From positions 5,633 through 69,632 of the forward strand of contig CAYZNI010000002.1 of the NCBI GenBank assembly GCA_964479755.1: a stretch of 64,000 nt of DNA. The letters run 5' to 3'. The notes under the pieces are model-generated. The model made no database searches and was not told the DNA's origin. It worked only from the letters and a program-made list of their open reading frames with translations. Numbering within the stretch: the first letter of the stretch is position 1; each line of letters begins with the position of its first letter. Made by a program: the position numbers and the translations under genes. This document shows, piece by piece, positions 1 to 64,000 of the stretch. Source of the stretch: Candidatus Woesearchaeota archaeon (GTDB taxonomy: Archaea; Nanobdellota; Nanobdellia; Pacearchaeales; GW2011-AR1).

Positions 1-635
1 CTGTGCTTAGAGTGGAAGAAGCAATCCGTCTGGGTAGTTTGCCAAAGATTCCTGTTTACATTGATGGTATGATCTGGGATATTAACGCAATTCATACTGC
101 CTACCCTGATTTCTTGAGCGCCTCTGTCAGGAATAAGGTCTTTCAGGATGACAATCCATTTCTCTCCGATATTTTCAAGCGTATCGGCTCACCTATTGAA
201 AGAAAAGAAGTAATTGAAGGAGGGCCTTGCATAATTATTGCAACCTCTGGAATGTTAAATGGCGGCGCTTCAGTCGAGTACTTCCGCAACTTGGCAGACA
301 ATCCCAACAATCTTATAGTTTTCGGTTGCTATCAGGCGACTGGCTCTCTCGGCCGACAAGTTAAAGAGGGAGCAAAAGAAGTTTATCTTGGTGGTGATTA
401 TGGAAATGAATCTGTAAAAGTCAATCTCCGTGTAGAAACTATGTACGGGCTTTCAGCGCACTCCGGAAGAAACGAGTTAATCCAGTTCATAAACAGAATG
501 ACTCCGCGCCCCAAAAAAATAATAATAAATCACGGAGAAATTTCCAAGTCAATTGACTTAGCGTCAACAATCTATCGCGCCAATAAAATTGAAACCACTG
601 TTCCAAAAAATCTTGAAACAATTAGAATGAAATAA
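1..635 (+). CDS. beta-CASP / metallo-beta-lactamase family RNase (archaeal CPSF1-like), C-terminal part; 5' end lies upstream of the window
   Basis: ORF 3..635 carries the C-terminal beta-CASP signature (…GLSAHSGRNELIQF…IINHGE) typical of CPSF73-like RNases. There is no start codon inside the window. Confidence 0.65.
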   Translation, partial: VLRVEEAIRLGSLPKIPVYIDGMIWDINAIHTAYPDFLSASVRNKVFQDDNPFLSDIFKRIGSPIERKEVIEGGPCIIIATSGMLNGGASVEYFRNLADNPNNLIVFGCYQATGSLGRQVKEGAKEVYLGGDYGNESVKVNLRVETMYGLSAHSGRNELIQFINRMTPRPKKIIINHGEISKSIDLASTIYRANKIETTVPKNLETIRMK

Positions 636-670
636 TTTTATTTTAACTCCCCTAAAATATAATGCCCTTC

Positions 671-681
671 AATTTTTTTGT
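671..681 (+). terminator. oligo-T tract downstream of the RNase gene (archaeal-type terminator candidate)
   Basis: The sequence caattttttttgtcgg lies ~40 nt after the stop codon. Confidence 0.3.
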
Positions 682-720
682 CGGATAAGAGAGGTCATCT
701 ACTTAACTGTTTAGGGTGTA

Positions 721-1158
721 TCATTTAAGGCGTTGTGTATTTAACGGGTTTATTGCCTCTATACCTCTGACCTTCTCGAAATCTTTTTCATTTTCAGTAT
801 AAATTGTAAATACATTATTCTCAATCATTGTCGCAGCAATCACCCCATCCCAGATTGACACGCCAAATCTTTTTACTAATTCAATTGCATTTTTTATCGT
901 TTTATAATCATAATTAATCTTCGACCATTTTTCAGAACCAATAATAGAATCAACAATTTGTTGTGCTGTTTCCGAATCTAGCGGTTTTTTCATATTCCTT
1001 GTCAAAACAAAAAACAATTCAGCTAAAATTTGATTAGAAACGCAGGCTTTTATTTTTCCTGAAAAAACACCATCTAAAATTTGCGAGCATTTCTCCCTTT
1101 TTTCCTTTTCAAAATCATCATAAGCATAAACTAAAATATTCGTGTCAATTAATATCAT
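721..1158 (-). CDS. vapC: PIN-domain toxin (VapC-like)
   Basis: The N-terminus MILIDTNILVYAYD is the canonical PIN acidic motif, at ~145 aa. It overlaps the upstream small gene by 4 nt. Confidence 0.75.
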   Translation of the reverse strand: MILIDTNILVYAYDDFEKEKREKCSQILDGVFSGKIKACVSNQILAELFFVLTRNMKKPLDSETAQQIVDSIIGSEKWSKINYDYKTIKNAIELVKRFGVSIWDGVIAATMIENNVFTIYTENEKDFEKVRGIEAINPLNTQRLK

Positions 1159-1391
1159 CTTCTATGCCAGTCCTCTCTTTTTTTCGTTATCATTCCCCCC
1201 ATATTAATTCCTTTCCTCAGCAATTCCAGCCCCTCTTCAATGCTCGCCTGCTCCTTTTTCTCAGCCCATTCCTTTAAAGCTTCATTTATCGCCGCCCCCA
1301 ATTCTCCCTTTTTTTTGTTAAACCTTGCCCTTGCTAGTCTCCTAAGCTGCTCTTCTATTTTATCATCAATACTTACAGTTATAATTCCCAT
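1155..1391 (-). CDS. vapB: small antitoxin (RHH/CopG-like, VapB-type) partner of VapC
   Basis: 78 aa with N-terminal MGIITVSIDDKIEEQLRRLARARF typical of ribbon-helix-helix antitoxins. Its stop overlaps the vapC start. Confidence 0.55.
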   Translation of the reverse strand: MGIITVSIDDKIEEQLRRLARARFNKKKGELGAAINEALKEWAEKKEQASIEEGLELLRKGINMGGMITKKREDWHRR

Positions 1392-1504
1392 TCATTTACT
1401 TACATTTTGAATTATTTAAATATTACTTTTTTTAAATATTTTGTTTTTTAGATAATAGCCGTACCTCTACTAAATAATTGTAACTTCTATTAAATAATAA
1501 CAAC

Positions 1505-1519
1505 CGCAAGGTTTATATA
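1505..1519 (+). promoter_or_regulatory. BRE/TATA promoter (aaggTTTATATA) for the DGR target gene; leaderless transcript
   Basis: TATA tttatata at 1512-1519, centred ~26 nt upstream of ATG 1541. The same 13-mer occurs at 5030-5045(-) and 5078-5090(+). Confidence 0.5.
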
Positions 1520-1540
1520 GCCATAGTTTCTTAAAAAACT

Positions 1541-2341
1541 ATGACGAGAGAAATCGAACTATATGAAATTCCAGAAGTCCCGGAAAGAGCAGAAGTCTTA
1601 GATGATTCTCTTTTGCCAAAGTACAACGATTCTTTCGCTGGCTGGAACGAGCGCGCAAAAGCAACACTTGGAAAACTGGCAAGCACTAACGGCGAAATGG
1701 TTGGTTCAAGTCCTCTTATGTTTGTCCGTATGCACAATGCAGGAATTCTTCCAAATGGAAAAAGATTAGCAACAAGACAGGATTTACAAAAAGCAATTGA
1801 CATCTACGCAAAAAAATATAGCGGCGCAAGCTTTACAAAAGGAATTTACACTGATTTTGGCTTGGCATTAAGAACGGCTGGCGATTCTTATGCTCCAAAT
1901 GACAATTTAGCAAAAAAACTTTCCAAGCAATTAGAGCAAAGAGGAATCAAATTAGGCGAAGGAGTTTTAATTCCAATTTCAGCTTTGAAAGATAGCGAAG
2001 ATTCAAATGAAGCTTATGGTCTAACTCTTGATTTAAACGACTCTACAACAAAGGATACAATTAGAGATTTGAGAGATTTCAAATGGGACTTCCAAAGAAA
2101 TAAAGGACTCGCCTGTGCGTGTCGCAGCGACAGGGACTGGTACTCTGTCAACGAGGTCTTGGGCAGGTCTTACGGCGTTGGCAGGGGGGTCGTTGTTCGT
2201 GCCGCAGGCACGCCGCAAAAAATTTTGGAGCAGAAATTAACTGATTATGCCAGACAACTTGCAGAGTCAAGAGAACAATATAACAAAGGATTAATTCAGT
2301 TAAAAGCAAAGATTGATGCAGAACTGCGTTCAGCACAATAA
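1541..2341 (+). CDS. DGR variable (target) protein with the variable repeat at codons ~190-216; no signal peptide. A C-type-lectin/FGE-like fold is possible but cannot be verified from sequence alone.
   Basis: Contains VR 2109-2186, which matches TR 2500-2577 except at 15 positions, all adenines in TR. The VR segment LACACRSDRDWYSVNEVLGRSYGVGRG aligns with TR-encoded VACAYRNDRNWNSNNENLDRSNDNGRM (AAC codons diversified). Confidence 0.8.
   Translation: MTREIELYEIPEVPERAEVLDDSLLPKYNDSFAGWNERAKATLGKLASTNGEMVGSSPLMFVRMHNAGILPNGKRLATRQDLQKAIDIYAKKYSGASFTKGIYTDFGLALRTAGDSYAPNDNLAKKLSKQLEQRGIKLGEGVLIPISALKDSEDSNEAYGLTLDLNDSTTKDTIRDLRDFKWDFQRNKGLACACRSDRDWYSVNEVLGRSYGVGRGVVVRAAGTPQKILEQKLTDYARQLAESREQYNKGLIQLKAKIDAELRSAQ
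2109..2186 (+). repeat. DGR variable repeat (VR)
   Basis: 78 nt aligned to 2500-2577 with 63/78 identity. All 15 mismatches are A in TR versus G/T in VR, and there are 0 non-adenine mismatches. Codons are in the same phase in both copies. Confidence 0.85.
2198..2212 (+). promoter_or_regulatory. GC-rich hairpin (cgtgcc-gca-ggcacg) 12 nt downstream of VR, preceded by a G-run (IMH-like); DGR target-recognition element candidate
   Basis: Perfect 6-bp stem with a 3-nt loop immediately 3' of the VR/IMH-like ggcagggggg. No equivalent hairpin follows the TR. Confidence 0.5.
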
Positions 2342-2426
2342 TTATAAGTTCTAATTTTCTTATAATCTTCCTAGCCACAAAACGGCTGGGCCACACGCTT
2401 TTTTGCTACGGCTTTCTAAGAAAGTC

Positions 2427-2434
2427 ATAAAATA
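2427..2434 (+). promoter_or_regulatory. putative TATA box for the TR-RT transcript
   Basis: The sequence ataaaata lies ~70 nt upstream of the TR, so the predicted TSS (~2455) sits just upstream of the TR. Confidence 0.3.
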
Positions 2435-2499
2435 CAGCTGTGACCTCTCCTAATGGGAACGAAACAGCAGTGATATGAAGGTAAAAGAGCTAGAAGTTG

Positions 2500-2577
2500 T
2501 CGCCTGTGCGTATCGCAACGACAGGAACTGGAACTCTAACAACGAGAACTTGGACAGGTCTAACGACAATGGCAGAA
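2500..2577 (+). repeat. DGR template repeat (TR)
   Basis: Adenine-rich (26 A) copy of the VR. It lies immediately 5' of the RT start codon and inside the over-extended ORF 2475..3158. Confidence 0.85.
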
Positions 2578-3645
2578 TGACTCGGCTGGCTAGGATTATG
2601 ATGGAAAGTCTATACGAGAAGATTTATGATTTTGACAACTTGTTTTTAGCTTACAAAAAAGCGCGCGCTGGAAAAACTCGCCGCGCTTACGTAATAGAAT
2701 TTGAAAAATACTTGGAGAGAAATCTTTTAGATTTACATTTTGAACTGAAAAATAAATTTTATTCACCTCTGCCAATGCAAACTTTTATTTTGCGTGACCC
2801 GAAAACTAGAAAAATTTCCAAATCAGATTTTCGCGACAGAATTGTACATCACGCAATCGTAAACATCTTAGAGCCGATTTTTGAGAAATCTTTTATTCAT
2901 GACTCCTGCGCAAACAGAAAAGGAAAAGGAACTTTGTTTGCTATTACACAATTTGAAAAGTTTATGCGTACAGTGTCAAAAAATAATACCTCTCCTTGTT
3001 TTATCTTCAAGGCAGACATCAAACATTATTTTGAAGAAATCAATCACGAAATACTCTTGCAACTCATAAGAAGAAAAATTACAGATGAAAAAATAATTTG
3101 GCTCATTGAAAAAATCGTTAAGCCGAATTACTCTTGTAGAGAGAGAGAGAGAGAGTAATGTCGCCGCCGAAGGCGGCAGAGGAATGCCTTTAGGCAATTT
3201 AACATCACAGTTTTTCGCTAATGTTTATCTTAACAAGTTAGATAATTATGTAAAACGCAATTTGCGAGCAAAAAATTACATAAGATATGTTGACGATTTT
3301 GTAATTCTGCATAATTCTAGAAAACAGCTTCTTCTGTGGAAATTTAAAGTAGAAAATTTCTTAATTCATGAGTTGAAATTAGAACTTCATAAAGGCAAGT
3401 CTAAAATAATTTCTTTGCATCGAGGAATAGATTTCGTTGGCTTCAGGAACTTTTATTCCCACAAATTATTAAGAAAAAGAAATGTTAGAAAAATTCTAGT
3501 AAAAATTGATAATTATCACAGAAATAAACTAATGAAAGAGGAAATGTTAGAAATTTTTCAAGACTGGAACGCCTACGCAAAATGGGCAAACACTTTCAAG
3601 CTAAGAAAGCAAATTGTGCGAGAGATTTACAAAAGAAAGCAATAA
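2577..3645 (+). CDS. DGR-type reverse transcriptase; reading frame broken at the (AG)9 tract (N-part 2577..3158 in frame 0, C-part continues in the +1 frame to 3645)
   Basis: RT motifs 1-2 (SDFRDRIVHHAIVNILEP, GKGTLFAI, FKADIKHYFEEI) are upstream of the break. Motifs 3-5 (GMPLGNLTSQFFANVYL, YIRYVDDFVIL) are downstream. Removing one AG unit restores a single ~355-aa ORF. Confidence 0.8.
3138..3155 (+). repeat. (AG)9 dinucleotide tract inside the RT gene at the frameshift point
   Basis: The tract agagagagagagagagag is followed by the in-frame taa. (AG)8 would give a continuous RT. Confidence 0.9.
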
Positions 3646-3648
3646 ATA
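3641..3648 (+). promoter_or_regulatory. TATA box (aataaata) for the presenilin-like gene
   Basis: Centred ~26 nt upstream of ATG 3670. Confidence 0.4.
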
Positions 3649-3669
3649 CCCTCTTTCCTAATAAACAAA

Positions 3670-4623
3670 ATGAAGCACAACATAAAAATTACTGTTCTTT
3701 TGCTGGGTATGTTTTTTCTCACTCAGTTAATTGGGATTTTTGTTCTTTCGCAATATTCTCCCGTCACTTCTCAAGTGACGATTGACGGCAATTCAACAAA
3801 TGTTACTTCGTTTGGCTTGCCATATGGCATGGACCCTCCGCAGGATGTTCAGCCTAAAGGCACGGCGGACATTGCAATTTCTTTTGCTGTTGTTTTTTTC
3901 ATCGCAGTCGCATTGATGCTGTTTATGATGAAATACAAAGCAGACTTATTGATAAAAATCTGGTTTTTTGTCGTGGTGATTATGGCAATTGGTGTCACTT
4001 TAAACTCCTTCATAAAAAATATTCCATACTCCTCTTTAATCGTCCTCGCTCTGGCTGTTCCTCTTGCGTTTTACAAAATATTCAAAAGAAGCATCTTGGT
4101 TCATAATATAACCGAGCTGATTATCTATCCGGGAATCGCCTCTATCTTTGTCGCACTTGTTTTGTCTTGGAGTAAAAGCCCAATTTTTACAGTCTCAATG
4201 ATTTTAGTCTTAATTTCTTTGTACGACATGTATGCAGTCTGGCACTCAGGATTTATGCAGCGCATGGCTCAATACCAAATAAAAAATTTGAGAATCTTTA
4301 CTGGATTTTTCGTGCCCTATCTTGGCAAAAAAGAAAAAGATAAAATCGCTCAGCTTTCAAAAACCTCAAAGGCAAAGTTGAAAAACAAAAAAGTAAAAGT
4401 CAGCGTTGCAATTTTAGGCGGTGGAGACGTCGTATTTCCGATAATACTTGCAGGCGTCGTGTTCAACGTTCTTGGCTTAATTTCAGCATTGATTATTTCC
4501 CTCGGCGCAACTCTTGCTTTGGCTGGCTTGTTCTGGCTCTCAGAAAAAGGCAAGTTCTATCCAGCAATGCCTTTCATATCAACGGGCTGCTTTATTGCAC
4601 TGGCTGTTGCGTACTTGATTTGA
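3670..4623 (+). CDS. presenilin/signal-peptide-peptidase-like intramembrane aspartyl protease (A22 family; GxGD protease)
   Basis: Multi-pass membrane protein. It has YD in a TM helix (LISLYDMYAVW), then a long basic loop, then LGGGDVVFP (the GxGD motif) and a PAL-like motif (YPAMPF) in that order. Confidence 0.55.
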   Translation: MKHNIKITVLLLGMFFLTQLIGIFVLSQYSPVTSQVTIDGNSTNVTSFGLPYGMDPPQDVQPKGTADIAISFAVVFFIAVALMLFMMKYKADLLIKIWFFVVVIMAIGVTLNSFIKNIPYSSLIVLALAVPLAFYKIFKRSILVHNITELIIYPGIASIFVALVLSWSKSPIFTVSMILVLISLYDMYAVWHSGFMQRMAQYQIKNLRIFTGFFVPYLGKKEKDKIAQLSKTSKAKLKNKKVKVSVAILGGGDVVFPIILAGVVFNVLGLISALIISLGATLALAGLFWLSEKGKFYPAMPFISTGCFIALAVAYLI

Positions 4624-5008
4624 GGTCAGGAAAATCTCTCCCGACATTTTGAATAACCCAGTCCAAATATTCTTTCCTCACGGGACTCATCCCACCAACA
4701 GCTTCAAATTTTATCATGTCAGGCCTACTTGTTTCCCAATAAAATTTTGTTATAATTTCTTTAAAAGTTTGGTCAGTAGGGTACTTTTCGCTTTGAACGC
4801 TAGGTAGCAAAATAATGTGGCCGTTTTCAGTTAATCCTTGGTATAATCCCTGAACAACTCCGCCGCCGACGTGAACATTAACGTACTGCCCAAGATGTGC
4901 GCAATAAGGTTCTCTATCTTTTGCAAGGAACTTCGCACCCAAAAGTTTCTCCAGCTCTCTCTCTTCATTTTCATCTTCTCTCACTGCATGAAATCCAAAT
5001 TTCATCAT
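4592..5008 (-). CDS. hypothetical protein, possibly Sm-like fold; start reassigned to MMKFGF
   Basis: The segment GQYVNVHVGGGVVQGLYQGLTENGHIILLP resembles the Sm GxxVxVxLxxGxxxxGxLxxxDxxxN pattern. The TATA at 5030-5037(-) sits 26 nt upstream of ATG 5008. The ORF-track start at 5056 is a GTG inside the promoter. Confidence 0.35.
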   Translation of the reverse strand: MMKFGFHAVREDENEERELEKLLGAKFLAKDREPYCAHLGQYVNVHVGGGVVQGLYQGLTENGHIILLPSVQSEKYPTDQTFKEIITKFYWETSRPDMIKFEAVGGMSPVRKEYLDWVIQNVGRDFPDLKSSTQQPVQ

Positions 5009-5029
5009 ATTCTTTTTCTCCTTCAAGAG

Positions 5030-5045
5030 TATATAAACCTTTCTC
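5030..5045 (-). promoter_or_regulatory. BRE/TATA promoter (gagaaaggTTTATATA) for gene 4592..5008
   Basis: Same 13-mer as the promoters at 1505-1519 and 5076-5090. Centred 26 nt upstream of ATG 5008. Confidence 0.5.
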
Positions 5046-5075
5046 AAACATGTCACCTCAAAGTTACAACAATAC

Positions 5076-5090
5076 CGAAAGGTTTATATA
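5076..5090 (+). promoter_or_regulatory. BRE/TATA promoter (cgaaaggTTTATATA) for the TrmB-family regulator gene
   Basis: Centred 26 nt upstream of ATG 5113. It forms a divergent inverted pair with 5030-5045. Confidence 0.5.
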
Positions 5091-5112
5091 GTACCAATTA
5101 TGTTGTCCCTTT

Positions 5113-5895
5113 ATGATGATTAAACAAGACTTAGTGAAAAGAATCAAAGAATATTTTAATTTGAATATTTATGAAACCAAGGTATGGATTGCTCTCTTGA
5201 CTAAAGGCATCGCATCAGCTGGCGAGGTTGCCGCAATTTCAGGTGTTCCAAGGTCAAGAACATATGACGTTCTAGAGTCTCTTGAAAAGAGAGGTTTCGC
5301 CATAATCAAGATTGGCAAGCCTGTAAAATACATTGCAGTCAAGCCAACAGAAGTTCTAGAAAAAATCAAGTCTAATACTATGACGGAAGCTCAAGATAAG
5401 GTCAAAAATCTCTCTAACTTGAAAGAAACTCCTGAATATGAAGAGCTTGAAAAATTGCACAACTCTGGAATTTCCCCAATCAAGGCGACCGAAATCACCG
5501 GCTCATTGAGAGGCCGTTCAAACATAATCGCACGTTTAAGAGAATTGATTCAGTCTGCCAAGAAAGAAGTTGTTATTTCAACATCTGTTTTAGACTTTGA
5601 AGACAAGAGTCGGGCTTTATTGCCGAGCTTGGAAGAAGCTTCAAAGAAAAACATCAAAGTCCGTGTCGCATTGTCTGGCGCTCCGGAAAGAATAAAGAAA
5701 GTCGCTGCAAAGCTTGGAATCAAGCCAACACAGACAGAATCTGACGCAAAGCTTTACATTGCAGACAAGAAAGAAGTCCTGTTTATGATTACTGCAGACA
5801 ATTCAGATGAAGAAATCGGGGTCTGGCTTAATGCGCCATTCTTCGCAGAGTCAGTCTCGGGACTGATTGATATTAACTTAAAAAAGGAGAAGTAA
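5113..5895 (+). CDS. TrmB-family transcriptional regulator
   Basis: N-terminal wHTH (KVWIALLTKGIASAGEVAAISGVPRSRTYDVLESLEKRGF) typical of TrmB, with a C-terminal effector-like domain. Confidence 0.7.
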   Translation: MMIKQDLVKRIKEYFNLNIYETKVWIALLTKGIASAGEVAAISGVPRSRTYDVLESLEKRGFAIIKIGKPVKYIAVKPTEVLEKIKSNTMTEAQDKVKNLSNLKETPEYEELEKLHNSGISPIKATEITGSLRGRSNIIARLRELIQSAKKEVVISTSVLDFEDKSRALLPSLEEASKKNIKVRVALSGAPERIKKVAAKLGIKPTQTESDAKLYIADKKEVLFMITADNSDEEIGVWLNAPFFAESVSGLIDINLKKEK

Positions 5896-5999
5896 TATGC
5901 TCCTCGAAATAATTAACTTTATAATTATTTCAAATCTTGGTCTTATATGCGCGCATCTAACAGATATAACCTACTCAATAAAAATTTCAAAAATCTAAA

Positions 6000-6383
6000 A
6001 TGAAAAAAACTCTTGCAGCACTCGCACTTTCAGCATCTCTATTATTTGGAGTCTCTTGTGACAATTCTTCTCCTTATAGTGAGCCGCCAAAAATCCCGGG
6101 AACAAACCGCAGGTATCTCCACCCAAATGACCAAGTCACATACACGCTTGCCTCGCAGCCAGGTCAATTAAAAAAATACTGCGCCTCTTATCCAAAAGAC
6201 AAGTCAGAAGAAGTCCAGGTTTTTGGAGAAATAATAAGAGCTTACAATTACGCAGATGGCTCAGTAAGAATTATTGACGTGAAGCCAATCACCGAAGAGA
6301 GAAATAAGACAGTCTTTGAGGAGCAAATAAGAAGAGAAGGCTATACAGGCAGGGTTACTTTCCAGCAACCTGACAGGAACTAA
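6000..6383 (+). CDS. small secreted lipoprotein, function unknown
   Basis: Signal peptide plus lipobox-like LFGVSC. Confidence 0.45.
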   Translation: MKKTLAALALSASLLFGVSCDNSSPYSEPPKIPGTNRRYLHPNDQVTYTLASQPGQLKKYCASYPKDKSEEVQVFGEIIRAYNYADGSVRIIDVKPITEERNKTVFEEQIRREGYTGRVTFQQPDRN

Positions 6384-7596
6384 CTCCCATCTCTTTCATT
6401 ATTCCAGAATTCTTCTCCAGAAAATCTTTCAAGAAATCTTGCAAACTCCCAGTATCAAGTCTTGCAAACATTCTGCCTTCTTTCACAAATATCTTCTTGT
6501 TTTTCTTCCTGAAGTCAGAAACATTTTTCTTGTCCTCAATTAAAGGACCTCGGCGCAAAACCTCTTTCTTATGGGAAGCAGCAACAAATAATAATGCATT
6601 TTGTCCAGTTTCATAAACAAACTCGCTGTCTATTACATCAAAATATCCGTTTAAACGATTCAAAACCCATCTTGAAAACTTTTTCATTTTCGTTCCCGCT
6701 ATGTCTCCCTCCTGCCTGTCTGTCTCCAGTTTTAGCTGAACTTTCTCTCCCGAGTTTCTCTTTGAGAAACTGTCAAAATCTTTTTTCTCTAAAGCAAAAA
6801 ACTTTTCCGATGGTTTTTTGAAATACTCTCTGGCGCTCTCTTGAAATCTTGCAAGCGTTTCATAATTCAAAGCAGCTAATACATTTCTTTCTTTCCAGGT
6901 CGGATCCACCAGTATAATTGGGCTTTTAGTTTTGGCTTCATTTATTTCAATTAGCGCCTCGTCTTTCTTCTTGTAATGCTTCTTTATGTCAATCACAAGT
7001 TTCTTTTCTTTAACTTTCACTAGTTCTCGAAGCATTTTTTCAAAACTCTTGAAATTAATTATTAAACATTCAAGGGCATACCCTGAAAAACCGTTGACAT
7101 ATGATTCAGCTCCATAAACTCTCTGGGCTTTGCAAAACTTTTTAGCGATTAATATCTCTCGTCTTAATCGCTCGTTTAAATTTCTCTTTACAAAATTCAC
7201 ATGAAAATAACTCAGGTCAGTCACGTTCTCTGCATCCCTGACTTTTTTTATTTTTAGCACAGGAATAAATTCAAAATCTACATTTTCTCTTCTAAGTCTA
7301 AAATAATCCCTGCTTCCGTGGACTCTCTCGAATTTTTCTCCAGTTTTTTTTAAAACTCTATTGAGTTTGTCAGAAATTTCTTTTTCTTTTCTTTCAAATC
7401 TTACAAATATATCAACATCGTAAAAATCGCTCTTCTCCAAGGTATTCTTGCCAAAACTCCCGCCGACAAAAACCTCTGCCTTAATTTTATTTTTTTTCAA
7501 TTCCTGTTTAACCTTGGAAATAAGATCAATCAATTCACTTTTCAGCTTTTTCAGTTCTTCTTCCCCAAGAGAAAAATCCATTTTCTTCCAATTCAT
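6355..7596 (-). CDS. cca: archaeal (class I) tRNA CCA-adding enzyme
   Basis: Nucleotidyltransferase motif GGSFGKNTLEKSDFYDVDIFV near the N-terminus. Length 413 aa. Confidence 0.7.
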   Translation of the reverse strand: MNWKKMDFSLGEEELKKLKSELIDLISKVKQELKKNKIKAEVFVGGSFGKNTLEKSDFYDVDIFVRFERKEKEISDKLNRVLKKTGEKFERVHGSRDYFRLRRENVDFEFIPVLKIKKVRDAENVTDLSYFHVNFVKRNLNERLRREILIAKKFCKAQRVYGAESYVNGFSGYALECLIINFKSFEKMLRELVKVKEKKLVIDIKKHYKKKDEALIEINEAKTKSPIILVDPTWKERNVLAALNYETLARFQESAREYFKKPSEKFFALEKKDFDSFSKRNSGEKVQLKLETDRQEGDIAGTKMKKFSRWVLNRLNGYFDVIDSEFVYETGQNALLFVAASHKKEVLRRGPLIEDKKNVSDFRKKNKKIFVKEGRMFARLDTGSLQDFLKDFLEKNSGIMKEMGVSSCQVAGK

Positions 7597-7620
7597 AAAA
7601 AAACAAAGAATCCTGCACTT

Positions 7621-8022
7621 TTAAGTCTGTCCTTCAGTCCTATTCTTATATCTCAAAGCTGAAGACAGGTCAATAATATATTTTCCATCTTCAAGCTTAT
7701 AGACTCTCGGTTTATTCACGGCAAATAAGTTCTGTAGGTCAATTGCATATTTGCCTGATTGAATAACCTTTATGCTCTCAAAATCCAAAAACACAGGAGC
7801 TTCTTCATCTTCCATGCCCACAATCTCCCTGATCTCTTTTTCAACCTTATCTTTATCCTCAGGGCTTAGTTCAGTATTATTTAGCTGTTCCTGTTTAACT
7901 TTTTGCAGTTGTTCTGCTTTCATATAGAAAAAAAACTTGCTCTTGCAGTTATCGCATCCCGTAAGCACTTGCGCAGAGCCATCTTCGTACACTTTTGAAC
8001 AATGAACGCATTTATAAGGCAT
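7621..8022 (-). CDS. Zn-ribbon protein of a conserved archaeal family (DUF2072-like)
   Basis: N-terminus MPYKCVHCSKVYEDGSAQVLTGCDNCKSKFF. First gene of a Zn-ribbon/unknown/GTPase trio. Confidence 0.5.
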   Translation of the reverse strand: MPYKCVHCSKVYEDGSAQVLTGCDNCKSKFFFYMKAEQLQKVKQEQLNNTELSPEDKDKVEKEIREIVGMEDEEAPVFLDFESIKVIQSGKYAIDLQNLFAVNKPRVYKLEDGKYIIDLSSALRYKNRTEGQT

Positions 8023-8054
8023 TGATTTTCTTATTCAAACAGATTAATAAACAT

Positions 8055-8450
8055 TTAGCCAAGCAAAACCTCAATCTTTCTTGGGTCTCTCTTTATCTCT
8101 TTTATTATTTTCGCAGGACCTATAACAGTCAGGGCGCTGTTGTCTCCAACAAGTCTTTTGGCAATTCCATACCTCATTTTGATAAAAACGTTCTCTTCTT
8201 TTAAGTTCGGCTCAATTACTGCAAGTTCAATTCCCGTAAAGCCTTTAACATGGTCCACCATCGCCATCGTATCCTCAATTAATCTAGCTTCTTCTTCAGC
8301 CCTTAGTCTCCCGTGCAAAATAACAATCTTGTTTGCCAATATTAACGCCAGAATTTTCTTGACTCTCTGCGCGATTCCCAAATCTCGGACTTCCGAATAC
8401 GGAATCACCTGCAGGCTAAGCCCTTTAAGTTTCTTCAATTTCTTTATCAT
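8055..8450 (-). CDS. conserved archaeal protein of unknown function (DUF2073-like), encoded between the Zn-ribbon protein and the GTPase
   Basis: 131 aa. Its start is 1 nt from the GTPase stop. The family assignment is from memory only. Confidence 0.35.
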   Translation of the reverse strand: MIKKLKKLKGLSLQVIPYSEVRDLGIAQRVKKILALILANKIVILHGRLRAEEEARLIEDTMAMVDHVKGFTGIELAVIEPNLKEENVFIKMRYGIAKRLVGDNSALTVIGPAKIIKEIKRDPRKIEVLLG

Positions 8451-8451
8451 G

Positions 8452-9090
8452 TTATATCTTTTTTGAAAGTTGGAATAAGGATTCGTAAAACTCGTCCATG
8501 CCTATTCCCTCTCGTGCCGAAATACCCACGACTTCATAGTCCGGGAAAGCTCCCTGAACTTTCTTAATTTCTGATTTTTTTAAATCTATTTTATTTGCTA
8601 CTATAAGTAAAGGAATTTTTCGGGCCACAAGGTTCCCAAGAATAGTAATATTGACTTGAGAGTACGGATTCTCGCTTGCATCCAATACGACAATAACTGC
8701 ATCAACATCGTCAAGCCATTGAATTGCTTCAATAATTCCCTGCGTCGCCTCTTTTGCTCTCTTCTTGGCTATGTTCTTCTTCATTCCAAACTTCAGGAAG
8801 TTTTCATAGTCAATTTTTGTTGCAATTCCCGGCGTGTCAACAATCTTAAAAGTTAAAGTTTTGCCTTTGTATTTAATGTTTACTTCTTCTTTCACCTGAA
8901 CTTTTCTAGTTTCGTGCGGAATTGAGCTTACAGTTCCAATTTCTTCTCCCGTCCAGTCCTTGCAAATTCTGTTCGCCAGGCTAGTCTTGCCCGCATTCGG
9001 CGGCCCGTAGAATCCAATCTTGAGCGCTTTTCGCCTTCTAAAAATCCCGCTTATTACTCTTAGAGAAAACCTCTTTAGCACCTTGAACAT
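8452..9090 (-). CDS. small P-loop GTPase (HSR1/MMR-type)
   Basis: G1 GPPNAGKTS, G3 DTPG, G4 NKID motifs. Confidence 0.7.
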   Translation of the reverse strand: MFKVLKRFSLRVISGIFRRRKALKIGFYGPPNAGKTSLANRICKDWTGEEIGTVSSIPHETRKVQVKEEVNIKYKGKTLTFKIVDTPGIATKIDYENFLKFGMKKNIAKKRAKEATQGIIEAIQWLDDVDAVIVVLDASENPYSQVNITILGNLVARKIPLLIVANKIDLKKSEIKKVQGAFPDYEVVGISAREGIGMDEFYESLFQLSKKI

Positions 9091-9098
9091 TTTACTTC

Positions 9099-11837
9099 TT
9101 AGAATGGTCTTTTAATAAATCTTGCGTCTGGCGGAGCTCCCTGCCTCCTTTGTATTTCCTTCCTGACTTTCTTGTTCTCAATGAACTTGAATATGGGAAT
9201 TTCAAACATTCCAGTGCGTTTGCCGTCAATCTTGTTGAACGCATAAATTATCTGCTCGCCTTTCCATTTGTTAATCTTTAGCTTGTCTTTAATCATATCA
9301 TCCCTTAGACCAGCCCTTCTTGAGTTGTAAATAAAATTTATTAAATTGTACAAATCCCCCGGATTCTTGAACAAATGTTTCTCATAATTATTCTTATACC
9401 ACCAGTACAGCAAGACGTAAATCACAAAGATGAAAAATAGCAAAATAACCATCATCATCAAAAAGAACTTCCAAGGAAATGCTTTATTCTCGGACAAAAT
9501 TGGCCCTAATTCTTGAATGCGCAAGTCAGAAATTGCAGGCGAAATATAAATCCCGAGCTCCTCCACTTTTGGAGGCGCTCTGCCGTATATTATGAACTCA
9601 TAGACTGATTCACTGCCTTCAATTTTCTTGTAAGAGCCTGAAAAATTGTTTATGCTTCTAAAATCATCTGCAGGGTTGAAAACAATACTGCTGGCAGGAT
9701 AGCCAATAATTAGGTATGAATTTTCCTCAACCTGTTTTCTGGCGTGGACTGCGACCTTGTATCTCCTTAAAAATGACCCTTCCTCTCCGCTAACTCTCGC
9801 GCTTATCGTCTCAGAGCTCAAGTCGAACCTGTAGTTCTCGTTAAACCAGCCTAGTATCGCATTTTTTGCCGCGTTAGAATCACTGATTCTTTCTTCACCG
9901 ATTGCAGCAGCCAATGAAGGATCCATCCTATCAAAACCTAGTTCTCCCGGAAGTGCAGTTACTCTGTCAGTTGCATAAATCCTGTCTGGCAGCTGAATTA
10001 CAAGCAACCTGTTTATCAAATTAACATATTCGCTCTCATTCGCTTCTGAAGTAAGTGAATTATATCTTGTTTTTATGGCACTAATGTTTTCTTCATTTCC
10101 GCTCAATCCAACGGTTTTAGATATATGAGTTTTCATCCACTCTGGAAATTGATTCAAATCTGCCTTCAAGTCGGAAACTTTTCCAAGATAATTGTTTATC
10201 AGGACTCCTAATGAGGCTTTTGGGTCGCCAACTGCAACCTTGAATCTTCTTGCAGAGGTTTCTCCTTTGGTGTTAGTTACCTCCACCCGAATATCATAAA
10301 TTCCTTCTTCCAGATACATGTGATTTGCAGTGAGTGTCGGAGAGTTTATTATTTGGCTGTTATCTCCAAAATTCCAAGTGCTAGAGGTTCCATTTACGAC
10401 ATTGTTTGCAGAGAAAACAGTCTCTCTGCCAATCAATGAAAATTTGGGGGAAATATCAAATCTAAATCCAACTCTCACATTAATCGCTTCTTCAAGCACT
10501 TTAGAGCCATCAAAGAAAATTGCAAAATTTCTGCTGCCATTTACATCAGGAGTGTTAAAGCCCATTTTCTCAATATTTATCAATTTGTATGGAGAATTGA
10601 CAAGAAAATCCATAGGCACCAGGGAATAGAATAAGTTATTATCACTCACAGTTCCAGCGTTTGTATCATATCTAAGCTGTGCTCCAAAAAAGTTAACTCT
10701 TTGGTTAGCTCCTGAAACATTTAAATCTCCTCTCCAAACTGAAAAAGGAATAATGCAGCCGTCACTGCAGTTTCTGTTGTAGCTCTTGTTGATATAACTG
10801 TCAACTGCAGTTTTTAGTTCAAAGCCATTAATATCTCTGAAAATTTCTGAAAACTTTATGCTGTCAATAGTATCATATTTCAATGGTTGGGCAAACAAGT
10901 CGTAATCATTTCCGTTCATACTAATATGATTGGACAACCATCTGCCCCCGCACGAGTTGCTGTCCGATTCAAATTTAATTTTAAAAACTCTTGAGCCTGC
11001 ACTGCCGGCAGCCGGAGCATATGATCTTGCGCAAATAAAAGCCTCGGTTGTGTTAGTTACCCCGCAAGGTATGATATTGCTGGCTATTTCAGACTGGGGG
11101 GAGAACCCAATTGAACTTTTTTCAGCGTCGCCGCAAAGAAACCCGCCGTTCAAATTATACAAAAATAACCCTAAGTTTAGGTTTCCTTCTCCTTCAATTT
11201 TGATATTCGCTCCGACTTTAAATGCAGGCGCAGGAGGCAAAATTACTTTCTCGCACAAGAGTCCGTCTGTCAAATCCACATAACCAGTTCCAGTGTTGCT
11301 AAAGCATCCGGTAATAGGCTCTCCGCAGTTTTCATTCAAGTATTTTCTGTTGTAAAAATCAATTTTTCCATCGTCAAAAAAATCTATATAAAACTGGTTT
11401 TTGCATCCCGGAGAGGTGCTGCTTGAAAGATTAAAATCAATAATATTGTTTGTTGTGGACCCGAATCCTGCACCCCTTCCCACAATCTTTAAACCAAGAA
11501 ATCTCTTTTGGGCTAGGTCCACTTGCTTTGATAAATCTCCAAATGGGCTGGTAGCTCTGTATCTTGTTCCGCAGTCCAAAGGTTCGCAAGTGTAATCAAT
11601 TCCCCTAACTAATCCAGAGGTGTTTAGCGCATCAAGCAATTTAACTTTTCCATCTAATGTGCTGCTAAACAGCGAGTTAACATTTTGGCTTGAGAAACTC
11701 ATATTCAGCGTTCCCTTTATCACTTCACCGCCGTTGTAGTCTTTTATGATTGCAGAACCGTTTCCAACATAAAAGCTCGCGCTCCCAATTCCAGATAGTA
11801 ATATCAAAGCAATTATGAATAATACTTTCTCTTTCAT
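9099..11837 (-). CDS. large surface protein with signal peptide, PKD domain, C-terminal TM anchor and ~100-aa cytoplasmic tail
   Basis: Signal peptide MKEKVLFIIALILLSGIGSA. PKD-like WNFGDNS…GIYDIRVEVTNTKGE. TM helix FFLMMMVILLFFIFVIYVLLYWWY near the C-terminus. Confidence 0.6.
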   Translation of the reverse strand: MKEKVLFIIALILLSGIGSASFYVGNGSAIIKDYNGGEVIKGTLNMSFSSQNVNSLFSSTLDGKVKLLDALNTSGLVRGIDYTCEPLDCGTRYRATSPFGDLSKQVDLAQKRFLGLKIVGRGAGFGSTTNNIIDFNLSSSTSPGCKNQFYIDFFDDGKIDFYNRKYLNENCGEPITGCFSNTGTGYVDLTDGLLCEKVILPPAPAFKVGANIKIEGEGNLNLGLFLYNLNGGFLCGDAEKSSIGFSPQSEIASNIIPCGVTNTTEAFICARSYAPAAGSAGSRVFKIKFESDSNSCGGRWLSNHISMNGNDYDLFAQPLKYDTIDSIKFSEIFRDINGFELKTAVDSYINKSYNRNCSDGCIIPFSVWRGDLNVSGANQRVNFFGAQLRYDTNAGTVSDNNLFYSLVPMDFLVNSPYKLINIEKMGFNTPDVNGSRNFAIFFDGSKVLEEAINVRVGFRFDISPKFSLIGRETVFSANNVVNGTSSTWNFGDNSQIINSPTLTANHMYLEEGIYDIRVEVTNTKGETSARRFKVAVGDPKASLGVLINNYLGKVSDLKADLNQFPEWMKTHISKTVGLSGNEENISAIKTRYNSLTSEANESEYVNLINRLLVIQLPDRIYATDRVTALPGELGFDRMDPSLAAAIGEERISDSNAAKNAILGWFNENYRFDLSSETISARVSGEEGSFLRRYKVAVHARKQVEENSYLIIGYPASSIVFNPADDFRSINNFSGSYKKIEGSESVYEFIIYGRAPPKVEELGIYISPAISDLRIQELGPILSENKAFPWKFFLMMMVILLFFIFVIYVLLYWWYKNNYEKHLFKNPGDLYNLINFIYNSRRAGLRDDMIKDKLKINKWKGEQIIYAFNKIDGKRTGMFEIPIFKFIENKKVRKEIQRRQGAPPDARFIKRPF

Positions 11838-13180
11838 TTTTTTCTTATGTAAAAAGCTAAATAAGCCGCACCAATCAGTGCAAATGCCAAGCTGAAATTC
11901 CTCCAGTCAAAAAATGGAAGTTGCACAACCTTAGGGCAGGGCACAGTTCTCTGGCATCCCCATGGCGGACTGCAGGTCTCTTCCAAACAGCTGTCTGTTA
12001 CGTTTATTGTTTTAAAGTCCTGACCAGGTGCACATTCACTATCTGAGCCTGGAACAACGGCTATAGTGCAAAGCGTATTTGAAGTTGAATAATACTGCAA
12101 ATTGCAAAAAGTGCCGTTCCAACTGCATCTAAGATCGTAAGCATCCTGAGGAGCCGTTTCTCCAAGATTTGCCTGAGAAATATAAGCATGGCACATATTG
12201 CACATATACTCTTTGAATCCTGTTAAATTATGATCGGAAGCACTAAATCCTGGAAAGTCTGGGTCTACTTCATTGATGTTATTAAAGTCATTGCACGTGG
12301 CCGGTGCCGTAAGAGTTCCGCTTATATTAAGTGTAAGCGTGCCAGAACTTTGGCTATTGGAGTAAGCCAAGCAAGCACTTGTCGCAGGACAGCCGCTTCC
12401 GATACATCCGCCTGTGGGCCTGCAGCTAGTGTAATCTATTTGGCATTCCAGGGCGTGTCCTGGAGCATAACACCTGGTACTGCCTTCAGTATTGCCATTA
12501 GGATTATTTGAGCAGCTTAAAGTGTTTCCATCACACTCTTCTCCCGCATCTAGGTATCCATTACCGCAATGAGCAATTGTTGGAAGAGATTGAAAATTCC
12601 TGCTCGCACAGCACAAAGCCAACTTATAATGATCAGAGTAATTAGTTGGCGCTGGATATGCAGTCACATGCGAATTGAAAGAAGAATTCAATAACGCAAT
12701 AATTTTTCCGGAGTGTTTCAAGTCTCCAAACGGATTGAATGGAACGCTGTTGGCAACATTTTCGCAATTAGCTAACGTTTTTACACTGCAAGCCAGATCG
12801 CCATAAGCCACAGTAGTGTTATAAAAGTCCATTACTGCCGGAATCCCGCTCCCATTGGCAATCGCAGCGTGGGAATTGCTCTCGCCGTGTATCCTCATTA
12901 TTACATTTGAACTATAAATATTGTTTTTCCTCAAATTTGCAAATCCTCCAACTGTACTGAATATCTCTTCTTCAGTTCGTCCAGTCATATTGAAAAAATC
13001 GTTGAAGCAAACCCTATTGGTGTATGAAGAGTTCCATAGACCTACGTGAGAATTATTTAGAGCCGCCATTTTGAAAAATGTCAAATTGTCATTGCAACTT
13101 CCTGTGGCTTGTGAGCTGACTCCTGAAAGGAGCAAGAAAATAGCAACCAGGAAAAAAAATACTGCGTTAATCCACCCCAT
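11834..13180 (-). CDS. Cys-rich secreted surface protein with C-terminal TM anchor
   Basis: Signal peptide, >40 Cys, C-terminal FSLAFALIGAAYLAFYIRKK. Overlaps the upstream gene by 4 nt. Confidence 0.5.
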   Translation of the reverse strand: MGWINAVFFFLVAIFLLLSGVSSQATGSCNDNLTFFKMAALNNSHVGLWNSSYTNRVCFNDFFNMTGRTEEEIFSTVGGFANLRKNNIYSSNVIMRIHGESNSHAAIANGSGIPAVMDFYNTTVAYGDLACSVKTLANCENVANSVPFNPFGDLKHSGKIIALLNSSFNSHVTAYPAPTNYSDHYKLALCCASRNFQSLPTIAHCGNGYLDAGEECDGNTLSCSNNPNGNTEGSTRCYAPGHALECQIDYTSCRPTGGCIGSGCPATSACLAYSNSQSSGTLTLNISGTLTAPATCNDFNNINEVDPDFPGFSASDHNLTGFKEYMCNMCHAYISQANLGETAPQDAYDLRCSWNGTFCNLQYYSTSNTLCTIAVVPGSDSECAPGQDFKTINVTDSCLEETCSPPWGCQRTVPCPKVVQLPFFDWRNFSLAFALIGAAYLAFYIRKK

Positions 13181-13336
13181 ATTTTACCGAGTAAAAAGAA
13201 CTTTATAAACTTTTCAATTTAGCTCGGAAATAAACTGTTTTCGTGAAAGACCAATTTAAATTTTTCAAACATGCCTTTAAAAAATATTCCAAAGAGATTT
13301 TTTTTCGAAAATTTCTAAAATTTTTTTCAAAAATAT

Positions 13337-13747
13337 CTATAAGCCCCAAATGAATAATTTTACGATTTTCGGCGCAAATCCTTGAGATGTTCTATTAGTT
13401 GAAATTACTCTTTCCGCAGCATAAATCTCCACTGAGCCTGCAGGATAGACTCTCAGGCCGCAAGGCATATTAATTTCACAAACCCTAACAGAAAAATTCA
13501 GGGCAGGATTGTTTATTTTTCCTCGGACAAAGCTCTCCAGATCGTTTTCAACTCCTGGGGAATTCGCAAGCACCTTTCCTCTTAAATCTTCGTTTTTTGC
13601 TGCTTCATCAAGTAGAATCTTAGCTTCAGATTCAAAGCTAACTTTGCCAGTTTCAGTGTGCTTGGAAAGCAATATCAAAAATACTATTACAATCACAGCG
13701 CTTAAAAGCGCTTCAGCAATTCTCAAAAAACCTCCTTTCCCTACCAT
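13337..13747 (-). CDS. pilin-like protein (type IV pilin-like N-terminus)
   Basis: KGGFLRIAEALLSAVIVIVFLILL: short basic leader then Gly, a hydrophobic helix and an Glu in the first residues. Confidence 0.4.
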   Translation of the reverse strand: MVGKGGFLRIAEALLSAVIVIVFLILLSKHTETGKVSFESEAKILLDEAAKNEDLRGKVLANSPGVENDLESFVRGKINNPALNFSVRVCEINMPCGLRVYPAGSVEIYAAERVISTNRTSQGFAPKIVKLFIWGL

Positions 13748-14451
13748 ATTTCAACCTTCAGGTCAGCAAATACAATCTCACCTGTTTCTCTTATTACCTC
13801 GACTCTCTTATTATTTATGAAAACCTCAAGTTCCTTTGGTATTTCCCTTTCTGATTTAATAGTGCTGCCATCAGAAAAGTTAAATGCAAAACCAAAATTA
13901 ACCCTATTCGGTATGTTGAATTGCTTTTTCAGCTGCGAATAATTATTATAATAAGTCTGGTTCAGGATAATTATGCGTTTTTCAGAAATAACTTTCTTCT
14001 TCAAAGAAGAGGAAGCGATGTAATAGCTTTCATTTATTGTTCCTGTAGGTGAATTTTCATCCTCAAATTCATCTGCTAAAACAACTTGCAAAGAATTGAT
14101 CCCGCTCCAAGAACCGGAGCTGACATAAACTACCTCGTCTGTTTTTTTGCTGGTTAATCTTGTAGTGTTCTCCTTGAACACCCTGGACCTTGAAACTAAT
14201 CCGCTGCCGGTTAGGTTCAGTCCAATTATTGTTGTTCCTTCAGGAATATTTTCGGGGTTTATTTTCACCGAATAAATCAATATACGAACGCTCGCGTTTT
14301 CATCAATTTCTCTGAACAGATATTCAAAAGAGCTGTCTACAATCCTTGTGCTGTCACCTGGTCTGAAAAAATAAAGCGCAAAACCTATCGCTGCTACAAA
14401 AATCACAAACGACAGCATCATTTCAATATGCGACGCGCCTCTTTTTTTCAC
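13741..14451 (-). CDS. archaeal type IV pilin-like protein (class III signal peptide); GTG start
   Basis: The KKRG|ASHIEMMLSFVIFVAAIGFALYFF segment has G at -1 and E at +5. Confidence 0.5.
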   Translation of the reverse strand: MKKRGASHIEMMLSFVIFVAAIGFALYFFRPGDSTRIVDSSFEYLFREIDENASVRILIYSVKINPENIPEGTTIIGLNLTGSGLVSRSRVFKENTTRLTSKKTDEVVYVSSGSWSGINSLQVVLADEFEDENSPTGTINESYYIASSSLKKKVISEKRIIILNQTYYNNYSQLKKQFNIPNRVNFGFAFNFSDGSTIKSEREIPKELEVFINNKRVEVIRETGEIVFADLKVEIW

Positions 14452-14501
14452 TTATAAAAATGCCTAATTACGTTTAAATACATACCTGCGTCTTTTGCTA
14501 A

Positions 14502-15266
14502 ATGAACGAGTCAACAAAGATAGCCCTAGTGAAAAAAATAAAGGAAAAGCCCGAACTCTCTGGAATAGGCGATTCAGTGGTCTTGGATAACCTTGAACAA
14601 ACCTTAAGAAAATACCCAAATTCAATAACAGAGTCCGATTTTAAGCTCTTGATTTCAGAAACCCGCAGTCTTCTTAGAAAAATTTCAGGAAGATTCCAAA
14701 AAACTTCGAAAAAGAAATTCCCAACAGAAAATTATAAAGACCTCTTACAAACTCACTCTTCAACATCAGAAAGGCTGGCTTTCTATCCAGAATTAAAAAG
14801 GTTAATTTCTTCGCTCAACGCAAGCACAATTTTAGACCTTGGTTGCGGACTGAATCCCCTGGCTCTGGCATCAAAAGAATTCAAGTATTTCGCGTGCGAC
14901 ATAAAGCAAGACGAATTGGAAATCTTAAATGATTTTTTCAAGAAAAATAATGTCCGAGGCGATGTTTTCTTTTATGATCTTAGAAAAATCTCTTCAGGTT
15001 TGCCAAGAGCAGACGTTTGCCTAATCTTCAAGGTCTTGGATATTCTGGGGAAAAACAATCATCTCCTGGCAAGAAAAATACTTCAGGAAGTCAAATGCAG
15101 AACTTTTTTAGTAAGCTTCTCAACAAAAAAACTTTCTGGAAAGCCGATGCGTTTTCCTGAAAGAAAATGGTTCGAGAGAATTTTGTCAGATCTCTCCTTG
15201 CCTTTCAAAAAGATTTACTCTGAAAATGAAGTTTTTTATCTAATTTCTTCTTCTACCAAGCTTTAA
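14502..15266 (+). CDS. class I SAM-dependent methyltransferase (FmrO/Rmt-like fold)
   Basis: Motif I ILDLGCGLNPLAL followed by YFACDI. Confidence 0.45.
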   Translation: MNESTKIALVKKIKEKPELSGIGDSVVLDNLEQTLRKYPNSITESDFKLLISETRSLLRKISGRFQKTSKKKFPTENYKDLLQTHSSTSERLAFYPELKRLISSLNASTILDLGCGLNPLALASKEFKYFACDIKQDELEILNDFFKKNNVRGDVFFYDLRKISSGLPRADVCLIFKVLDILGKNNHLLARKILQEVKCRTFLVSFSTKKLSGKPMRFPERKWFERILSDLSLPFKKIYSENEVFYLISSSTKL

Positions 15267-15368
15267 CCTTTATCGCAAATAAAATACTTTTCAAATACTC
15301 TTTCTTGAATTATGAATAATTTCGCAGGTGCATTATTTATTCTTCTGGTTCTGGATAGTAATAATTCT

Positions 15369-16235
15369 CTAGGGTGCGGTAAAGAATAATCTTGCTCCTC
15401 CGGAAACCAAAAATGAGAGCGTCACTAGAATCAGGGAGTGTTTCAGCCCTCTTCTTGCAGAGCCTTCAGAAATTTTTCCAATCACCAGCCCCATGAAAAA
15501 TCCCTGCGCAATAAGCAAATAAAGTAATGGTTTGGAAAAGTCAGCAACTTCTGCAATAGCTTCTCCCGCACCCTGCAGCGTGTCCACGTCAACCCTCAGC
15601 CCGCTTATTTTTCCGACATTTTCAATTCCAGAAGTCAGGGGCAGGATTTTTATTTGCATTATCAAGATTATTCCAATAAAAGTAAAAAATATGATATAAC
15701 CTTGAACAACAATATTGTAAATCGTAGATCGTCTCTCTTTCTTCAGCTTCTCAACCTCAGAAATAGATTTCGCGGTGGATTCAAGGATGTACTCTATTTC
15801 TCCTCCGGACCTTTCCGCCTCATTTATCAGCGCGGTCGCTCTTCTGATTAATGTGTTCTCACTGTCTCGCGCGAAAGTTTGAAGTGCCTTCTGCACCGAA
15901 ATGCCTATCTCAATTTGATTGGCGAGTTTCTTTACATGGCTATCTAAAACTCCATAGTTCTTGGACTTCATGTTAACAATTGCCTTACTCACCGGTGTTC
16001 CAGCTGAAACTGCTTCAGCCAGGTTTCTCGTGAACTCCAAAAACATACTGTTCATTTTCTGCTCTTTTTGATTTTCTAAGGATAAGCTTATTATGAAAGG
16101 TAGAGCAGAAGTCCCTATGCTAATTCCCATCATGAAAAGCAGTATTCTATCATTCTTGTAAAAGAAAATCAGATCAATTACTAATATGAAAATCGCTGCT
16201 CCAATGCCAAGCAAGTGCATTTTATTAAGTTTCAT
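15369..16235 (-). CDS. T2SS-F domain membrane protein (TadB/TadC-like pilus platform protein)
   Basis: 288 aa with 3-4 TM helices and a cytoplasmic helical domain between them. Adjacent to a second T2SS-F protein and the ATPase. Confidence 0.55.
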   Translation of the reverse strand: MKLNKMHLLGIGAAIFILVIDLIFFYKNDRILLFMMGISIGTSALPFIISLSLENQKEQKMNSMFLEFTRNLAEAVSAGTPVSKAIVNMKSKNYGVLDSHVKKLANQIEIGISVQKALQTFARDSENTLIRRATALINEAERSGGEIEYILESTAKSISEVEKLKKERRSTIYNIVVQGYIIFFTFIGIILIMQIKILPLTSGIENVGKISGLRVDVDTLQGAGEAIAEVADFSKPLLYLLIAQGFFMGLVIGKISEGSARRGLKHSLILVTLSFLVSGGARLFFTAP

Positions 16236-16236
16236 T

Positions 16237-17547
16237 TTAGTAAGGTGGCTGTTTTAGCTGCAGGAATATCAGGAAAAACAAGTTTAAAATGGCTATGCCA
16301 AACACAGACACAACGCTCAATTGCACAGAATTTAACCCAATCTCGATTCCTGAAATCACCATCAAGATCAACAGAAGTAAAAAAACCATCGGCGCTGCTA
16401 TCACGAGGCTTATGTAAATGTCAAGAAAAGTCTCCACAACCTTTGTGTACCTCTCTCTTTCAATCCTGTAATTCATAAGCAAAGTCTCTGCCCTTTTTTC
16501 GAAAAAGTCTTGCAAATCCGCACCCGAGGTTATTGTTGTGGCAATTCCAGAAAATAATTCTGCTAGTTGCTCGTTCGGAGAGGTTTTCGAAGCGTTAACA
16601 AGCGCAGTAACCAAGTCATATCCATAAAGGTTAATCTGATTTAAAACCTTCCTGATTTCTCTTTTCAGGTAAGGATATTCTTTTCCCAATCCGATAATTT
16701 TGAAGATTTCTGCCGGAGCAATCCCTGAGCCGGAGATGGCGCTCATATGAATTACCGCGAATGGCAGCTCTTGGTTAATTCTTCCCGAGATGGAGTTTTT
16801 TTCACTTGATGGATAAATATAGAATCCAGCCAAACTGACTGCAGCAAGCAATATTGGCAGGATTAATAGCTTCAATAATCTGGGCAAAATGTTTCCTTGG
16901 TAAATGCTGAAAAAAGGAAAGCTTAAGCTGAAGTCAAAAAATACAAAAAAGATTATCAGAAAAATGCCGGCAAAAAAGGAAAGCAGCATCGTGAACAGCA
17001 TCGTGGCAATGTAAGAGCTGAGCAAAATGTCAAAATTGGCCTTTTTCAAATTCAACTCAACACTTTTAAAATACTCTTTTTTTATCAGCTTGTTTGCATC
17101 TTCCAGGAAAAACTTATTTGCCATCTTCACGTACCCTCTCGAAACGGTGAACTCAGTCAGCTTGTCTCTCTCATCATAGCTGTCTGCTTTTTTTATCTGG
17201 CTTATGTATTTTTCGCTTATTGTTAGTTCTTTCAGGAACTTTTCTTTGTTTTTTTTGTCAAGAACAACTTCAAATGTAGAACTCGTGCCAGAATACTGGA
17301 CATTTTCCAAAGGTTCTAAATTTCTTTTTGTCTTGTCTCTTTGTATTTTTTTTAAAGATGCTCCCTCTTCAAGAATCCGGGAAATAGAAGAGTTGATTAT
17401 TTTTATTCCGGAGACCAGAGAGTTAATCGCGCCTGCGAAAATATTCCTCTCATAATCGCTCGCGTTTTCCATTCTTTTCGTATAAATGGAAATTTCTTTA
17501 AGCATCTGGATTTCAGTTTCAATGTTTTTTTTCAATTCCTCGTTCAT
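16237..17547 (-). CDS. T2SS-F domain membrane protein (TadC/FlaJ-like) with ~170-aa N-terminal soluble domain
   Basis: 436 aa. The TM-rich C-terminal half has the TadC/GspF arrangement. Its start overlaps the stop of the small upstream ORF. Confidence 0.5.
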   Translation of the reverse strand: MNEELKKNIETEIQMLKEISIYTKRMENASDYERNIFAGAINSLVSGIKIINSSISRILEEGASLKKIQRDKTKRNLEPLENVQYSGTSSTFEVVLDKKNKEKFLKELTISEKYISQIKKADSYDERDKLTEFTVSRGYVKMANKFFLEDANKLIKKEYFKSVELNLKKANFDILLSSYIATMLFTMLLSFFAGIFLIIFFVFFDFSLSFPFFSIYQGNILPRLLKLLILPILLAAVSLAGFYIYPSSEKNSISGRINQELPFAVIHMSAISGSGIAPAEIFKIIGLGKEYPYLKREIRKVLNQINLYGYDLVTALVNASKTSPNEQLAELFSGIATTITSGADLQDFFEKRAETLLMNYRIERERYTKVVETFLDIYISLVIAAPMVFLLLLILMVISGIEIGLNSVQLSVVSVFGIAILNLFFLIFLQLKQPPY

Positions 17548-17705
17548 AGCAAAGAATCCACTTTCTTCTGGAAATTAATTATCTCTTTTTTAATTATCAT
17601 TACTTTGTCATTGTCGTTTTCCTTTTGCGCCTTTTCAAGTTCGCTAACCGCATCTTTCATCGCAGTCAGCAGCTGCGCCAAAATTATCAGATTCTCTTTT
17701 TTCAT
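17544..17705 (-). CDS. small coiled-coil protein (53 aa), not in the ORF track
   Basis: ATG..TGA ORF MKKENLIILAQLLTAMKDAVSELEKAQKENDNDKVMIIKKEIINFQKKVDSLL. The TGA overlaps the ATG of the TadC-like gene (ATGA). A TATA-like atctataaac sits ~25 nt upstream. Confidence 0.3.
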   Translation of the reverse strand: MKKENLIILAQLLTAMKDAVSELEKAQKENDNDKVMIIKKEIINFQKKVDSLL

Positions 17706-17849
17706 ACTAAAACATATGAAAAATTGTTTATAGATATTTCCTTTAAAGCCCTAAGTCTAATTTTGTAATTATTGAAGAATTCAGCTTAAAATTATTCTTT
17801 AAATTTCATAAACCACATTGATATCATAAAGTCTTATGCTAAATATTAA

Positions 17850-19379
17850 CTAATTCTGTATAGTGAACTTAGCCAAAACTTCCCCAGGGTTTTTGTGATA
17901 CTCATTGACAACGGCAGCAACATCATCAAAACTTGTGATTCTTTTTTTGTATAGTTCAACAAGCAATTTAGCGCGGGTTATCATCTCTCTTTGCAGCTTC
18001 TCAACAGGAATTCCTGTCTTCATAGAGATTTTCTCAAAGACTTTGCTTTGTCTCTTGTAATAAAACACGTCATTAGTCGGCCCCCATTTGAACGGTGTGT
18101 TCACGAGCGCAGTTCCTTCATTGTTCACATTTACAACCTCTACCACCTCCCTGATCTTTCTGGTGTCTTGGTTGTTCACAACCGCGTGGGTTGCAATTGC
18201 TACGCAGTCCAGAGTATTTACTAAAGTTGGCGACAAACTTATTGGAGGCGTTTGAAGTCTTCTGACTAAAGTATCAACCGAATCCGCATGCATCGTGCTC
18301 AAAGAAGAGTGCCCGGAGGCCATTCCTTGAAATAAAACAAAAGCTTCTTTTCCTCTAACTTCCCCGACTATCAGGTAATCCGGATTTTGCCTGAACGAAC
18401 TTTTGAGTATCTCAAACAAGTCAACTTCCCCGACCTTTCCTATACCTATAGACGTTCTGGCGACTGAAGGTAGCCAGTTTTCTCTTGGCAGGTTGATTTC
18501 CCGAGTATCTTCAATGCTTACCACTCTTGCTTCGGGCGGAATAAAAAAAGCCAATGCGTTCAACAAAGTCGTTTTTCCAGAAGCAGTGCCACCGCTCACT
18601 AAAATATTTGATTTGTTCTCTATCAATATCCAGAAATACGCGAGCATCTCCGGGGATAGTGTTTTCATAGCAATCAACTGGACAGGCGTCCACGGAACTT
18701 TTGTGAATTTTCTAATCGTGAAAGTCGGTCCTCTCGAGCTAACGTCTTTTGTGTATGTCGCGTTCACTCTGGAGCCATCGGGCAAGGTGCCATCTAAAAG
18801 CGGTTGGGCATAAGAAACATATCTTCCTGACCTCTGTGCGAGTTTTTCCACGAAACTTGCAAGCTTGTCTATCTCATTTTCCCTGAAAGAAATATTCGTT
18901 CTCAAATTCCTGTAGATTCTGTGCACTACATATATTGGAGTCTCAACCCCGTTGCATTCAATGTCTTCAATAAAGTAATCCCGAAGCAAGGGGTCGATCT
19001 CATTCAATCCCACAAAATCTCTGAAGAGATAATAAAAAATTCTGTCATAACTTTCGCTCTTTATATTAAGGTTCAATTCTTCAATCAATAATCTCGCAGT
19101 CTTGTCAATATATTCAATTAACGCCTCCGTTGACTTGTCAACCGCCACATTAACATTAATAAGCTCAGTCATTGCACTCTCAAGTTTCGCAAGTACCTCG
19201 CGCTCGCGTTCATCAATTGTCGGTTCTTCAACCTCATAAACTAGCTCTTTTGACTTGTCATCCCAAAAAATATGAGCAGATGCATAAGGCGAAATTAAAA
19301 CATATCTGACATCAACCTTCCTTTTGTCATCAAATCTTTTCAGCGGCGGTATCGTAGGGCTGATATTTATCTGAATCAT
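17850..19379 (-). CDS. type IV pilus/archaellum assembly ATPase (FlaI/TadA/GspE family)
   Basis: Walker A GGTASGKTT plus the VirB11/GspE core (VVSIEDTREINLP…) at 509 aa. A TATA tttaaata sits ~25 nt upstream of the ATG. Confidence 0.8.
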   Translation of the reverse strand: MIQINISPTIPPLKRFDDKRKVDVRYVLISPYASAHIFWDDKSKELVYEVEEPTIDEREREVLAKLESAMTELINVNVAVDKSTEALIEYIDKTARLLIEELNLNIKSESYDRIFYYLFRDFVGLNEIDPLLRDYFIEDIECNGVETPIYVVHRIYRNLRTNISFRENEIDKLASFVEKLAQRSGRYVSYAQPLLDGTLPDGSRVNATYTKDVSSRGPTFTIRKFTKVPWTPVQLIAMKTLSPEMLAYFWILIENKSNILVSGGTASGKTTLLNALAFFIPPEARVVSIEDTREINLPRENWLPSVARTSIGIGKVGEVDLFEILKSSFRQNPDYLIVGEVRGKEAFVLFQGMASGHSSLSTMHADSVDTLVRRLQTPPISLSPTLVNTLDCVAIATHAVVNNQDTRKIREVVEVVNVNNEGTALVNTPFKWGPTNDVFYYKRQSKVFEKISMKTGIPVEKLQREMITRAKLLVELYKKRITSFDDVAAVVNEYHKNPGEVLAKFTIQN

Positions 19380-19535
19380 TTTCTTAAGAGCAACTCTATT
19401 TATTTAAAGCTAATGATTATCACTGTTTTTTGATTATACTAAGCTACTTTATTACAATAATTTATCGATAACTATTTACTGAAATTATTCAGCATTTCAC
19501 TATTGAGGGTATTGGCAAACATTATTTTCATACAG

Positions 19536-19582
19536 TCAATAATCAATAAAAAATAACTGCAATTTGATTTAATAATTATTAT
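19536..19582. repeat. 47-nt conserved intergenic element (family 2), copy A
   Basis: tcaataatcaataaaaaataactgcaatttgatttaataattattat matches 30129-30175 at 44/47 positions. On the minus strand it contains a T-rich run ~57 nt after the stop of gene 19642..21387. Confidence 0.6.
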
Positions 19583-19641
19583 AACATTGAAATACATTTA
19601 CAAACTCTTCAAAAAAGCAGTAATTCCAAGAACTCCTTTAA

Positions 19642-21387
19642 TTATTTTTCTCTTTTAAATAATTCAACCAGCCACTCCAAAAGTTTTTCAAAAATGTTTT
19701 TTGATTCTTCCATTCGCAAACTTTCTGTATTTTCAGTTGCTGCATTATCTTCAGTTGAATTTTCTTCATTTTCAATCTTGCACACACCCTCCCCGCACTC
19801 GCCCTCACAAACAATACTAGCATTTATTACAGAATCCTCTGAGCAATAGTATTCTGTAAGCTTGTTTTCTTCGCATGAATCTGTAAAATCTCCGTTTCGG
19901 TCGCTGGCAGTCCCTCTGACTTGATAATTAACTCCACCATCGCTGTCTGAGCACTCTTTTTCCTCAATTCTGAAAGTCACACTATTGTTATTGTTAGTTT
20001 CCGAGGACTCATTGATTGAATTTGTCAAATCTGCAATAGCTGTTCCAACATAATTTCCGGCAGATTGGACATAAACAATTCCAGTCACATTTGCTGACTG
20101 CCCGACTTCAAGCGCAGAAGTCGTTTTATTTGTTGAAAAGTTTAAAATTCTAAATCCTGTCATGCTCGCTCTCGCCTTGGCCCCTCCGATGTTCTTCACA
20201 CTCGCGGTAAAAATAACTCCAAAGCCAGAACTTGAATGGCTCCCTACTTTAGTGCTTAAGCTAGAAACAACTAAGTCAGGTCGAGAGTTGTTCTCCAAAG
20301 GAGAGGCAGTTTCATTCCTCTCCAGCGTCACGTTTAAAATCGTTATGTAGCTGCTGTTCACATTGACTAGAATTTTAAAATCCAAATATTCACTTTTAAT
20401 AAGTTTTATCTCGTGAGCTCCGGGGTTTGTGCTGTAGCTCTTCGGCGTAACACCTTTTAAAACTCCGCCGTCATAAACGCTCGCTCCCGAAGGAGTTGAA
20501 ATGACAGACAGCGTTCCATTTGCAGCCCCGCAGCTTTCTCCAAGATTTGAGCACTCGTTGTCTCCTGTGCCGTTTACCTGAGCGCATGAAAAATTCACGC
20601 ATTCCAAATGAGTTCGGTTATCCTGAGGTTCTAAGAGTACTCCGCATGTTTCGCCTATCTCAGTGCATTCATTTTCTCCCTCTCCTGGAGAAAACGTGCA
20701 TAAATTGCTGAGACAGGCTCCATATCCTCCAACTCCATTCTGGCACATTGAGACTTTAACATTATTTGAAAAACAATTGCCCAAATTGCAAGTCCACTCT
20801 CTCAAGCTAGTTCCAGAAATGCAAGAGTCTGTTTGGTTTCCATTTGCATCACTGCACGTTCCTGCAGCATAATAATCATCTCCATCGCTATCCGTGCAGG
20901 TCCTGCTTTGCTCACAAGCGCCCTCAACGCATTGAAATCCATCTCCGCACATGGTTAAATTTCCAAATTCCAGACAGCCATCAGCATTAAAATCTCCGCA
21001 ATTAAGTCTGCTATTTCCATCGCATTGCGCCTCTTCGGGGGAACATTCGTCCTGGCAAATGTTGAAACATCCGCTTGAATTAATAGTACAATCACTTCTG
21101 CAAAGCAAATTTCCCGATGTAAAGTTAAAATTTGCGCAGCTTTTTCCGTTGAAATCTGTTCCCTCGCATTCCTCGCCGCCTTCAACAATCTCATTGCCGC
21201 AAACTGTTTGTGTTTGACTGCTCCCGAAATTATCCGTATATGGAGAATAACTAATTCCGCACTTTGCAAGCCCAAACCAGCTGAGCAACCTCTCCCAAAT
21301 TCCGCAATCTCCGGCCGCAGAAACAAAGCTGGTAAAAAATATCAACGAGGCAAAAAAAACAAAGGCAATTCCAGCACCACTTTTCAT
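19642..21387 (-). CDS. Cys-rich secreted protein with Myxococcus-type cysteine-rich repeats
   Basis: Signal peptide, then repeated CxxGxxExxEEC(D/E)G modules (VCGNEIVEGGEECEG). Confidence 0.5.
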   Translation of the reverse strand: MKSGAGIAFVFFASLIFFTSFVSAAGDCGIWERLLSWFGLAKCGISYSPYTDNFGSSQTQTVCGNEIVEGGEECEGTDFNGKSCANFNFTSGNLLCRSDCTINSSGCFNICQDECSPEEAQCDGNSRLNCGDFNADGCLEFGNLTMCGDGFQCVEGACEQSRTCTDSDGDDYYAAGTCSDANGNQTDSCISGTSLREWTCNLGNCFSNNVKVSMCQNGVGGYGACLSNLCTFSPGEGENECTEIGETCGVLLEPQDNRTHLECVNFSCAQVNGTGDNECSNLGESCGAANGTLSVISTPSGASVYDGGVLKGVTPKSYSTNPGAHEIKLIKSEYLDFKILVNVNSSYITILNVTLERNETASPLENNSRPDLVVSSLSTKVGSHSSSGFGVIFTASVKNIGGAKARASMTGFRILNFSTNKTTSALEVGQSANVTGIVYVQSAGNYVGTAIADLTNSINESSETNNNNSVTFRIEEKECSDSDGGVNYQVRGTASDRNGDFTDSCEENKLTEYYCSEDSVINASIVCEGECGEGVCKIENEENSTEDNAATENTESLRMEESKNIFEKLLEWLVELFKREK

Positions 21388-21802
21388 ATAAATTACAGAA
21401 AAATTAGTTATTTAATATTTTCGATACGGAAAAAGTTAAAAATTATTGGCTAGGCGCAACTCTGGCGCTATTGTTTACGCCAAAGTATCTCTAAAAAAGT
21501 CGCTGAAAATTAAAACTTAAAATAGGTTCTTTGAATGGCTGTCCTGCCAATTAAAAATTTATTTTGAATTTCATACCAGCAACTAATCTACTTAGCATCT
21601 AAGTTGTGAAAAATAGCTGCAAAAATATTCTTTATCTGCAAATATTGTGTTCGTTAAAAAATTACTAAAAACAAATATGGAAAATAAAAAAACTTTAATA
21701 CAACTTTTACATTTTTTCATTTTTCCTCATTTCACAAAATGAACTTATCAAGATATTATTCAAACTACTAAATCTATCTCGCAATATAGTCCCTAATTGC
21801 TT

Positions 21803-22342
21803 TTAATTGCCTCCGGAAACCTCTCTGATATCTAAAAGGACCTTTCCATTGGAAACGCCCTTATTTTCAATAGAGAAAGAGTAGGGTGTTGAACTTTCAG
21901 AGAACACTTGCTGAATCTCTTTTCCCGCATAGGTGAGATTTGCAATATGGTAATATGCACTGGCTATTTTTACATTTGAAGTTTTTCCGTTTTTTATAGT
22001 GATAAGGTACAAAGGCCCCACGTTAATTGTTCGTCCTATTTCCGAATATGGCTTTGTAAGCTTGTCAATTTCAAATAAAATTTCATCAGCTTCCCCGTTA
22101 ACCTCAAGATTGCCTCTCTTAATAAAGAAAAAATCCACTTTTCTGACATTCCCAGGGCCTGCGTCAATTACCTCTTTTATTTTCGCGTCAAAAGAATTCA
22201 TCGCGTCAATCGATTGTTCAACGATTACTCTGTCCTTGTATGCATTTATTTTCGGCAGCGCCAGGGACAAAACTACTCCGATTAAAGTCAGCCCAATTAA
22301 AGTGTAAATCACCGTCTCAACCCAAACTTGCGCGTTCTTCAT
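21803..22342 (-). CDS. pilin-like protein
   Basis: N-terminus MKNA|QVWVETVIYTLIGLTLIGVV with E at +5 and a hydrophobic helix. Confidence 0.45.
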   Translation of the reverse strand: MKNAQVWVETVIYTLIGLTLIGVVLSLALPKINAYKDRVIVEQSIDAMNSFDAKIKEVIDAGPGNVRKVDFFFIKRGNLEVNGEADEILFEIDKLTKPYSEIGRTINVGPLYLITIKNGKTSNVKIASAYYHIANLTYAGKEIQQVFSESSTPYSFSIENKGVSNGKVLLDIREVSGGN

Positions 22343-22863
22343 TAGTCACATCTCCCATTGTCAATAGTCAAGTCAATAGAATCGCTAACTTCACAGGCTC
22401 TCCCAGATTTTAAAATTGGAAGTATCTCTGCCTTTTCGAAAATACTCGTAGTGTTAAATCCAAACGTTCTAATTTCGTTCCTTAGCGGGATTAATAGCGG
22501 GCTGGTTCTATTGTAAACCATTTTAACATTGCCCATATTGGTTCCATTAATGACATCAAAAACTTCACTTGAGCCGTCGTATTTTGTAAATGAGGTTTTG
22601 AAACCTTTAACCTGGCTTTCTTTTCCCCCAGGGAAATTAGTTTTGATGCTCATCCAGTATTCACCTGCAGAATCATTTTTGCAGTTAAATCCATTCGCCT
22701 CTTCAAATAAAAAGTAATCTTTATAGTCATTGCATTCAGTACTCTTGTTTAAATTATCTCTAACATATGGAACTAAAAGGCCAATTAAAAAGACTACCGC
22801 AGAAAAAGTCATAAGCAAGATTCCAAGAACTGCAATAATCTCAGACAGGCCTTTCTTCTCCAT
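22342..22863 (-). CDS. archaeal pilin-like protein (class III signal peptide); start reassigned to MEKKG
   Basis: MEKKG|LSEIIAVLGILLMTFSAVVFL. The track ORF begins 23 codons upstream and would overlap the next gene. Confidence 0.5.
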   Translation of the reverse strand: MEKKGLSEIIAVLGILLMTFSAVVFLIGLLVPYVRDNLNKSTECNDYKDYFLFEEANGFNCKNDSAGEYWMSIKTNFPGGKESQVKGFKTSFTKYDGSSEVFDVINGTNMGNVKMVYNRTSPLLIPLRNEIRTFGFNTTSIFEKAEILPILKSGRACEVSDSIDLTIDNGRCD

Positions 22864-22864
22864 T

Positions 22865-23329
22865 TTATTGAATTTCAACTTCTTGGGTGTAGCTGCTGCT
22901 GCAAACATGCGTCTTGGTCTCGCCGTTTTCAAGCTGTCCCAAAAGCACGGGAGTAAGTTCTAAAGTTTCGCCAGCATTGACAATCATATTTTCGGGAAAA
23001 TTAATATGCGCGCTCTGTCCGATTCCTATGCTTGTGTCTCCATTTAAGTTTTCCACTCCTGCACTATCCCCAAGAAGTGCTGATTTTCTTACTTCCATTG
23101 CATAAATCGGAATTGTTCCCTGATTTACAATGTCAATTCCGCTTGAAGCAAAAGCCTGCACCTCAAAATAGACTTCCTGGCACGATTGTTCAACATCGGC
23201 GCCTTGTTTTTGAACTGACTCTCCAATAAAACTTCTTGCCCAAAGAAATATTATTACGGCAAGTATCAGCGCCAATGTAATAAGCAGCATTGTCGCGACA
23301 ACCGGCGACAAACCTCTCTTCTTTAACAT
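22865..23329 (-). CDS. archaeal type IV pilin (DUF361-type N-terminal domain)
   Basis: MLKKRG|LSPVVATMLLITLALILAVIIF matches the archaeal pilin N-terminal consensus (RGxSPVIATVLLI). Start reassigned from 23389. Confidence 0.6.
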   Translation of the reverse strand: MLKKRGLSPVVATMLLITLALILAVIIFLWARSFIGESVQKQGADVEQSCQEVYFEVQAFASSGIDIVNQGTIPIYAMEVRKSALLGDSAGVENLNGDTSIGIGQSAHINFPENMIVNAGETLELTPVLLGQLENGETKTHVCSSSYTQEVEIQ

Positions 23330-23406
23330 CTTTAATAGACGAATCTTTTGTTTAAAAAACTTTGTTTCAAAGTTGGATTCATCATGCAAAAAACTTCTTA
23401 AAAAAA

Positions 23407-24381
23407 TTATTTCCCATTAATGTGCTCATATGCATAATACGCCGCAGTGCAGCCCTCAGCAACTCCTGTTATTGCCTGCTTGAATGGTTTGTCAGCAACA
23501 TCGCCCGCAGCAAACACTCCCGGAACGTTTGTTTCAGAGCTTTTATGATTGATAATTATTTCACCTTTCTCATTCAAAGCCACACCAAGTGGCTTAGCCA
23601 AGTCAGATAAAATTATATGTCCAATCGCGACAAAAACCCCCTCTAGCTTTAGTTCTCTGTCGTTCTTATAGGATTTGTCCAATACAACGCTCTCAACAAA
23701 TTTCTTGCCCTTGACTTCCATCACATTTGTATTGGTTATTACTTCAATTTTCTTATTGTCTTGTATTCTTTTGATATTTATCGGCTCAGCTCTTATTTTT
23801 TCTCCCCTGTAAATTATGTAAACTTTTTTCGCGTGCTCTGCCAAGACCAGTGCATCCTTAGCCGCACTGTCAGAGCCGCCTACAACGCATACCGTTTTAT
23901 TTTTGTATAAAGGCCCATCGCATAAAGCGCAATAAGCCACTCCTTTATTTTCAAATTCACTTCCTCCCTTGCATTCAAGTTTTCTCCATTTTGTCCCGGT
24001 GGCAATCAGCAATGACTTGGAAAAATATTCTGCCTTTTCGGTTTTAACAAAAAAACCATCATCTTTTTTGCCAACATCGGTCGCCTTTTCTTCTCTAATT
24101 GTAACAAGTTTATAGGCCTGTGCGTGTTCTCTAATTTTATCTGCAAGTTCCGTTCCAGTAAGTTTGATAAATCCAGGATAATTTTCAACAACATTAGTAG
24201 TGGTTATAACTCCCCCAAGGGGCAGCTCGCTGCCGTGTGATTTTCCAAGCACGAGAGTCCTCATTCCCAATCTAGCTCCGTACATTCCAGCAGCCATTCC
24301 AGCAACTCCAGCGCCAATTATCAGAAAATCATAATTATTATTTTCCTTTTTACTATCTTTCACAACTTTTTTCTTTGGCAT
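23407..24381 (-). CDS. trxB: thioredoxin reductase (FAD/NAD(P)-dependent disulfide oxidoreductase)
   Basis: FAD motif DFLIIGAGVAGMAAG, redox-active CALCDG, NADPH motif VCVVGGSDSA. Confidence 0.7.
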   Translation of the reverse strand: MPKKKVVKDSKKENNNYDFLIIGAGVAGMAAGMYGARLGMRTLVLGKSHGSELPLGGVITTTNVVENYPGFIKLTGTELADKIREHAQAYKLVTIREEKATDVGKKDDGFFVKTEKAEYFSKSLLIATGTKWRKLECKGGSEFENKGVAYCALCDGPLYKNKTVCVVGGSDSAAKDALVLAEHAKKVYIIYRGEKIRAEPINIKRIQDNKKIEVITNTNVMEVKGKKFVESVVLDKSYKNDRELKLEGVFVAIGHIILSDLAKPLGVALNEKGEIIINHKSSETNVPGVFAAGDVADKPFKQAITGVAEGCTAAYYAYEHINGK

Positions 24382-24417
24382 TTTAAAGATTAGAAATCAA
24401 ATTATTTAAAATTATGT

Positions 24418-25638
24418 TTATGGCAAATTAAAGTTCACACTTAAAACATTATTGCCCTCATTCGACTCAGATATACTTCCAAGAGAATCTGCTATTGCCC
24501 TGGCTACTCTACTGCCCTGAGGAATACTATAAACATTAGCAGAAACAACTATAGAAGAACCAGGAGCCAAAGGAATAGTGCTTGGATTTGCAAAATTGTA
24601 ACCAACAACTTCTAACTTTGTGTTACTTGTTCCAGCAATTGTAGTTCCAATGTTCTTAACAGTTGCTTTTAAAGTTACACTGTAATAATTAATTGTCCCA
24701 TTTGTTCCGTTAGTGCTGCCCATATAAGTCTTATTAGAAACGGTTAAATTAGTGACAGTCAAATCAGGAAAACTAAGGTTTCCGCAAGCTGAACCTAGAG
24801 GAGAACAGGTATTATTGCCAAATCCTGAAACCAAAGAACAAGTGTTTGATACGCAAGCTAAATGAGTTTGATTAACTTGTTGAATGCATCTTCCCCCATT
24901 ACAGGTATAGCCAGAAGGACAAGGCCCTCTAAAAGAAGAATAAATCTCAGAGTTCAAGCAATAGTATTCATAAAGGAAAGAACTTGCCCCATTTGGATAA
25001 CAATAATCAGTATAAGAATAATTACCAACACTGCCATTCTGATAAATATTGCCATAAACAGTTCCTTGTGCGTATATATTATTTCCACCATCAGTATCAT
25101 AGCAAGTATTCAAAGATTTGCAAGCCCCCTCAATACAATTAAACCCATTAGGGCAACTATACACCTCTTTTTTAGCCCAGCCCATATTAGAATCCCAAGT
25201 CTCATTAGGAGAAATGCAAGAGTGTTCAGTTACTTGGCTTCCACTATAGCAATAATCAGTCAACTGTTGTCCTGCCAAAACTGTCCCTTCCGTTACTATT
25301 CCTTTTGCATAAATATTAGTCCATCCATCTGTGTCTGAACAAGAGTATGGTAAACATTGATTGTTCCAGCATCCATATTGGCAAGGAATCCCCGGTCCCC
25401 AAATTAAACAACTAGTATTATAATACCCGCAAACATAAGAAGTTCCATCTTTGCAATATTTGTCTCCCAAGCTGCATTGATCTGCACAGCCTACTCCCTT
25501 TTCAATTTTTCCAGATGCGCCAGCTTTAACAGGAGAGTAGCCAACATTACCATTTACAGACAGAGAAACAGCAAGGACAAGAGCAAAAAGAGCGAAAATT
25601 CCGGCAACACCCCAAACAATCACACTGCTCTTTTTCAT
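24418..25638 (-). CDS. Cys-rich secreted surface protein; start reassigned to MKKSSVIVWGV
   Basis: Signal-anchor VIVWGVAGIFALFALVLAVSLSV and >40 Cys. Confidence 0.5.
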   Translation of the reverse strand: MKKSSVIVWGVAGIFALFALVLAVSLSVNGNVGYSPVKAGASGKIEKGVGCADQCSLGDKYCKDGTSYVCGYYNTSCLIWGPGIPCQYGCWNNQCLPYSCSDTDGWTNIYAKGIVTEGTVLAGQQLTDYCYSGSQVTEHSCISPNETWDSNMGWAKKEVYSCPNGFNCIEGACKSLNTCYDTDGGNNIYAQGTVYGNIYQNGSVGNYSYTDYCYPNGASSFLYEYYCLNSEIYSSFRGPCPSGYTCNGGRCIQQVNQTHLACVSNTCSLVSGFGNNTCSPLGSACGNLSFPDLTVTNLTVSNKTYMGSTNGTNGTINYYSVTLKATVKNIGTTIAGTSNTKLEVVGYNFANPSTIPLAPGSSIVVSANVYSIPQGSRVARAIADSLGSISESNEGNNVLSVNFNLP

Positions 25639-25874
25639 AATATCAAATAAAAAATATAATATATAAATCTTTGGGTTTTCAATTTTTTTTGCTAATGAAC
25701 TGCCAAACCGCAGCAAGCTGCGAGGTAAAACGATTTTACTTATAATTTGGGACAAGCGCAGATTTTAACGTAAAATTTTTTAATAAATGAAAATCGCAAT
25801 GGAGATTGAATTTAACTCAATTGACTAATCTCCAAAACAGATAATAATAATAAACCCGAATCTTAAATGTTAAT

Positions 25875-26354
25875 ATGGACCAAACCCTAAAAACCTATTT
25901 GGCAAATCACGGCATAAAATACAAAACCCATTCTCATCAGCCAATTTTTACAGTCGCACAGTCTCTAGAGTCAAACGCCGAAATTCCAGGAGTTTTTCAC
26001 ACCAAAAATCTTTTTTTAAAAGACGAAGCAGGCAGTTTCTATCTTGTATGCATGTATGCTCACAAAAAGCTGAATCTCAAAGACCTTAAGAACAAACTTA
26101 AAGCAAAAAAGAAAATTCAATTTGCATCTCAGGAGGAATTAAAGGCGCAGTTAAATGTATCTCCAGGCTCGGTTTCAATATTTTCCGCGATTTATGCAAA
26201 AAAAATCACATTGGTGATTGACAAAAAGATTCTTGAAGCGGAAAAAACAGGGTTTCATCCAAATGACAACACCGCGACTCTGGAAATAAACAAAGAAAAC
26301 CTGCTCAAGTTTTTACAAACTCTTAAAATAAAAACACTTTATCTGGAATTATGA
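25875..26354 (+). CDS. YbaK/ProX-like aminoacyl-tRNA deacylase domain protein
   Basis: 159 aa with the YbaK-like pattern (…HQPIFTVAQSLE…KNLFLKD…YLVCM…SPGSVSIFS…). Confidence 0.5.
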   Translation: MDQTLKTYLANHGIKYKTHSHQPIFTVAQSLESNAEIPGVFHTKNLFLKDEAGSFYLVCMYAHKKLNLKDLKNKLKAKKKIQFASQEELKAQLNVSPGSVSIFSAIYAKKITLVIDKKILEAEKTGFHPNDNTATLEINKENLLKFLQTLKIKTLYLEL

Positions 26355-27121
26355 AAACCTCTCTCGCGCTGATTCTCGCATTTCTTATAACTTTCTTGAT
26401 TGCATTGAACTTTTATTATTTCAATGACTCTAAAAGTGCAAAAACAGTCATCGTAAAAAGAGTGATCGACGGTGACACCCTGGAGACTGCAGACGGAATG
26501 ACAATTCGTCTGTTGAATATCAACACTCCAGAAAAGTCCGAGTTCGGATATAGTGAAGCCAAGTCATTCCTGTCAAGACTCGAAAATAGGTCCGTTGAAA
26601 TGGAAGTCTTTGGCGTTGATAAATACTCCAGAATTCTTGCGAGAATTTACGCTCCAGAGTATATTAATTTAGAAATTGTCAAAAGAGGCCTTGGTAAAAA
26701 ATTCTTGGTTCAAGAGTCTGAGTTAAAACCTTTCAGCGAGGCAGAAAAATCCGCAATTGAAAACTCAATAGGAATCTGGCAGCATTCTCGTTATTACGAC
26801 TGCTTCACTTCAAAAATAAATCCAGAGCAAGAGCTTGTTCATCTGGAGAACTCCTGTCCGGAGATAAATTTAAATGGCTGGATTATAACAGACGAAAGCA
26901 GAAAAAGATATAAGTTTCCGGATATTTCAATAGAGAAGGTAAACCTCCATACAAAAGATGGTGAAGACAATACAACAGACCTCTACTGGAGACAAAAGCA
27001 GGACGTCTGGAACAACAACAGAGACTCTCTCTACTTGCTCGACTCTGAAAGTAAGATTGCTCACTATAATTTTTATGGTTACGATTTTCTTTTTGTTTTT
27101 GCAACTCTCTTCCGCACTTGA
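26351..27121 (+). CDS. secreted staphylococcal-nuclease-like (SNase) thermonuclease with C-terminal lamin-tail domain (LTD)
   Basis: Signal peptide. SNase motifs VKRVIDGDTLE…IRLLNINTPE…RGLGK. LTD pattern NGWIITDESRKRYKFPD…LYWRQKQDVWNNNRDSLYLLD. Confidence 0.65.
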   Translation: MKTSLALILAFLITFLIALNFYYFNDSKSAKTVIVKRVIDGDTLETADGMTIRLLNINTPEKSEFGYSEAKSFLSRLENRSVEMEVFGVDKYSRILARIYAPEYINLEIVKRGLGKKFLVQESELKPFSEAEKSAIENSIGIWQHSRYYDCFTSKINPEQELVHLENSCPEINLNGWIITDESRKRYKFPDISIEKVNLHTKDGEDNTTDLYWRQKQDVWNNNRDSLYLLDSESKIAHYNFYGYDFLFVFATLFRT

Positions 27122-27752
27122 TTTTAGCTTTGATGCGCCAGATTCAGTTCAAATCGATGAATCTTTTGATGTCACAATCAATTCAGAATCTCAAGATGTT
27201 GTAGACGTTAAAATATTCGTACACAAGTCAGAATCTGACAAAGTTGTAAAATCAGATTATATCTCTGAAGTCAACAATGACGGCTGGAAAGACTCATGGT
27301 ATTATATCAAAGAAGCTTTTCCAAAAGTCAAGACCTTTCAAGTGAAAGTTCTAACTGATGCAGGAGACAGGAAAATTTGCGTAAGACTTAGAAAGGCAGG
27401 AACCGATTCAACTTCAATAAAATGCGAATCAATATCTGTCAGTTTATCTGAAAGAAAAAAACAATCCGAAGAGGAAAAGCAAACCGAAAATAGAGAAGAG
27501 GCCTCCATTGAAGATATTAAAAAAGAAGCCTTCACAACGGAAGAATCAACCAATCTAACTATTCTCAAGGAAGAAATAATTCAATCAAATGCTAGTGAGG
27601 AAAAGCCTCTTGAAAAAATCGTGTTAAAAAACCAAAACTATCCAACTAAAGAAATTTCAACCAAGAAAAGTTCTTCAGTAAAATTAGTTTTATATTCGGC
27701 AGGTTTACTTGTTGTTTTTCTTCTAGTCTTGCTTCTTCTGAAGAGAATATAA
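27075..27752 (+). CDS. secreted/TM-anchored acidic protein (start uncertain; alternative ATG 26958)
   Basis: Signal-like MVTIFFLFLQLSSA, E/K-rich linker, C-terminal TM LVLYSAGLLVVFLLVLLLL. Confidence 0.4.
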   Translation: MVTIFFLFLQLSSALDFSFDAPDSVQIDESFDVTINSESQDVVDVKIFVHKSESDKVVKSDYISEVNNDGWKDSWYYIKEAFPKVKTFQVKVLTDAGDRKICVRLRKAGTDSTSIKCESISVSLSERKKQSEEEKQTENREEASIEDIKKEAFTTEESTNLTILKEEIIQSNASEEKPLEKIVLKNQNYPTKEISTKKSSSVKLVLYSAGLLVVFLLVLLLLKRI

Positions 27753-27783
27753 TTTTAAAAACGCGGTTTTCTTACTTAAAAAT

Positions 27784-28251
27784 ATGGAAAAAATTACTGC
27801 CTCTCTAGTAATGGAGATCCTAGGCAGGCCAATAGAGAATGTTTCTGAAACCTTGAACTCGCTGGTAGAAAAGCTAAGCAAAGAAAAAGGTGTCTTTCTC
27901 AAGGATAAAAAAATTCATGCCCCTGTGAAGATTGAGGGCGTGAGCGATTTGTTTACCTCTTTTGCAGAGGTCGAGGTCGAGTTAGATACAATAGAGGTCT
28001 TTTTCTATCTGATGTTCGCGTATATGCCTTCTCACGTCGAATTGATCCATCCCGATAAAATAACACTGCAAAATCAGGAGCTTACAACATTTGCCAATGT
28101 TCTGGTGCAAAGGCTTCACAACTATGATGGAATTGCAAAAAACTACCTTGTGGAAAGAGAGATGTTTCTGGAAAAGCTAAAGGAACTATCTCCGGAAACA
28201 TTCAAAAATATTGTGGATTACATAAAAACCAAAGGCGAGAAAAAAAGTTAA
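27784..28251 (+). CDS. hypothetical protein
   Basis: 155-aa ORF with no recognisable motif. Confidence 0.35.
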   Translation: MEKITASLVMEILGRPIENVSETLNSLVEKLSKEKGVFLKDKKIHAPVKIEGVSDLFTSFAEVEVELDTIEVFFYLMFAYMPSHVELIHPDKITLQNQELTTFANVLVQRLHNYDGIAKNYLVEREMFLEKLKELSPETFKNIVDYIKTKGEKKS

Positions 28252-28360
28252 GCACCCAGTTCATAATAAGCTCTTTCAACTATGTTAAAGTCTGCAAATC
28301 TTTAATAGCGAGGAATAATATACGGTTAATTGTTGAACTTGTAATTTAGATGTCGCATAT

Positions 28361-29707
28361 TTAAGGCAATTTTCTCTCGGCGGTGGCAAATTTTTCCTTC
28401 ACTAGCCTTTCTTTGTTTGAATTTACTTTTCTGTATTTCAAGAAAACATATCCAATAACAATTATCAATAAAATTCCAATCAAGTATCCTATCCAGGAGC
28501 CGACTCCTCTGCCTGAACTTGGAGTTTCGCACTGGCCAATGCAGCACTTTCCATCCAGGCTATCAACTTCATTTCCTGAGCAGCTTTGCTCTGCACTGCA
28601 AACTCTCGCGTCTTTGTCAATCTCGTTGCAATAATAATACAAGTTGCTCTGATTTTGCATCACATACTCCACAATGGGTTTGTTAAGTGGCTGATTTGCC
28701 ACATCAACCATAACGACCATATATTTGCTGAAGCTTCCTGCCTTAGCAAGAATACTCCCTCGGTAATATTTGCCGGGTGCTTTTTTTATAACAAGGTTAA
28801 ATTCTCTGCTTTTATTAGGCTCTATGGTTTCATTTCTATAGTCTATAAAGAAATACTCTTTATTGTAAAAAAATTTCAGGTTTTTTATTTCATCTTCCCC
28901 GTCATTTTTTATCTGGAATTTCACGCTCACATTAGTCGACGAGTTTGACAGGTTTGTTTTAATAATCGGCGTTACAAACAAGAAAGAATAGTTTCCGGAA
29001 ACAATTGTGCTGAAATTTCCGTTTCCTGAATTATTCAGGCTAACGTTGATTCCATTAAGTGTCGTATTTGTATTATTCAAGGTAAAATTTGCATCAGTAT
29101 TGTTCAGGCTAGAATTTGTACTAATTTCAATCCCAAAAATCTTTGCAGGAACTTGGTACTTTCCAACATTCAAGTCTATTGTTTGCGTTCCGGCAAACTC
29201 CGAAATAGGAAAAAAAATATTAGTCTCTCCTGGATATAAGTTTATATGTCTATTTGGAAAGTCAACACTGATCTGTTGTATAACGTCTTTTCCATTTACA
29301 GCAGTAACGTAAAAGTCTGCCGAAGCAACTTCAACTCCCGGAGTAATGTAATAGTCTTCACTTTCGTTTGTCACATTAAAATTTTTCTCGTAAGTAACAA
29401 GCTGGCTCTGTCCATTCACTATACTTTGAATATTTTCGATCACAAGCTTGTAGTTCCCCTCAACTCCGGGCGTCACAATCCATAAATAATAAGCATCATC
29501 AAAACTGGCCAGTCCGCGCTCAAATGCCACATAAGTGTTTCCTCTCTTAAGTTTAACTTGGCTCTCTTGAAGCGGCTGTAAAATGCTCCCATCAATTTTT
29601 ATAGTTACAGTTTGTTTTTGCTTATATGAATCTGCAAGGTTAGTTGTTATCGCGCTCCCGCTGCAAATTAAAATTACAAAAACCAAGATGAATAACTCTT
29701 TTCTCAT
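28361..29707 (-). CDS. secreted surface protein with C-terminal TM anchor; start reassigned to MRKELFIL
   Basis: Signal peptide, Asn/Thr-rich repeats, Cys-rich stalk, TM WIGYLIGILLIIVIGYVFL. Confidence 0.5.
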   Translation of the reverse strand: MRKELFILVFVILICSGSAITTNLADSYKQKQTVTIKIDGSILQPLQESQVKLKRGNTYVAFERGLASFDDAYYLWIVTPGVEGNYKLVIENIQSIVNGQSQLVTYEKNFNVTNESEDYYITPGVEVASADFYVTAVNGKDVIQQISVDFPNRHINLYPGETNIFFPISEFAGTQTIDLNVGKYQVPAKIFGIEISTNSSLNNTDANFTLNNTNTTLNGINVSLNNSGNGNFSTIVSGNYSFLFVTPIIKTNLSNSSTNVSVKFQIKNDGEDEIKNLKFFYNKEYFFIDYRNETIEPNKSREFNLVIKKAPGKYYRGSILAKAGSFSKYMVVMVDVANQPLNKPIVEYVMQNQSNLYYYCNEIDKDARVCSAEQSCSGNEVDSLDGKCCIGQCETPSSGRGVGSWIGYLIGILLIIVIGYVFLKYRKVNSNKERLVKEKFATAERKLP

Positions 29708-29858
29708 CCTAAAGATAAAAATCCTTTTTATATAAATTCTACTGTCGTTCTGCATGCTGAACTGCTAAAGTAACTCTTTTTAACTGCCTAGAGAACAACG
29801 GTTCCAGTTTATTTTTCTGTTTAATAATCTTAATTACAGGTTTTCCTGATTCATGACT

Positions 29859-30038
29859 CTTTTATTGCCAAATTGGGTTTAATACACCGCAGCTCTGCTG
29901 CGGAGTCAATTTGGGACCTCAAAGTCGCAGACTTTGATGGCACAAGAACAAAGTACGTATGATTAGAGATTTCCGTTCAAAGCCGAGCGTAATACCTGTC
30001 AGCTTGCTGCGGGGATAGCAAAGCAGGAAATCTCTTTA
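29859..30038. repeat. conserved intergenic element (family 1), long copy with ~109-nt internal insertion bounded by 13-nt direct repeats (cagctYtgctgcgg)
   Basis: The 5' block ttttattgccaaattgggtttaatacAccgcagctctgctgcgg and 3' block gggatagcaaagcaggaaatctctttat match 35784-35854. The central hairpin ccgcagc-tct-gctgcgg is conserved. The insert contains the hairpin tcaaagtc-gca-gactttga. Confidence 0.6.
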
Positions 30039-30128
30039 TTAAAAAAATCAGGCATTACACAAATATAATGATTTGATTTGTCAGTTTGTATTATATACAG
30101 GGCTTTGAAAAACCCTGTTTTCAGGCCC

Positions 30129-30175
30129 TCAATCACCAATAAAAAATAACTTCAATTTGATTTAATAATTATTAT
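30129..30175. repeat. 47-nt conserved intergenic element (family 2), copy B
   Basis: Matches 19536-19582 at 44/47 positions. Lies ~220 nt downstream of the stop of gene 30398..32341 on its sense strand. Confidence 0.6.
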
Positions 30176-30397
30176 CGAGGATAAAATTAATATTTAAAAA
30201 ATAGGATTTAATTTGGTTTCTTGACAGATTCTTTATTAAACTGGTTATTCAAAGTCGCCTATATTTTTCAACTAATTGAAAGTGAACTTAATTTACAAGC
30301 AAGAGATAATTATCGTTCCTTAGAAAATGTTTTGACAAAGATTACAATTTTTTTATTTTTAACTTGAAATATTCAAATAAATTGAACACAAAACTCC

Positions 30398-32341
30398 TTA
30401 CTCGTCACTAATCTTTCTCAATTTCTGCAGAGTCTCCTCCATTTCTTTCTCTTTGGCGCTTTGCCGCAGTTGCAGTCTTGGAGGCATCTCTCTTTGAACA
30501 GGTCTTGGCTGCAGAATCACAGGCCGCATTGGTGGGGGCCCGAATCTTGGCGGCGGCATCGGTCTTCCCAGCCCAGGAGGGGCACCTCCAGGCGGAGCAG
30601 GCGGCATCTTGGAATTCTTTGCTTTCCCGCTTCTCTTTAGCCACCACATTCTAATTTTATCTTTGTATATTATCCCAATTACAACCAGAAGAATTAGTAT
30701 GATAAAAATAGCTATCCAAAGCCACCAGCTTGTTCCATTACTATCTCCTCCACCCTCGCTGCCGGTCTGGTTGAAATCTGGCTGTGGTTCAGGCTCTGTA
30801 GTCTGGCAAATACCCGTGCAACAGATAGGGCTATCTGAGGATTGCACTGTAACCTGCGAGCAAACCTCTCCATTGGCTGTCGCGCAAACTCGCCCCCCCA
30901 TTTCGCCGCAACTTGTCACGAAAGGCACTTGAACACTACAGCAAACTTCAGCAAAACTATGGCAATTGTATTCGCTTAGAGGTTCACCGCGAGCAATAAT
31001 GCAATCATCTAAAGTTGGGGCGCAATAATAATTAACAGATTCACAATCTGTTTCAGGAATTAGTAGCTCTCCTCCCTGAATTGTCCCATTATTTGTATTA
31101 GTTTCATTTACACTTGGTCCCGGCGGAGTGCCTGTTCCGTTTGTATCACTTGGAGGGTTTGTTGGATTCACAATTTCATTCTGGTAATTTCTTCCAACGC
31201 CCAAAGCGTAAAGCAAAAACGCCGTGTCTGAAATGTCGTTGTTATTCCAGCAGCCTTCATTTGTCTGCTGCCCTGTATTAAACAGATAAGTTAAAGTCCC
31301 CCCGCTGGTTATAGTTGAAGAGCCCATCCCGCCAAGAGCCAATATTCCAAGAGCACTATCATAAAATGCGCTGTAAGTGTTTCCCGCAATATCCCAATGC
31401 GCATTTCTCCTCAGTTGGTTAACCTGTGCAAGATACTGGCTCGGCCCATTAACAAGATAAACTAAAAAAGCTTCTGGAAAATATTTCTCATTTTGCGATG
31501 CCAATGCCCTCAAATAAGGTGTGAAACTACTGGTACTTTCACCTTTATCATAAAGTGCAGCAGTAGCCCACAAGCTGGATTCATAGTCGCATCCGCTGGA
31601 GCTTACTTCTTTTTTGAAGCATTGTGAGTTGACTTTCATCAGGACTAAACCTCCGCTCTCGCTAGACCTTGTAGAAGAAGTTACAAACGCGATAAGGTTT
31701 TGTGATTCTGTGAATAAGAATGAGGTCTTAAAATTTGAAAAGCTCCCAGCACAGCTCACTGTGAATTGCTTTGAAACACAGCTGTCAGAGATTCTAAGTC
31801 TTGTTGCCAAGTTTCCAGATGAAACGTAGCTGAAACAATTTCCATAGCCGCTTTGCGCCGTCAGGCTATAATCAGAGTTCAGGTCAAAAATAAAATTTTG
31901 CCCATCATACCCCAATGTGCAGCTTGCGTTTGTCCCTTGTTCAGCAGTCACTTGCAAATACCAAGTTAAATCTCTCGGCGCCGTTGTCTGATTTTTCAGC
32001 CAGTCAATTATCTTTGAGTTATCAACATTCTGTTTTTTTAAAGCCAAAGCAACTTGGGCAGTTTCTTTTACCTTGCACCCTCCAGATGGCCAGCAAGTTT
32101 GGTTGTTTGCATTGTATGCAGAGGAGTTTATTACATTAAATATCTTAGTTTTATTACCCGCGCCGGCAAGAAATGAAAACGTCGCCTGCTGCAATGTCAA
32201 GCTAGGATTCGAATTGGTTAAATTTCCAAGACAACTGAATGCATTATTAATGTTCTGAGTGTAATCAGTTGTTTGCGCATCTGAAAGCCGTATAAGCATC
32301 AAACCAACAAGTACTAAAATCAAAACTCCTCTTTTATTCAT
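30398..32341 (-). CDS. large secreted surface protein with C-terminal TM anchor and Pro-rich cytoplasmic tail
   Basis: Signal peptide MNKRGVLILVLVGLMLIRLSDA, TM WWLWIAIFIILILLVVIGII, then the tail PPAPPGGAPPGLGRPMPPPRFGPPPMRP. Confidence 0.55.
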   Translation of the reverse strand: MNKRGVLILVLVGLMLIRLSDAQTTDYTQNINNAFSCLGNLTNSNPSLTLQQATFSFLAGAGNKTKIFNVINSSAYNANNQTCWPSGGCKVKETAQVALALKKQNVDNSKIIDWLKNQTTAPRDLTWYLQVTAEQGTNASCTLGYDGQNFIFDLNSDYSLTAQSGYGNCFSYVSSGNLATRLRISDSCVSKQFTVSCAGSFSNFKTSFLFTESQNLIAFVTSSTRSSESGGLVLMKVNSQCFKKEVSSSGCDYESSLWATAALYDKGESTSSFTPYLRALASQNEKYFPEAFLVYLVNGPSQYLAQVNQLRRNAHWDIAGNTYSAFYDSALGILALGGMGSSTITSGGTLTYLFNTGQQTNEGCWNNNDISDTAFLLYALGVGRNYQNEIVNPTNPPSDTNGTGTPPGPSVNETNTNNGTIQGGELLIPETDCESVNYYCAPTLDDCIIARGEPLSEYNCHSFAEVCCSVQVPFVTSCGEMGGRVCATANGEVCSQVTVQSSDSPICCTGICQTTEPEPQPDFNQTGSEGGGDSNGTSWWLWIAIFIILILLVVIGIIYKDKIRMWWLKRSGKAKNSKMPPAPPGGAPPGLGRPMPPPRFGPPPMRPVILQPRPVQREMPPRLQLRQSAKEKEMEETLQKLRKISDE

Positions 32342-32375
32342 TTATCTCTAAGTCTAGCGTTATTTAAAAAGTTTC

Positions 32376-33965
32376 TCAATCTTTTCTTTCTCGAATTTTT
32401 CTTGCCACATCTGCAATCGGGTTCTTGGTTTTTGGCATCTCTTTAATCAATCCAAGGTCTTTGTAGAAACCTTCATTATTATAATTCGGAGGCAGTATCT
32501 TCTTTTTCTGCTTGAAATGCCAGTCCACTTGTGATTTAATGTAACCTTCTTTCATTGGGGGCTTGTTTTTTTCATTCCACTCTCTGACTTTCTTGTTGAC
32601 ATAATAGTATGAAAAATTTAAACTTCGGAGAAAAGTTATCAAAATAAACAGCCCGCGCTTTTTCCCGTCTTCCAAGCCCTCAAGAAGTTTGTTAATCGCA
32701 GGCGGGAACATTTCTTCGCTGACATTTTCAAAACTAGTCTCTTCAAATTTTTTGCCAGAGTATTTGGTTTCCTGAATTTTCTTTTCAGCAGCATCTTTTT
32801 CAGTTTTCCATTCAAGTGCATCGCTCAGAAGTTTTTTTCCTTCGTCTATTTCACATTCCCCAATGTAAAGTCTTACTTTGACGTGCATCGGACTCGCATC
32901 CATTGGCGTGAATTTTTCAATTTCATTTTTTGAAAGAACGACACTGGCCAAAGAAGTTTTCTCATGCAAAGAGTAAGGCATCCTGAACAAATGTCTGGGA
33001 GCGACAAGCACAAGGTCAAATCCTCCGCTTTCTTTTTGTTTAATGTTTTCTCTTATTTCAGAAGTGTAACTCTCACTTTTTATTCTTCCCTCTTTAGATA
33101 ATTGCTCTCTTGCTGAAATCTCCATCTTAAAGTTAGACGTCTTGCAGTTAGGACATTCAAGTATCTCTTTTTCTTCAATAACTTCGAGAGGCGCGTTGTC
33201 AAGGTTGCACCGAAAAACTCTTTTTTTTTCAAGAACGCTTTTTTTCTGTTGAGTGATGTTCTCGCAAAGCTTGCATTTCATCATCATTAGAATATCTTTG
33301 TAAAACGTAGAGCCGCAGTTCGGGCAGACACTCTCGACAAGCTCTTCGCGTTTTTTCTTGGTCCTCGTCTCCAAATTTTTTATGTCTTCTTCTGTGGAAA
33401 TTTGAACATTGAATTCATTTCTTATTCTCGCTTCCAGATATTGACAGATTGTACGCGCCCACTCAGGAAACATTTCCTTTGTCAGTTTTTTGTCAAATTC
33501 TTTCGGGAAAGCTTTGCCAGAGACAATTATGTGAAAACCTTTGCTTCCTGAAAATTTGATTCCGTAGTTCTTCACACCGTGTCTTTCCAACTCGTCTGCA
33601 AGCAACAAAGTAGCTTTTTTGGAATACTCGAAAAAAGGAGAATCAACGTCAATCAATAAATCCCAGCCTATTCTTATCTCGTCAAGTTCCTGCCGAACCA
33701 TATCAGAAGAAATTTGCAACGGATCTTTCCACAATTCTTCCGAGCAATGAAATGAAGTCGCTCCCTTTTTCACTAAACTAACAACATCAGAGGGGTAAGT
33801 CAGTACGTCAGGTCTTTTTCCAAACCCTTCAAAATATCTAGGAACCACTTCTCTGTTCTTGGCAAACTCCAATATCGCATCTTGAACTTCTTTCTTAGAA
33901 TAATAAATATTTGTCAAAAGTCTTATCCTCTTTTCCTTTTCACTTATACCCTCTCCAGATTGCAT
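32376..33965 (-). CDS. priS: DNA primase, PriS-type catalytic subunit with extended C-terminal helical domain (possible fused PriS/PriL-like primase)
   Basis: Catalytic DxD (GWDLLIDVDSP) and SGxKGxH (FSGSKGFHIIV) motifs, and a CxxC…CxxC Zn knuckle. At 529 aa it is longer than a typical PriS. The C-terminal FPPAINKLLEGLEDGKKRGLFIL segment could be PriL/PriX-like. Confidence 0.6.
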   Translation of the reverse strand: MQSGEGISEKEKRIRLLTNIYYSKKEVQDAILEFAKNREVVPRYFEGFGKRPDVLTYPSDVVSLVKKGATSFHCSEELWKDPLQISSDMVRQELDEIRIGWDLLIDVDSPFFEYSKKATLLLADELERHGVKNYGIKFSGSKGFHIIVSGKAFPKEFDKKLTKEMFPEWARTICQYLEARIRNEFNVQISTEEDIKNLETRTKKKREELVESVCPNCGSTFYKDILMMMKCKLCENITQQKKSVLEKKRVFRCNLDNAPLEVIEEKEILECPNCKTSNFKMEISAREQLSKEGRIKSESYTSEIRENIKQKESGGFDLVLVAPRHLFRMPYSLHEKTSLASVVLSKNEIEKFTPMDASPMHVKVRLYIGECEIDEGKKLLSDALEWKTEKDAAEKKIQETKYSGKKFEETSFENVSEEMFPPAINKLLEGLEDGKKRGLFILITFLRSLNFSYYYVNKKVREWNEKNKPPMKEGYIKSQVDWHFKQKKKILPPNYNNEGFYKDLGLIKEMPKTKNPIADVARKIRERKD

Positions 33966-34213
33966 TTACATCAAAACTTAATAGATTATTTATTGTTTGT
34001 TGTTCATTTTGAAGTAGCTTGTTTCTAGGAAATTAATTTTATAGTATGAAATAATCAGAGAGCTAACTTTCTGGTAAGCTCATCAGATGCTCTAGGTTGC
34101 TCTACAGCTCTTAAATGCGGATGTAAAGCGTGAATTTTCTTTCAGTATTATAAGTTGCTTCTTCAAGAGTTAAACAGTGAATTTATTAGAGATTTCCTCT
34201 AAAAACAATAATC

Positions 34214-34221
34214 TTTAATAA
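34214..34221 (+). promoter_or_regulatory. TATA box (tttaataa) for the PCNA gene
   Basis: Centred ~26 nt upstream of ATG 34243. Confidence 0.4.
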
Positions 34222-34242
34222 CCTGTTTTATTCCCTAAGGAA

Positions 34243-34971
34243 ATGCAACTTACACTTCAGAATCCTAAAATATTTTCCGACATAGTCACAATTATTTCAG
34301 AAATCGTCACTGAAGTCAGGATTAAAGTCAACAAGGACGGAATTTCTCTCACAGCAATTGACCCTGCAAATGTCGCAATGGTTTATTTTAAAATTCCTTC
34401 TGATTTATTCTCCGAATTCGCACTGGAAAAAGAAGAGGAGCTCGGCGTTAACTTGAACAATCTAAAAGCTGTTCTGAGAAGATGCTCTCCCGGTTCATCA
34501 CTTTCCTTGGAAAAACAGGACAATTTCCTGAACTTGTCAATCAAAGACCGAATCAAACGCGATTTTTCTCTCGCCCTGATAGAAATTGACGCAGAAGAAA
34601 AGCCTCTTCCAAGCTGGGAATTTAACTCCGTGGTGAAAATCAACTCAGACTCTTTGGTTGAAGTCATTGAGGACTGCGCCGTCGTCTCCGACGCCTGCAC
34701 ATTTATCGCTGAGCCAAACAAGTTCATTGTTGAAGCCCATGGCTTGAACTCTGCAAGAGCAGAATTCTCATCCGATGAAGCTGAAATCCATTCAGCAAAC
34801 TCTCTTGCAAGATTTTCTCTTGAGTATCTGTCAAAATTCACCAAAGGCGCCAAAGTCTCCAACAAGGCAACTTTATCGTTCTCAAACAATCATCCAATGA
34901 GGCTAGACTTCCACACTGGCTTAGTCATCTTGTCATTCGTTCTAGCGCCTCGAGTCGAACAGGAAGACTGA
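34243..34971 (+). CDS. pcn: PCNA sliding clamp
   Basis: 242 aa with a PCNA-like two-domain pattern (…FSDIVTIISEIVTEVRIKVNKDGISLTAIDPANVAMVYFKIP…VNLNNLKAVLR…). Confidence 0.7.
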   Translation: MQLTLQNPKIFSDIVTIISEIVTEVRIKVNKDGISLTAIDPANVAMVYFKIPSDLFSEFALEKEEELGVNLNNLKAVLRRCSPGSSLSLEKQDNFLNLSIKDRIKRDFSLALIEIDAEEKPLPSWEFNSVVKINSDSLVEVIEDCAVVSDACTFIAEPNKFIVEAHGLNSARAEFSSDEAEIHSANSLARFSLEYLSKFTKGAKVSNKATLSFSNNHPMRLDFHTGLVILSFVLAPRVEQED

Positions 34972-35019
34972 TTTAGAAAATTTTTAAATTTGTAACTATC
35001 TAATTTATTATGGAATTCA

Positions 35020-35251
35020 CAGCAATTATAGAAAAAGAATAAGATATGTATATCGCGAAGGCGCAGAAATAGGTACTATTTGTCAAGGAGCTACAATAGA
35101 AGAAGCAATCGAAAATTTGAAAGAAGCAACTGAGTTATATTTAGAAGAATTTCCGCTTAAAAAAAGAATGAGGTCGTTATTGACGACCTTTGAGATATCT
35201 TATGTCAAAGCTCAAGAAAACATCAGGAAAAGAATGGGCAAACTCCTTTAA
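35020..35251 (+). pseudogene. decayed HicB-family (UPF0150) antitoxin gene: in-frame TAA plus frameshift
   Basis: Frame A reads MEFTAIIEKE then stops. The +1 frame reads …PEIGTICQGATIEEAIENLKEATELYLEEFPLKK, the conserved HicB core. No HicA partner is present. Confidence 0.6.
35171..35189 (+). promoter_or_regulatory. perfect 7-bp hairpin (aggtcgt-tattg-acgacct) at the 3' end of the HicB remnant
   Basis: The inverted repeat is visible directly in the sequence. Confidence 0.3.
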
Positions 35252-35336
35252 GTTAAGGAGAAAAATCTGTTCTAAAATCTAAAAATAAGATTTTCTAATT
35301 AGAAAACTAATTATACTCTCTCCCCTAATTTATTAA

Positions 35337-35780
35337 ATGGACACAATAATCTTGCTCGAGCTAATTTCTTTAGCAGTTATTTTAATAGTCGCATTCATCA
35401 GTTACAAACTTGGCTCTTTGAAAGCAAACAGAAAATGGGAAAACCAACTTCCACACCACCGAAAAGAAGCTATCGCCCAATCTCGTGCAGTTCTAAGCGG
35501 CCAGTTCTCAGAGCAACTTTCTCCGTTCTTGCCGGATTTTCCATACTCTCCGACAGAATGCCGTTTTATCGGCAAGCCCGTTGACTTTATAGTTTTCAAA
35601 GGCGCAGACAACAAATCTATTTCAGAGATTTCATTCGTGGAAGTCAAATCAGGAAACTCCAAGCTCTCACCTCAAGAAAAATCCCTAAAGGAGACTATAG
35701 AAAGTGGCAATGTCAAGTTTGAAGAATATCGCGTCCCAGAAGATTTTACAAAGAAGAAAGATATTTATGAGGCTAATTGA
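35337..35780 (+). CDS. membrane-anchored PD-(D/E)xK nuclease-fold protein (NERD/Hjc-like), tentative
   Basis: N-terminal TM helix. Possible PD…ExK signature: PVDFIVFKG…ISFVEVKSGNSKLSPQEK. Confidence 0.3.
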   Translation: MDTIILLELISLAVILIVAFISYKLGSLKANRKWENQLPHHRKEAIAQSRAVLSGQFSEQLSPFLPDFPYSPTECRFIGKPVDFIVFKGADNKSISEISFVEVKSGNSKLSPQEKSLKETIESGNVKFEEYRVPEDFTKKKDIYEAN

Positions 35781-35783
35781 TTG

Positions 35784-35854
35784 TTTTATTGCCAAATTGG
35801 GTTTAATACCCCGCAGCTTTGTTGCAGGGATAGCGAGGCAGGAAATCTCTTTAT
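35784..35854. repeat. conserved intergenic element (family 1), short copy
   Basis: ttttattgccaaattgggtttaataccccgcagctttgttgcagggatagcgaggcaggaaatctctttat. The hairpin is conserved with compensatory G-U pairing. Confidence 0.6.
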
Positions 35855-36006
35855 CTAACAAAAAACTTTAAATACCCTCAAAACTCTCTAAAAACAGGTT
35901 ACGGTAGAACGAATCTAATCGAATGAAACTACGAGGAAAACTTCAACCTCAGCGTTTCTAATTAAAGCGGGAAGAGTTGTTATCCCAGTTAAAATGTTAA
36001 CACGAA

Positions 36007-36954
36007 ATGCCAACACTAAGAAGGCCAAGGAAAGGAAGCTTGCAGTTTTATCCTCGCAAGCGCGCAGCTAGTTTTCTCCATAGTGTTAACTGGAAAACTC
36101 TCTCGGATACAAAAGAGCAGGGTCTTTTAGGGTTTATCGCTTACAAAGTCGGAATGGCTACTGCTCTAGTTAAAGATACAACTCCAAAAGTAATGTCTTC
36201 AAACAAGCAAGTTGCCATGCCAGTAACAATCCTTGAAGTACCTCCAATGCGAGTCCTTTCCGTAAGATTCTACAAAAACGGCCTTCCAATTAAAGACGTT
36301 CTAGTCTCTAATGCTAAAGAACTAAAGCATGTCATTAAAACTCCGAAAGCAGTGCAAGATTTAGATAAACTAGCCCCGAAAGAATTTGACAATTTAACTC
36401 TTTTAGTTTACTCACAACCAAAAGAAACATCAATTAAAAAATCTCCGGACTTGATTGAGCTTGCAGTTAGTGCTGCAAACAAATTAGAATTTGCAAAATC
36501 TATGCTAAACAAGGATATTTCAGCTTCCGACGTAATAAAATTCAAGCTTGCTGACATTAGAGGAATTACAAAAGGAAAAGGTCTGCAGGGTCCAGTAAAA
36601 AGAATGGGGCTCTCCTTGAAATCGCACAAATCTGAAAAAGGAGTTCGGCGCCCAGGTAGCTTAGGACCTTGGCATCCAGCTCGAGTTACATTTAGAGCCC
36701 CTCTTGCAGGTCAAGTAGGTATGTTTTCAAGAATCACCTATAATATCCAAGTCTTAACTCAAGGCAAGATTGCAGAAAAAGACATCAATCCTTCTCAAGG
36801 TTTCAAGAACTATGGTAAAATAAAATCTGCATACGTTATTGTCAAAGGCTCAGTTCAAGGACCTCCTAAAAGGCAGGTTCTAATCACTCCTGCTTTTCGT
36901 CCATCAAAAGTTCAAAAGAAACAAAAATTAGAGTTTCTGGAGGTCCTAAGTTAA
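36007..36954 (+). CDS. rpl3: ribosomal protein uL3
   Basis: PRKGSLQFYPRKRA…KGKGLQGPVKRMG…PGSLGPWHPARV. Confidence 0.9.
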   Translation: MPTLRRPRKGSLQFYPRKRAASFLHSVNWKTLSDTKEQGLLGFIAYKVGMATALVKDTTPKVMSSNKQVAMPVTILEVPPMRVLSVRFYKNGLPIKDVLVSNAKELKHVIKTPKAVQDLDKLAPKEFDNLTLLVYSQPKETSIKKSPDLIELAVSAANKLEFAKSMLNKDISASDVIKFKLADIRGITKGKGLQGPVKRMGLSLKSHKSEKGVRRPGSLGPWHPARVTFRAPLAGQVGMFSRITYNIQVLTQGKIAEKDINPSQGFKNYGKIKSAYVIVKGSVQGPPKRQVLITPAFRPSKVQKKQKLEFLEVLS

Positions 36955-36955
36955 T

Positions 36956-37228
36956 ATGTTTGCTGAAGAGAATAGAGCAAAAAGTCTTGCTTCTGCAAGA
37001 TATGCTAATCTTGCCAAAGTCGCGAGAGCTACTTTGCAAAATGCAGAAATGGCGGGTAGAAATCCTCAAACTTCTTTAGGCAAGGTTTCTAGAGCTATTC
37101 GCAGCATTTATGAATTCCTGAAAAACTCTCCGGAACAAGATACCTCAGAATATCAACCTCACCTCGCCCCTTTATACGCAGAACTCACAATGAAAGAATC
37201 AAAAATAAAGGGGGGTTTGAGAAATTAA
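36956..37228 (+). CDS. hypothetical 90-aa ORF filling the L3-L4 spacer
   Basis: Starts 2 nt after the rpl3 stop and ends 9 nt before rpl4. Ala/Arg-rich, unlike the flanking K/E-rich r-proteins. Confidence 0.3.
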   Translation: MFAEENRAKSLASARYANLAKVARATLQNAEMAGRNPQTSLGKVSRAIRSIYEFLKNSPEQDTSEYQPHLAPLYAELTMKESKIKGGLRN

Positions 37229-37236
37229 TTGTTAGT

Positions 37237-38007
37237 ATGAAAGCACAACTATTTTCGTCAAGTGGAGAAAAAAAATCCCAAGTCGAACTTCCAAAAATAT
37301 TTGAAACACCAATTCGTGAAGACCTCGTTGCAAAATATTTTGAAGCCTCAAAATTAGGAGAAATGCATCCAAACTCGCCAAAGTATCGTGCAGGTCTTAG
37401 ACAAGTAGCAACAGGTTCTATCTCTCACAAAAGGCACGATTGGAAAGGCCATTATGGTAGAGGTATTTCAAGAATGCCGAGAAAAGCAATGTGGCGCAGA
37501 GGAACACAATTCTTTTGGATTGGAGCAAACGTTCCAGGAGCAAGAGGCGGAAGAAAGGCATTTCCTCCTTTGGGATTTATCGATTACAAGAAAACAAACA
37601 AAAAAGAAATGCTTATTGCAATGAACTCTGGTTTTGCGGCAACAGCTCGCACTGAATTAGTAAAGAAAAGATATTCTTTGCTTTCCGAGGTTAAGGAAGT
37701 ACCATTTGTCATCGAGTCTTTGCCGGAAAAAACAAAAGCTCTCAAGCAAACAATAAAAAAAATCCTTCCGGAAAACTCTCAATCACTTAAAGAAAAGTCA
37801 GTCCGTCCAGGAAAAGGCAAGTCAAGGGGAAGAAAATACAAGTCAACCCCCGGTGTTTTAATAGTCACAGCAAAAGACGAAAATAAAAATTTCAAGGGTT
37901 TCAATATCAAGCCAATACCTGAGGTAAAAATCTCAGACCTTTATCCTTTAGGGAGATTGACAATTTACACTCACAAAGCTATCCAAGAATTCGGAGGTAA
38001 AAAATGA
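37237..38007 (+). CDS. rpl4: ribosomal protein uL4
   Basis: …GRGISRMPRKAMWRRGTQFFWIGANVPGARGGRKAFPP…. Confidence 0.85.
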   Translation: MKAQLFSSSGEKKSQVELPKIFETPIREDLVAKYFEASKLGEMHPNSPKYRAGLRQVATGSISHKRHDWKGHYGRGISRMPRKAMWRRGTQFFWIGANVPGARGGRKAFPPLGFIDYKKTNKKEMLIAMNSGFAATARTELVKKRYSLLSEVKEVPFVIESLPEKTKALKQTIKKILPENSQSLKEKSVRPGKGKSRGRKYKSTPGVLIVTAKDENKNFKGFNIKPIPEVKISDLYPLGRLTIYTHKAIQEFGGKK

Positions 38008-38324
38008 AGGCGGAAAAAGGAGACGGGCTGATAGAAAAAAGATTCAGGATACCAGGAGAGAAAGATGATGGGTTTCGCACACTAATTGGCTTTTTAAACG
38101 GACTAACGGAAAGAAGAGGTCCATTAAAGTTTATTTCAGAGGAATCTAGTCAAGGTGGAAAGAACAGAATTAGGACTTATGGTCTTGAAAGCACGAGGTT
38201 GGTTGTCCAAAATGAGACTCCTGGTTACGCACTAGCAATCAAGGATCATGGAGAAACATCAATAGGAAATGCATTGAAATATGTGCAAAATGGAATTTCT
38301 CCCCAATTGGAGGCAGTCCAATGA
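38004..38324 (+). CDS. hypothetical 106-aa protein between uL4 and uL23
   Basis: ATGA overlaps at both ends (38004-38007 with rpl4, 38321-38324 with rpl23). Confidence 0.4.
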   Translation: MKAEKGDGLIEKRFRIPGEKDDGFRTLIGFLNGLTERRGPLKFISEESSQGGKNRIRTYGLESTRLVVQNETPGYALAIKDHGETSIGNALKYVQNGISPQLEAVQ

Positions 38325-38563
38325 TGCTCAAGCCAATCACCTCGGAAAAAGCTGTAAAAATGATAGACTTAGATAATACCCTTATTTTTGAGACTTCTCT
38401 AAATGCAACAAAAGACCAAATAAAAAAAGAAATTGTAAAGCTGTTTAACGTAAAGGTAGATAAAGTCAGAACTTCAATAAAAAACAACAAAAAATTCGCC
38501 TTTGTAAAATTTGCGAAGTCTAATCCTGCGATAGACATAGCTACAAAGCTGGGAATGATATAA
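38321..38563 (+). CDS. rpl23: ribosomal protein uL23
   Basis: 80-aa L23 fold (…LIFETSLNATKDQIKKEIVKLFNVKVDKV…). Confidence 0.8.
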   Translation: MMLKPITSEKAVKMIDLDNTLIFETSLNATKDQIKKEIVKLFNVKVDKVRTSIKNNKKFAFVKFAKSNPAIDIATKLGMI

Positions 38564-39261
38564 TGGGTAAGAGAATAATTCAACAGGCACGAGGAAAGGG
38601 AAGTTTGTCTTATCAAGTTAGAAAGAGAGCTTATCAGCACAGAATAAACTATCCAAACATATTCGGTCCTGCAGAAATAACTCAATTGATTCACTCAGCA
38701 GGCCACTCAGCACCTCTGATGCAGCTTTCTCTTAACAGCAAGAAATTTTTTATGCCTGCTTTCAATGGCGCGTATGTCGGACAAAAAATCTCTGTCGGCG
38801 GACTAGAGAATAAAGAAGGAAACATTTTATTCTTGCGGGACATCTTGCCCGGCACTGCAGTTTACAACCTGGAAAGAAATCCTGGCGATGGTGGAAAAAT
38901 GATTCGCACCGCAGGCTCTTCAGCAACCATCACAAAAAATCTCGATAATAAAAAAGTTTTAGTCTTAATGCCAAGCAAAAAAGAAATCTCTTTAGACGGA
39001 AACTGCCGAGCCACAATCGGAAAAATTGCAGGCGACGGAAAGATACTCAAGCCATTCTTGAAAGCGGGGAAAAAATTCTACAAAATGAAAGCCAGAAACA
39101 AATTATGGCCGCGAACTTCAGCAGTAAAAATGAATGCAATTGATCATCCATTTGGCTCCGGCCGTGGCAAGCGTCCGAAGCCAAAAATCGCTCAGAGGAA
39201 CGCTCCTGCAGGAAGAAAAGTAGGTCATCTTAGACCGCGACAAACAGGACACAAGAGATAA
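38563..39261 (+). CDS. rpl2: ribosomal protein uL2
   Basis: …AIDHPFGSGRGKRPK…. Confidence 0.9.
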   Translation: MGKRIIQQARGKGSLSYQVRKRAYQHRINYPNIFGPAEITQLIHSAGHSAPLMQLSLNSKKFFMPAFNGAYVGQKISVGGLENKEGNILFLRDILPGTAVYNLERNPGDGGKMIRTAGSSATITKNLDNKKVLVLMPSKKEISLDGNCRATIGKIAGDGKILKPFLKAGKKFYKMKARNKLWPRTSAVKMNAIDHPFGSGRGKRPKPKIAQRNAPAGRKVGHLRPRQTGHKR

Positions 39262-39674
39262 TGGCAAAACAAGAACAAGTCGAAGAAGTAAGAAAGAAAG
39301 ATTATTTTTATAGAGGCAAAAATGTCGAAGAGCTGAAAACTCTTGACGTTAGGGAAGTCGCAAAATATCTTGATGCTCGCTCTAGAAGATCAGTTCTAAG
39401 AAACTTCGATAAAATCGAGAAGTTCATCAAGCGCGCTCAAAAGAAATTATCAAGAAAGAAAAAAATCAGAACTCACAACAGAGACTTAATTATAATACCT
39501 CAGCTTGTAGGCCTGACGATTGCAATTCACAACGGAAAAGAATTCCAGGACATTACTTTAACAGCAGAAATGATAGGTCACCGCCTCGGAGAATTTGCAA
39601 TGACTAGAGGCAAAGTAACCCATTCTGCAGCAGGAATCGGAGCAACTAAATCATCTAAGGCGGCTAAGAAGTAA
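39261..39674 (+). CDS. rps19: ribosomal protein uS19
   Basis: …GLTIAIHNGKEFQDITLTAEMIGHRLGEFAMTRG…. Confidence 0.9.
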   Translation: MAKQEQVEEVRKKDYFYRGKNVEELKTLDVREVAKYLDARSRRSVLRNFDKIEKFIKRAQKKLSRKKKIRTHNRDLIIIPQLVGLTIAIHNGKEFQDITLTAEMIGHRLGEFAMTRGKVTHSAAGIGATKSSKAAKK

Positions 39675-39676
39675 AC

Positions 39677-40300
39677 ATGTCAGAAGAAACTAAAAACAAA
39701 AATCAAGTGAACAAAACAGAAAAGAAAACTGAGCACAAAATTGAGCACAACCATCAAGAAATAAAGCAGGAGCACAAATTAGAAAACAAATCAGAGCACA
39801 AGCACGAAACTCCTCAACAAGAAACAAAAGTAGAATCTAAAGTTGATAGCAAAGAACAAAATGATAAAAAACCTGCTAAGAAAGAAACTCCAAGGGTAAA
39901 AAAATACGAAGCAGTCGCCCGTGGCTTTTCTCTTCCAATTTCAAAGAAACACTCAATGTATATCTCAAACGCAATAAAAGGCAAGAAAATTGACGATGCA
40001 ATATCTTACCTTCAAGGCGTCATTAAGTTCAAATACCCAGTCCCAATGAAGGGAGAAATACCTCATAGGCGAGGTTCCATAATGTCAGGCAGATATCCAA
40101 TTTCAGCTTCAAAACATTTTATAAATATGCTTAAAGCTCTAAAAGGAAACGTTATTGTCAATGGCTTAGAGTTGGAACGCACGGTAATCTCTGAGTCTTC
40201 AGCAAGTTGGGCTGCCAGGCCGCAGCGTTCAGGCGGCAGAAGAGCAAAAAGAGTAAACTTAATAATGAAAGCGCGAGAAGTTATGGAGGCAAAGAAGTAA
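39677..40300 (+). CDS. rpl22: ribosomal protein uL22 with ~60-aa low-complexity K/E/H-rich N-terminal extension
   Basis: L22 core from ~aa 70 (ARGFSLPISKKHSMYISNAIKGK…). The N-terminus carries EHK-type repeats (EHKIEHNHQEIKQEHKLENKSEHKHE). Confidence 0.8.
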   Translation: MSEETKNKNQVNKTEKKTEHKIEHNHQEIKQEHKLENKSEHKHETPQQETKVESKVDSKEQNDKKPAKKETPRVKKYEAVARGFSLPISKKHSMYISNAIKGKKIDDAISYLQGVIKFKYPVPMKGEIPHRRGSIMSGRYPISASKHFINMLKALKGNVIVNGLELERTVISESSASWAARPQRSGGRRAKRVNLIMKAREVMEAKK

Positions 40301-40301
40301 A

Positions 40302-41015
40302 ATGGAACACAAAAAATTTGTAACCTTCAAGAAAGATGAACTTAAAGTTCGAGAGTACATCATGAACGAGCTAGGCAAAGGCAGAATCAGCTCAGTCACA
40401 ATTGAGTACACTCCAATAGGCGAGAAAATTCTAGTTCACACTTCCCGTCCAGGTCAAGTCATAGGTCGCAAAGGCGAAAAAATCTCAGAACTTACAAGAG
40501 TTTTGAAGAAAAATTTCAAGTTAGACAATCCGCATATCGAAATTGTTGAAATCCGCGAGCCTTTGTTTGATGCGCAACTTGTTGCCGATGAGATTGCAAT
40601 TCTTTTGGAAAGAAAAGGCTCTTTGAAATTTAAAGTTGTAGCATATAAGATGCTTCAGCAGATTATCAAGCAAGGAGCTTTAGGATCAGAAATCGCACTT
40701 TCAGGAAAACTTCCTTCAGACAGGGCTCGAACTTGGAGATTCGCCCAGGGTTACTTGAAGAAAACTGGTGACCCTGCAAAAATCGTCGACACGGCTCAGT
40801 CGCAGGCAGTCACACCTCTCGGAGTCATAGGTATCCAAGTTAAGATTCTCCGTCCAGATGCAGACTTAAAAGATAAAATCGAAATCACCGATGCCGTCAG
40901 GCAAAAAATCAGCTCAACAAAACTTGAGATGGAAACTCCAAAAGAAACAAAAGAAAATCCTGCTGAAAAGACAAAAGCCAAAACCAAAAAGAAAATAAAG
41001 GAGGACAAAAAATGA
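40302..41015 (+). CDS. rps3: ribosomal protein uS3 (KH domain) with K-rich C-terminal tail
   Basis: KH motif IGRKGEKISELTRVL. Position in the operon. Confidence 0.85.
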   Translation: MEHKKFVTFKKDELKVREYIMNELGKGRISSVTIEYTPIGEKILVHTSRPGQVIGRKGEKISELTRVLKKNFKLDNPHIEIVEIREPLFDAQLVADEIAILLERKGSLKFKVVAYKMLQQIIKQGALGSEIALSGKLPSDRARTWRFAQGYLKKTGDPAKIVDTAQSQAVTPLGVIGIQVKILRPDADLKDKIEITDAVRQKISSTKLEMETPKETKENPAEKTKAKTKKKIKEDKK

Positions 41016-41725
41016 TTATGGCTCAAACAACAAGACAAACAGAAGTTCCAGAATTAGTTTTAAAAAATCCTAGAGGCTACATCCAAATTTCTCAAGATGA
41101 CTCTCTAATCGCGATTGAAGAAACTCACGGAGACCAGGCAACTAATGTGCAATTAAAGAGTCTTGCACAAGAAAATATGCAAATGCCTTCTATTTTAAGA
41201 TTTATGACTCACCGAAATAATGTGTTTCAAGCAGTACAAGGATATAGACAGCTTCTTTATGCCGACGGAACTCCAGTCAATGATGCTGTTAAAAAAGACT
41301 TATGGTATCTTTTATCTAGAAATTGCTGGATAAGATTAAACGGAAAATTTGTTACCGATGAACAAGATACCCAGGGTGTTTTTTGGTATCTTGAAACGGA
41401 TTTGCGAGTTACACCAGAAGGATTTTTAGTCGGAAAACGCAAACCTTTGGATACAGCAACCATTCATGAAAATTGTTACATGACTTTAGAATTAAATTCG
41501 CAAGGTCTTCCAATTAAGAGATCGCCAGAAAAAAGTTATGATCCAAATAAAAATATTTATTTTCAAAGCCCGAGAGATGATGCCATCCCCAGGTTCTGTG
41601 CGACGTCAAATAGGGCAAACTTGCTTTGTGGCTGGGCCGATTGCGACATCAGCCCCTCGCTCAGAGTTTTCGCTAGCGTTAATGGTGCTAGCAATATTGT
41701 AAGTATTTTAAGAGGTGGAAAATAA
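41012..41725 (+). CDS. hypothetical 237-aa protein inserted between uS3 and uL29
   Basis: ATGA overlap with rps3. Its stop is 1 nt before the SD-like gaggtgg and ATG of rpl29. The composition (Q/W/C-rich, few K/E) is unlike its neighbours. Confidence 0.5.
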   Translation: MIMAQTTRQTEVPELVLKNPRGYIQISQDDSLIAIEETHGDQATNVQLKSLAQENMQMPSILRFMTHRNNVFQAVQGYRQLLYADGTPVNDAVKKDLWYLLSRNCWIRLNGKFVTDEQDTQGVFWYLETDLRVTPEGFLVGKRKPLDTATIHENCYMTLELNSQGLPIKRSPEKSYDPNKNIYFQSPRDDAIPRFCATSNRANLLCGWADCDISPSLRVFASVNGASNIVSILRGGK

Positions 41726-41726
41726 A

Positions 41727-41936
41727 ATGGCTCTAATAAGAATGAAACAAATCCGCGCAATGTCCGACGCAGAAAGAAAAACAAAATTAAATGAGCTAAA
41801 AATGGAATTAATTAAAGGTTCAGTGACTGCGAACAGAGCAACTGCAAAAACCAAAGAGATTAAAAGGGCAATTTCACGCTTAAATTCGGTCAGCAAGTCT
41901 TCCCTAAAAGGGAAAGAGGAGTTGAAAAATAAATAA
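41727..41936 (+). CDS. rpl29: ribosomal protein uL29
   Basis: MALIRMKQIRAMSDAERKTKLNELKMEL…; start reassigned from 41715. Confidence 0.8.
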   Translation: MALIRMKQIRAMSDAERKTKLNELKMELIKGSVTANRATAKTKEIKRAISRLNSVSKSSLKGKEELKNK

Positions 41937-42232
41937 TGGATTCAGAAGAATTCAGCCTACCATCAAGCACAGATGTGTTTGAGGAAATCGCTAAAAGCGA
42001 GCAGCGGATAAAGGTAAGCACCGTCGCCAGGAGATACGGAAAAAAAATAACACTGGTCGAGGGTTTTGACAAGCACGTAGACGTGAAGTCTATAGCGAAA
42101 CGTCTGAAAGAAGAGCTGGCCTGTGGAGGCACAGTTAAGAACAACGTGGTGGAACTCCAAGGAGACCACAAGGTAAAGGTACGCCCGATCCTTGTGAAGC
42201 TCGGGTTTTCAGACGACACAATAAGCGATTAA
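41936..42232 (+). CDS. translation initiation factor SUI1/eIF1 homologue
   Basis: …KITLVEGFD…LKEELACGGTVKNNVVELQGDHKVKVRPILVKLGF. Confidence 0.8.
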   Translation: MDSEEFSLPSSTDVFEEIAKSEQRIKVSTVARRYGKKITLVEGFDKHVDVKSIAKRLKEELACGGTVKNNVVELQGDHKVKVRPILVKLGFSDDTISD

Positions 42233-42239
42233 CTCGAAA

Positions 42240-42569
42240 ATGGAAAAGAAAAAAACAGCACAAAAGAAACAGAAGGAAAGCTCTAGCACGAGCAAGAAGG
42301 AAACTAAAATCATAGCCAGAGGCAGAGTCTTTAAAGGTTCCGTAACAAAGAAGTTCCCTAAGCGTGTCGTCATTGAATTCGAAAGAACAGTCTACTTGTC
42401 AAAGTTCGAAACTTTCATGAAAAAGAAAACAAGAATTCATGCACGCCTGCCGGATTCTATGGAAAAAGAAGTCAATATCGGCGACATGGTTCTCGCACAG
42501 GAATGCCGCCCTCTAAGCAAAATGATTCATTTCGTCGTAATTAAGAAAATTGCGGAGGAAAATAAGTAA
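42240..42569 (+). CDS. rps17: ribosomal protein uS17
   Basis: …IARGRVFKGSVTKKFPKRVVIEFER…. Confidence 0.85.
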   Translation: MEKKKTAQKKQKESSSTSKKETKIIARGRVFKGSVTKKFPKRVVIEFERTVYLSKFETFMKKKTRIHARLPDSMEKEVNIGDMVLAQECRPLSKMIHFVVIKKIAEENK

Positions 42570-42997
42570 TGCCAGGCCACGTAACAATCATCAGCGGGAA
42601 AGCAATCTCAGCGCGAGCCACAAGAGGCCTAAATGTGGGCTCAAATGTCAACGCGGCAGACAACAGCGGCGCTAGGATTGTGAGAATCGTCGGAGTAAAA
42701 GGCGGAAAGTCAACAAAAGGCAGACAACAGTACGCAAAAATTTCTGACTGGGTAAAAGTTTCAGTTCGTGCAGGCAAACCAGACATGAAAGGCCAAGTTT
42801 TTGATGCCGTAGTTATTAGGACAAAGAAGCCATACAGACGGGTCACAGGCGAGCGTGTTGCTTTCGAGGACAACGCAGTTGCTTTGCTTAAAGACGAAAA
42901 AGGAAATCCCAAAGGTACTCAAATAAAAGGACCAGTTGCAAGGGAGGTATTGGAGCGTTGGTCATCAGTAGCCAAAATCGCCCAGTTTGTTTTATGA
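42569..42997 (+). CDS. rpl14: ribosomal protein uL14
   Basis: …NVGSNVNAADNSGARIVRIVGVKGG…. Confidence 0.9.
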   Translation: MPGHVTIISGKAISARATRGLNVGSNVNAADNSGARIVRIVGVKGGKSTKGRQQYAKISDWVKVSVRAGKPDMKGQVFDAVVIRTKKPYRRVTGERVAFEDNAVALLKDEKGNPKGTQIKGPVAREVLERWSSVAKIAQFVL

Positions 42998-43407
42998 TTA
43001 GCGGAATTTCACTTTCAGATAAGGAAGTTGAACTTGCAATCAGAGAAGAAAGAATAACAGAAAGATTTGTTCATTTTCTAAATGACTTCTCTATAACTCT
43101 TTTAGAAATAGAAACAGCTGAGTTAGATTTATCAAACCACGATTATCGCGGTGCAAGGATTTGCTACGAAAACGCTTTGGGCCATCTATCAGAGATCTCG
43201 CAGCGAGGGCTGCCAGAGCATTATGGCAAATATTTCTTACCAACTCTTCAAGAGAGAATTAACTCAATTAGAGGTTCTTTGCCCTCTTCCTATTCTCCTC
43301 AAGGTAAAAAAACTCCTACTTTTATTCAGCCTGCAACTAATACTTTAACACCTATAACTGTTCCACCCGCTAATCCTGTCTGGAACATGCTCGGAGGACA
43401 AAGATGA
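42994..43407 (+). CDS. hypothetical 137-aa protein inserted between uL14 and uL24
   Basis: The ATG at 42994 overlaps the rpl14 TGA (ATGA). Its stop overlaps the rpl24 ATG (43404-43407). Confidence 0.4.
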   Translation: MISGISLSDKEVELAIREERITERFVHFLNDFSITLLEIETAELDLSNHDYRGARICYENALGHLSEISQRGLPEHYGKYFLPTLQERINSIRGSLPSSYSPQGKKTPTFIQPATNTLTPITVPPANPVWNMLGGQR

Positions 43408-43823
43408 AACGCGCATTTTCTTCCCAATGGAAATCCTCAAGCAAGCCTAGAAAGCAGAGAAAATATCAAGCTAACGCTCCTTTTCATACAAAGCATAAGT
43501 TTTTAAGTGCGCATCTTTCAAAATCTTTAAGAGAAAAGCATAGCAAGAGATCTCTTCCTGTCAGAAAAGGCGACGAAGTGCTTGTTATGCGCGGCTCTTT
43601 CAGAAAGAAAAAAGCAAAAGTTTCCGAGGTTGATGTAACAAGAACTCGTGTAGTGCTTGAAAACATACAGAGAAACAAGAAAGATGGGACAAAAGTCAAC
43701 GTTTACTTCCATCCAAGCGCGCTTCAAGTTATCAATTTAAACTTAGACGATAAAGAGCGTATTAAGTCTCTTGACAGAGTCAAAAAAACGGAGAAAAAAA
43801 CAAATGCACCAAACAAGGGCTGA
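43404..43823 (+). CDS. rpl24: ribosomal protein uL24 (KOW)
   Basis: …LPVRKGDEVLVMRGSFRKKKAKVSEVDV…. Confidence 0.85.
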   Translation: MKRAFSSQWKSSSKPRKQRKYQANAPFHTKHKFLSAHLSKSLREKHSKRSLPVRKGDEVLVMRGSFRKKKAKVSEVDVTRTRVVLENIQRNKKDGTKVNVYFHPSALQVINLNLDDKERIKSLDRVKKTEKKTNAPNKG

Positions 43824-44430
43824 AACCTCTAAAAAAATACCTATTGAAAGAAAAGGAACGAAATACGTAGTCAGGTCTCTTGGTTCTTTGGAAAATTCAA
43901 TCCCAGTATTGATTGCAATTAGAGAAATGCTTCGCCTGGCTCAACATAGAAAAGAAATCAACCACATGATTCACAATAAAATGCTTAAAATAAACGGCAG
44001 AGAAGTTAAAGACTACAGAGAGCCAATTTATTTGTTTAATATCCTGGAAGCTGGCAAGCATTACATTTTGTCTTTGACAGAAAACGGCAAATTCAAATTT
44101 GAAGAAACGAAATCTTCTTCACAAAGGCTTTGCAAGGTCATTGGGAAAAAAATGCTAAAGGGCAAGAAAATCCAAGTCAATTTGCATGATGGAACTAATG
44201 TTCAGACAAGCGATAAAATCTCTGTAAGCGATTCTGTTTACTTAGATTTGAAAGGAAAAATCACAAAACACGTTGCTCTTGAAAAGGGAAAGTCCTGCTT
44301 CATCATCGCAGGAAAATACTCAGGATTTTCGGCAAAAATTGAATCTGTCGAAGGAAATTATGTCCAAATAGATATTCCGGGCAAAAAAGCTCACACTTGG
44401 ATAAATAAATCTAACCTTATCGTGCAATGA
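43804..44430 (+). CDS. rps4e: ribosomal protein eS4
   Basis: S4e domain order. Start reassigned to MHQTRAET. Confidence 0.75.
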   Translation: MHQTRAETSKKIPIERKGTKYVVRSLGSLENSIPVLIAIREMLRLAQHRKEINHMIHNKMLKINGREVKDYREPIYLFNILEAGKHYILSLTENGKFKFEETKSSSQRLCKVIGKKMLKGKKIQVNLHDGTNVQTSDKISVSDSVYLDLKGKITKHVALEKGKSCFIIAGKYSGFSAKIESVEGNYVQIDIPGKKAHTWINKSNLIVQ

Positions 44431-44951
44431 CTCAAAAACTAAAAACAGAAAACGCAATGAGAAAAATCAAAATTGAGAAAGTAGTTCTTAGCTGTGGCGC
44501 AACTGGGCAGGACTTGGAAAAAGCTCGCAAGTTACTAGAGCTGCTTTCAAAGAAAAAGGCACAAATAATTGCAGCTGGTCCAAAAAGAAGAATTCCTGCC
44601 TTTAACGTCAAGCCAGGCTTGGAGTTAGGAGCGAGAGTTACCCTAAGGGGAAAAGAAGCGATAGAGATTCTCAAGCAATTGCTTGGCGCGATTGACAATG
44701 GCTTGGACGAAGACCAAATTGCAGAAAATGCGTTTTCATTTGGAATCAAGGAGTACATTGAAATTCCTGGTATTGAATACCAAAGAGAAATTGGAATCCG
44801 AGGTTTGAATGTTACAGTTGTTTTCATACGCCCGGGCTTTAGAGTCAAGAGAAAGAAAATCAAGTCCTCAAAAATTCCAAGGAAGCAAATCATAACCCCA
44901 GAGGAAATTATCAGATTCATGGAGGATAACTTTAAAACTAAGATAAAATGA
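44427..44951 (+). CDS. rpl5: ribosomal protein uL5
   Basis: …NAMRKIKIEKVVLSCGATG…. Confidence 0.85.
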   Translation: MTQKLKTENAMRKIKIEKVVLSCGATGQDLEKARKLLELLSKKKAQIIAAGPKRRIPAFNVKPGLELGARVTLRGKEAIEILKQLLGAIDNGLDEDQIAENAFSFGIKEYIEIPGIEYQREIGIRGLNVTVVFIRPGFRVKRKKIKSSKIPRKQIITPEEIIRFMEDNFKTKIK

Positions 44952-45178
44952 CAGCAAGTGATTGGAAAAAAATACTGAAACAATTGAGAGGCAAGCCAGC
45001 AGTTATGAAAAAATTCCTAAGGCACAACAAGCCAAAAGACAGGAAAATGGGAATCGCAGCTCGAAAATGCGAGCGTTGCGGTCGCTTCGGGGCTCATATC
45101 AAGCAATATAATCTAAACCTTTGCCGGCACTGCTTCCGAGAAATCGCGGAAGAAATCGGCTTTCATAAATACAGCTAA
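44948..45178 (+). CDS. rps14: ribosomal protein uS14 (Zn-binding type)
   Basis: CERCGRFGAHIKQYNLNLCRHCFRE. Confidence 0.9.
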   Translation: MTASDWKKILKQLRGKPAVMKKFLRHNKPKDRKMGIAARKCERCGRFGAHIKQYNLNLCRHCFREIAEEIGFHKYS

Positions 45179-45179
45179 A

Positions 45180-45554
45180 ATGTCACAAGATATCGTCGCA
45201 GACACACTGAATGAAATGATGAACATCAAAAGAGCTGGCAAGTCCACTTTGCAGGTGGATAAGCACTCTCAATTGCTCCTCTCAGTTTTAGCGATAGCTA
45301 AGATTCACGGGTATGTCAAAAACTTTTCAGTTTCAGGAAAGAAGTTAACAATCGAAATCTCAAAATTAAACGGCTGCAAGGCAATAAAGCCGCGATATAT
45401 GATAAAAATTTCTGAAATAGACAAGTACATTGCTCGTTATCTGCCAGCAAAAAATATCGGTACAATCATCATTTCAACACCGCAAGGGCTGATGACTCAC
45501 CAAACTGCAATAGAAAAAAATCTCGGAGGAAGCTTGATAGCTTATCTTTACTGA
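45180..45554 (+). CDS. rps8: ribosomal protein uS8
   Basis: …ISTPQGLMTHQTAIEKNLGGSLIAYLY. Confidence 0.85.
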   Translation: MSQDIVADTLNEMMNIKRAGKSTLQVDKHSQLLLSVLAIAKIHGYVKNFSVSGKKLTIEISKLNGCKAIKPRYMIKISEIDKYIARYLPAKNIGTIIISTPQGLMTHQTAIEKNLGGSLIAYLY

Positions 45555-46093
45555 TGAAGCAGAAACTCGAAGAAAAAATCTCAATACCTGAAGGCATCTC
45601 CTGCACATTGGAAAACGGAGTTCTTGTTTGTTCGAAGGGCTCATCTCAAGGACAAAGAAAAATCTCTCTTCCAGAAACTCAAACTAAAATCTTGGGGAAT
45701 GAAATCATATTAACCTGCAAGAAGGGAAACAAGAATCATTACAAAAAAATAAAATCGCAAATAGCCCATATAAAAAATCTATTCTGTGGTTTGGAAAGCA
45801 ATTTTGTCTATGAATTGGAAATCGTTCACGTGCACTTTCCGCCTACTCTAAAGGTTGACGGAAATAAGCTGATAATCAATAACTTTTTTGGGGAGAAAAA
45901 CACTCGTCACGCCGAAATTCTTCCAGGTGTAAAAGTCGACATTAAAGCTTCAAAAATAACCTTATCTTCCTCGGACAGGGAAGCAGCAGGCAAAACTGCC
46001 GCCAATTTCGAGAGAGCAACTTCAGTCAGGCGAAGAGACAAGAGAATTTTCCAGGATGGAATATACATTGTTTCCAAGCCAGGAGCTAAATAA
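45554..46093 (+). CDS. rpl6: ribosomal protein uL6
   Basis: Two-domain L6 pattern. Operon position. Confidence 0.85.
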   Translation: MKQKLEEKISIPEGISCTLENGVLVCSKGSSQGQRKISLPETQTKILGNEIILTCKKGNKNHYKKIKSQIAHIKNLFCGLESNFVYELEIVHVHFPPTLKVDGNKLIINNFFGEKNTRHAEILPGVKVDIKASKITLSSSDREAAGKTAANFERATSVRRRDKRIFQDGIYIVSKPGAK

Positions 46094-46443
46094 TGGCGCA
46101 CAAATTTTTAAGACAGGACTCGCACAGGCACTCTCGCCTCGGCAAAAATCGCAGGAAGAAGCAAGTTTGGAGGCTTCCCAAAGGCAGGCACAGTAAAATG
46201 CGACAGCAGAGAAAATCCTATCCTTCAATGCCTACAATCGGCTATGCCACCCCGAGAAAAGACTCTGGGAAGATTCAAGGTCTTTCACCGGTTTTGGTTC
46301 ATAATCTTTCTGAGTTGAAGGCTCTCTCAAAAACTCAAATCGCAATACTGGCAAAAATCGGAGCCAAGAAAAAGCTTGAGTTGATAAAATTCGCAAATGA
46401 AAATAAAATCAAGATGCATAATGTTCGAGGTAATCTAAAATGA
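46093..46443 (+). CDS. rpl32e: ribosomal protein eL32
   Basis: …VWRLPKGRHSKMRQQRK…. Confidence 0.8.
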   Translation: MAHKFLRQDSHRHSRLGKNRRKKQVWRLPKGRHSKMRQQRKSYPSMPTIGYATPRKDSGKIQGLSPVLVHNLSELKALSKTQIAILAKIGAKKKLELIKFANENKIKMHNVRGNLK

Positions 46444-46892
46444 AATTAGAAAACAAGCGCGAGCTCGCTGCAAGAACTCTTGGAGTAGGCAAAAACAGAA
46501 TTGTTTTCAACATAAATAGATTGTCAGAAATCAAGGAAGCAATCACGAAGCAAGACATCCGCGATCTGAAAAACTCTGGAGCAATAATTGTCAATGAAAT
46601 CAAGGGAAGGAAAAAAATTAAACCCTCTGGTTCCAGAAAACGTTCCGGAAGTTTCAAGGCAAAAGTGAACCAAAGTAAAAAGATTTACATGAGAAATACG
46701 AGGAAATTACGGGCTTATCTAAAAAACTTGAAGAACAAGAAAGAAATCTCAAACGAAACCTTTATAGAGGTTAGAAAAGAAATCAAAGCGAGTAAATTCA
46801 AGACTATTGCATACTTAAAAGAAAGGTTGTCAGCAACGGAGGTAAAAAATGACCAAAACACAAAGACGAAGAAGAAAAGAAGCAAAAACTGA
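46440..46892 (+). CDS. rpl19e: ribosomal protein eL19
   Basis: …KRELAARTLGVGKNRIVFN…. Confidence 0.8.
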   Translation: MKLENKRELAARTLGVGKNRIVFNINRLSEIKEAITKQDIRDLKNSGAIIVNEIKGRKKIKPSGSRKRSGSFKAKVNQSKKIYMRNTRKLRAYLKNLKNKKEISNETFIEVRKEIKASKFKTIAYLKERLSATEVKNDQNTKTKKKRSKN

Positions 46893-47325
46893 TTACAAGC
46901 TGCGCTTTAATCTTTTGAAGTCAAAGAAAGCGCGCCTTATAGTGAGAAAAACAAATCGTTATGTAATCGCGCAAATCATAGAATCAGATATCGCGCAGGA
47001 CAAAGTCCTGGAGTCGGCTAATTCTCGAGATTTATTGGAAAAAGGCTGGCCCAAGGAGAAGTCTGGAAGCTTGAAAAGTCTGCCTGCAGCATACTTGACA
47101 GGATTGATGCTCGCTAGGCACGCAAAGTCAAAACCAAAGGAGCTTGTATTGGATATCGGGATGCACAGAAGCGTTCACGGCGGCAGAGTTTTCGCAGCTT
47201 TGAAAGGCGCAGTCGATGGCGGTCTTAAAATCGCTCACGACCCAAAAACCCTTCCAAAAATGGAAAGAATAAACTCAAATAAATCTCTATCAGGACTAAC
47301 TGATAAGTTAAAGGATAAAATTTAA
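46849..47325 (+). CDS. rpl18: ribosomal protein uL18
   Basis: …RRRRKEAKTDYKLRFNLLKSKKARLIVRKTNRYVIAQI…. Confidence 0.8.
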   Translation: MTKTQRRRRKEAKTDYKLRFNLLKSKKARLIVRKTNRYVIAQIIESDIAQDKVLESANSRDLLEKGWPKEKSGSLKSLPAAYLTGLMLARHAKSKPKELVLDIGMHRSVHGGRVFAALKGAVDGGLKIAHDPKTLPKMERINSNKSLSGLTDKLKDKI

Positions 47326-47327
47326 AA

Positions 47328-48116
47328 ATGGCTGAAAAAGAAAATCCAAAAAACCCAAAGGACTTGATTGAGGCAACACCAGAAGAAGTTGCAGTATTGG
47401 AAAAAGAAATTTCTGAAGTGGAAGTTTCAATTGAGCCTCTTCCAGAAGAGAAAGAATCAGCAAAATCCTCTCTTGGAGGATGGGCTCCTAAAACCGCCCT
47501 CGGAAAAGCGGTAAAGGCTGGAAAAGAAAAAGATATAGACAAAATTCTTGAGAATAACAAGAAGATTCTTGAGCCTGAAATTGTTGATTACTTGTTGCCT
47601 ATTGAGACAGACCTGCTTCTTGTTGGGCAGGCAAAAGGTAAGTTCGGCGGTGGAAAAAGGCGCGCCTGGAGGCAAACACAGAAGAAAACAATGGAAGGGA
47701 ATGTTCTGTCATTTTCAGCAATGGCAGTAGTTGGAGACAGAAAAGGCCACGTTGGAATCGGTTACGGGAAAGCTCGTGAAACTCTGCCTGCAAGGGAAAA
47801 AGCTTTGAGAAGCGCAAAGCTAAGCATAATCAAAGTTAATTTAGGATTCGAATCTCCTGAGCACGAACCGCCAAGCGCAGTTCCTCATACTATTCCTTTC
47901 AAGATTGAAGGCCGAGCAGGAAGCGTCAGGATAAGAATGATGCCTGCTCCAAGAGGCACAGGCCTAGTTACAGGCGACGAATGCAAAAAGATTCTCAAAT
48001 TAGCAGGTATCAAGGATGTTTATTCGCAAACCTACGGCAGTACAAAAACAACTTTCAATCTCGCCCGCGCTTGCATTGATGCCCTTAAGAAAACCCATCT
48101 TGGAGGGGCAAAATGA
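47328..48116 (+). CDS. rps5: ribosomal protein uS5 with ~60-aa acidic/K-rich N-terminal extension
   Basis: …GRAGSVRIRMMPAPRGTGLVTGDE…. Confidence 0.85.
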   Translation: MAEKENPKNPKDLIEATPEEVAVLEKEISEVEVSIEPLPEEKESAKSSLGGWAPKTALGKAVKAGKEKDIDKILENNKKILEPEIVDYLLPIETDLLLVGQAKGKFGGGKRRAWRQTQKKTMEGNVLSFSAMAVVGDRKGHVGIGYGKARETLPAREKALRSAKLSIIKVNLGFESPEHEPPSAVPHTIPFKIEGRAGSVRIRMMPAPRGTGLVTGDECKKILKLAGIKDVYSQTYGSTKTTFNLARACIDALKKTHLGGAK

Positions 48117-48532
48117 TTTTAGTAATTAGAATCTCAGGGGATGTTGGTAAAGATGAGAATCTCTTGGAGACTCTCTACAGGATGCGCCTCAGAAGAAAGT
48201 ATTCAGCTGTTTTGTTAAAACCTTCTCCTCAAAACCAAAAACTCTTGAAAAAAGTCAGGAACTTTGTCGCATTTGGAGACATCGACTCTCAAACTCTTAA
48301 GATGCTGGTTGAAAATCGCGCCAGGCCATTAGAAAAAGGAAAAAAAGTTGATGTTGAAAAAATTGTTTCTGGAGTAGAAACGAAATCTTTAAGTCAGTTA
48401 GGAATCAAGCCCTACTTTAGGCTTCATCCTCCAAGAGGCGGGGTTGACACAAAATTGCATTTCGGCGTTAGAAAAGGCGTTCTTGGGGACAATAAGTCTG
48501 AGATAAACAAGCTAGTGAGGAAAATGTTATGA
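48113..48532 (+). CDS. rpl30: ribosomal protein uL30
   Basis: MILVIRISGDVG…LYRMRLRRKYSAVLL. Confidence 0.8.
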   Translation: MILVIRISGDVGKDENLLETLYRMRLRRKYSAVLLKPSPQNQKLLKKVRNFVAFGDIDSQTLKMLVENRARPLEKGKKVDVEKIVSGVETKSLSQLGIKPYFRLHPPRGGVDTKLHFGVRKGVLGDNKSEINKLVRKML

Positions 48533-48723
48533 AGGGAAAAAAAGAAATAATTTGGCAATGCAAGTGCGGTCACATAGAACACTCTGACATGCCTGAGGAC
48601 TGCCCTAAGTGCTTCGCAGTCGGAAAATTCAAGCCTATTCCAGAAGATATGCTAGACGAAATTGAAGCTGAGGAAGTTCTTGCATCCTATGAAGACTTAG
48701 ATGAGGAGTACGATGAAGATTAA
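48529..48723 (+). CDS. 64-aa Zn-ribbon protein (CxCGH…CPKC) with acidic tail, inserted between uL30 and uL15
   Basis: MKGKKEIIWQCKCGHIEHSDMPEDCPKCF. ATGA overlap with rpl30. Overlaps the rpl15 start. Confidence 0.4.
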   Translation: MKGKKEIIWQCKCGHIEHSDMPEDCPKCFAVGKFKPIPEDMLDEIEAEEVLASYEDLDEEYDED

Positions 48724-49123
48724 AAAACGGAAAAAAGTTTCAAGAATGCGTGGCTCGCACACTCACGGCAGAGGTTTCAAAAAGAAAGCTCGTGGCTCAG
48801 GCCACCGAGGAGGAGTGGGAATGGCTGGAACAGGAAAGCGCGGCGACCAGAAAAAGACCCTCGTTCTCAACTTATATGGCAATGACTATTTTGGCAAGGA
48901 CCGCGCGCTAAGAAGAAAGGTCTATCCAAAGTTAAAGTCAATAAATCTTCGTGAAATACAGCAAAACCTCAAGAAAGGAGAATCTCAAGTCGACTTGAAG
49001 GGTTTCAAGATTCTTGGCGAAGGTGAAATATCAGCAGCTTTAAAAATTAAGGCTTCAGCAGCCTCAAAATCAGCGTCGGAAAAAGTCAAGAAATCCGGCG
49101 GCGAAATAATTTTGGAAAAGTAA
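48701..49123 (+). CDS. rpl15: ribosomal protein uL15
   Basis: …KKRKKVSRMRGSHTHGRGFKKKARGSGHRGGVGMAGTGKRGDQ…. Confidence 0.85.
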   Translation: MRSTMKIKKRKKVSRMRGSHTHGRGFKKKARGSGHRGGVGMAGTGKRGDQKKTLVLNLYGNDYFGKDRALRRKVYPKLKSINLREIQQNLKKGESQVDLKGFKILGEGEISAALKIKASAASKSASEKVKKSGGEIILEK

Positions 49124-49124
49124 A

Positions 49125-50516
49125 ATGCCTTTCGATTTAAACAAAATCCTGTATAATCTTCCCGAAGTCAAGAAACCGATAGAGAAAAAGCTAGACTTCA
49201 ACACAAAGCTCAAATGGACCTTGATTGTCCTTGGTGCTTTCTTCATTTTGGGAAACATTCCTCTCTATGGAACTTCTCCTGGATTCCTGCAGCAATTCGA
49301 ATTCCTTCAAGTGATTTTGGCTTCCCAATTTGGAACTATAATTTCTTTAGGTATCGGCCCAATTGTAATGTCTTCGATTATTTTGCAATTGTTAGTCGGT
49401 TCTGGAATTATGTCAATCGACACTAAAACAGATGAAGGAAAAAGATATTTTCAGGGCTTGCAAAGAATTGGGGTGCTTTTTTTTATTCTCTTTGAAGCTT
49501 CTGTTTACGTTTTAATGGGGGGAATTCAGGCCTCTCCAGGATTTACTGGAATAGTAATTTTTCAATTAGTTCTCGGCGGTCTTGCCATTATGTTCCTTGA
49601 TGAAGTTTCGCAAAAATGGGGCTTCGAGTCTGGAGTTTCACTTTTCATAGTCGCCGGTGTTGCCTGGCACGTCTTTACGGCTCTGTTCCAGTTTATCGGT
49701 GCTTCCGGTGAAAACTGCCTAACTGACTTTTCAAACACTCCTTGTGCTGGAAACGTATTAATCATAATTCAGTCTATAATCAACGGCGCTCCGACAGAGG
49801 CTCTCGCAGCAGCCGCAGTTATTTTATCTACAGCCCTAATCTTCCTTCTGGTTGTCTGGGCTCAGTCCCTAAAGGTTGAGATTCCTCTGTCATACGAGAG
49901 AGTCAGAGGATACGGTGTCAAATGGCCCTTGCAATTTTTCTATTCATCCAATCTTCCTGTTATACTTGTTGCGGCTTTGACAGCAAACATTCAGCTTTTC
50001 GCAGGTTTGCTTGAAAAGTGGCAAGGTCATGCAACTTTTCTAGGTGGATTTTCAAATGGAACGCCAGTTTCAGGTTTTGCGTTCTGGGTTCACGGGCAAA
50101 ACTTAGTCCAGCACCTGATTAGAGGCAGCTTGCAGACAAGTTTCTTGCTCCAGGGCTTGATACACTTGATTTTCTATATGTCTCTGGCAGCAGTATTTTC
50201 AGTCTTCTGGGTAAAGACTTCCGGAATGGACGAAACTTCTCAAGCCAAGAATATAATCTCTTCAGGCTTGCAGCTTCCTGGCTTTAGAAAGGACCCTAGA
50301 GTTATTGAATCTATTTTGAAGCGATATATTATGCCTCTGACAATTATGGGAGGTCTTGCAATTGGCTTTTTAGCAGCGACGGCTGACTTGATAGGAGCCA
50401 TCTCCGGCGGAACTTCAATTTTGCTTTCAGTCACAATTATGTACAAGCTTTACGAAAAAGTCGCGCAGCAGCACGCCGTGGACATGCATCCTGCGTTGAG
50501 AAAGTTTATGGGTTAA
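49125..50516 (+). CDS. secY: preprotein translocase SecY
   Basis: 463 aa, 10 TM helices, SecY plug/TM2 region; follows rpl15. Confidence 0.9.
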   Translation: MPFDLNKILYNLPEVKKPIEKKLDFNTKLKWTLIVLGAFFILGNIPLYGTSPGFLQQFEFLQVILASQFGTIISLGIGPIVMSSIILQLLVGSGIMSIDTKTDEGKRYFQGLQRIGVLFFILFEASVYVLMGGIQASPGFTGIVIFQLVLGGLAIMFLDEVSQKWGFESGVSLFIVAGVAWHVFTALFQFIGASGENCLTDFSNTPCAGNVLIIIQSIINGAPTEALAAAAVILSTALIFLLVVWAQSLKVEIPLSYERVRGYGVKWPLQFFYSSNLPVILVAALTANIQLFAGLLEKWQGHATFLGGFSNGTPVSGFAFWVHGQNLVQHLIRGSLQTSFLLQGLIHLIFYMSLAAVFSVFWVKTSGMDETSQAKNIISSGLQLPGFRKDPRVIESILKRYIMPLTIMGGLAIGFLAATADLIGAISGGTSILLSVTIMYKLYEKVAQQHAVDMHPALRKFMG

Positions 50517-50867
50517 TAGCATTGCGTCCTAAACTATACCATTTAATTTATTGGGGCTGCATCTATTATTATCTTCGGTAAAATATTTTTAAGAATTAGC
50601 AGTATTTATTTCTGGTCTGTCAAGATTCATAGAATCTTGAACACACAAGATTTGCAAGGCAAATGCTTGATATATTAATAAAAAATACTTGATAGGTAAT
50701 TTGAGGGGAGAGTATTATGGTTTAGTTAATTGGTAGGCAAGTCTAGTTAACTTTTTTTGAGGATTTTTCAATTAAATCAAATTTGTAACTTCAATCAGAA
50801 AGATAGAATTACAGTTGCAAAAATCTTAGATAATAAGTATTAAAAAGCCAACTTCATATCTTAAAAA

Positions 50868-51281
50868 ATGGTAGATATAACGTCATTGGTTGAATCTTCA
50901 CCTAGAGTAAGCGTCATAGTCTTTGCCATATTAGTTTCTTTTTTTATTTCCCTTGTTAACTACTTTGTTCTTGACAAGGATAGATTGCGCGAAATAAAGG
51001 AAAAGCAGAAAAAAACCCAGGAGCAAATTAAAGCACATCAAAAAGCAGGCGAGCACGAAAAAGCTATGAGCTTGCAAAAAGAGCTCTTTGCAGATATGCC
51101 TGAGATGATGAAGCATTCTTTCAAGCCAATGTTAATTACATTCATCCCAATAATCTTGATATTTACCTTTGCCCGCGGACTTTTCGCGGAAACTATCATC
51201 GCAAAATCCTGGTTTTGGTATTATTTCGTGAGTGCCATAATAAGCAGCATGATTTTCAGGAAGCTTCTTAAGTTGCCTTAA
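50868..51281 (+). CDS. DUF106-family membrane protein (archaeal YidC/Oxa1/EMC3-like insertase)
   Basis: 137 aa with TM1, a charged coiled-coil (KEKQKKTQEQIKAHQKAGEHEKAMSLQKE) and TM2-3. Located next to secY. Confidence 0.55.
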   Translation: MVDITSLVESSPRVSVIVFAILVSFFISLVNYFVLDKDRLREIKEKQKKTQEQIKAHQKAGEHEKAMSLQKELFADMPEMMKHSFKPMLITFIPIILIFTFARGLFAETIIAKSWFWYYFVSAIISSMIFRKLLKLP

Positions 51282-51535
51282 AATCCTAGAACGATTAATC
51301 CTTTGCACGTCATTTCTTCTTCGCTCCAAAATTTTTGCTCTTTGGTTTTTAATACGTATTTTATTTCCTTCTCAACACTCCTTCCTGTATACTTCTTTGT
51401 TTCAGGATTCCATTCTTCCAAAACCAAAATGTCTCCTTCATTGCACTCAAAATCACCAAGCCTTATATCAAAATTCTTTTTTCCAGAAGTTATATCTTTA
51501 AATAATTCCGGCCAGCATTTTTTTCTGATTTTCAT
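51278..51535 (-). CDS. DUF3850 (ASCH-like) domain protein
   Basis: …KNFDIRLGDFECNEGDILVLEEWNPETKKYTGRSVEKEIKYVL matches the short ASCH-like DUF3850 pattern found mostly in phages. Confidence 0.45.
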   Translation of the reverse strand: MKIRKKCWPELFKDITSGKKNFDIRLGDFECNEGDILVLEEWNPETKKYTGRSVEKEIKYVLKTKEQKFWSEEEMTCKGLIVLGF

Positions 51536-51958
51536 AAATCTTTAAGCTTGCTTTCTCTTTCCCTGGAATCAATTCTCTTAATATAAGGATTTTTGTTGAA
51601 TAGTTAAGCAGCCATGCAAATTCCAGCGCCCATAACAGCCATAGTTAATGATTGAGAAACCATAAACATAGTAGAATAAGCCAGCATAGTTTGTTCATAA
51701 ATCCTTCCTATTCCTAAATCATAATGCATTCAAAACCAAATAAAGAACCCTTTAAATTAATTGTGGCTCTAAAAGTAGATATCTAAAGCTCCTAGGATAA
51801 TTAGAGATTTCAACCTTAAATTGCTTAAAATACAGTTATGATGAATAATAATATTATGAAATTTAAAATGTTAATGGTAAAAAATACGAATTTGGATTTT
51901 TTTTGGGATAATTAAAGTTTAGCAAACTTTTAGTTCAAAAAACTAATTAATTACCGCT

Positions 51959-52684
51959 TTACTTGACAAATTTCTTCAGGTCTTCGCCCTGCATTCTCTC
52001 AAGTTTTTCGTCATCAACTTTTATGTATCCGGCTTCAAACCTGCTTACATCAAAATTCTTTCCTAGTATATCCTTGAATATTTTCAAGCAGAATTTAAGT
52101 CCTTCATCTATCGTCATTCCTTCCTTGTAATCCTGCCGAAGCATTTCCTTGATTTTCTCATCATTTTCTCCAATCGCGTTTGCTTTGTAGGAAAAGTAGT
52201 TTCCATAAACTTCAGAGGCATAAAGTGAGGCTTTTCCCTTGTTAACTCCGCCAATCATTATTGAAACTCCATAAGGCCGGGCTCCTCCATATTGGGTGAA
52301 CATTTGCTTCCTGTCAGCAATCATCCTCATCACTGCAATCGGCTCAATCGGGGAGCCATAAGTCACTCTGTTCTGTTGAGCTAACACCTGCGCCTGGTCA
52401 ACCAAAACTCGGGCATCAGCTAATATCCCTGCTGAAGTCGCCATTATATGATTGTCAATCTCAAAAATTTTGTGCGTTGACTCAGGAGCAACCAATTTGT
52501 CTCTAATTCTCTTGTCGGCAACGATTGCAACTCCATCTTTGCAGACCACTCCAATGCTCGCGCTTCCAATCTTAACGATTTTCTCAGCATACTCGACCTG
52601 CAATAAGTGTCCATCTGGAGAAAACATAGTTGCTGCTCGATCATAACCCATTGCCTGATGCTGCATTTCTGTTGGCATATCCAT
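51959..52684 (-). CDS. psmA: proteasome alpha subunit
   Basis: N-terminus …YDRAATMFSPDGHLLQVEYA. Confidence 0.85.
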   Translation of the reverse strand: MDMPTEMQHQAMGYDRAATMFSPDGHLLQVEYAEKIVKIGSASIGVVCKDGVAIVADKRIRDKLVAPESTHKIFEIDNHIMATSAGILADARVLVDQAQVLAQQNRVTYGSPIEPIAVMRMIADRKQMFTQYGGARPYGVSIMIGGVNKGKASLYASEVYGNYFSYKANAIGENDEKIKEMLRQDYKEGMTIDEGLKFCLKIFKDILGKNFDVSRFEAGYIKVDDEKLERMQGEDLKKFVK

Positions 52685-53082
52685 TTTCTTTTATTTCTCC
52701 TTAGAATTTAGAATCTCTAGAATGCCACCTATTTAAGTTTTTCTCCGCACATATTTTTATAATAAATTACGTTTCAAGTATTATTGCTGCCCTAGAAGTA
52801 AGTTCTCGGAATGAAATTCATGCACAAATTACTGGAGCTCTTTCTTCAAGTTCAAACAAAAAGATTTTATGAAAACTTAAGATTTAATATTCGAGGCTTG
52901 CATATAAATTAAATTGAGCAAGGAGAAGCTAAGAGGTTTTTAGAGAGAAAATACCAAACTGGATGAGTTTAATATGTTAGAAACTGGCAGGTTAGTTTGA
53001 GATTTTATTAATTATGCCATAAATCAAAGTCCAGAATGTCAACAATAAAAATATTTATTAACTCACTTAATTTTCAATCATA

Positions 53083-53757
53083 ATGTCAAAAGTCGAAGCT
53101 CGAATAAAAGTCAAGGGAAAACATTTCGAAATTTCAGTTGACTTGGATGAGGCCTTAAAAGTCAGGACAAATCAAGGTTCAGTTCAATCTGCCTTGCAAA
53201 CTCCAAATATCTTCTACAACATAAAACAAGGCTCTATCGCATCAGCAAAGGACCTTACAGAATGCTTCGGCACAACTGATGTTTACGAAATCGCAAAGCA
53301 AATTATAACAAAAGGAGAAGTTCAGAAAACTCAAGAGTTTCGAGATGAGCAGCGCGAAGCAAAAATTAAACAAGTTCTAGCTTTAATTTTAAAAAACGCA
53401 TCGGACCAGCACGGCCGTCCTTATACAGAGGAAAGGCTAAAAAATGCGCTCAAGGAAGTGCCCTTTGTCTTCGATAATCGTCCAGCCGAAAAACAAATGC
53501 TTGAGTTATTGGAAAAGCTAAAAACAGTTATCCCGATTAAAATTCAGATCAAAAGAATCAAGCTCACAGTTCCTGCTCAATACACTGGCCAGGTCTATGG
53601 CCTATTGCAGGAGAACAAAGAAAGTGAAGAATGGCTTCCTAATGGTTCTCTCCAAATGATAATGAACATTCCGTCGGGATTAATCCTTGATTTCTACGAT
53701 AAATTGAATTCAAAGACTCATGGCGCCATCCACACCGAGGAACTTCCGGTTAAGTAA
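53083..53757 (+). CDS. SBDS/Sdo1 ribosome maturation protein
   Basis: MSKVEARIKVKGKHFEISVD…, 224 aa. Confidence 0.8.
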   Translation: MSKVEARIKVKGKHFEISVDLDEALKVRTNQGSVQSALQTPNIFYNIKQGSIASAKDLTECFGTTDVYEIAKQIITKGEVQKTQEFRDEQREAKIKQVLALILKNASDQHGRPYTEERLKNALKEVPFVFDNRPAEKQMLELLEKLKTVIPIKIQIKRIKLTVPAQYTGQVYGLLQENKESEEWLPNGSLQMIMNIPSGLILDFYDKLNSKTHGAIHTEELPVK

Positions 53758-53789
53758 TGATTTTTATGGTTCTCTAAACTATTCTTTAC

Positions 53790-54212
53790 ATGAATAAAAC
53801 TTGGTACTCAATGCTAGGTTGGATTTGTATTATTTTGTCTTTTATTTCGTCTATTGTTTTTCTAATATTGATAGGTTTTCATTTGCAAGAGGGATTTCTA
53901 TCGGGATATCTATCCGACGACTTATTATTTATAATTCCAGCAGGAGTTATTTCTTTTTTGGCTTTGTTTTTGTCAGGAAGAGTTTACATAAGAGTAAGCA
54001 ACTCAAAATTAAATGACAGCAATCTAATCGCGGCCTCAAGCATATTTTCAATTATTGGAATAGTTCTTTCTTTTGTAGTACTAATACTGCAACTTATATT
54101 TAAAAAAGGTGAGCCAATTGGAATAATCTTAATCCTTCCAGTCGTGTTTTCTTTTTTCTATTTAATTTCAACTATTCTACTTTTTATCAGCTGGCTAAGA
54201 AAAAAGGAATGA
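53790..54212 (+). CDS. hypothetical 4-TM membrane protein
   Basis: 140 aa, hydrophobic helices. Confidence 0.4.
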   Translation: MNKTWYSMLGWICIILSFISSIVFLILIGFHLQEGFLSGYLSDDLLFIIPAGVISFLALFLSGRVYIRVSNSKLNDSNLIAASSIFSIIGIVLSFVVLILQLIFKKGEPIGIILILPVVFSFFYLISTILLFISWLRKKE

Positions 54213-54302
54213 TTCCCAAAAAGTTTAAAAAGCCCAATTTCTCTACCAATTCATAAAGAAACAGATAATTATTACGATTATCCTGGAAAAAATTACAATT
54301 AC

Positions 54303-55022
54303 ATGAGAAACGAGATTAATGAGGCACACGAAGCCCAAGAAAGCGAGGATTCTAGTTCTGAACCTGCAAAAAGGCTTGTCGTAGTTCCTGGAGAAATTAT
54401 CGCATCCGGAGAGGATTATCTTCCTGGCGAAGGCACTCGAAGGCAAGGTTCGGATATTTTGTCAACAAAATTCGGTCTGGCTGAAATTGCAGGCAGAGTC
54501 ATAAGACTTATACCTATATTCGGAGCTTTTGTTCCTCGAAGAGGGAATGTCGTCGTCGGCAGAGTCGCAAATGTTATGCACGCCGGCTGGACTGTGGATA
54601 TAGACTCTCCATCTGAGGGATTTCTCCCAATTGAGGAATCTCCAAGATTTATCAATAGAAACGAAATGGACCAGTTTCTTGCAATTGGCGACGTAATCGC
54701 AGCAAAAATCTGGAGCGTCAAAGGCCGCGGAATTGACTTGTCATTAAAAGGCAAAGGTCTAGGCAAGCTTGAAAATGGTTTCATATTTAGAATAATTCCA
54801 AGCAGAGTTCCAAGAGTAATCGGCAGGGAAGGCTCAATGGTTAATCTCATTAAAGAAAAAACCAGCTGTAACATAACAGTCGGGCAAAATGGCTGGATTT
54901 GGGTCCAAGGAGAATCAATCGACGCGGAGATCAAGGCGCGCAAAGCGGTAGAATTCGTCGCAGATAATGTTCACTTGGATGGTTTGACCGAAAAAGTCGA
55001 AGCCTGGTTCGAGGAGAATTAA
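54303..55022 (+). CDS. rrp4: exosome RNA-binding subunit Rrp4 (S1 + KH)
   Basis: S1 (…GNVVVGRVANV…) and KH (IGREGSMVNLIKEKT) domains. Followed by rrp41 and rrp42. Confidence 0.8.
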   Translation: MRNEINEAHEAQESEDSSSEPAKRLVVVPGEIIASGEDYLPGEGTRRQGSDILSTKFGLAEIAGRVIRLIPIFGAFVPRRGNVVVGRVANVMHAGWTVDIDSPSEGFLPIEESPRFINRNEMDQFLAIGDVIAAKIWSVKGRGIDLSLKGKGLGKLENGFIFRIIPSRVPRVIGREGSMVNLIKEKTSCNITVGQNGWIWVQGESIDAEIKARKAVEFVADNVHLDGLTEKVEAWFEEN

Positions 55023-55023
55023 A

Positions 55024-55743
55024 ATGACAAAATCAACAACATTTAAACGCCCAGACGGAAGAAAATTCAATGAATTGCGAGAAATTAAAGCCAAAGTTGG
55101 AGTTGTTCCAAACGCGGACGGCTCGGCAATGTTTGCGTTCGGCGACACAGTCGCAATTGCAGCCGTCTATGGTCCGAGGCAACTTCACCCGCAGCATATG
55201 CAAAATCCCTCCACAGGTATATTGAGATGCAATTACGACCTGTTGAGTTTCTCAGTCTATGAAAGAAAAAAACCAGGTCCATCAAGAAGGTCTAAAGAGA
55301 TATCCAAAGTAACAGAATGGGCTCTCGCACCTGCAGTTTTTCTGAAAGAGTTTCCAAACACAGTAATCGACGTTGAAATTTATATCTTACAAGCTGATGC
55401 CGGGACTCGAACAGCCGGAATTAACGCGGCTTCAATGGCTCTTGCTCACGCAGGAATCCCAATGCGCGATTTAATTTGCTCTGTTGCTCTGGGGAAAAAT
55501 GACAAACAACTTATAGTTGACTTGACTAAGGAAGAGGAAGATTACCACGAAGGTGAAGGCGCAACCGACTTTGCAATCGCAAAACTAGCAAACCACGACG
55601 AATTCACATTGATGCAGATGGACGGGAAAATTCAGCCCCTTCTTGTTCCAGAGTTAATTAACTTGGCAAGCGAGGCGTTCAAAAAAATCTACGAGGCACA
55701 AAAAAACGCCTTAAAATCTGTAGTGGAGATGGGAGATAAATAA
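55024..55743 (+). CDS. rrp41: exosome catalytic subunit Rrp41 (RNase PH)
   Basis: RPDGRKFNELREIK…DGSAMFAFGDT. Confidence 0.85.
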   Translation: MTKSTTFKRPDGRKFNELREIKAKVGVVPNADGSAMFAFGDTVAIAAVYGPRQLHPQHMQNPSTGILRCNYDLLSFSVYERKKPGPSRRSKEISKVTEWALAPAVFLKEFPNTVIDVEIYILQADAGTRTAGINAASMALAHAGIPMRDLICSVALGKNDKQLIVDLTKEEEDYHEGEGATDFAIAKLANHDEFTLMQMDGKIQPLLVPELINLASEAFKKIYEAQKNALKSVVEMGDK

Positions 55744-56564
55744 TGACAAATATGGAAGTTTCAAATTTGACAAAAGAGCGATTGAACAGGATGTTTTCAG
55801 AAGGAAAAAGATTCGATTCAAGAGGTTTGCTTGATCTAAGAGATTTTTCAATCGAGTATAATGTATCAAACAAAGCCGAAGGCTCTGCCAGAGTGAGGTG
55901 GGGAAAAACTGATGTTGTAGTCGGAATAAAGCTCGAAGTCGGAGAACCTTACCCAGACTCTTTGGACAAGGGTAACTTAATGGTTTCCGGAGACTTGCTT
56001 CCAATGGCCTCTCCAAGATTTGAGTCAGGTCCGCCAGGATTCGAGGCAATCGAGCTTCCAAGATTAGTTGACAGGACTATCCGAGGCGCTGAAATGATTG
56101 AGCTTAAAAAGTTAGTAATAAAAGAAGGCGAAAAAGTCTGGACAGTTATAATTGACGTCTATCCAATAAACGACGACGGCAATTTGATTGACGCCGCCAC
56201 AATAGGTGCTGTTGCTGCCTTGAAAAAATCATTCCTTCCTGAACTTGACGAGAGCGGCAGGATAGATTACGATAAAAAATCAACAAAGCCAATACCTCTT
56301 GAAAATATTCTCCCAGTTTCATTCAGCTTCTTCAAATTAGGAAACTCGTTGATTTTGGATCCAACTCGCGAGGAAGAAGAAGCCTGCGACACAAGAATTA
56401 CATTCGGAGTTTCAAAGCTTAATGGAGAAATAATGTTAAACTCCTGCCAGAAAAAAGAATTTGAAATTCTAACAAGTGACGAAATTTCAAAAATAATGGA
56501 AATAATTCCTAAAAAATACGAAGAAATGCAGAAAAAACTCCAAAGTTTTATTTCAACTAAATAA
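55743..56564 (+). CDS. rrp42: exosome subunit Rrp42
   Basis: RNase PH-like. ATGA overlap with rrp41. Confidence 0.8.
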   Translation: MTNMEVSNLTKERLNRMFSEGKRFDSRGLLDLRDFSIEYNVSNKAEGSARVRWGKTDVVVGIKLEVGEPYPDSLDKGNLMVSGDLLPMASPRFESGPPGFEAIELPRLVDRTIRGAEMIELKKLVIKEGEKVWTVIIDVYPINDDGNLIDAATIGAVAALKKSFLPELDESGRIDYDKKSTKPIPLENILPVSFSFFKLGNSLILDPTREEEEACDTRITFGVSKLNGEIMLNSCQKKEFEILTSDEISKIMEIIPKKYEEMQKKLQSFISTK

Positions 56565-56597
56565 AAAAATTTATAAGTCGTTTAACTTTAATATAAA

Positions 56598-56987
56598 ATG
56601 GAAAAACAAGAATTCACAAAGTACGAAACCGCAAGAATTATCGGAGCTAGGGGCCTGCAGATTGCAATGGATGCGCCTATTTTGCTTAAAATTTCTGAGC
56701 CTGAACTCAAAGCAATTCGCTATGATCCTTTAACCATAGCCGAGCTCGAGTTGCGAGAAAATGTTTTGCCAATAGCCGTTAGGCGACCTTCTCCTCAAAA
56801 AAGAAAGGAGCGTTTAAAGAGCGTCAAAGAGGATGAACTTTCTGATGAGGAATTGATAGCCAAAGCCCAAGAAGTGGAAAAAGAAATCGTCCAGGAAGCT
56901 AAAGAAATAGGTCTTGTCAACGAAAGTGAGGAAGACGAGGAAGAAGGCGTTGAAGTCACAGAGGGCGAAGGTTCCAAGGAAGAATAA
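56598..56987 (+). CDS. rpoK: RNA polymerase subunit Rpo6/RpoK with acidic C-terminal extension
   Basis: FTKYETARIIGARGLQIAMDAPIL (RPB6 signature). Confidence 0.75.
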   Translation: MEKQEFTKYETARIIGARGLQIAMDAPILLKISEPELKAIRYDPLTIAELELRENVLPIAVRRPSPQKRKERLKSVKEDELSDEELIAKAQEVEKEIVQEAKEIGLVNESEEDEEEGVEVTEGEGSKEE

Positions 56988-57027
56988 TTCTGCAAAAATT
57001 TATAATCTGATCTTTCCTTAATTTTGA

Positions 57028-58161
57028 ATGTTGCTAAAAAGAGTTGTAGCAAGAGCAATTAAGGATTCCCGCGGCGAGAATACCCTTGAAGTTCAAATTT
57101 CTGATGTCCGAGCTTCTGCTCCGGCAGGAAAATCTACAGGGAAATATGAAACTCCATCTTATCGCGAGTCTTTAGAATGGAATACAAAATTCCTCAACGA
57201 CCTGGAATTCAACCTAGAAATAAAATCCTTTAACGACTTGAAGAAAATTGAATCTCTGATTAAGAAAAATACAAAACTAAAAGATGTCAAAAAGTTCGGC
57301 GCAAACGCTCTCGTCGCTCTTGAAGTCGCGGTGCTAAAGGCTTTGGCAAAAGAGCAAAATAAAAAACTCTGGCAGGTTATCAATGAAAAAGCTAAAATCT
57401 TTCCAATTCCTGTCGGAAACGCAGTTGGCGGCGGATTGCACTCGCACAACAAGGATGCTCCTAAATTCCAGGAGTTTTTGCTCATTCCAAAATCAAGCTC
57501 TCCAAAAGATAACTTCGCAATAATGAAAAAAACCCACGCAAGATTAAAGTCCTTAGTTAAGTCTCCAGGAATGAATGATGAAGGGGCCTGGGAGACCTCG
57601 CTTCTCGAAGAGCAAGTATTAGAAATACTTTCAAAATTCCCTGAAGTAAGATTAGGCGTTGACGTTGCGGCTTCGAGCTTTTTCCATGATAACCAGTATT
57701 GCTACAAAGACAAGTGTCTGATATCCGACTGGCAGAGTTCTTTCATTAACAACCTAATTACTAAGTACAATCTCTTTTATGTCGAAGATCCTCTTCACGA
57801 GGAAGATTTCAATGGTTTTTCGAAAATTATTCATTCTGATAATCATCTTGTTGTTGGTGATGACCTAACAGCAACTCATATCTCAAGACTAAAAAAATCC
57901 CTCAAGTCTAACTCAATTAATGCTATGATTGTCAAGCCAAACCAAAACGGTTCTCTCTTGGAAGTCAGAGAAATAATAGAGTTTTGCAAAAAAAACAATG
58001 TTAAAACAATTTTATCACATCGTTCCGGCGAAACAATGGATTCTGCGTTGGCAGATTTAGCATTTGGATTCCAAACAGATTTTATTAAATGCGGAATTGC
58101 AACTCCTTGGCGTGAGACAAAGCTCAAGCGCCTCTGCGAGATAGAAAATGAAGTCATTTAA
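57028..58161 (+). CDS. eno: enolase (short form, 377 aa)
   Basis: …DSRGENTLEVQ…APAGKSTGKYE…MIVKPNQNGSLLE…SHRSGETMDSALADLA. Confidence 0.8.
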   Translation: MLLKRVVARAIKDSRGENTLEVQISDVRASAPAGKSTGKYETPSYRESLEWNTKFLNDLEFNLEIKSFNDLKKIESLIKKNTKLKDVKKFGANALVALEVAVLKALAKEQNKKLWQVINEKAKIFPIPVGNAVGGGLHSHNKDAPKFQEFLLIPKSSSPKDNFAIMKKTHARLKSLVKSPGMNDEGAWETSLLEEQVLEILSKFPEVRLGVDVAASSFFHDNQYCYKDKCLISDWQSSFINNLITKYNLFYVEDPLHEEDFNGFSKIIHSDNHLVVGDDLTATHISRLKKSLKSNSINAMIVKPNQNGSLLEVREIIEFCKKNNVKTILSHRSGETMDSALADLAFGFQTDFIKCGIATPWRETKLKRLCEIENEVI

Positions 58162-59203
58162 TTTTTTTATTTTAATCATTTTGTTTTTGTTGCTGATGAG
58201 TAATTCGTCTGCTCTCTATGGGCAATTAAATAACTCTCAAGTTCAAGATAAGAATTTTGAATTTTTCTTACCATTTGAAGGTTATTTTACAGATATTCAA
58301 AAAAATGCCTATCCAAAAAATATTGGAGGTAAATTTGTCGATGGGAAAATTGGAAAAGCTGTTCACTTAAATGGATTAGGGGAATACATAAGGCTACAGC
58401 GCAAATTCTTTGATCAATATGAAACCTTATCAGTTTCTTTATGGATTAAACCTGAAAAATCAGAAGAAGAACAAATAGTTCTTTGGCAGGGCGAAAGTGA
58501 GGAAGACTTATCTATTGAAAAAGGAGCCAGATTGATAGTTTCTCCAGATGGAACAGAAGTAATATTTAAGATGCAGGAAAATAATGAGGAGTTGATTCTT
58601 AATAGCTCAATAGAAAAAAATTCTTGGAATCATGTTGTCATTACGCTCAGAAATCCAAATTCGTTATCACCATCTGCTCGCCTTTTCGTGGACGGAAATC
58701 TCACTTCATCCATCTCTTTCGATGGCCGACTAAACACAGACCTGAACACCTCTCTATTCATCGGAAGACCAAGAGCTAAGAATTACTTTTTTAAGGGAGG
58801 CATTGACGAGCTTCGCTTTTACTCTGCAGACTTAAGCGAGCCACAGGTTAAACTGCTCTTTGATGAAGGAGTCTCTTGTTATAAAGACTCAGATTGCGGC
58901 ATCTCTGGCAAAACAATCTTCTGTAAAAATGATTCTCTTTGCACAAAAAATATTTATTTCTCTTGCATTTTGCCTGGAAAAAATTCCTATTGCCAAAACA
59001 TAACTAAAGATTTTTGTAAACAATGCGATCTGAACTGTTCAGAAGGAAAGTGTATTGAAAAGAGCACCCCTATTGAAATTCCAGAAAATAATTCACAAAT
59101 TGTGCAGCAGCCAGAAGCCTCGCCTTCATTTTTTAAAAAGCTAAAATGCAAGATTTTCCATCCATTTAGCAAAGAAAAATACCTGAATTGCCGGTCAATT
59201 TAG
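58148..59203 (+). CDS. secreted LamG/ConA-like lectin-fold protein with Cys-rich C-terminus
   Basis: Signal peptide. LamG pattern (…VSLWIKPEKS…SWNHVVITLRN…RLFVDGNL…LRFYS). C-terminal 10-Cys region. Confidence 0.6.
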   Translation: MKSFNFFILIILFLLLMSNSSALYGQLNNSQVQDKNFEFFLPFEGYFTDIQKNAYPKNIGGKFVDGKIGKAVHLNGLGEYIRLQRKFFDQYETLSVSLWIKPEKSEEEQIVLWQGESEEDLSIEKGARLIVSPDGTEVIFKMQENNEELILNSSIEKNSWNHVVITLRNPNSLSPSARLFVDGNLTSSISFDGRLNTDLNTSLFIGRPRAKNYFFKGGIDELRFYSADLSEPQVKLLFDEGVSCYKDSDCGISGKTIFCKNDSLCTKNIYFSCILPGKNSYCQNITKDFCKQCDLNCSEGKCIEKSTPIEIPENNSQIVQQPEASPSFFKKLKCKIFHPFSKEKYLNCRSI

Positions 59204-59505
59204 CAAACAAACTCAAATTTCATATTAAACTCTGAAGTCTTAAATTTTGATACATTGAACAATTGAGTTTGTCCAACCTCTCTACTTTAGTTAGCAGCAA
59301 ACCAAATTAAAATCTCGTGTGCTTAGGAAAATGGAACCTCTCTCCGTCTCGGGAAAGTTGTTTGCTTGCTTTCTTGATAATCCTTAAAATTAACTGAATT
59401 CCGAGGCTTTAGTGTCAGTTTCTTGACATTTCGTAAGAAATTAGAATTAAAGATTTTTCTCCGTTGAATGCAAAATCTTTTAAACCCCTATTTTCTCAAC
59501 TTAAA

Positions 59506-60285
59506 ATGCCAAGAAAGAAATCGGAAGAAAAAGTCGAGGAAACTAAATCGGAAGAAAAAGTCGAGGAAACTAAAGCTTCCAAAATAGCAAAGCTCAAGGA
59601 AAAAGCTGAGAAGCTTGCTGGTAAGATCAAAGAAGAAAAAGTCGATCTTGCAAAGAAAGTAAAATCAGACGAAGACGAGTCAAAATACACTCTTGCTCCA
59701 ATTGAGGATTATTTAAAATCATCTATACATCTGGGAACTAGAGCAATAACTCCTGATATGCGACCTTACGTTTACAAGCGCCGTGCGGATTCTCTTGCAG
59801 TTTTCAACACCGCTCTTCTGGATGAAAAAATTAGAGAAGGTGGAGAATATCTTGCGCAATTTTCATCAGAACAGGTCTTAATAGTCTGTAAGCGAGAAGC
59901 TGGACAAAAAGCTGTAGAATTATTTTCAAAAATAACTGGAATTAAGGCCTTCACAAAAAACTATCCTGCTGGAATATTGACAAATCCACAGCTTGAAACA
60001 TTTATGGAAAAGGACTTGATGTTAATTTGTGACCCTTGGACAGACAAGTCAGCATTTGACGACGCAAAAAGAATAAAGATTCCAGTATTGGCAATTTGTG
60101 ATACAAACAATTATACTCAAGGCATTGACAAAATAATCCCTGGCAACAATAAGTCAGCAAAATCTCTCGGATTCATTCTTTATCTTTTAGCTAAAGTTTA
60201 TTCTGAAAAAAGAAAACTCAAATTGGAGATTCCTCCTCTTTCAGAGTGGGTTGACGGCTGGGACAATCTAGTTCCACCGAAATAA
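59506..60285 (+). CDS. rps2: ribosomal protein uS2 with K/E-rich N-terminal extension containing a perfect 27-nt tandem duplication
   Basis: S2 core …LKSSIHLGTRAITPDMRPYVYKRRADSLAVFN… The start MPRKK was chosen at 59506. Confidence 0.8.
   Translation: MPRKKSEEKVEETKSEEKVEETKASKIAKLKEKAEKLAGKIKEEKVDLAKKVKSDEDESKYTLAPIEDYLKSSIHLGTRAITPDMRPYVYKRRADSLAVFNTALLDEKIREGGEYLAQFSSEQVLIVCKREAGQKAVELFSKITGIKAFTKNYPAGILTNPQLETFMEKDLMLICDPWTDKSAFDDAKRIKIPVLAICDTNNYTQGIDKIIPGNNKSAKSLGFILYLLAKVYSEKRKLKLEIPPLSEWVDGWDNLVPPK
59520..59573 (+). repeat. 2 x 27-nt perfect tandem repeat (atcggaagaaaaagtcgaggaaactaa) encoding SEEKVEETK twice
   Basis: The two copies are identical in the sequence. Confidence 0.9.
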
Positions 60286-60346
60286 ATTCAGTAAGTTTTG
60301 TAATTGAAATTTCCAGGAAATGAAACTAAACATTGCGAACAAAATC

Positions 60347-60354
60347 TTTATATA
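60347..60354 (+). promoter_or_regulatory. TATA box (tttatata) for rpoN
   Basis: Centred 26 nt upstream of ATG 60376. Confidence 0.45.
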
Positions 60355-60375
60355 CCTTCTTTTTGAAATACTAAC

Positions 60376-60573
60376 ATGATAATTCCAGTAAGATGCATGG
60401 GATGTGGAAAGCCTCTTGGCCACTTGTGGGAAGATTACAAAAAACGTATTGATGCGGGCGAGGACCCAGGCAAAGTTTTGGACGATTTGGGCTTGGAAAG
60501 ATACTGCTGCCGAGCAACTTTGTTAGGTCACGCAGATATGTTGCCAGAAGTTATGAAGTTCAAGAAGGCTTAA
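60376..60573 (+). CDS. rpoN: RNA polymerase subunit Rpo10/RpoN
   Basis: MIIPVRCMGCGKPLG…RYCCRAT. Confidence 0.85.
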   Translation: MIIPVRCMGCGKPLGHLWEDYKKRIDAGEDPGKVLDDLGLERYCCRATLLGHADMLPEVMKFKKA

Positions 60574-60791
60574 ATATAAATTTGAGAATATTTTCTTCTT
60601 TCTAATTCAGCCTCAGTTTTCACATTAATCATATATGCTAGTAGAACCGCATCAAACTTGTTAAGGCCTGATTGAGGATTTCTCGCAACCTCATTTATAG
60701 CTGTTCTGACTTCATTCTCAAAACAAGGAGAGTATCTATGCGCATGTAAATGTCCTTCTTTTTTCAAGGATAATTGAAAGTCGTATCTCAC
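60570..60791 (-). CDS. hypothetical 73-aa protein (possible RelE/ParE-like remnant)
   Basis: C-terminal …ELERRKYSQIY resembles the RelE C-terminus. No partner gene. Confidence 0.2.
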   Translation of the reverse strand: MRYDFQLSLKKEGHLHAHRYSPCFENEVRTAINEVARNPQSGLNKFDAVLLAYMINVKTEAELERRKYSQIYI

Positions 60792-60834
60792 AATTTTTAC
60801 ATTTAGTAATATTCAAAACAAATACCTAAGAAAA

Positions 60835-62121
60835 TTAATTCTTTGCCTTGACAATTTCAATGCAAACGCCAGCAGCAACTGTGCTTCCAGCGTCTCTGAT
60901 TGCAAATCTGCTCATATGTGGGTTAGCAGCCTGAGTTTCCAAAACAAGATTTCCAACAGGATGGATTCTAACTTTCGCAACGTCTCCGTTCTTCAAAAAA
61001 TCAGGGTTTTGGGCCTTTGTTCCATCAGGAGAAGTCTTTTCAATTAACTCCGCAAACTGGCACGGCACTTGTGCTGTGTGAACGTGAAATACTGGAGTGT
61101 AACCCTTTGCAATAACTGTTGGATGAGAGATTACTGCAATCTGTGCAATAAATTCTTCAACTACCTTTGGAGGGTTAGCAGCATCACAAATAACATCTCC
61201 TCTGGCAACGTCTTTCTTTCCAATACCTCGAACGTTTACTCCAACGTTATCTCCTGGCTCTGCGCTCGGCAATTGTTCATGGTGCATCTCAATAGTTTTG
61301 ATTTCACCTTCAATACCTCTGCCAGTTCTTCCAGGCAAGATTATAATCTTCTGACCAGGCTTCATAACTCCAGTCTCAATCTTTCCGACTGGAACTGTTC
61401 CAATACCTTTGATTTCATAAGCATCTTGCAAAGGCATTCTCAATGGTAGTTGTGTAGGCTTTTCAGGAAGCTTGAACAAGTCAAACTGCTCCAGCAAAGT
61501 TGGTCCGCTGTACCAAGATAAGTTTTCTGATTTCTTAGTCAAGTTGTCTCCCTTAAATCCAGAGATTGGAATAAAGTTAATTGTTTCAGGCTTGTAACCT
61601 GCTTGCTTTAAAATAACAGATACATCTGCCTTAACTTTTTCATATTCGTCTTTTTTGTATGCAACAGTGTCCATCTTGTTTACAAGAACCGCAACATCGC
61701 CAACCCCCATTGTTCTCAAAAGCCATATGTGCTCTTTAGTTTGCGGCTGAACTCCCGCTCCTGGACCAGCAGCAACAACAAGAAATGCAGAATCTGACTG
61801 TGATGCTCCTGTGATCATGTTCTTGATAAAGTCTCTGTGACCAGGCGCATCAATAATTGTAACTTCATACTTGTTAGTAATCAACTTTTCATAAGATAAG
61901 TCTATCGTAACTCCTCTTTCTCTCTCTTCCTTGAATCTGTCCATATAGTAAGCAAACTCAAATCCGACTTTGCCATGCTTTTTAGCTTCTTCTTTCAGCT
62001 TGTCAAGCTGTTGCTGTGAAAGACTTCCGGATTGAAACATTAAATGTCCAATTGTCGTAGATTTTCCATGGTCGACGTGACCAACAAAAGCAACATTGAT
62101 TACTGGTTTTGTTTTAGCCAT
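60835..62121 (-). CDS. tuf: translation elongation factor EF-1alpha
   Basis: [22 protein letters not shown]…, 428 aa. Confidence 0.9.
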
Positions 62122-62145
62122 TGTAACAAAGTTTAATTTTGCGGG

Positions 62146-62153
62146 TATATAAA
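62146..62153 (-). promoter_or_regulatory. TATA box (tttatata on the minus strand) for the EF-1alpha gene
   Basis: Centred ~28 nt upstream of ATG 62121. Confidence 0.45.
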
Positions 62154-62360
62154 GTTTTCGCTTCAGTGAGCTATAAAAATAAAATCCCCTGCTTTGACTA
62201 GTTTTTTAACTTTATTAAAGCATATTCTTTATTGTCCAAAGATTAAAGACCTGAATTTATTAGACAGCGACTAATTGTAGAAAGACTTGCTAATAACTCA
62301 TGAGATTAGAATGAGATTAAAAAACATCTTGAAGAGAAAGTTTCGCTTACAAAACTAATT

Positions 62361-62972
62361 TTAGAAAAAATAAAGAATAAATAAAATCCCTAAAGTATTC
62401 AGAACAAAACTAAATAAAGAGAAAATACTGGTTTTAATCTCTGAAATTCCGGCCAGTAATGCCACACCCACCTCATCCGGGAGAGGCGATGCTATCACTA
62501 CTCCAGCCAATATGAAAAGTGTATAATTAATTAGTTTCTTGCTAAAACTTTTTTTAATCGCACTATTAGTGAGCTTAATAATCTTGATTTTTTTTATTTC
62601 ATTGAACTCATCAAGAAATGATAATCTAATAGTTTTAAAGATAGCGAAGTCTGAAAGAAAAGCTCCTGCTCCAGCGATTAAAGCAGCTGTAAAAATATTC
62701 TCTGGGTTTGCAACAATAAAAAATCCTACTGCAAAGGGAGTGGAGAAGCCAAATGAAAAAAGCATTCCTGCAATAAAAATTCCAAAATAACTCAAATTAC
62801 CCAGAGAAGACAAATTAGAGACAACTAGAGGGTTCTTGAAAAGGTAATAAGCTAGAATTATCATAACCACCATTAAAAATATTTTTGGAAACTTAAAGTG
62901 TGTAAGATACTTAAGATACTTTTTTATTTCGTACTCAACCTCTTCAATTTCCTCTCTATATTTCATTTTCAC
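62361..62972 (-). CDS. hypothetical polytopic membrane protein (DedA/VTT-like?)
   Basis: 203 aa with 5-6 TM helices. Confidence 0.35.
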   Translation of the reverse strand: MKMKYREEIEEVEYEIKKYLKYLTHFKFPKIFLMVVMIILAYYLFKNPLVVSNLSSLGNLSYFGIFIAGMLFSFGFSTPFAVGFFIVANPENIFTAALIAGAGAFLSDFAIFKTIRLSFLDEFNEIKKIKIIKLTNSAIKKSFSKKLINYTLFILAGVVIASPLPDEVGVALLAGISEIKTSIFSLFSFVLNTLGILFILYFF

Positions 62973-62994
62973 TCTGTTTTATATATAGGATTAA

Positions 62995-63068
62995 TAGCCC
63001 TGCGCGGATTCGAACCGCGGTTTATGGAGCCAGAGTCCATCGTACTTGACCAGCTATACGACAGGGCT
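62995..63068 (-). tRNA. tRNA-Gln (anticodon CUG), 74 nt, no encoded CCA
   Basis: The reverse complement folds as a cloverleaf: acceptor AGCCCUG/CAGGGCU, D-stem GUAU/GUAC, anticodon stem AUGGA/UCCAU with loop CUCUGGC, T-arm CGCGG-UUCGAAU-CCGCG, discriminator A. Confidence 0.85.
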
Positions 63069-63183
63069 GCTATTAAAAATTAACAGAATAAAGGTTTTAA
63101 AATTTTTCATTAATAGAAACAATGCATTATTTTCCCTTTATTAGACCTAAAGCTAAAAAAATGTTAAAGAAGAGTTATCAATT

Positions 63184-64000
63184 TTATCCTCTTTCATGTA
63201 GCACATCCCTATGCCCTTCCTTCTTTCTCTCAACTAAATCCTTCGCATGCATCACGCCTTCTTTTTCGTATTTATCTCTTGAAAATCCAAAATCAGATAT
63301 CAAATCGGCAGCGTGCTCTCCCCCAACGAAATGCGGTGTCAAAACGTAAGTCGCGCCGGCTTCATAAAGTCTCAAAGCTTCATCAATCTGATGCGAAACC
63401 ACTATTAAAATTGCTTTTTTATTGATTTTTTTAATTTCATCAATCAATAACAAGTTTGTCTCAGTGTTTGGAATAGTTGAGAATATTATTTTTGCTTCCT
63501 TCAACGGCAGCTCTGGAAGAAGCTCTGGATCTTCAGCGTCGCCATACCTGCAATCTATTCCCAAGTTTACAAGTTTCGCAATTGTGTCAGGATTATTGTC
63601 CACAACAAGAAAGCTTTTCTTGGAACTTTTAAACGCCTTTCTCAGGCTATATCCGATTCGGTTGTACCCAAATAAAATAATCTCGTAGTCTTTGTCTCTA
63701 TGGAACTTGCTCTCATCGACTTTAACGCCTCTGCGTTCAAATATTCTCAATCGTTCTGATAACGCAGAGTAAAGCCTATTATTATTCAAAATAGTATAGC
63801 TTGAAACCGTCATTGTTAAAAGCCCAACAACAGTGACTAAAGACAGCACACCCGGACTTAGATGCCCAACAGATATCCCAAGTGTAATTAAAATAAATGA
63901 AAACTCGCTGATTTGCGACACTGTCAATCCAGCTAAAAGCCCCGTTCTCTTTGTGTATCCAAGATACCCCAGGATTATCATCACTATAATAGGATTTCCA
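63184..64000 (-). CDS. CPA2-type cation/proton antiporter (Kef-like) with C-terminal TrkA-N/RCK domain; 5' part beyond window edge
   Basis: RCK motif …IILFGYNRIGYSL…VVDNNPD…GIDCRYGDAEDPELL. TM helices at the N-terminal side run to the window end. Confidence 0.65.
   Translation of the reverse strand, partial: GNPIIVMIILGYLGYTKRTGLLAGLTVSQISEFSFILITLGISVGHLSPGVLSLVTVVGLLTMTVSSYTILNNNRLYSALSERLRIFERRGVKVDESKFHRDKDYEIILFGYNRIGYSLRKAFKSSKKSFLVVDNNPDTIAKLVNLGIDCRYGDAEDPELLPELPLKEAKIIFSTIPNTETNLLLIDEIKKINKKAILIVVSHQIDEALRLYEAGATYVLTPHFVGGEHAADLISDFGFSRDKYEKEGVMHAKDLVERKKEGHRDVLHERG

Follow-up and report, generated by a model that had tools for sequence, protein, structure and literature searches.

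The window analyzed here, a 64,000-nt stretch of DNA from a Candidatus Woesearchaeota archaeon, carries on its forward strand a diversity-generating retroelement (DGR) comprising the variable-protein (target) gene (1541..2341), the TR (2500..2577) and a reverse transcriptase (RT) encoded in two parts (2577..3158 and 3154..3645). The VR (2109..2186) sits in the 3' part of the target ORF, where it encodes residues 190-216 of 266, and is followed by a G-run (2184-2189) and a hairpin (2198-2212). VR and TR align without gaps over 78 nt at an offset of 391, and differ at 15 of the 78 positions. All 15 mismatches fall on TR adenines (P=1.8e-9, hypergeometric), ten of them read as G and five as T in the VR, and no other TR base is mismatched. 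In total, the TR has 26 adenines and eight AAC/AAT codons, corresponding to ~4e14 possible protein variants. Each repeat is in codon phase 1 within its ORF, and 25 of the 26 adenines occupy codon positions 1 and 2, mostly in AAC codons. The original prediction, which had described two 78-nt repeats in the same codon phase, with an AAC-rich TR and 15 differences confined to its 26 adenines, was thereby reproduced in its coordinates and counts. A scan of the 64 kb with a degenerate pattern, bearing N at each TR adenine, found no TR or VR copy beyond these two (0 expected).

The terminal GG of the VR (2185-2186) is probably part of the IMH, and the 3' end of the TR, GAATGA, is IMH*-like and overlaps the ATG at 2577. 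The pairing of this GG with AA in the TR (2576-2577) probably reflects a fixed IMH/IMH* difference and not mutagenesis, because the same difference is found in the DGRs of Nanoarchaeota, where IMH and IMH* differ invariably (TGGGGT versus TGGAAT) (PMC4372165). The same architecture is present in 48 related loci, each with 5-26 TR/VR mismatches that are confined to adenines. For two of them (L031 and L078), the TRs are identical, as are the 120-nt flanks on either side of the VR, and the VRs differ at 16 sites, all of which correspond to TR adenines. As had been predicted, no avd-like ORF lies between target and RT; none was detected among the 37 small ORFs of the window either, and no Avd-like family appeared among the best 25 of the 37 Pfam families matched by these ORFs. 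Avd occurs in 74% of DGRs and is not universal. With target, TR and RT on one strand, and no avd, HRDC, MSL or CH1, the locus corresponds to Architecture A (TR-RT, no accessory gene; Wu et al. 2018, PMC5758913), which accounts for 29% of catalogued DGRs, whereas most CPR/DPANN DGRs belong to architecture B3, with avd (PMC5758913). Altogether, the locus is a genuine DGR of an already known system type in a DPANN archaeon, with a chromosomal, accessory-gene-less target-TR-RT layout.

The 266-residue target protein has neither a signal peptide nor a transmembrane segment, and a hydrophobic N-terminus is absent, in line with the earlier description of a protein without signal peptide. It ends in a long C-terminal helix (residues 226-265). 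Sequence and profile searches of Pfam, NCBIfam and PDB gave no match for the target or any of its 15 close homologs, and a fold search using Foldseek found no significant match in PDB or BFVD; the globular domain appears weakly CLec/FGE-like. One homolog of the target, P0011, is unchanged in 18 contigs that have no RT nearby. The locus shares a DPANN host with the DGRs of Nanoarchaeota (DUSEL4), whose variable protein is AvpA (Paul et al. 2015, PMC4372165; Handa et al. 2016, PMC5006420), and resembles them in the short VR of ~26-27 codons, which is internal rather than C-terminal, in the helical extension of ~46-50 residues after the VR, and in the GG versus AA difference between IMH and IMH*. 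Moreover, the hairpin or cruciform inside the target ORF, 3' of the VR (2198..2212, CGTGCC-GCA-GGCACG), identified from the sequence and the fold centroid, has a 6-bp stem and a 3-nt loop and is of the same kind as the trinucleotide-loop hairpins inside Nanoarchaeota target genes (PMC4372165), although its loop is GCA instead of GRA; the corresponding hairpin of one relative (L001) has a GAA loop. By contrast, the window target has no detectable similarity to any solved chain in searches covering all PDB entries, and lacks the AvpA motifs GxxVVVYAH, HPxxxPFxG and RFxGV. The Nanoarchaeota DGRs also show Avd-sized ORFs between RT and target, which the window lacks, and neither the AG tract nor the RT-16 RNA discussed below is described for them.

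Among solved structures, the RT is closest to the Bordetella bRT (PDB 8ub7, E 2e-45), compared to an E of 2e-23 for the best non-DGR RT (PDB 5hhj, 'retron-type'). DGR RTs are distinguished by the signature [I/V/L]GxxxSQ, in contrast to QGxxxSP of other RTs (PMC7826257); the RT here carries LGNLTSQ, and both R74 and the motif at the I181 position are conserved (cf. PMC7826257), which together support its assignment as a DGR RT. All canonical motifs including YVDDFV are present, as stated in the original prediction, but they are spread over two frames (ORF 2475-3158 and ORF 3106-3645). The N-terminal part (2577..3158, frame 0) encodes the fingers and motifs 1-3 and ends with a TAA (3156-3158) right after an AG tract, whereas the C-terminal part (3154..3645, frame +1) encodes motif 4 (LGNLTSQ), YVDD and the thumb. 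The gene calls of the depositor split the RT accordingly into 227 and 153 residues, the second gene starting at the Met at 3184. Judging from the homologs, which begin ~5 residues before LYxKI, the true start of the RT is probably the ATG at 2598 or 2601. The ATG at 2475, from which the TR would be translated, was rejected as the start, as it lies inside RT-16.

The 158-nt gap that separates the target gene from the TR is filled by the structured RNA RT-16 (Rfam RF03019; 2370..2498), which ends 1 nt short of the TR and had been missed in the original prediction. It matches the model over its full length (1-158) with 74.9 bits (E 3e-11), above the gathering threshold of 50. Of 20 related DGR loci scanned, 19 likewise have RT-16 at the gathering score, ending at the TR start. 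With the window included, RT-16 was thus detected in 20 loci, and in each it is located immediately 5' of the TR. A long-range helix was found between AUAAUCUUCCUAGCCA (2362..2377; inverted repeat I8), which overlaps the first stem of RT-16, and UGGCUAGGAUUAUGAU (2587..2602), which begins 9 nt past the TR end and overlaps the likely RT starts at 2598/2601. The helix is backed by duplex analysis with genomic controls and by compensatory changes in relatives, and the first stem of RT-16 competes with pairing to the segment after the TR. In the work that defined the RT motifs, as structured RNAs adjacent to genes for RTs, RT-10 was placed in the BPP-1 DGR and RT-16 was assigned no role (Weinberg et al. 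2017, PMC5737381). We infer that RT-16 and the long-range helix might function in priming. As a DGR RNA, RT-16 would give this orphan Rfam family a function.

Compared to the DGR of Bordetella phage BPP-1 (bRT-Avd with TR and Sp RNA; 8ub7; bioRxiv 10.1101/2023.10.23.563531), the locus has in common the [I/V/L]GxxxSQ motif and the Arg74 equivalent of the RT, the mutagenesis restricted to adenines, the IMH and hairpin at the VR 3' end, and, resembling the 'cPRT Stop' duplex, a pairing of the sequence ahead of the TR with that behind it. They differ in other respects: the window element is archaeal and chromosomal instead of phage-borne and lacks Avd, its large structured RNA is 5' of the TR (RT-16) and not 3' (Sp, Rfam RT-10), and its TR abuts the RT start without a spacer. 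The assignment of RT-16 would thus extend the upstream/downstream duplex of the Bordetella RNP to Avd-less archaeal elements. In addition, the window RT has an extra loop of 16 residues before motif 4, in which the AG tract is located.

This tract, (AG)9 at 3138..3155, is the only dinucleotide repeat of at least six units in the 64 kb and the site of the RT frame change. An intact RT ORF is absent: a +1 change at (AG)9 leads into the stop at 3156-3158, and one AG unit more, or two fewer, would give a single RT ORF of 356 residues. The slip-prone (AG)9, in which a one-unit change alters the frame, has the properties of a simple-sequence-repeat (SSR) contingency locus. The original prediction of a complete DGR therefore stands for the adenine-restricted repeat pair and the DGR-type RT, but not for completeness, as the RT ORF is interrupted. 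An interrupted RT might simply be dead, either because the DGR is decaying or because the dinucleotide run was wrongly sequenced or assembled, in which case the VR differences would be fossil. Consistent with this, the locus comes from a single contig without read support, in which the depositor's gene calls break the RT. However, no other stop or frameshift is present in either half of this RT. Exact-protein look-ups of the target, the RT C-terminal half and the neighbouring membrane protein found no same-strain contig on record.

We then compared 110 related RT loci with an AG tract from JGI, ENA and NCBI records, which were dereplicated to 79 lineages. The tract occurs at the same RT loop in three GTDB genomes (L004, L010 and L016) and, by a frame-blind pattern scan, in 107 metagenome stretches; the tract-plus-motif pattern gave 0 matches in 2.9 million viral contigs, providing no sign of a viral origin. 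Weighted by lineage, 13 of the 79 (16%) are in frame, 31.5 are at +1 and 34.5 at +2, and the tract is therefore out of frame in ~84%. The loci L125 and L121, which hold the closest relatives in the target family, also have an RT split at the tract. Both RT halves are open in 91 of the 110 loci, and pairs of out-of-frame alleles gave a dN/dS of ~0.14 for both halves, a rough value given that dS is saturated (~2).

Four lineages, which are relatives and not the window strain, show tract-length polymorphism at ≥95% flank identity, and there are further pairs of this kind. Among same-lineage pairs whose members differ in both tract length and frame, the tract is 18 nt in L031 and 20 nt in L078, 17 nt in L027 and 25 nt in L122, and 13 nt in L064 and 17 nt in L111. 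Such near-identical contigs thus differ in tract length, and their VRs differ only at TR adenines. These data weigh against a dead RT: the tract is at the same loop and out of frame in ~84% of 79 independent lineages, drawn from several public sources, both halves are under purifying selection across the clade, and VRs are fully diversified in relatives whose tract is out of frame. Some relatives are frameshifted without any repeat (L014), and P0011 stays unchanged away from any RT, both in keeping with decay; on balance, a dead RT has in our view a low probability.

An alternative that retains an active enzyme is programmed recoding, in which the out-of-frame alleles would yield a low constitutive level of RT, the repeat acting as an expression attenuator instead of a DNA-level switch. 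Recoding could proceed by ribosomal slippage on the AG run (-2/+2 nt, with perfect tRNA re-pairing) or by RNA-polymerase slippage. Ribosomal frameshift sites classically place a slippery run ahead of a stop, a spacer of 5-9 nt and a strong hairpin, with the structure conserved among homologs and the direction of the shift fixed. The window shows such an arrangement, with the zero-frame TAA directly after the tract, a 7-nt spacer, and a GC hairpin (3163..3177, GCCGCC-GAA-GGCGGC) of ~ -12 kcal/mol. Similar hairpins lie at 5-8 nt in five relatives (L025, L038, L073, L092 and L117). Nevertheless, a hairpin of -5 kcal/mol or lower occurs in only 9 of 53 distinct linkers, and is better than in shuffled sequences in only 4 of 53, and a frameshift-stimulating hairpin was accordingly rejected as a conserved feature of the clade. 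The direction of the shift needed also varies; since +1 and +2 alleles are about equally frequent, a single programmed event is unable to serve all alleles, and their equal frequency fits undirected slippage.

The tract length clearly changes in DNA, which also weighs against recoding. The VRs of L064 and L111 differ although neither RT is in frame, which would suit recoding, yet passage from 13 to 17 nt through an in-frame allele of 15 nt accounts for this with no recoding needed. L049 was considered as such an in-frame step of this lineage and discarded, since it has a further 2-nt deletion and is itself not in frame. The in-frame alleles, at 16%, are rarer than the 33% expected under neutral slippage; this deficit is compatible with recoding, and the switch reading requires the added assumption that OFF is favoured. 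Taken together, we regard recoding as unlikely, albeit with a probability that is not negligible.

The RT could also be naturally split: its halves would be made as separate proteins, with translation of the second starting at the Met of KGMPLGNL, and would together form an active enzyme for which the frame is irrelevant. This Met is nearly invariant in the clade, gene callers begin the second half at it, and stops in the upstream frame fall 0-85 nt past the tract. The Met is, however, just as conserved in RTs that lack the tract, and no ribosome-binding sequence is present at a usable distance. Moreover, a single polypeptide is encoded by 16% of the alleles and by all tract-less relatives, the break between RT motifs 3 and 4 falls within the catalytic core, and the neutral expectation of 33% in frame applies here too. 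A split RT is thus highly improbable.

From the sequence comparisons, we consider it probable that the window holds an accessory-less DPANN DGR in which a hypermutable contingency repeat, (AG)n, toggles the RT ON and OFF, the copy in the window being OFF (+1). In the proposed mechanism, an RNA that runs from RT-16 through the TR into the 5' end of the RT gene would fold such that the long-range helix encloses the template. The RT would copy the TR with misincorporation opposite adenines, and the G-rich IMH, together with the hairpin, would guide the cDNA in replacing the VR. In this way, ~15 codons of the target, a binding protein that would be cytoplasmic and weakly lectin-like, would be rewritten. 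Replication slippage by one AG unit would bring the RT in frame (ON) or out of frame (OFF), so that most cells would keep the VR fixed and rare ON revertants would diversify it. Uncontrolled rewriting by a DGR would destroy an already working binding site; a tract that keeps most cells OFF and rare cells ON would, if this reading is true, be a simple bet-hedging solution.

SSR contingency loci include the CT/AG dinucleotide repeats in outer-membrane genes of Helicobacter pylori and the repeat tracts in phase-variable mod genes. Such loci have been reviewed (PMC3315296, PMC4700210). The present system resembles them in that an intragenic dinucleotide tract sets the frame, its length varies between near-identical strains, and the flanks are under purifying selection. 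It differs in its archaeal host, in the strong predominance of OFF alleles, in being known from sequence alone, and in the identity of the switched gene, which is a mutator (the DGR RT) and not a surface or restriction-modification gene. No published precedent for a repeat tract or phase variation of a DGR RT was found in the literature searched, and repeats or frame breaks in RT genes are not mentioned in the DGR survey (PMC5758913). If true, the switch would make this the first retroelement subject to repeat-mediated phase variation, and would provide a clear archaeal example of phase variation by SSRs.

There is about an even chance, in our estimate, that the model applies broadly, namely that in a large DPANN clade the DGR RT is under an (AG)n contingency repeat, with poly-C in at least one other lineage, by which hypermutation is switched stochastically, and that RT-16 is the template-positioning RNA of Avd-less archaeal DGRs, 5' and not 3' of the template. 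Pipelines that detect DGRs by intact RT proteins will overlook most members of this clade or score them wrongly. Since no more than ~1 kb separates the tract from the VR, long reads can link both states.

The variable repeat (VR, 2109-2186) and the template repeat (TR, 2500-2577) align without gaps at a constant 391-nt offset, with 15 mismatches over 78 positions, all of which are an A in the copy adjoining the reverse transcriptase (RT) and a G (10) or T (5) in the copy within the 266-aa target ORF (1541..2341, +). Given 26 adenines in the TR, the probability that all 15 random mismatches fall on A is 1.8e-9; the repeat pair, its coordinates and its A-only mismatches are as the original prediction described them. 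Nearly all TR adenines occupy codon positions 1 and 2, mainly as AAC codons, in a codon phase shared by TR and VR, and the protein variants reachable from the TR were computed as ~4e14. A search of the window for further VR copies, using a pattern with N at every TR adenine, matched only the VR and TR (2 matches, 0 expected). The two RT-like ORFs each match Pfam RVT_1 and, joined at the repeat, form a 356-aa protein. Among solved structures its best match is bRT of Bordetella phage BPP-1 (8ub7), with an E-value of 2.3e-45 over residues 11-343, compared to 2e-23 to 3e-19 for the best non-DGR enzymes (an RT entry labelled 'retron-type', and RTs of group II introns), which places it with the RTs of diversity-generating retroelements (DGRs) as predicted. 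It also possesses the sequence LGNLTSQ, the DGR RT signature being [I/V/L]GxxxSQ (PMC7826257), and an equivalent of bRT Arg74; its homologs number over 7,000, many of them with the label Pacearchaeota, Woesearchaeota or Nanoarchaeota. The A-only repeat pair, the closeness to bRT and the LGNLTSQ signature bear out the DGR call, and as a DGR the element is unexceptional, belonging to the DPANN/Nanoarchaeota type already published. What makes the locus worthwhile is a pair of apparent clade features, an AG repeat with the RT usually OFF (out of frame) and the structured RNA RT-16 with a putative template-enclosing helix.

The window copy had been called complete, which does not hold for its RT. 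The expected motifs are all present but lie in different frames: an ORF scan located motifs 1-3 at 2475-3158 (+) and, one frame over at 3106-3645 (+), motifs 4-7 together with the thumb. The frame switches at an (AG)9 run (3138-3155, +) with a TAA directly 3', and a single RT ORF is restored by adding one AG unit or removing two. This run, the only dinucleotide run of at least six units in the window, aligns to a length-variable surface loop directly before motif 4 that is missing from bRT and reads RERE or RERERE in many intact homologs.

Among 15 related GTDB species-representative loci, an AG run sits at the matching place in L004, L010 and L016, the latter two being out of frame at it (+1 and -1, respectively). 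A frame-blind scan for AG x5, a gap of 1-31 nt and then DNA of GMPLGNLTSQFF yielded 107 metagenome stretches, and 0 matches in 2.9 million viral contigs. Together with L010, L016 and the window, these make 110 loci, in 91 of which both RT halves are open. After collapsing at 95% flank identity into 79 lineages, 13 are in frame, 31.5 at +1 and 34.5 at +2, and the in-frame lineages are fewer than one third (13/79, binomial p = 6e-4). Half of the tracts of up to 13 nt are in frame, compared to 3 of 52 tracts of 14-19 nt. In the out-of-frame lineages dN/dS is ~0.14 (a rough value, with dS saturated) both upstream and downstream of the tract, which argues that both RT halves are kept by selection. 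By target gene, the nearest relatives are L125 and L121, with an RT split at the tract, and L001, with an intact RT that lacks it. These alignments support the view that a recurrent, length-polymorphic AG repeat usually keeps the RT of this clade out of frame. For the single contig of the window, the gene may be dead or misassembled, but as a general account this is unlikely in view of the recurrence across datasets and the purifying selection.

Recoding, by which RT would be made from out-of-frame alleles, is most plausible in the window, where a hairpin of ~-12 kcal/mol (3163-3177, +) follows the tract and stop after a 7-nt spacer. We regard it as the less likely reading, since one fixed programmed shift cannot serve +1 and +2 alleles alike and the hairpin is not general, only 9 of 53 linkers reaching -5 kcal/mol or lower. 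The hairpin that follows the VR (2198-2212) resembles the one that follows the AG tract (3163-3177): in both, a GC stem of 6 bp closes a loop of 3 nt (GCA and GAA, respectively), each hairpin being 7-8 nt 3' of a purine or G-rich run; as the second is absent in most relatives, the likeness may be coincidence. From sequence comparison, the AG tract best fits a contingency repeat, given the DNA-level length polymorphism, the lack of a preferred shift direction and the conserved coding sequence flanking it. With OFF alleles in excess, a silent RT seems to be the favoured resting state. A literature search found no paper that connects repeat tracts or phase variation to the RT of a DGR.

Two loci from different metagenomes, L031 and L078, share the same TR and, to the left and right of the VR, the same 120-nt flanks; the VRs themselves show 16 differences, every one at a TR adenine, and the tract is out of frame at 18 nt in L031 and in frame at 20 nt in L078. 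Similarly, L064 (13 nt, +1) and L111 (17 nt, +2), between which a 15-nt in-frame state is intermediate, show 15 VR differences, 13 of them at TR adenines. In further near-identical pairs of loci, tract length is the sole difference. In 48 loci, in frame or not, the VR lies 300-540 nt upstream of a TR that adjoins the RT start, with 5-26 A-only VR/TR differences. Judged from the L031/L078 and L064/L111 pairs, tract length appears to change on the same timescale as DGR activity. L049, of the L064/L111 lineage, has a 15-nt tract and is still out of frame because of a separate 2-nt deletion at an ATAT motif 40 nt upstream.

Other interruptions were also observed. In L013 (740-900; GTDB 'archaeon isolate DeMMO3_23'), an archaeal DGR-type RT is interrupted at a C12 homopolymer that lies in another variable loop, at about aa 135, which suggests that repeat-mediated interruption of DGR RTs extends beyond AG tracts. 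The RT of L014 (4370-4450; a Methanosarcinales MAG) also goes out of frame, here at a site lacking any repeat, whether through an ordinary frameshift or an error. The Logan contig L126, carrying a 55%-identical target homolog and a TR, ends in a G11 run (5083-5093) ~20 nt past the last matched RT residue (aa 181), near the AG tract position of relatives, apparently a break or artefact that assembly produced at the repeat.

Target stop and TR are separated by 158 nt that accommodate RT-16 (Rfam RF03019; 2370-2498, +), matched over the full model at 74.9 bits (threshold 50, E 3e-11). Of 20 related loci, 19 hold an above-threshold RT-16, its end nearly always at most a few bases from the TR start. 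The motifs RT-1 to RT-19 were defined by Weinberg et al. as structured RNAs in the neighbourhood of RT genes, placing RT-10 in the BPP-1 TR-RT spacer and leaving a DGR role of the other motifs as speculation (PMC5737381). Complementarity predicts a long-range helix between the first 8-16 nt of RT-16 (5' strand, 2362-2377, +) and a segment 2-18 nt past the TR (3' strand, 2587-2602, +). This pairing is stronger than all control windows from the RT gene in 9 of 19 loci, and within their top tenth in 12 of 19. Compensatory changes between loci comprise CCUAGCCA/UGGCUAGG, CCUGGCUAUACU/AGUAUAGCCAGG, UCUUGG/CCAAGA and CUCGGUCAA/UUGACCGAG. The distal helix is in competition with RT-16's own first stem, in which G-U pairs tend to stand where the distal pairing is Watson-Crick. 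An analogous duplex of TR-upstream and TR-downstream sequences, the 'cPRT Stop', belongs to the RNP of Bordetella and has also been predicted for 207 DGRs containing the accessory protein Avd (bioRxiv 10.1101/2023.10.23.563531), whereas the window element, in which the duplex would surround RT-16 and the TR, is Avd-less. The covariation supports RT-16 with a template-enclosing helix as a probable clade feature, and the helix might position the template for cis-priming. Directly before the RT-16 5' end, the AT-rich segment 2341-2369 contains TTATAA boxes at 2343-2348 and 2359-2364, the former ~22-27 nt upstream, at the expected place of an archaeal TATA element, and hence a candidate.

Searches of the target against Pfam, NCBIfam and PDB sequences returned no match. 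Its 15 close homologs, all from DPANN assemblies, are hypervariable exactly in the VR block and conserved in the framework residues on either side. The AlphaFold model (pLDDT 81, pTM 0.72) comprises a mixed alpha/beta domain and a 40-residue C-terminal helix; no hydrophobic segment was seen, in line with the predicted lack of a signal peptide. The Nanoarchaeota variable protein AvpA and others share this layout of a short internal VR, an in-ORF hairpin and a helical tail (PMC4372165, PMC5006420). A profile search gave 481 representatives, among whose distant members the target domain is C-terminal on Ser/Thr protein kinases, an arrangement that fits a possible cytoplasmic sensor or binding role. 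The domain ends Ser/Thr protein kinase proteins of 520-580 aa in P0186, P0192, P0196, P0215 and P0221, and P0214 has a UVR motif at its end.

As predicted, no avd lies between target and RT, and no Avd-like family was detected among the 37 small ORFs of the 64 kb window. Related cassettes keep the same compact order of target, RT-16, TR and RT, and DGRs without accessory genes form an established class that makes up 29% of a curated set (PMC5758913). The window also contains an archaeal ribosomal-protein operon (41700-48500; L14, L24, S8, L6, L32e, L19e, L18, L30, L15 and others), a tRNA gene (62995-63068, -) and further archaeal housekeeping genes; these indicate that the element sits in a cellular chromosome and that its host is a DPANN archaeon. 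The DGR is immediately preceded by a PIN-domain toxin gene (721-1158, -) and an overlapping 78-aa ORF upstream of that gene (1155-1391, -), probably a VapBC-type pair. A Pacearchaeota target homolog that includes a VR-like block, P0011 (L127-L130), recurs unchanged in 18 contigs with no RT or TR nearby, and looks like a fixed, DGR-less copy. Its neighbours are a MazE/PIN pair and a proteasome gene, so that a PIN gene stands near the target or its homolog at these loci as well as in the window.

Follow-up and report, generated by a model that had tools for sequence, protein, structure and literature searches.

An AG repeat in a tolerant loop of the reverse transcriptase as a probable on/off switch of DGR hypermutation in DPANN archaea

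The reverse transcriptase (RT) gene of a DGR cassette was found to be divided into two reading frames by a perfect (AG)9 tract in the window, by which we mean the whole 64-kb stretch of DNA analysed herein, and homologous tracts were found to occupy the same loop of related RTs. Since this widespread and fast-changing repeat holds most of these RT genes out of frame among the matches listed, it probably serves as a contingency-type repeat switch, namely, a heritable on/off gate on the DGR mutator. The idea of a slipped-strand switch, which had been raised in a sequence-only reading of the window, was supported by the recurrence of the tract in the same loop, its length polymorphism, the occurrence of both in-frame (ON) and out-of-frame (OFF) alleles, and the observation that the tract is nearly always the sole lesion of the RT.

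Results

DGR cassette of the window

As summarized in Table 1, the target gene with the variable repeat (VR), an RT-16 RNA, the template repeat (TR) and the RT are arranged in succession on the + strand. The VR is situated within the 3′ part of the target ORF, and the target protein had no Pfam family at E ≤ 0.01. The comparison of TR and VR revealed 14–16 mismatches at TR adenines (11 A>G and 5 A>T) and no non-A mismatch inside 2500–2576, and the search for further VRs in the window returned 2109–2186 as the sole VR-like match. The structured RNA adjacent to the TR is provided by RT-16, which matched the full model (1–158) with 74.9 bits against a gathering score of 50 (E = 9e-10). No ORF separates the target gene from the RT, and a Pfam scan of the neighbouring ORFs gave no match to an Avd-like gene; an accessory protein of the Avd or HRDC type is not known to be universal among DGRs. 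As for an uninterrupted RT ORF, another hallmark of DGRs, the window deviates in that the frame breaks at (AG)9.

Table 1. Features of the DGR cassette in the window (positions in the window)
Feature	Position	Strand	Remarks
DGR target gene, 266 aa	1541..2341	+	contains VR
Variable repeat (VR)	2109..2186	+	about codons 190–216 of target; ungapped match to TR
RT-16 RNA motif, Rfam RF03019	2370..2498	+	cmscan 74.9 bits; directly 5′ of TR
Template repeat (TR), AAC-rich	2500..2577	+	abuts RT start codon
RT N-terminal part, motifs 1–3	2577..3158	+	frame 0; TAA 3156–3158 directly 3′ of tract
Inverted repeat ATTACTCT (3127–3134) / AGAGTAAT (3152–3159)	3127..3159	+	stem encloses tract
(AG)9 simple-sequence repeat, frame-setting element	3138..3155	+	perfect; out-of-frame allele, needs +1 or −2 units
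RT C-terminal part, motifs 4–7 and thumb	3154..3645	+	frame +1; stop 3643–3645
Hairpin gccgcc-gaa-ggcggc	3163..3177	+	starts 8 nt after tract

Split of the RT by the (AG)9 tract

The tract was located exactly where the sequence-only reading had placed it, and the split of the RT at this site was likewise borne out, frame 0 (ORF 2475..3158) ending with ...SCRERERE and the adjoining TAA, and the rest of the protein continuing in the +1 frame (ORF 3106..3645). The likely start is ATG 2577, with alternative starts at 2598 and 2601, and the homologs of the RT start at the position equivalent to ...LYEKI.... The assignment of motifs to the two parts, which had been given as 1–2 and 3–7, required correction: motifs 1–3, up to and including FKADIKHYFEEI at 3006–3041, belong to the N-terminal part, while motif 4 (GMPLGNLTSQ at 3181–3210) and the YVDD (within 3277–3309) lie in the C-terminal part, which holds motifs 4–7. 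When the two parts were fused in silico, the product matched Pfam RVT_1 at residues 76–291 across the junction (E = 5e-23), and its best PDB match was Bordetella bRT (8ub7, E = 2e-45), to which the C-terminal part could be aligned through residue 343. With motifs 1–7 and a motif 4 of the (I/L)GxxxSQ type, the fused RT is assignable to the DGR clade, and the predicted junction peptide of the full-length RT is RERERESNVAAEGGR.

Apart from (AG)9, the 64-kb window contained no dinucleotide tract with ≥6 units, and such a tract arose in none of 100 dinucleotide-preserving shuffles of the window. It is a perfect intragenic repeat with a unit that is not a multiple of 3, and it is longer than chance allows. 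The direct translation of variants with n = 6–12 revealed that (AG)10 or (AG)7 gives one RT ORF (356 or 354 aa from ATG 2577). The loss of one unit had been expected to give a single RT of ~355 aa; however, (AG)8 proved to be a dead end of 200 codons and was ruled out as a frame repair. Besides the tract, the window RT carries no second lesion.

The loop bearing the tract constitutes a 16-aa insertion relative to bRT (8ub7), its length varies by 0–50 aa among homologs, and in an AlphaFold model it showed a pLDDT of ~47–58 and no secondary structure. Flanked by the motif 3 helix and by motif 4, this is a surface loop that tolerates changes of length and is unstructured in the model.

Homologous tracts and their length polymorphism

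A DNA pattern search was conducted for a pure tract of at least 6 units combined with a GxPLGNLTSQ-type motif 4, a definition that places other RTs outside the sample. Pure (AG)6–27 tracts were obtained in the same loop just 5′ of RT motif 4 in at least 172 loci, consisting of at least 120 metagenome loci and 52 species-representative genomes, among which the contig of the window itself did not appear. The inspection of orthologous RT genes for the tract, which the sequence-only reading had proposed as a check, thus located it at the same loop in at least 143 clusters after dereplication at 95% flank identity. Among the matches listed, the hosts were nearly all Woesearchaeota, Pacearchaeota or Nanoarchaeota, the loci beyond the DPANN archaea being one Patescibacteria contig and one high-GC bacterial contig. 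The scan of viral contigs (IMG/VR) for the tract-plus-motif-4 pattern gave 0 matches, and hence elements of this pattern are not in IMG/VR. Comparable repeats outside the RT loop amounted to 1 in 970 kb of AG-tract loci among the matches listed.

The repeat number differed in 11 of the 25 multi-member clusters among the matches listed, with the 1.2-kb flanks being 96.7–100% identical, and length differences were encountered even at a flank identity of 99.5–100%. Near-identical flanks surround tracts of n = 10, 9 and 11 in one cluster (L037/L107/L172) and of n = 9 and 8 in another (L011/L110), L042 and L146 have n = 12 and 13 with 100% identical RT flanks, and an OFF allele (L019, n = 9) shares its cluster with an ON allele (L093, n = 10). 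The tract changes faster than its surroundings in these homologous loci. Some of the pairs with identical flanks may have been assembled separately from one sample or from related ones, in which case they would represent polymorphism within a population and not divergence between populations.

A sequencing or assembly error at the dinucleotide repeat, with (AG)10 as the true allele, is very improbable as the origin of the split. Although repeats are stutter-prone in PCR-based libraries and some contigs (L037 and L045) end inside the tract, the tracts span 12–54 nt, which is below read length and typical assembly k-mers, random errors would not deplete in-frame lengths as described below, and the out-of-frame pattern extends to G, C and TC tracts. 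As a general explanation, error is disfavoured by the presence of the pattern in at least about 170 independent assemblies of diverse project and pipeline origin, with either wrong frame represented.

Frame states and integrity of the OFF loci

When one locus per cluster was counted among the matches listed, 18 loci were ON, 46 needed one more unit, and 52 needed one unit less, corresponding to 15% ON and 85% OFF of the tract-bearing dereplicated loci (18 vs 98; binomial test against one third, p = 1.2e-5). The depletion of in-frame lengths was seen within every phase class among the matches listed, and the counts in the window's phase class were 2, 18, 16 and 4 for n = 7, 8, 9 and 10, respectively. 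A neutral switch predicts that one third of the loci are ON, and the observed 15% needs an added assumption, either a cost of the ON state or the hitch-hiking of OFF alleles with selected VRs; expression of OFF alleles via RNA-level slippage would predict the deficit just as well. VR hypervariability in ON populations could also fragment their assemblies and leave ON alleles under-sampled.

The OFF loci were otherwise intact. Among the matches listed, 60 of the 64 complete OFF metagenome loci acquired an ORF of ≥320 aa when one unit was changed, and the repaired OFF RTs kept the YxDD in 78 and the SQ motif in all of 79 cases. The conservation of the C-terminal and the N-terminal halves of the OFF RTs was 0.61 and 0.61, the same as in the ON loci, among the matches listed. 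A TR/VR pair was identified in 61 of 85 OFF loci among the matches listed (median, 16 A-to-N and 0 non-A mismatches), and RT-16 RNA was present in all 20 OFF related loci examined. In two pairs of loci (L042/L146 and L044/L152), both members are OFF, the TRs are identical and the RT flanks are 100% identical, and the VRs differ at TR-adenine positions; the VRs of L007 and L138, both OFF with a shared n = 7, differ as well. To judge from these comparisons, VR diversification is ongoing in the AG-tract loci.

Plain pseudogenisation, in which the DGR is dead and was frameshifted at the tract by chance, had been put forward as an alternative, and it would agree with the split RT and with published cases of sporadic truncated DGR RTs accompanied by intact TR/VR (Schillinger et al., 2012; PMC3521204). 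We consider it very improbable, because no second lesion occurs in the window RT or in the 60 of 64 OFF loci (among the matches listed), the window TR/VR has 0 non-A mismatches beside an intact RT-16 RNA, and ~100 independent lineages (among the matches listed) carry the same kind of lesion at the same site. Decay was ruled out by the retention of the motifs and the equal conservation of the two halves, and recent inactivation is disfavoured as a general explanation by the catalytic motifs, RT-16 RNA and adenine-only TR/VR mismatches that the OFF loci keep. At the family level, these sequence patterns indicate that pseudogenisation is already contradicted.

The same observations bear on programmed recoding, by which the RT would be produced from OFF alleles via RNA polymerase slippage or a ribosomal slip of ±2 (AG) or ±1 (G/C) nt. 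Out-of-frame lengths would then be a selected low-dosage state, and tract length would tune the RT output like a rheostat. We regard this explanation as possible but rather doubtful. It would accommodate the dominance of OFF alleles (85%) and the specific depletion of in-frame lengths among the matches listed, the full purifying selection on the C-terminal half of OFF RTs, and the VR differences within pairs of OFF lineages, L007/L138 at n = 7 among them. By frame arithmetic, furthermore, a −2 slip of tRNA-Glu from GAG 3153–3155 to GAG 3151–3153 would re-pair perfectly and yield the protein encoded by (AG)10, and the stable hairpin located 3–8 nt 3′ of the tract in the window's subfamily exhibits compensatory stem changes between loci. 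On the other hand, no single shift direction is conserved because the two wrong frames are about equally common (46 vs 52, among the matches listed), four repeat chemistries (AG, G, C and TC) occur in the loop, the 0-frame stop lies at no fixed spacing from the tract (0 to 85 nt across loci, among the matches listed), the hairpin is restricted to ~10% of the loci, and in-frame alleles occur in nature. To our knowledge, moreover, efficient RNA polymerase slippage is established for homopolymers and not for dinucleotide repeats. The strict version, in which out-of-frame lengths are functional, the RT arises solely via slippage of RNA polymerase or the ribosome by ±2 nt on (AG)n or (TC)n and by ±1 nt on G or C runs, tract length is a dosage rheostat and in-frame alleles are counter-selected as over-active mutators, appears unlikely; if true, it would amount to a conserved dinucleotide-repeat recoding across DPANN archaea and some bacteria, on top of the DNA-level length polymorphism.

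Other repeat types and flanking structures

Sister RTs were found to carry other repeats in the same loop, namely, G11 (in frame in L173–L175, OFF in L177 and L178), G8 (L176, in frame), C10 (L179, OFF) and (TC)12 (L180, OFF), and in every OFF allele among these a change of one unit restores the frame. With AG, G, C and TC repeats, the homologous loop presents, from the sequences compared, a case of convergence.

The folds of 3120–3200, which contains the inverted repeat enclosing the tract and the downstream hairpin, gave z = −3.8 for RNA and −4.3 for DNA, with none of 200 shuffles being equally stable. The hairpin had already been recognized in the sequence-only reading and is indeed present, although at 3163–3177, one base to the right of the 3162–3176 reported there. 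Equivalents with other stem sequences were found 3–8 nt after the tract in ~10% of the related loci, and in the remaining ~90% the region from the tract to motif 4 lacked a stable fold (median z = +0.4). With a significantly stable fold in ~10% of the loci, the downstream hairpin was rejected as a general component; it is a subfamily feature and not a general part of the device. The flanking inverted repeat was also rejected as a general feature, the real flank pairs being no more complementary than mismatched ones (p = 0.13).

The tract might instead be selected as a nucleic-acid element, such as a polypurine tract, H-DNA or a retrohoming RNA signal, with an incidental effect on the frame. 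It is a pure polypurine/polypyrimidine mirror repeat within a retroelement, and in the window it lies inside an inverted repeat and is followed by a hairpin. This explanation is nevertheless highly unlikely, considering that the G, C and TC runs of sister loci share slippage-proneness but not sequence or strand composition, that the inverted repeat is not general, and that the tract is located ~560 nt 3′ of the TR. Moreover, a nucleic-acid element alone would favour in-frame lengths, and these are avoided instead.

Discussion

In the proposed switch, slipped-strand mispairing during DNA replication would add or remove AG units, and since the unit is 2 nt, such slips would move the catalytic half of the RT (motifs 4–7) in or out of frame. 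The window carries an OFF allele, and the ON state would correspond to (AG)10 or (AG)7. Within a population, the majority of cells would keep the RT off and the target VR fixed, an in-frame minority would produce the RT and use the TR to diversify the VR, and favoured variants could then be locked by a further slip. We infer both this selective logic and the reversibility of the switch within a lineage.

Contingency loci are familiar from bacteria, in which CT/AG repeats occur in outer-membrane protein genes of Helicobacter pylori and poly-G tracts in Campylobacter and Neisseria. The simple-sequence contingency loci of H. pylori have been reviewed (PMC4081817), and the concept has been cited elsewhere (PMC3521204; PMC12633550). 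The AG-tract loci resemble them in having a perfect coding-region repeat with a unit not divisible by 3 in an otherwise intact gene, in the variation of repeat number between near-identical strains, and in the coexistence of ON and OFF alleles. Unlike the bacterial loci, however, the gated gene encodes the RT of a targeted hypermutation system and not a surface or modification function, the hosts belong to the DPANN archaea and to some bacteria, one of which is represented by the Patescibacteria contig, four repeat types share one homologous loop across >100 divergent lineages, and in-frame lengths are under-represented (15%, among the matches listed).

The cassette of the window shares with canonical DGRs, typified by that of Bordetella phage BPP-1 (bRT/Avd/TR/VR; 8ub7), the SQ-containing motif 4, the TR beside the RT, a target gene with the VR in its 3′ part, adenine-only differences, and a structured RNA beside the TR. 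It differs from the BPP-1 system in that the RT ORF is interrupted by a repeat within the 16-aa loop insertion absent from bRT, that no Avd-like gene was seen beside the cassette, and that the RNA element is RT-16. Truncated RTs with TR/VR pairs carrying only A-mutations were described by Schillinger et al. (2012; PMC3521204) and read as very recent inactivation. The AG-tract loci have the same combination of a truncated RT and A-only TR/VR mutations; however, those cases were isolated nonsense, IS-insertion and frameshift events at arbitrary sites (PMC3521204), whereas the lesion in the AG-tract loci is always a change of repeat length at one conserved position, one slip from repair.

Systems dependent on slippage or frameshifting likewise possess a slippery repeat where two overlapping frames join, and require a shift for the full-length product. 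Atkins et al., in a review dated 2016, reportedly treat the programmed frameshifting of mobile elements and the rescue of frameshifted genes when the polymerase slips at long homopolymers. In contrast to such systems, the AG-tract loci have no conserved shift direction, apparently keep no fixed distance to a stop codon or a stimulatory structure, use dinucleotide units, and show length polymorphism at the DNA level. Switchable mutators offer a further parallel: mismatch-repair genes can be phase-variable or repeat-controlled, and phase-variable methyltransferases form phasevarions. Both these and the proposed gate would place a stochastic heritable switch in an enzyme that sets the amount or expression of downstream variation, but the DGR mutator acts on one defined 78-nt target and not genome-wide.

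How DGRs are restrained is of interest, since useful variants would be overwritten if mutagenic retrohoming ran unchecked. A repeat that is prone to slippage and is placed in a tolerant loop of the RT, which would leave most genomes one slip from an active mutator, would be a simple and testable answer, and one applicable to the very numerous DGRs that DPANN archaea and some bacteria harbour. If this is the case, the tract would be a device for second-order evolvability that switches a targeted hypermutator stochastically, and the loci would form by far the largest contingency-locus family in archaea, as far as known. Both the convergence of four repeat types (AG, G, C and TC) on one loop and the scarcity of in-frame lengths are unusual, and a specialist would not anticipate such signatures. 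Full-text searches of the literature yielded no description of a DGR RT bearing a repeat tract, a mention in Paul et al. (2017; Nat Microbiol, PMC5436926) being possible.

With ~85% of the tract-bearing loci being out of frame among the matches listed, most of these elements would be missed or mis-split by gene callers and DGR surveys in which an intact RT ORF is required. The protein database contained well over a thousand N-terminal RT fragments. The search for them returned almost only fragment-length proteins, the full-length parent being absent, and no ON:OFF ratio was drawn from it since it apparently favours query-like length. Among the best 120 fragments, 70 end after a G-run, 18 after an RE-run, and several after a P-run, and the two wrong frames of the poly-G alleles were represented by 28 and 17 recognisable tails.

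The DGR cassette and its split RT

As summarized in the table below, the window, which has a G+C content of 38%, carries a compact DGR. TR/VR differences affect 14-16 adenines of the TR and, inside 2500-2576, nothing else; no further VR was found across the 64 kb. Apart from the lack of an uninterrupted RT ORF, the element showed the DGR features of a DGR-clade RT, a TR/VR pair differing at TR adenines, a VR towards the 3' end of the target ORF and a structured RNA beside the TR. The Pfam scan of neighbouring ORFs brought up no match to an Avd-like accessory protein, which is not universal among DGRs. The fused RT is of the DGR type. It gave a Pfam RVT_1 match spanning the junction, and its closest solved structure was the Bordetella bRT (8ub7, E = 2e-45). 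Homologs at E < 1e-20 numbered more than 7,000, and the best 120 were all intact and, where a source was named, labelled Nanoarchaeota or Pacearchaeota. Since the RT-16 RNA was located 5' of the TR in all 20 related loci tested, it probably serves this DGR clade as its cis RNA.

Table. Coordinates of the DGR features in the window and of motif 4 in sister RT loci with other repeat types
Feature	Locus	Position	Strand	Remark
DGR target ORF	window	1541..2341	+	266 aa
VR	window	2109-2186	+	inside target ORF
RT-16 RNA (Rfam RF03019)	window	2370-2498	+	between target gene and TR; full-length match, 74.9 bits
TR	window	2500-2577	+	AAC-rich
RT gene	window	2577 (start ATG); C-terminal part to 3645	+	
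Motif 3	window	3006-3041		FKADIKHYFEEI
Inverted repeat	window	3127-3134 and 3152-3159		ATTACTCT pairs with AGAGTAAT
(AG)9 tract	window	3138-3155		perfect
Frame 0 stop of RT	window	3156-3158		SCRERERE-TAA
Motif 4	L173	2092		
Motif 4	L176	2197		
Motif 4	L177	3135		
Motif 4	L178	3117		
Motif 4	L179	1590		
Motif 4	L180	1115		

The sequence-only reading had located the split exactly: frame 0 stops right after the (AG)9, and the +1 frame runs on as ...ERERESNVAAEGGRGMPLGNLTSQ... to its end. No other dinucleotide tract in the window reaches 6 units, and 100 dinucleotide-preserving shuffles of the window contained not a single one of that length. Three details of that reading required correction, one of them the hairpin position given below. 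Translation of variants with n = 6-12 units gave a single ORF only at n = 7 and 10 (and 13), with an RT of 354 or 356 aa counted from ATG 2577, so the proposed loss of one AG unit leaves the gene broken; and motif 3, placed by it after the split, lies in the N-terminal part.

Distribution of homologous tracts

The loop that joins the motif 3 helix to motif 4 ranged from 0 to ~50 residues when the best 120 intact homologs were aligned, and runs of (RE)n (21/121), G (14/121) and P (1/121) fell exactly in that loop. A DNA pattern search (AGAGAGAGAGAG, a 6-36 nt gap and a degenerate GxPLGNLTSQ), confined to pure tracts of 6 or more units and to motif 4 variants near GxPLGNLTSQ, retrieved at least 120 loci from the metagenome collection and 52 from the species-representative genomes. 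Every listed match had a pure (AG)n, n = 6 to 27, just 5' of motif 4. The tract is not peculiar to the RT of the window.

The tract-bearing hosts were nearly all Woesearchaeota, Pacearchaeota or Nanoarchaeota MAGs. The (AG)n-split RT is not confined to archaea, since it was also present on a genuine Patescibacteria contig of 867 kb having RNase Y, YbeY and YqeY neighbours (L139, (AG)16 at about 3146, RT-oriented) and on a bacterial contig of 57% G+C (L153, (AG)9 at about 1174). A further contig (L124) is labelled 'bacterium', yet contains archaeal exosome genes. Clustering at 95% flank identity gave 143 clusters among the matches listed, and therefore many independent lineages carry the tract; mutual identity of the RE-class RT proteins went down to 58%. 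Two different AG-tract RT genes (L026 and L049) were found on one 24.6 kb contig (Ga0209542_10005738), and one genome can thus hold more than one repeat-gated DGR.

Convergent repeats and their position in the protein

The G runs of four sister RTs were homopolymer-encoded (G11 in L173-L175, G8 in L176), all in frame. With an N-terminal RT fragment as query, 1,597 proteins of about 185-270 aa were retrieved, and among the best 120 of these the C-terminal end lay just past a G run in 70 and an RE run in 18, several terminated after PPP(P) runs and one after (SL)n. The fragment tails corresponded to both out-of-frame readings of KGMPLGNLTSQFFANVYL. The DNA of four fragments revealed G11 (L177 and L178), C10 (L179) and (TC)12 (L180) in the same loop, all out of frame (OFF), and in each a one-unit change restored an RT of 367-409 aa. 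The common factor of the four repeat types is slippage-proneness, not sequence.

The repeat-encoded segment lies within a 16-residue insertion relative to bRT 8ub7. AlphaFold modelling (mean pLDDT 80) predicted a coil (pLDDT 47-58) at residues ~182-208, flanked by helix 171-181 and by the motif 4 helix (209-229), and in-frame alleles occurred with widely different (RE)n lengths. Such a length-tolerant loop can be a place for a repeat to persist.

Local nucleic-acid structure

The inverted repeat of the window encloses the tract, and 3' of it stands the GC hairpin gccgcc-gaa-ggcggc, which had been correctly recognized but assigned to 3162-3176 instead of 3163-3177. Folds of 3120-3200 were far stabler than shuffles (z = -3.8 for RNA and -4.3 for DNA). 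The inverted repeat, when tested across related loci, was not general. A stable hairpin starting 3-8 nt past the tract was present in ~10% of the loci (L012, L041, L048, L087, L102, L111, L128, L130 and L168) and absent elsewhere; its stems varied (ttggct/agccaa, ttcgccg/cggcgaa, ttgccc/gggcaa, ttgtcc/ggacaa and gccgcc/ggcggc) and encoded unrelated peptides, indicative of nucleic-acid-level selection in this subfamily. Furthermore, L176 (about 2150-2185) and L178 (about 3060-3092) each have a perfect palindrome of 10-11 bp, CCAATTTGCC(C)...(G)GGCAAATTGG, immediately next to the G run. Its translation is the widely conserved peptide NLPxG(Q/K)(I/L)GGG, the conservation of which may reflect a selected nucleic-acid hairpin. 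All these structures could promote slippage or pausing.

Integrity of the OFF loci

A one-unit AG change gave a single ORF of at least 320 aa in 60 of the 64 complete OFF metagenome loci among the matches listed. The repaired RTs retained YxDD (78/79) and the SQ motif (79/79). Similarity to the query was 0.61 for both halves; for the C-terminal one, which is not translated when the RT is OFF, it was no lower than in ON loci. A TR at the RT start together with a VR was found in 61 of the 85 OFF loci with sufficient flank (median length 84 nt; medians of 16 A-to-N and 0 non-A mismatches; totals of 971 vs 39), a pattern indistinguishable from that of in-frame loci, and the RT-16 RNA was retained in all 20 OFF loci tested (67-111 bits). 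These observations contradict pseudogenisation, including the recent inactivation that the sequence-only reading had offered as an alternative. Very recent inactivation was inferred for isolated truncated DGR RTs with A-only TR/VR differences (Schillinger et al., 2012; PMC3521204). Assembly error and a purely nucleic-acid role of the tract were each contradicted by several of the results.

Tract hypermutability and VR turnover

The repeat number differed in 11 of 25 multi-member clusters despite ~1.2 kb of flank being 96.7-100% identical, as in L037/L107/L172 (n = 10/9/11), L011/L110 (9/8), L021/L096 (19/16), L042/L146 (12/13), L044/L152 (10/8), L100/L134 (15/12), L108/L133 (18/16), L087/L102 (6/8) and the pair of L019 (OFF, n = 9) and L093 (ON, n = 10). 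In L042/L146 and L044/L152, all OFF, the TRs and RT flanks were identical (flanks 100%) and the VRs differed at TR-adenine positions; L007/L138, at an equal n = 7, fit the same description. The RT was therefore active within a time of zero flank substitutions. Certain pairs may represent related samples that were assembled separately; if so, tract and VR are polymorphic within a population. Comparable repeats outside the RT loop numbered one in 970 kb of related loci (G8 at position 7135 of L137, RT-oriented). Several contigs ended inside or beside the tract (position 1 of L037 and L045, RT-oriented; within 60 nt in L031, L008 and L001), as expected if reads there vary in length.

Frame states and proposed mechanism

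Frame calls by two independent methods, tblastn frames and open-frame tracing, agreed at every locus. Among the matches listed, 15 metagenome loci were in frame, 34 needed one more unit and 48 one less; the genome-collection loci were divided into 6, 20 and 16, respectively, and the window allele belongs to the class needing one more unit. With one listed locus per 95% cluster, 18 were ON, 46 needed +1 and 52 needed -1, an ON share of 15.5% vs one third expected under neutral length (binomial p = 1.2e-5), which is to be read with the caveat that assembly breaks at active VRs might under-sample in-frame alleles. When the length distributions were split by the residue of n giving an in-frame RT, those of the matches listed showed holes at in-frame n, class by class: the class ON at 6/9/12 had 16, 17, 2 and 8 loci at n = 7, 8, 9 and 10, and the window's class, ON at 7/10/13, had 2, 18, 16 and 4. 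By extrapolation from the 15% ON rate and the runs in 36/121 intact homologs, a repeat would be present in the majority of the clade's RTs.

The best-supported mechanism, judged by sequence comparison, would be a contingency-type switch, which agrees with every comparative result: replication slippage would alter the repeat number, the change would shift motifs 4-7 into or out of frame, and most genomes would be kept OFF, one slip away from ON. The slipped-strand switch of the sequence-only reading is partly supported. The in-frame deficit needs one added assumption, namely that an active mutator is costly or that OFF alleles hitch-hike with selected VRs. That deficit would be directly accounted for by the main rival, expression of OFF alleles via RNA polymerase or ribosome slippage; slips of +/-2 on AG repeats restore perfect pairing, and one of -2 at GAG 3153-3155 would yield the (AG)10 protein. 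This rival is weakened, however, because both wrong frames are used equally, the repeat types are diverse, stop distances vary and the hairpin is rare. The switch and slippage expression are compatible, not exclusive. In its working, the proposed switch would match the intragenic repeat contingency loci of bacteria; in concept it resembles switchable mutators. No link between a DGR RT and a repeat tract was found in the literature searched. As a repeat switch it would act on a targeted hypermutator, being both conserved and convergent among DPANN archaea and certain bacteria.

Neighbouring genes

A PIN-domain toxin ORF (721-1158, - strand; Pfam PIN, E = 3.5e-14) and a small ORF upstream of it (1155-1391) overlap each other; the two (721-1391, - strand) have the appearance of a VapBC-like pair and lie directly 5' of the DGR target gene. 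Toxin-antitoxin-type genes (ParE and PemK) also lie near the RT in L177 and L173. Directly 3' of the RT is a 317-aa polytopic membrane protein (3670-4623, + strand) without a Pfam match, whose ...LYDMYAVW... and ...ILGGGDVVFP... seem to resemble the YD/GxGD motifs of presenilin/signal-peptide-peptidase type intramembrane proteases. At 59518-59574, TRF identified a perfect 27-nt tandem repeat of 2.1 copies, AAATCGGAAGAAAAAGTCGAGGAAACT, which is probably coding since its unit is divisible by 3.
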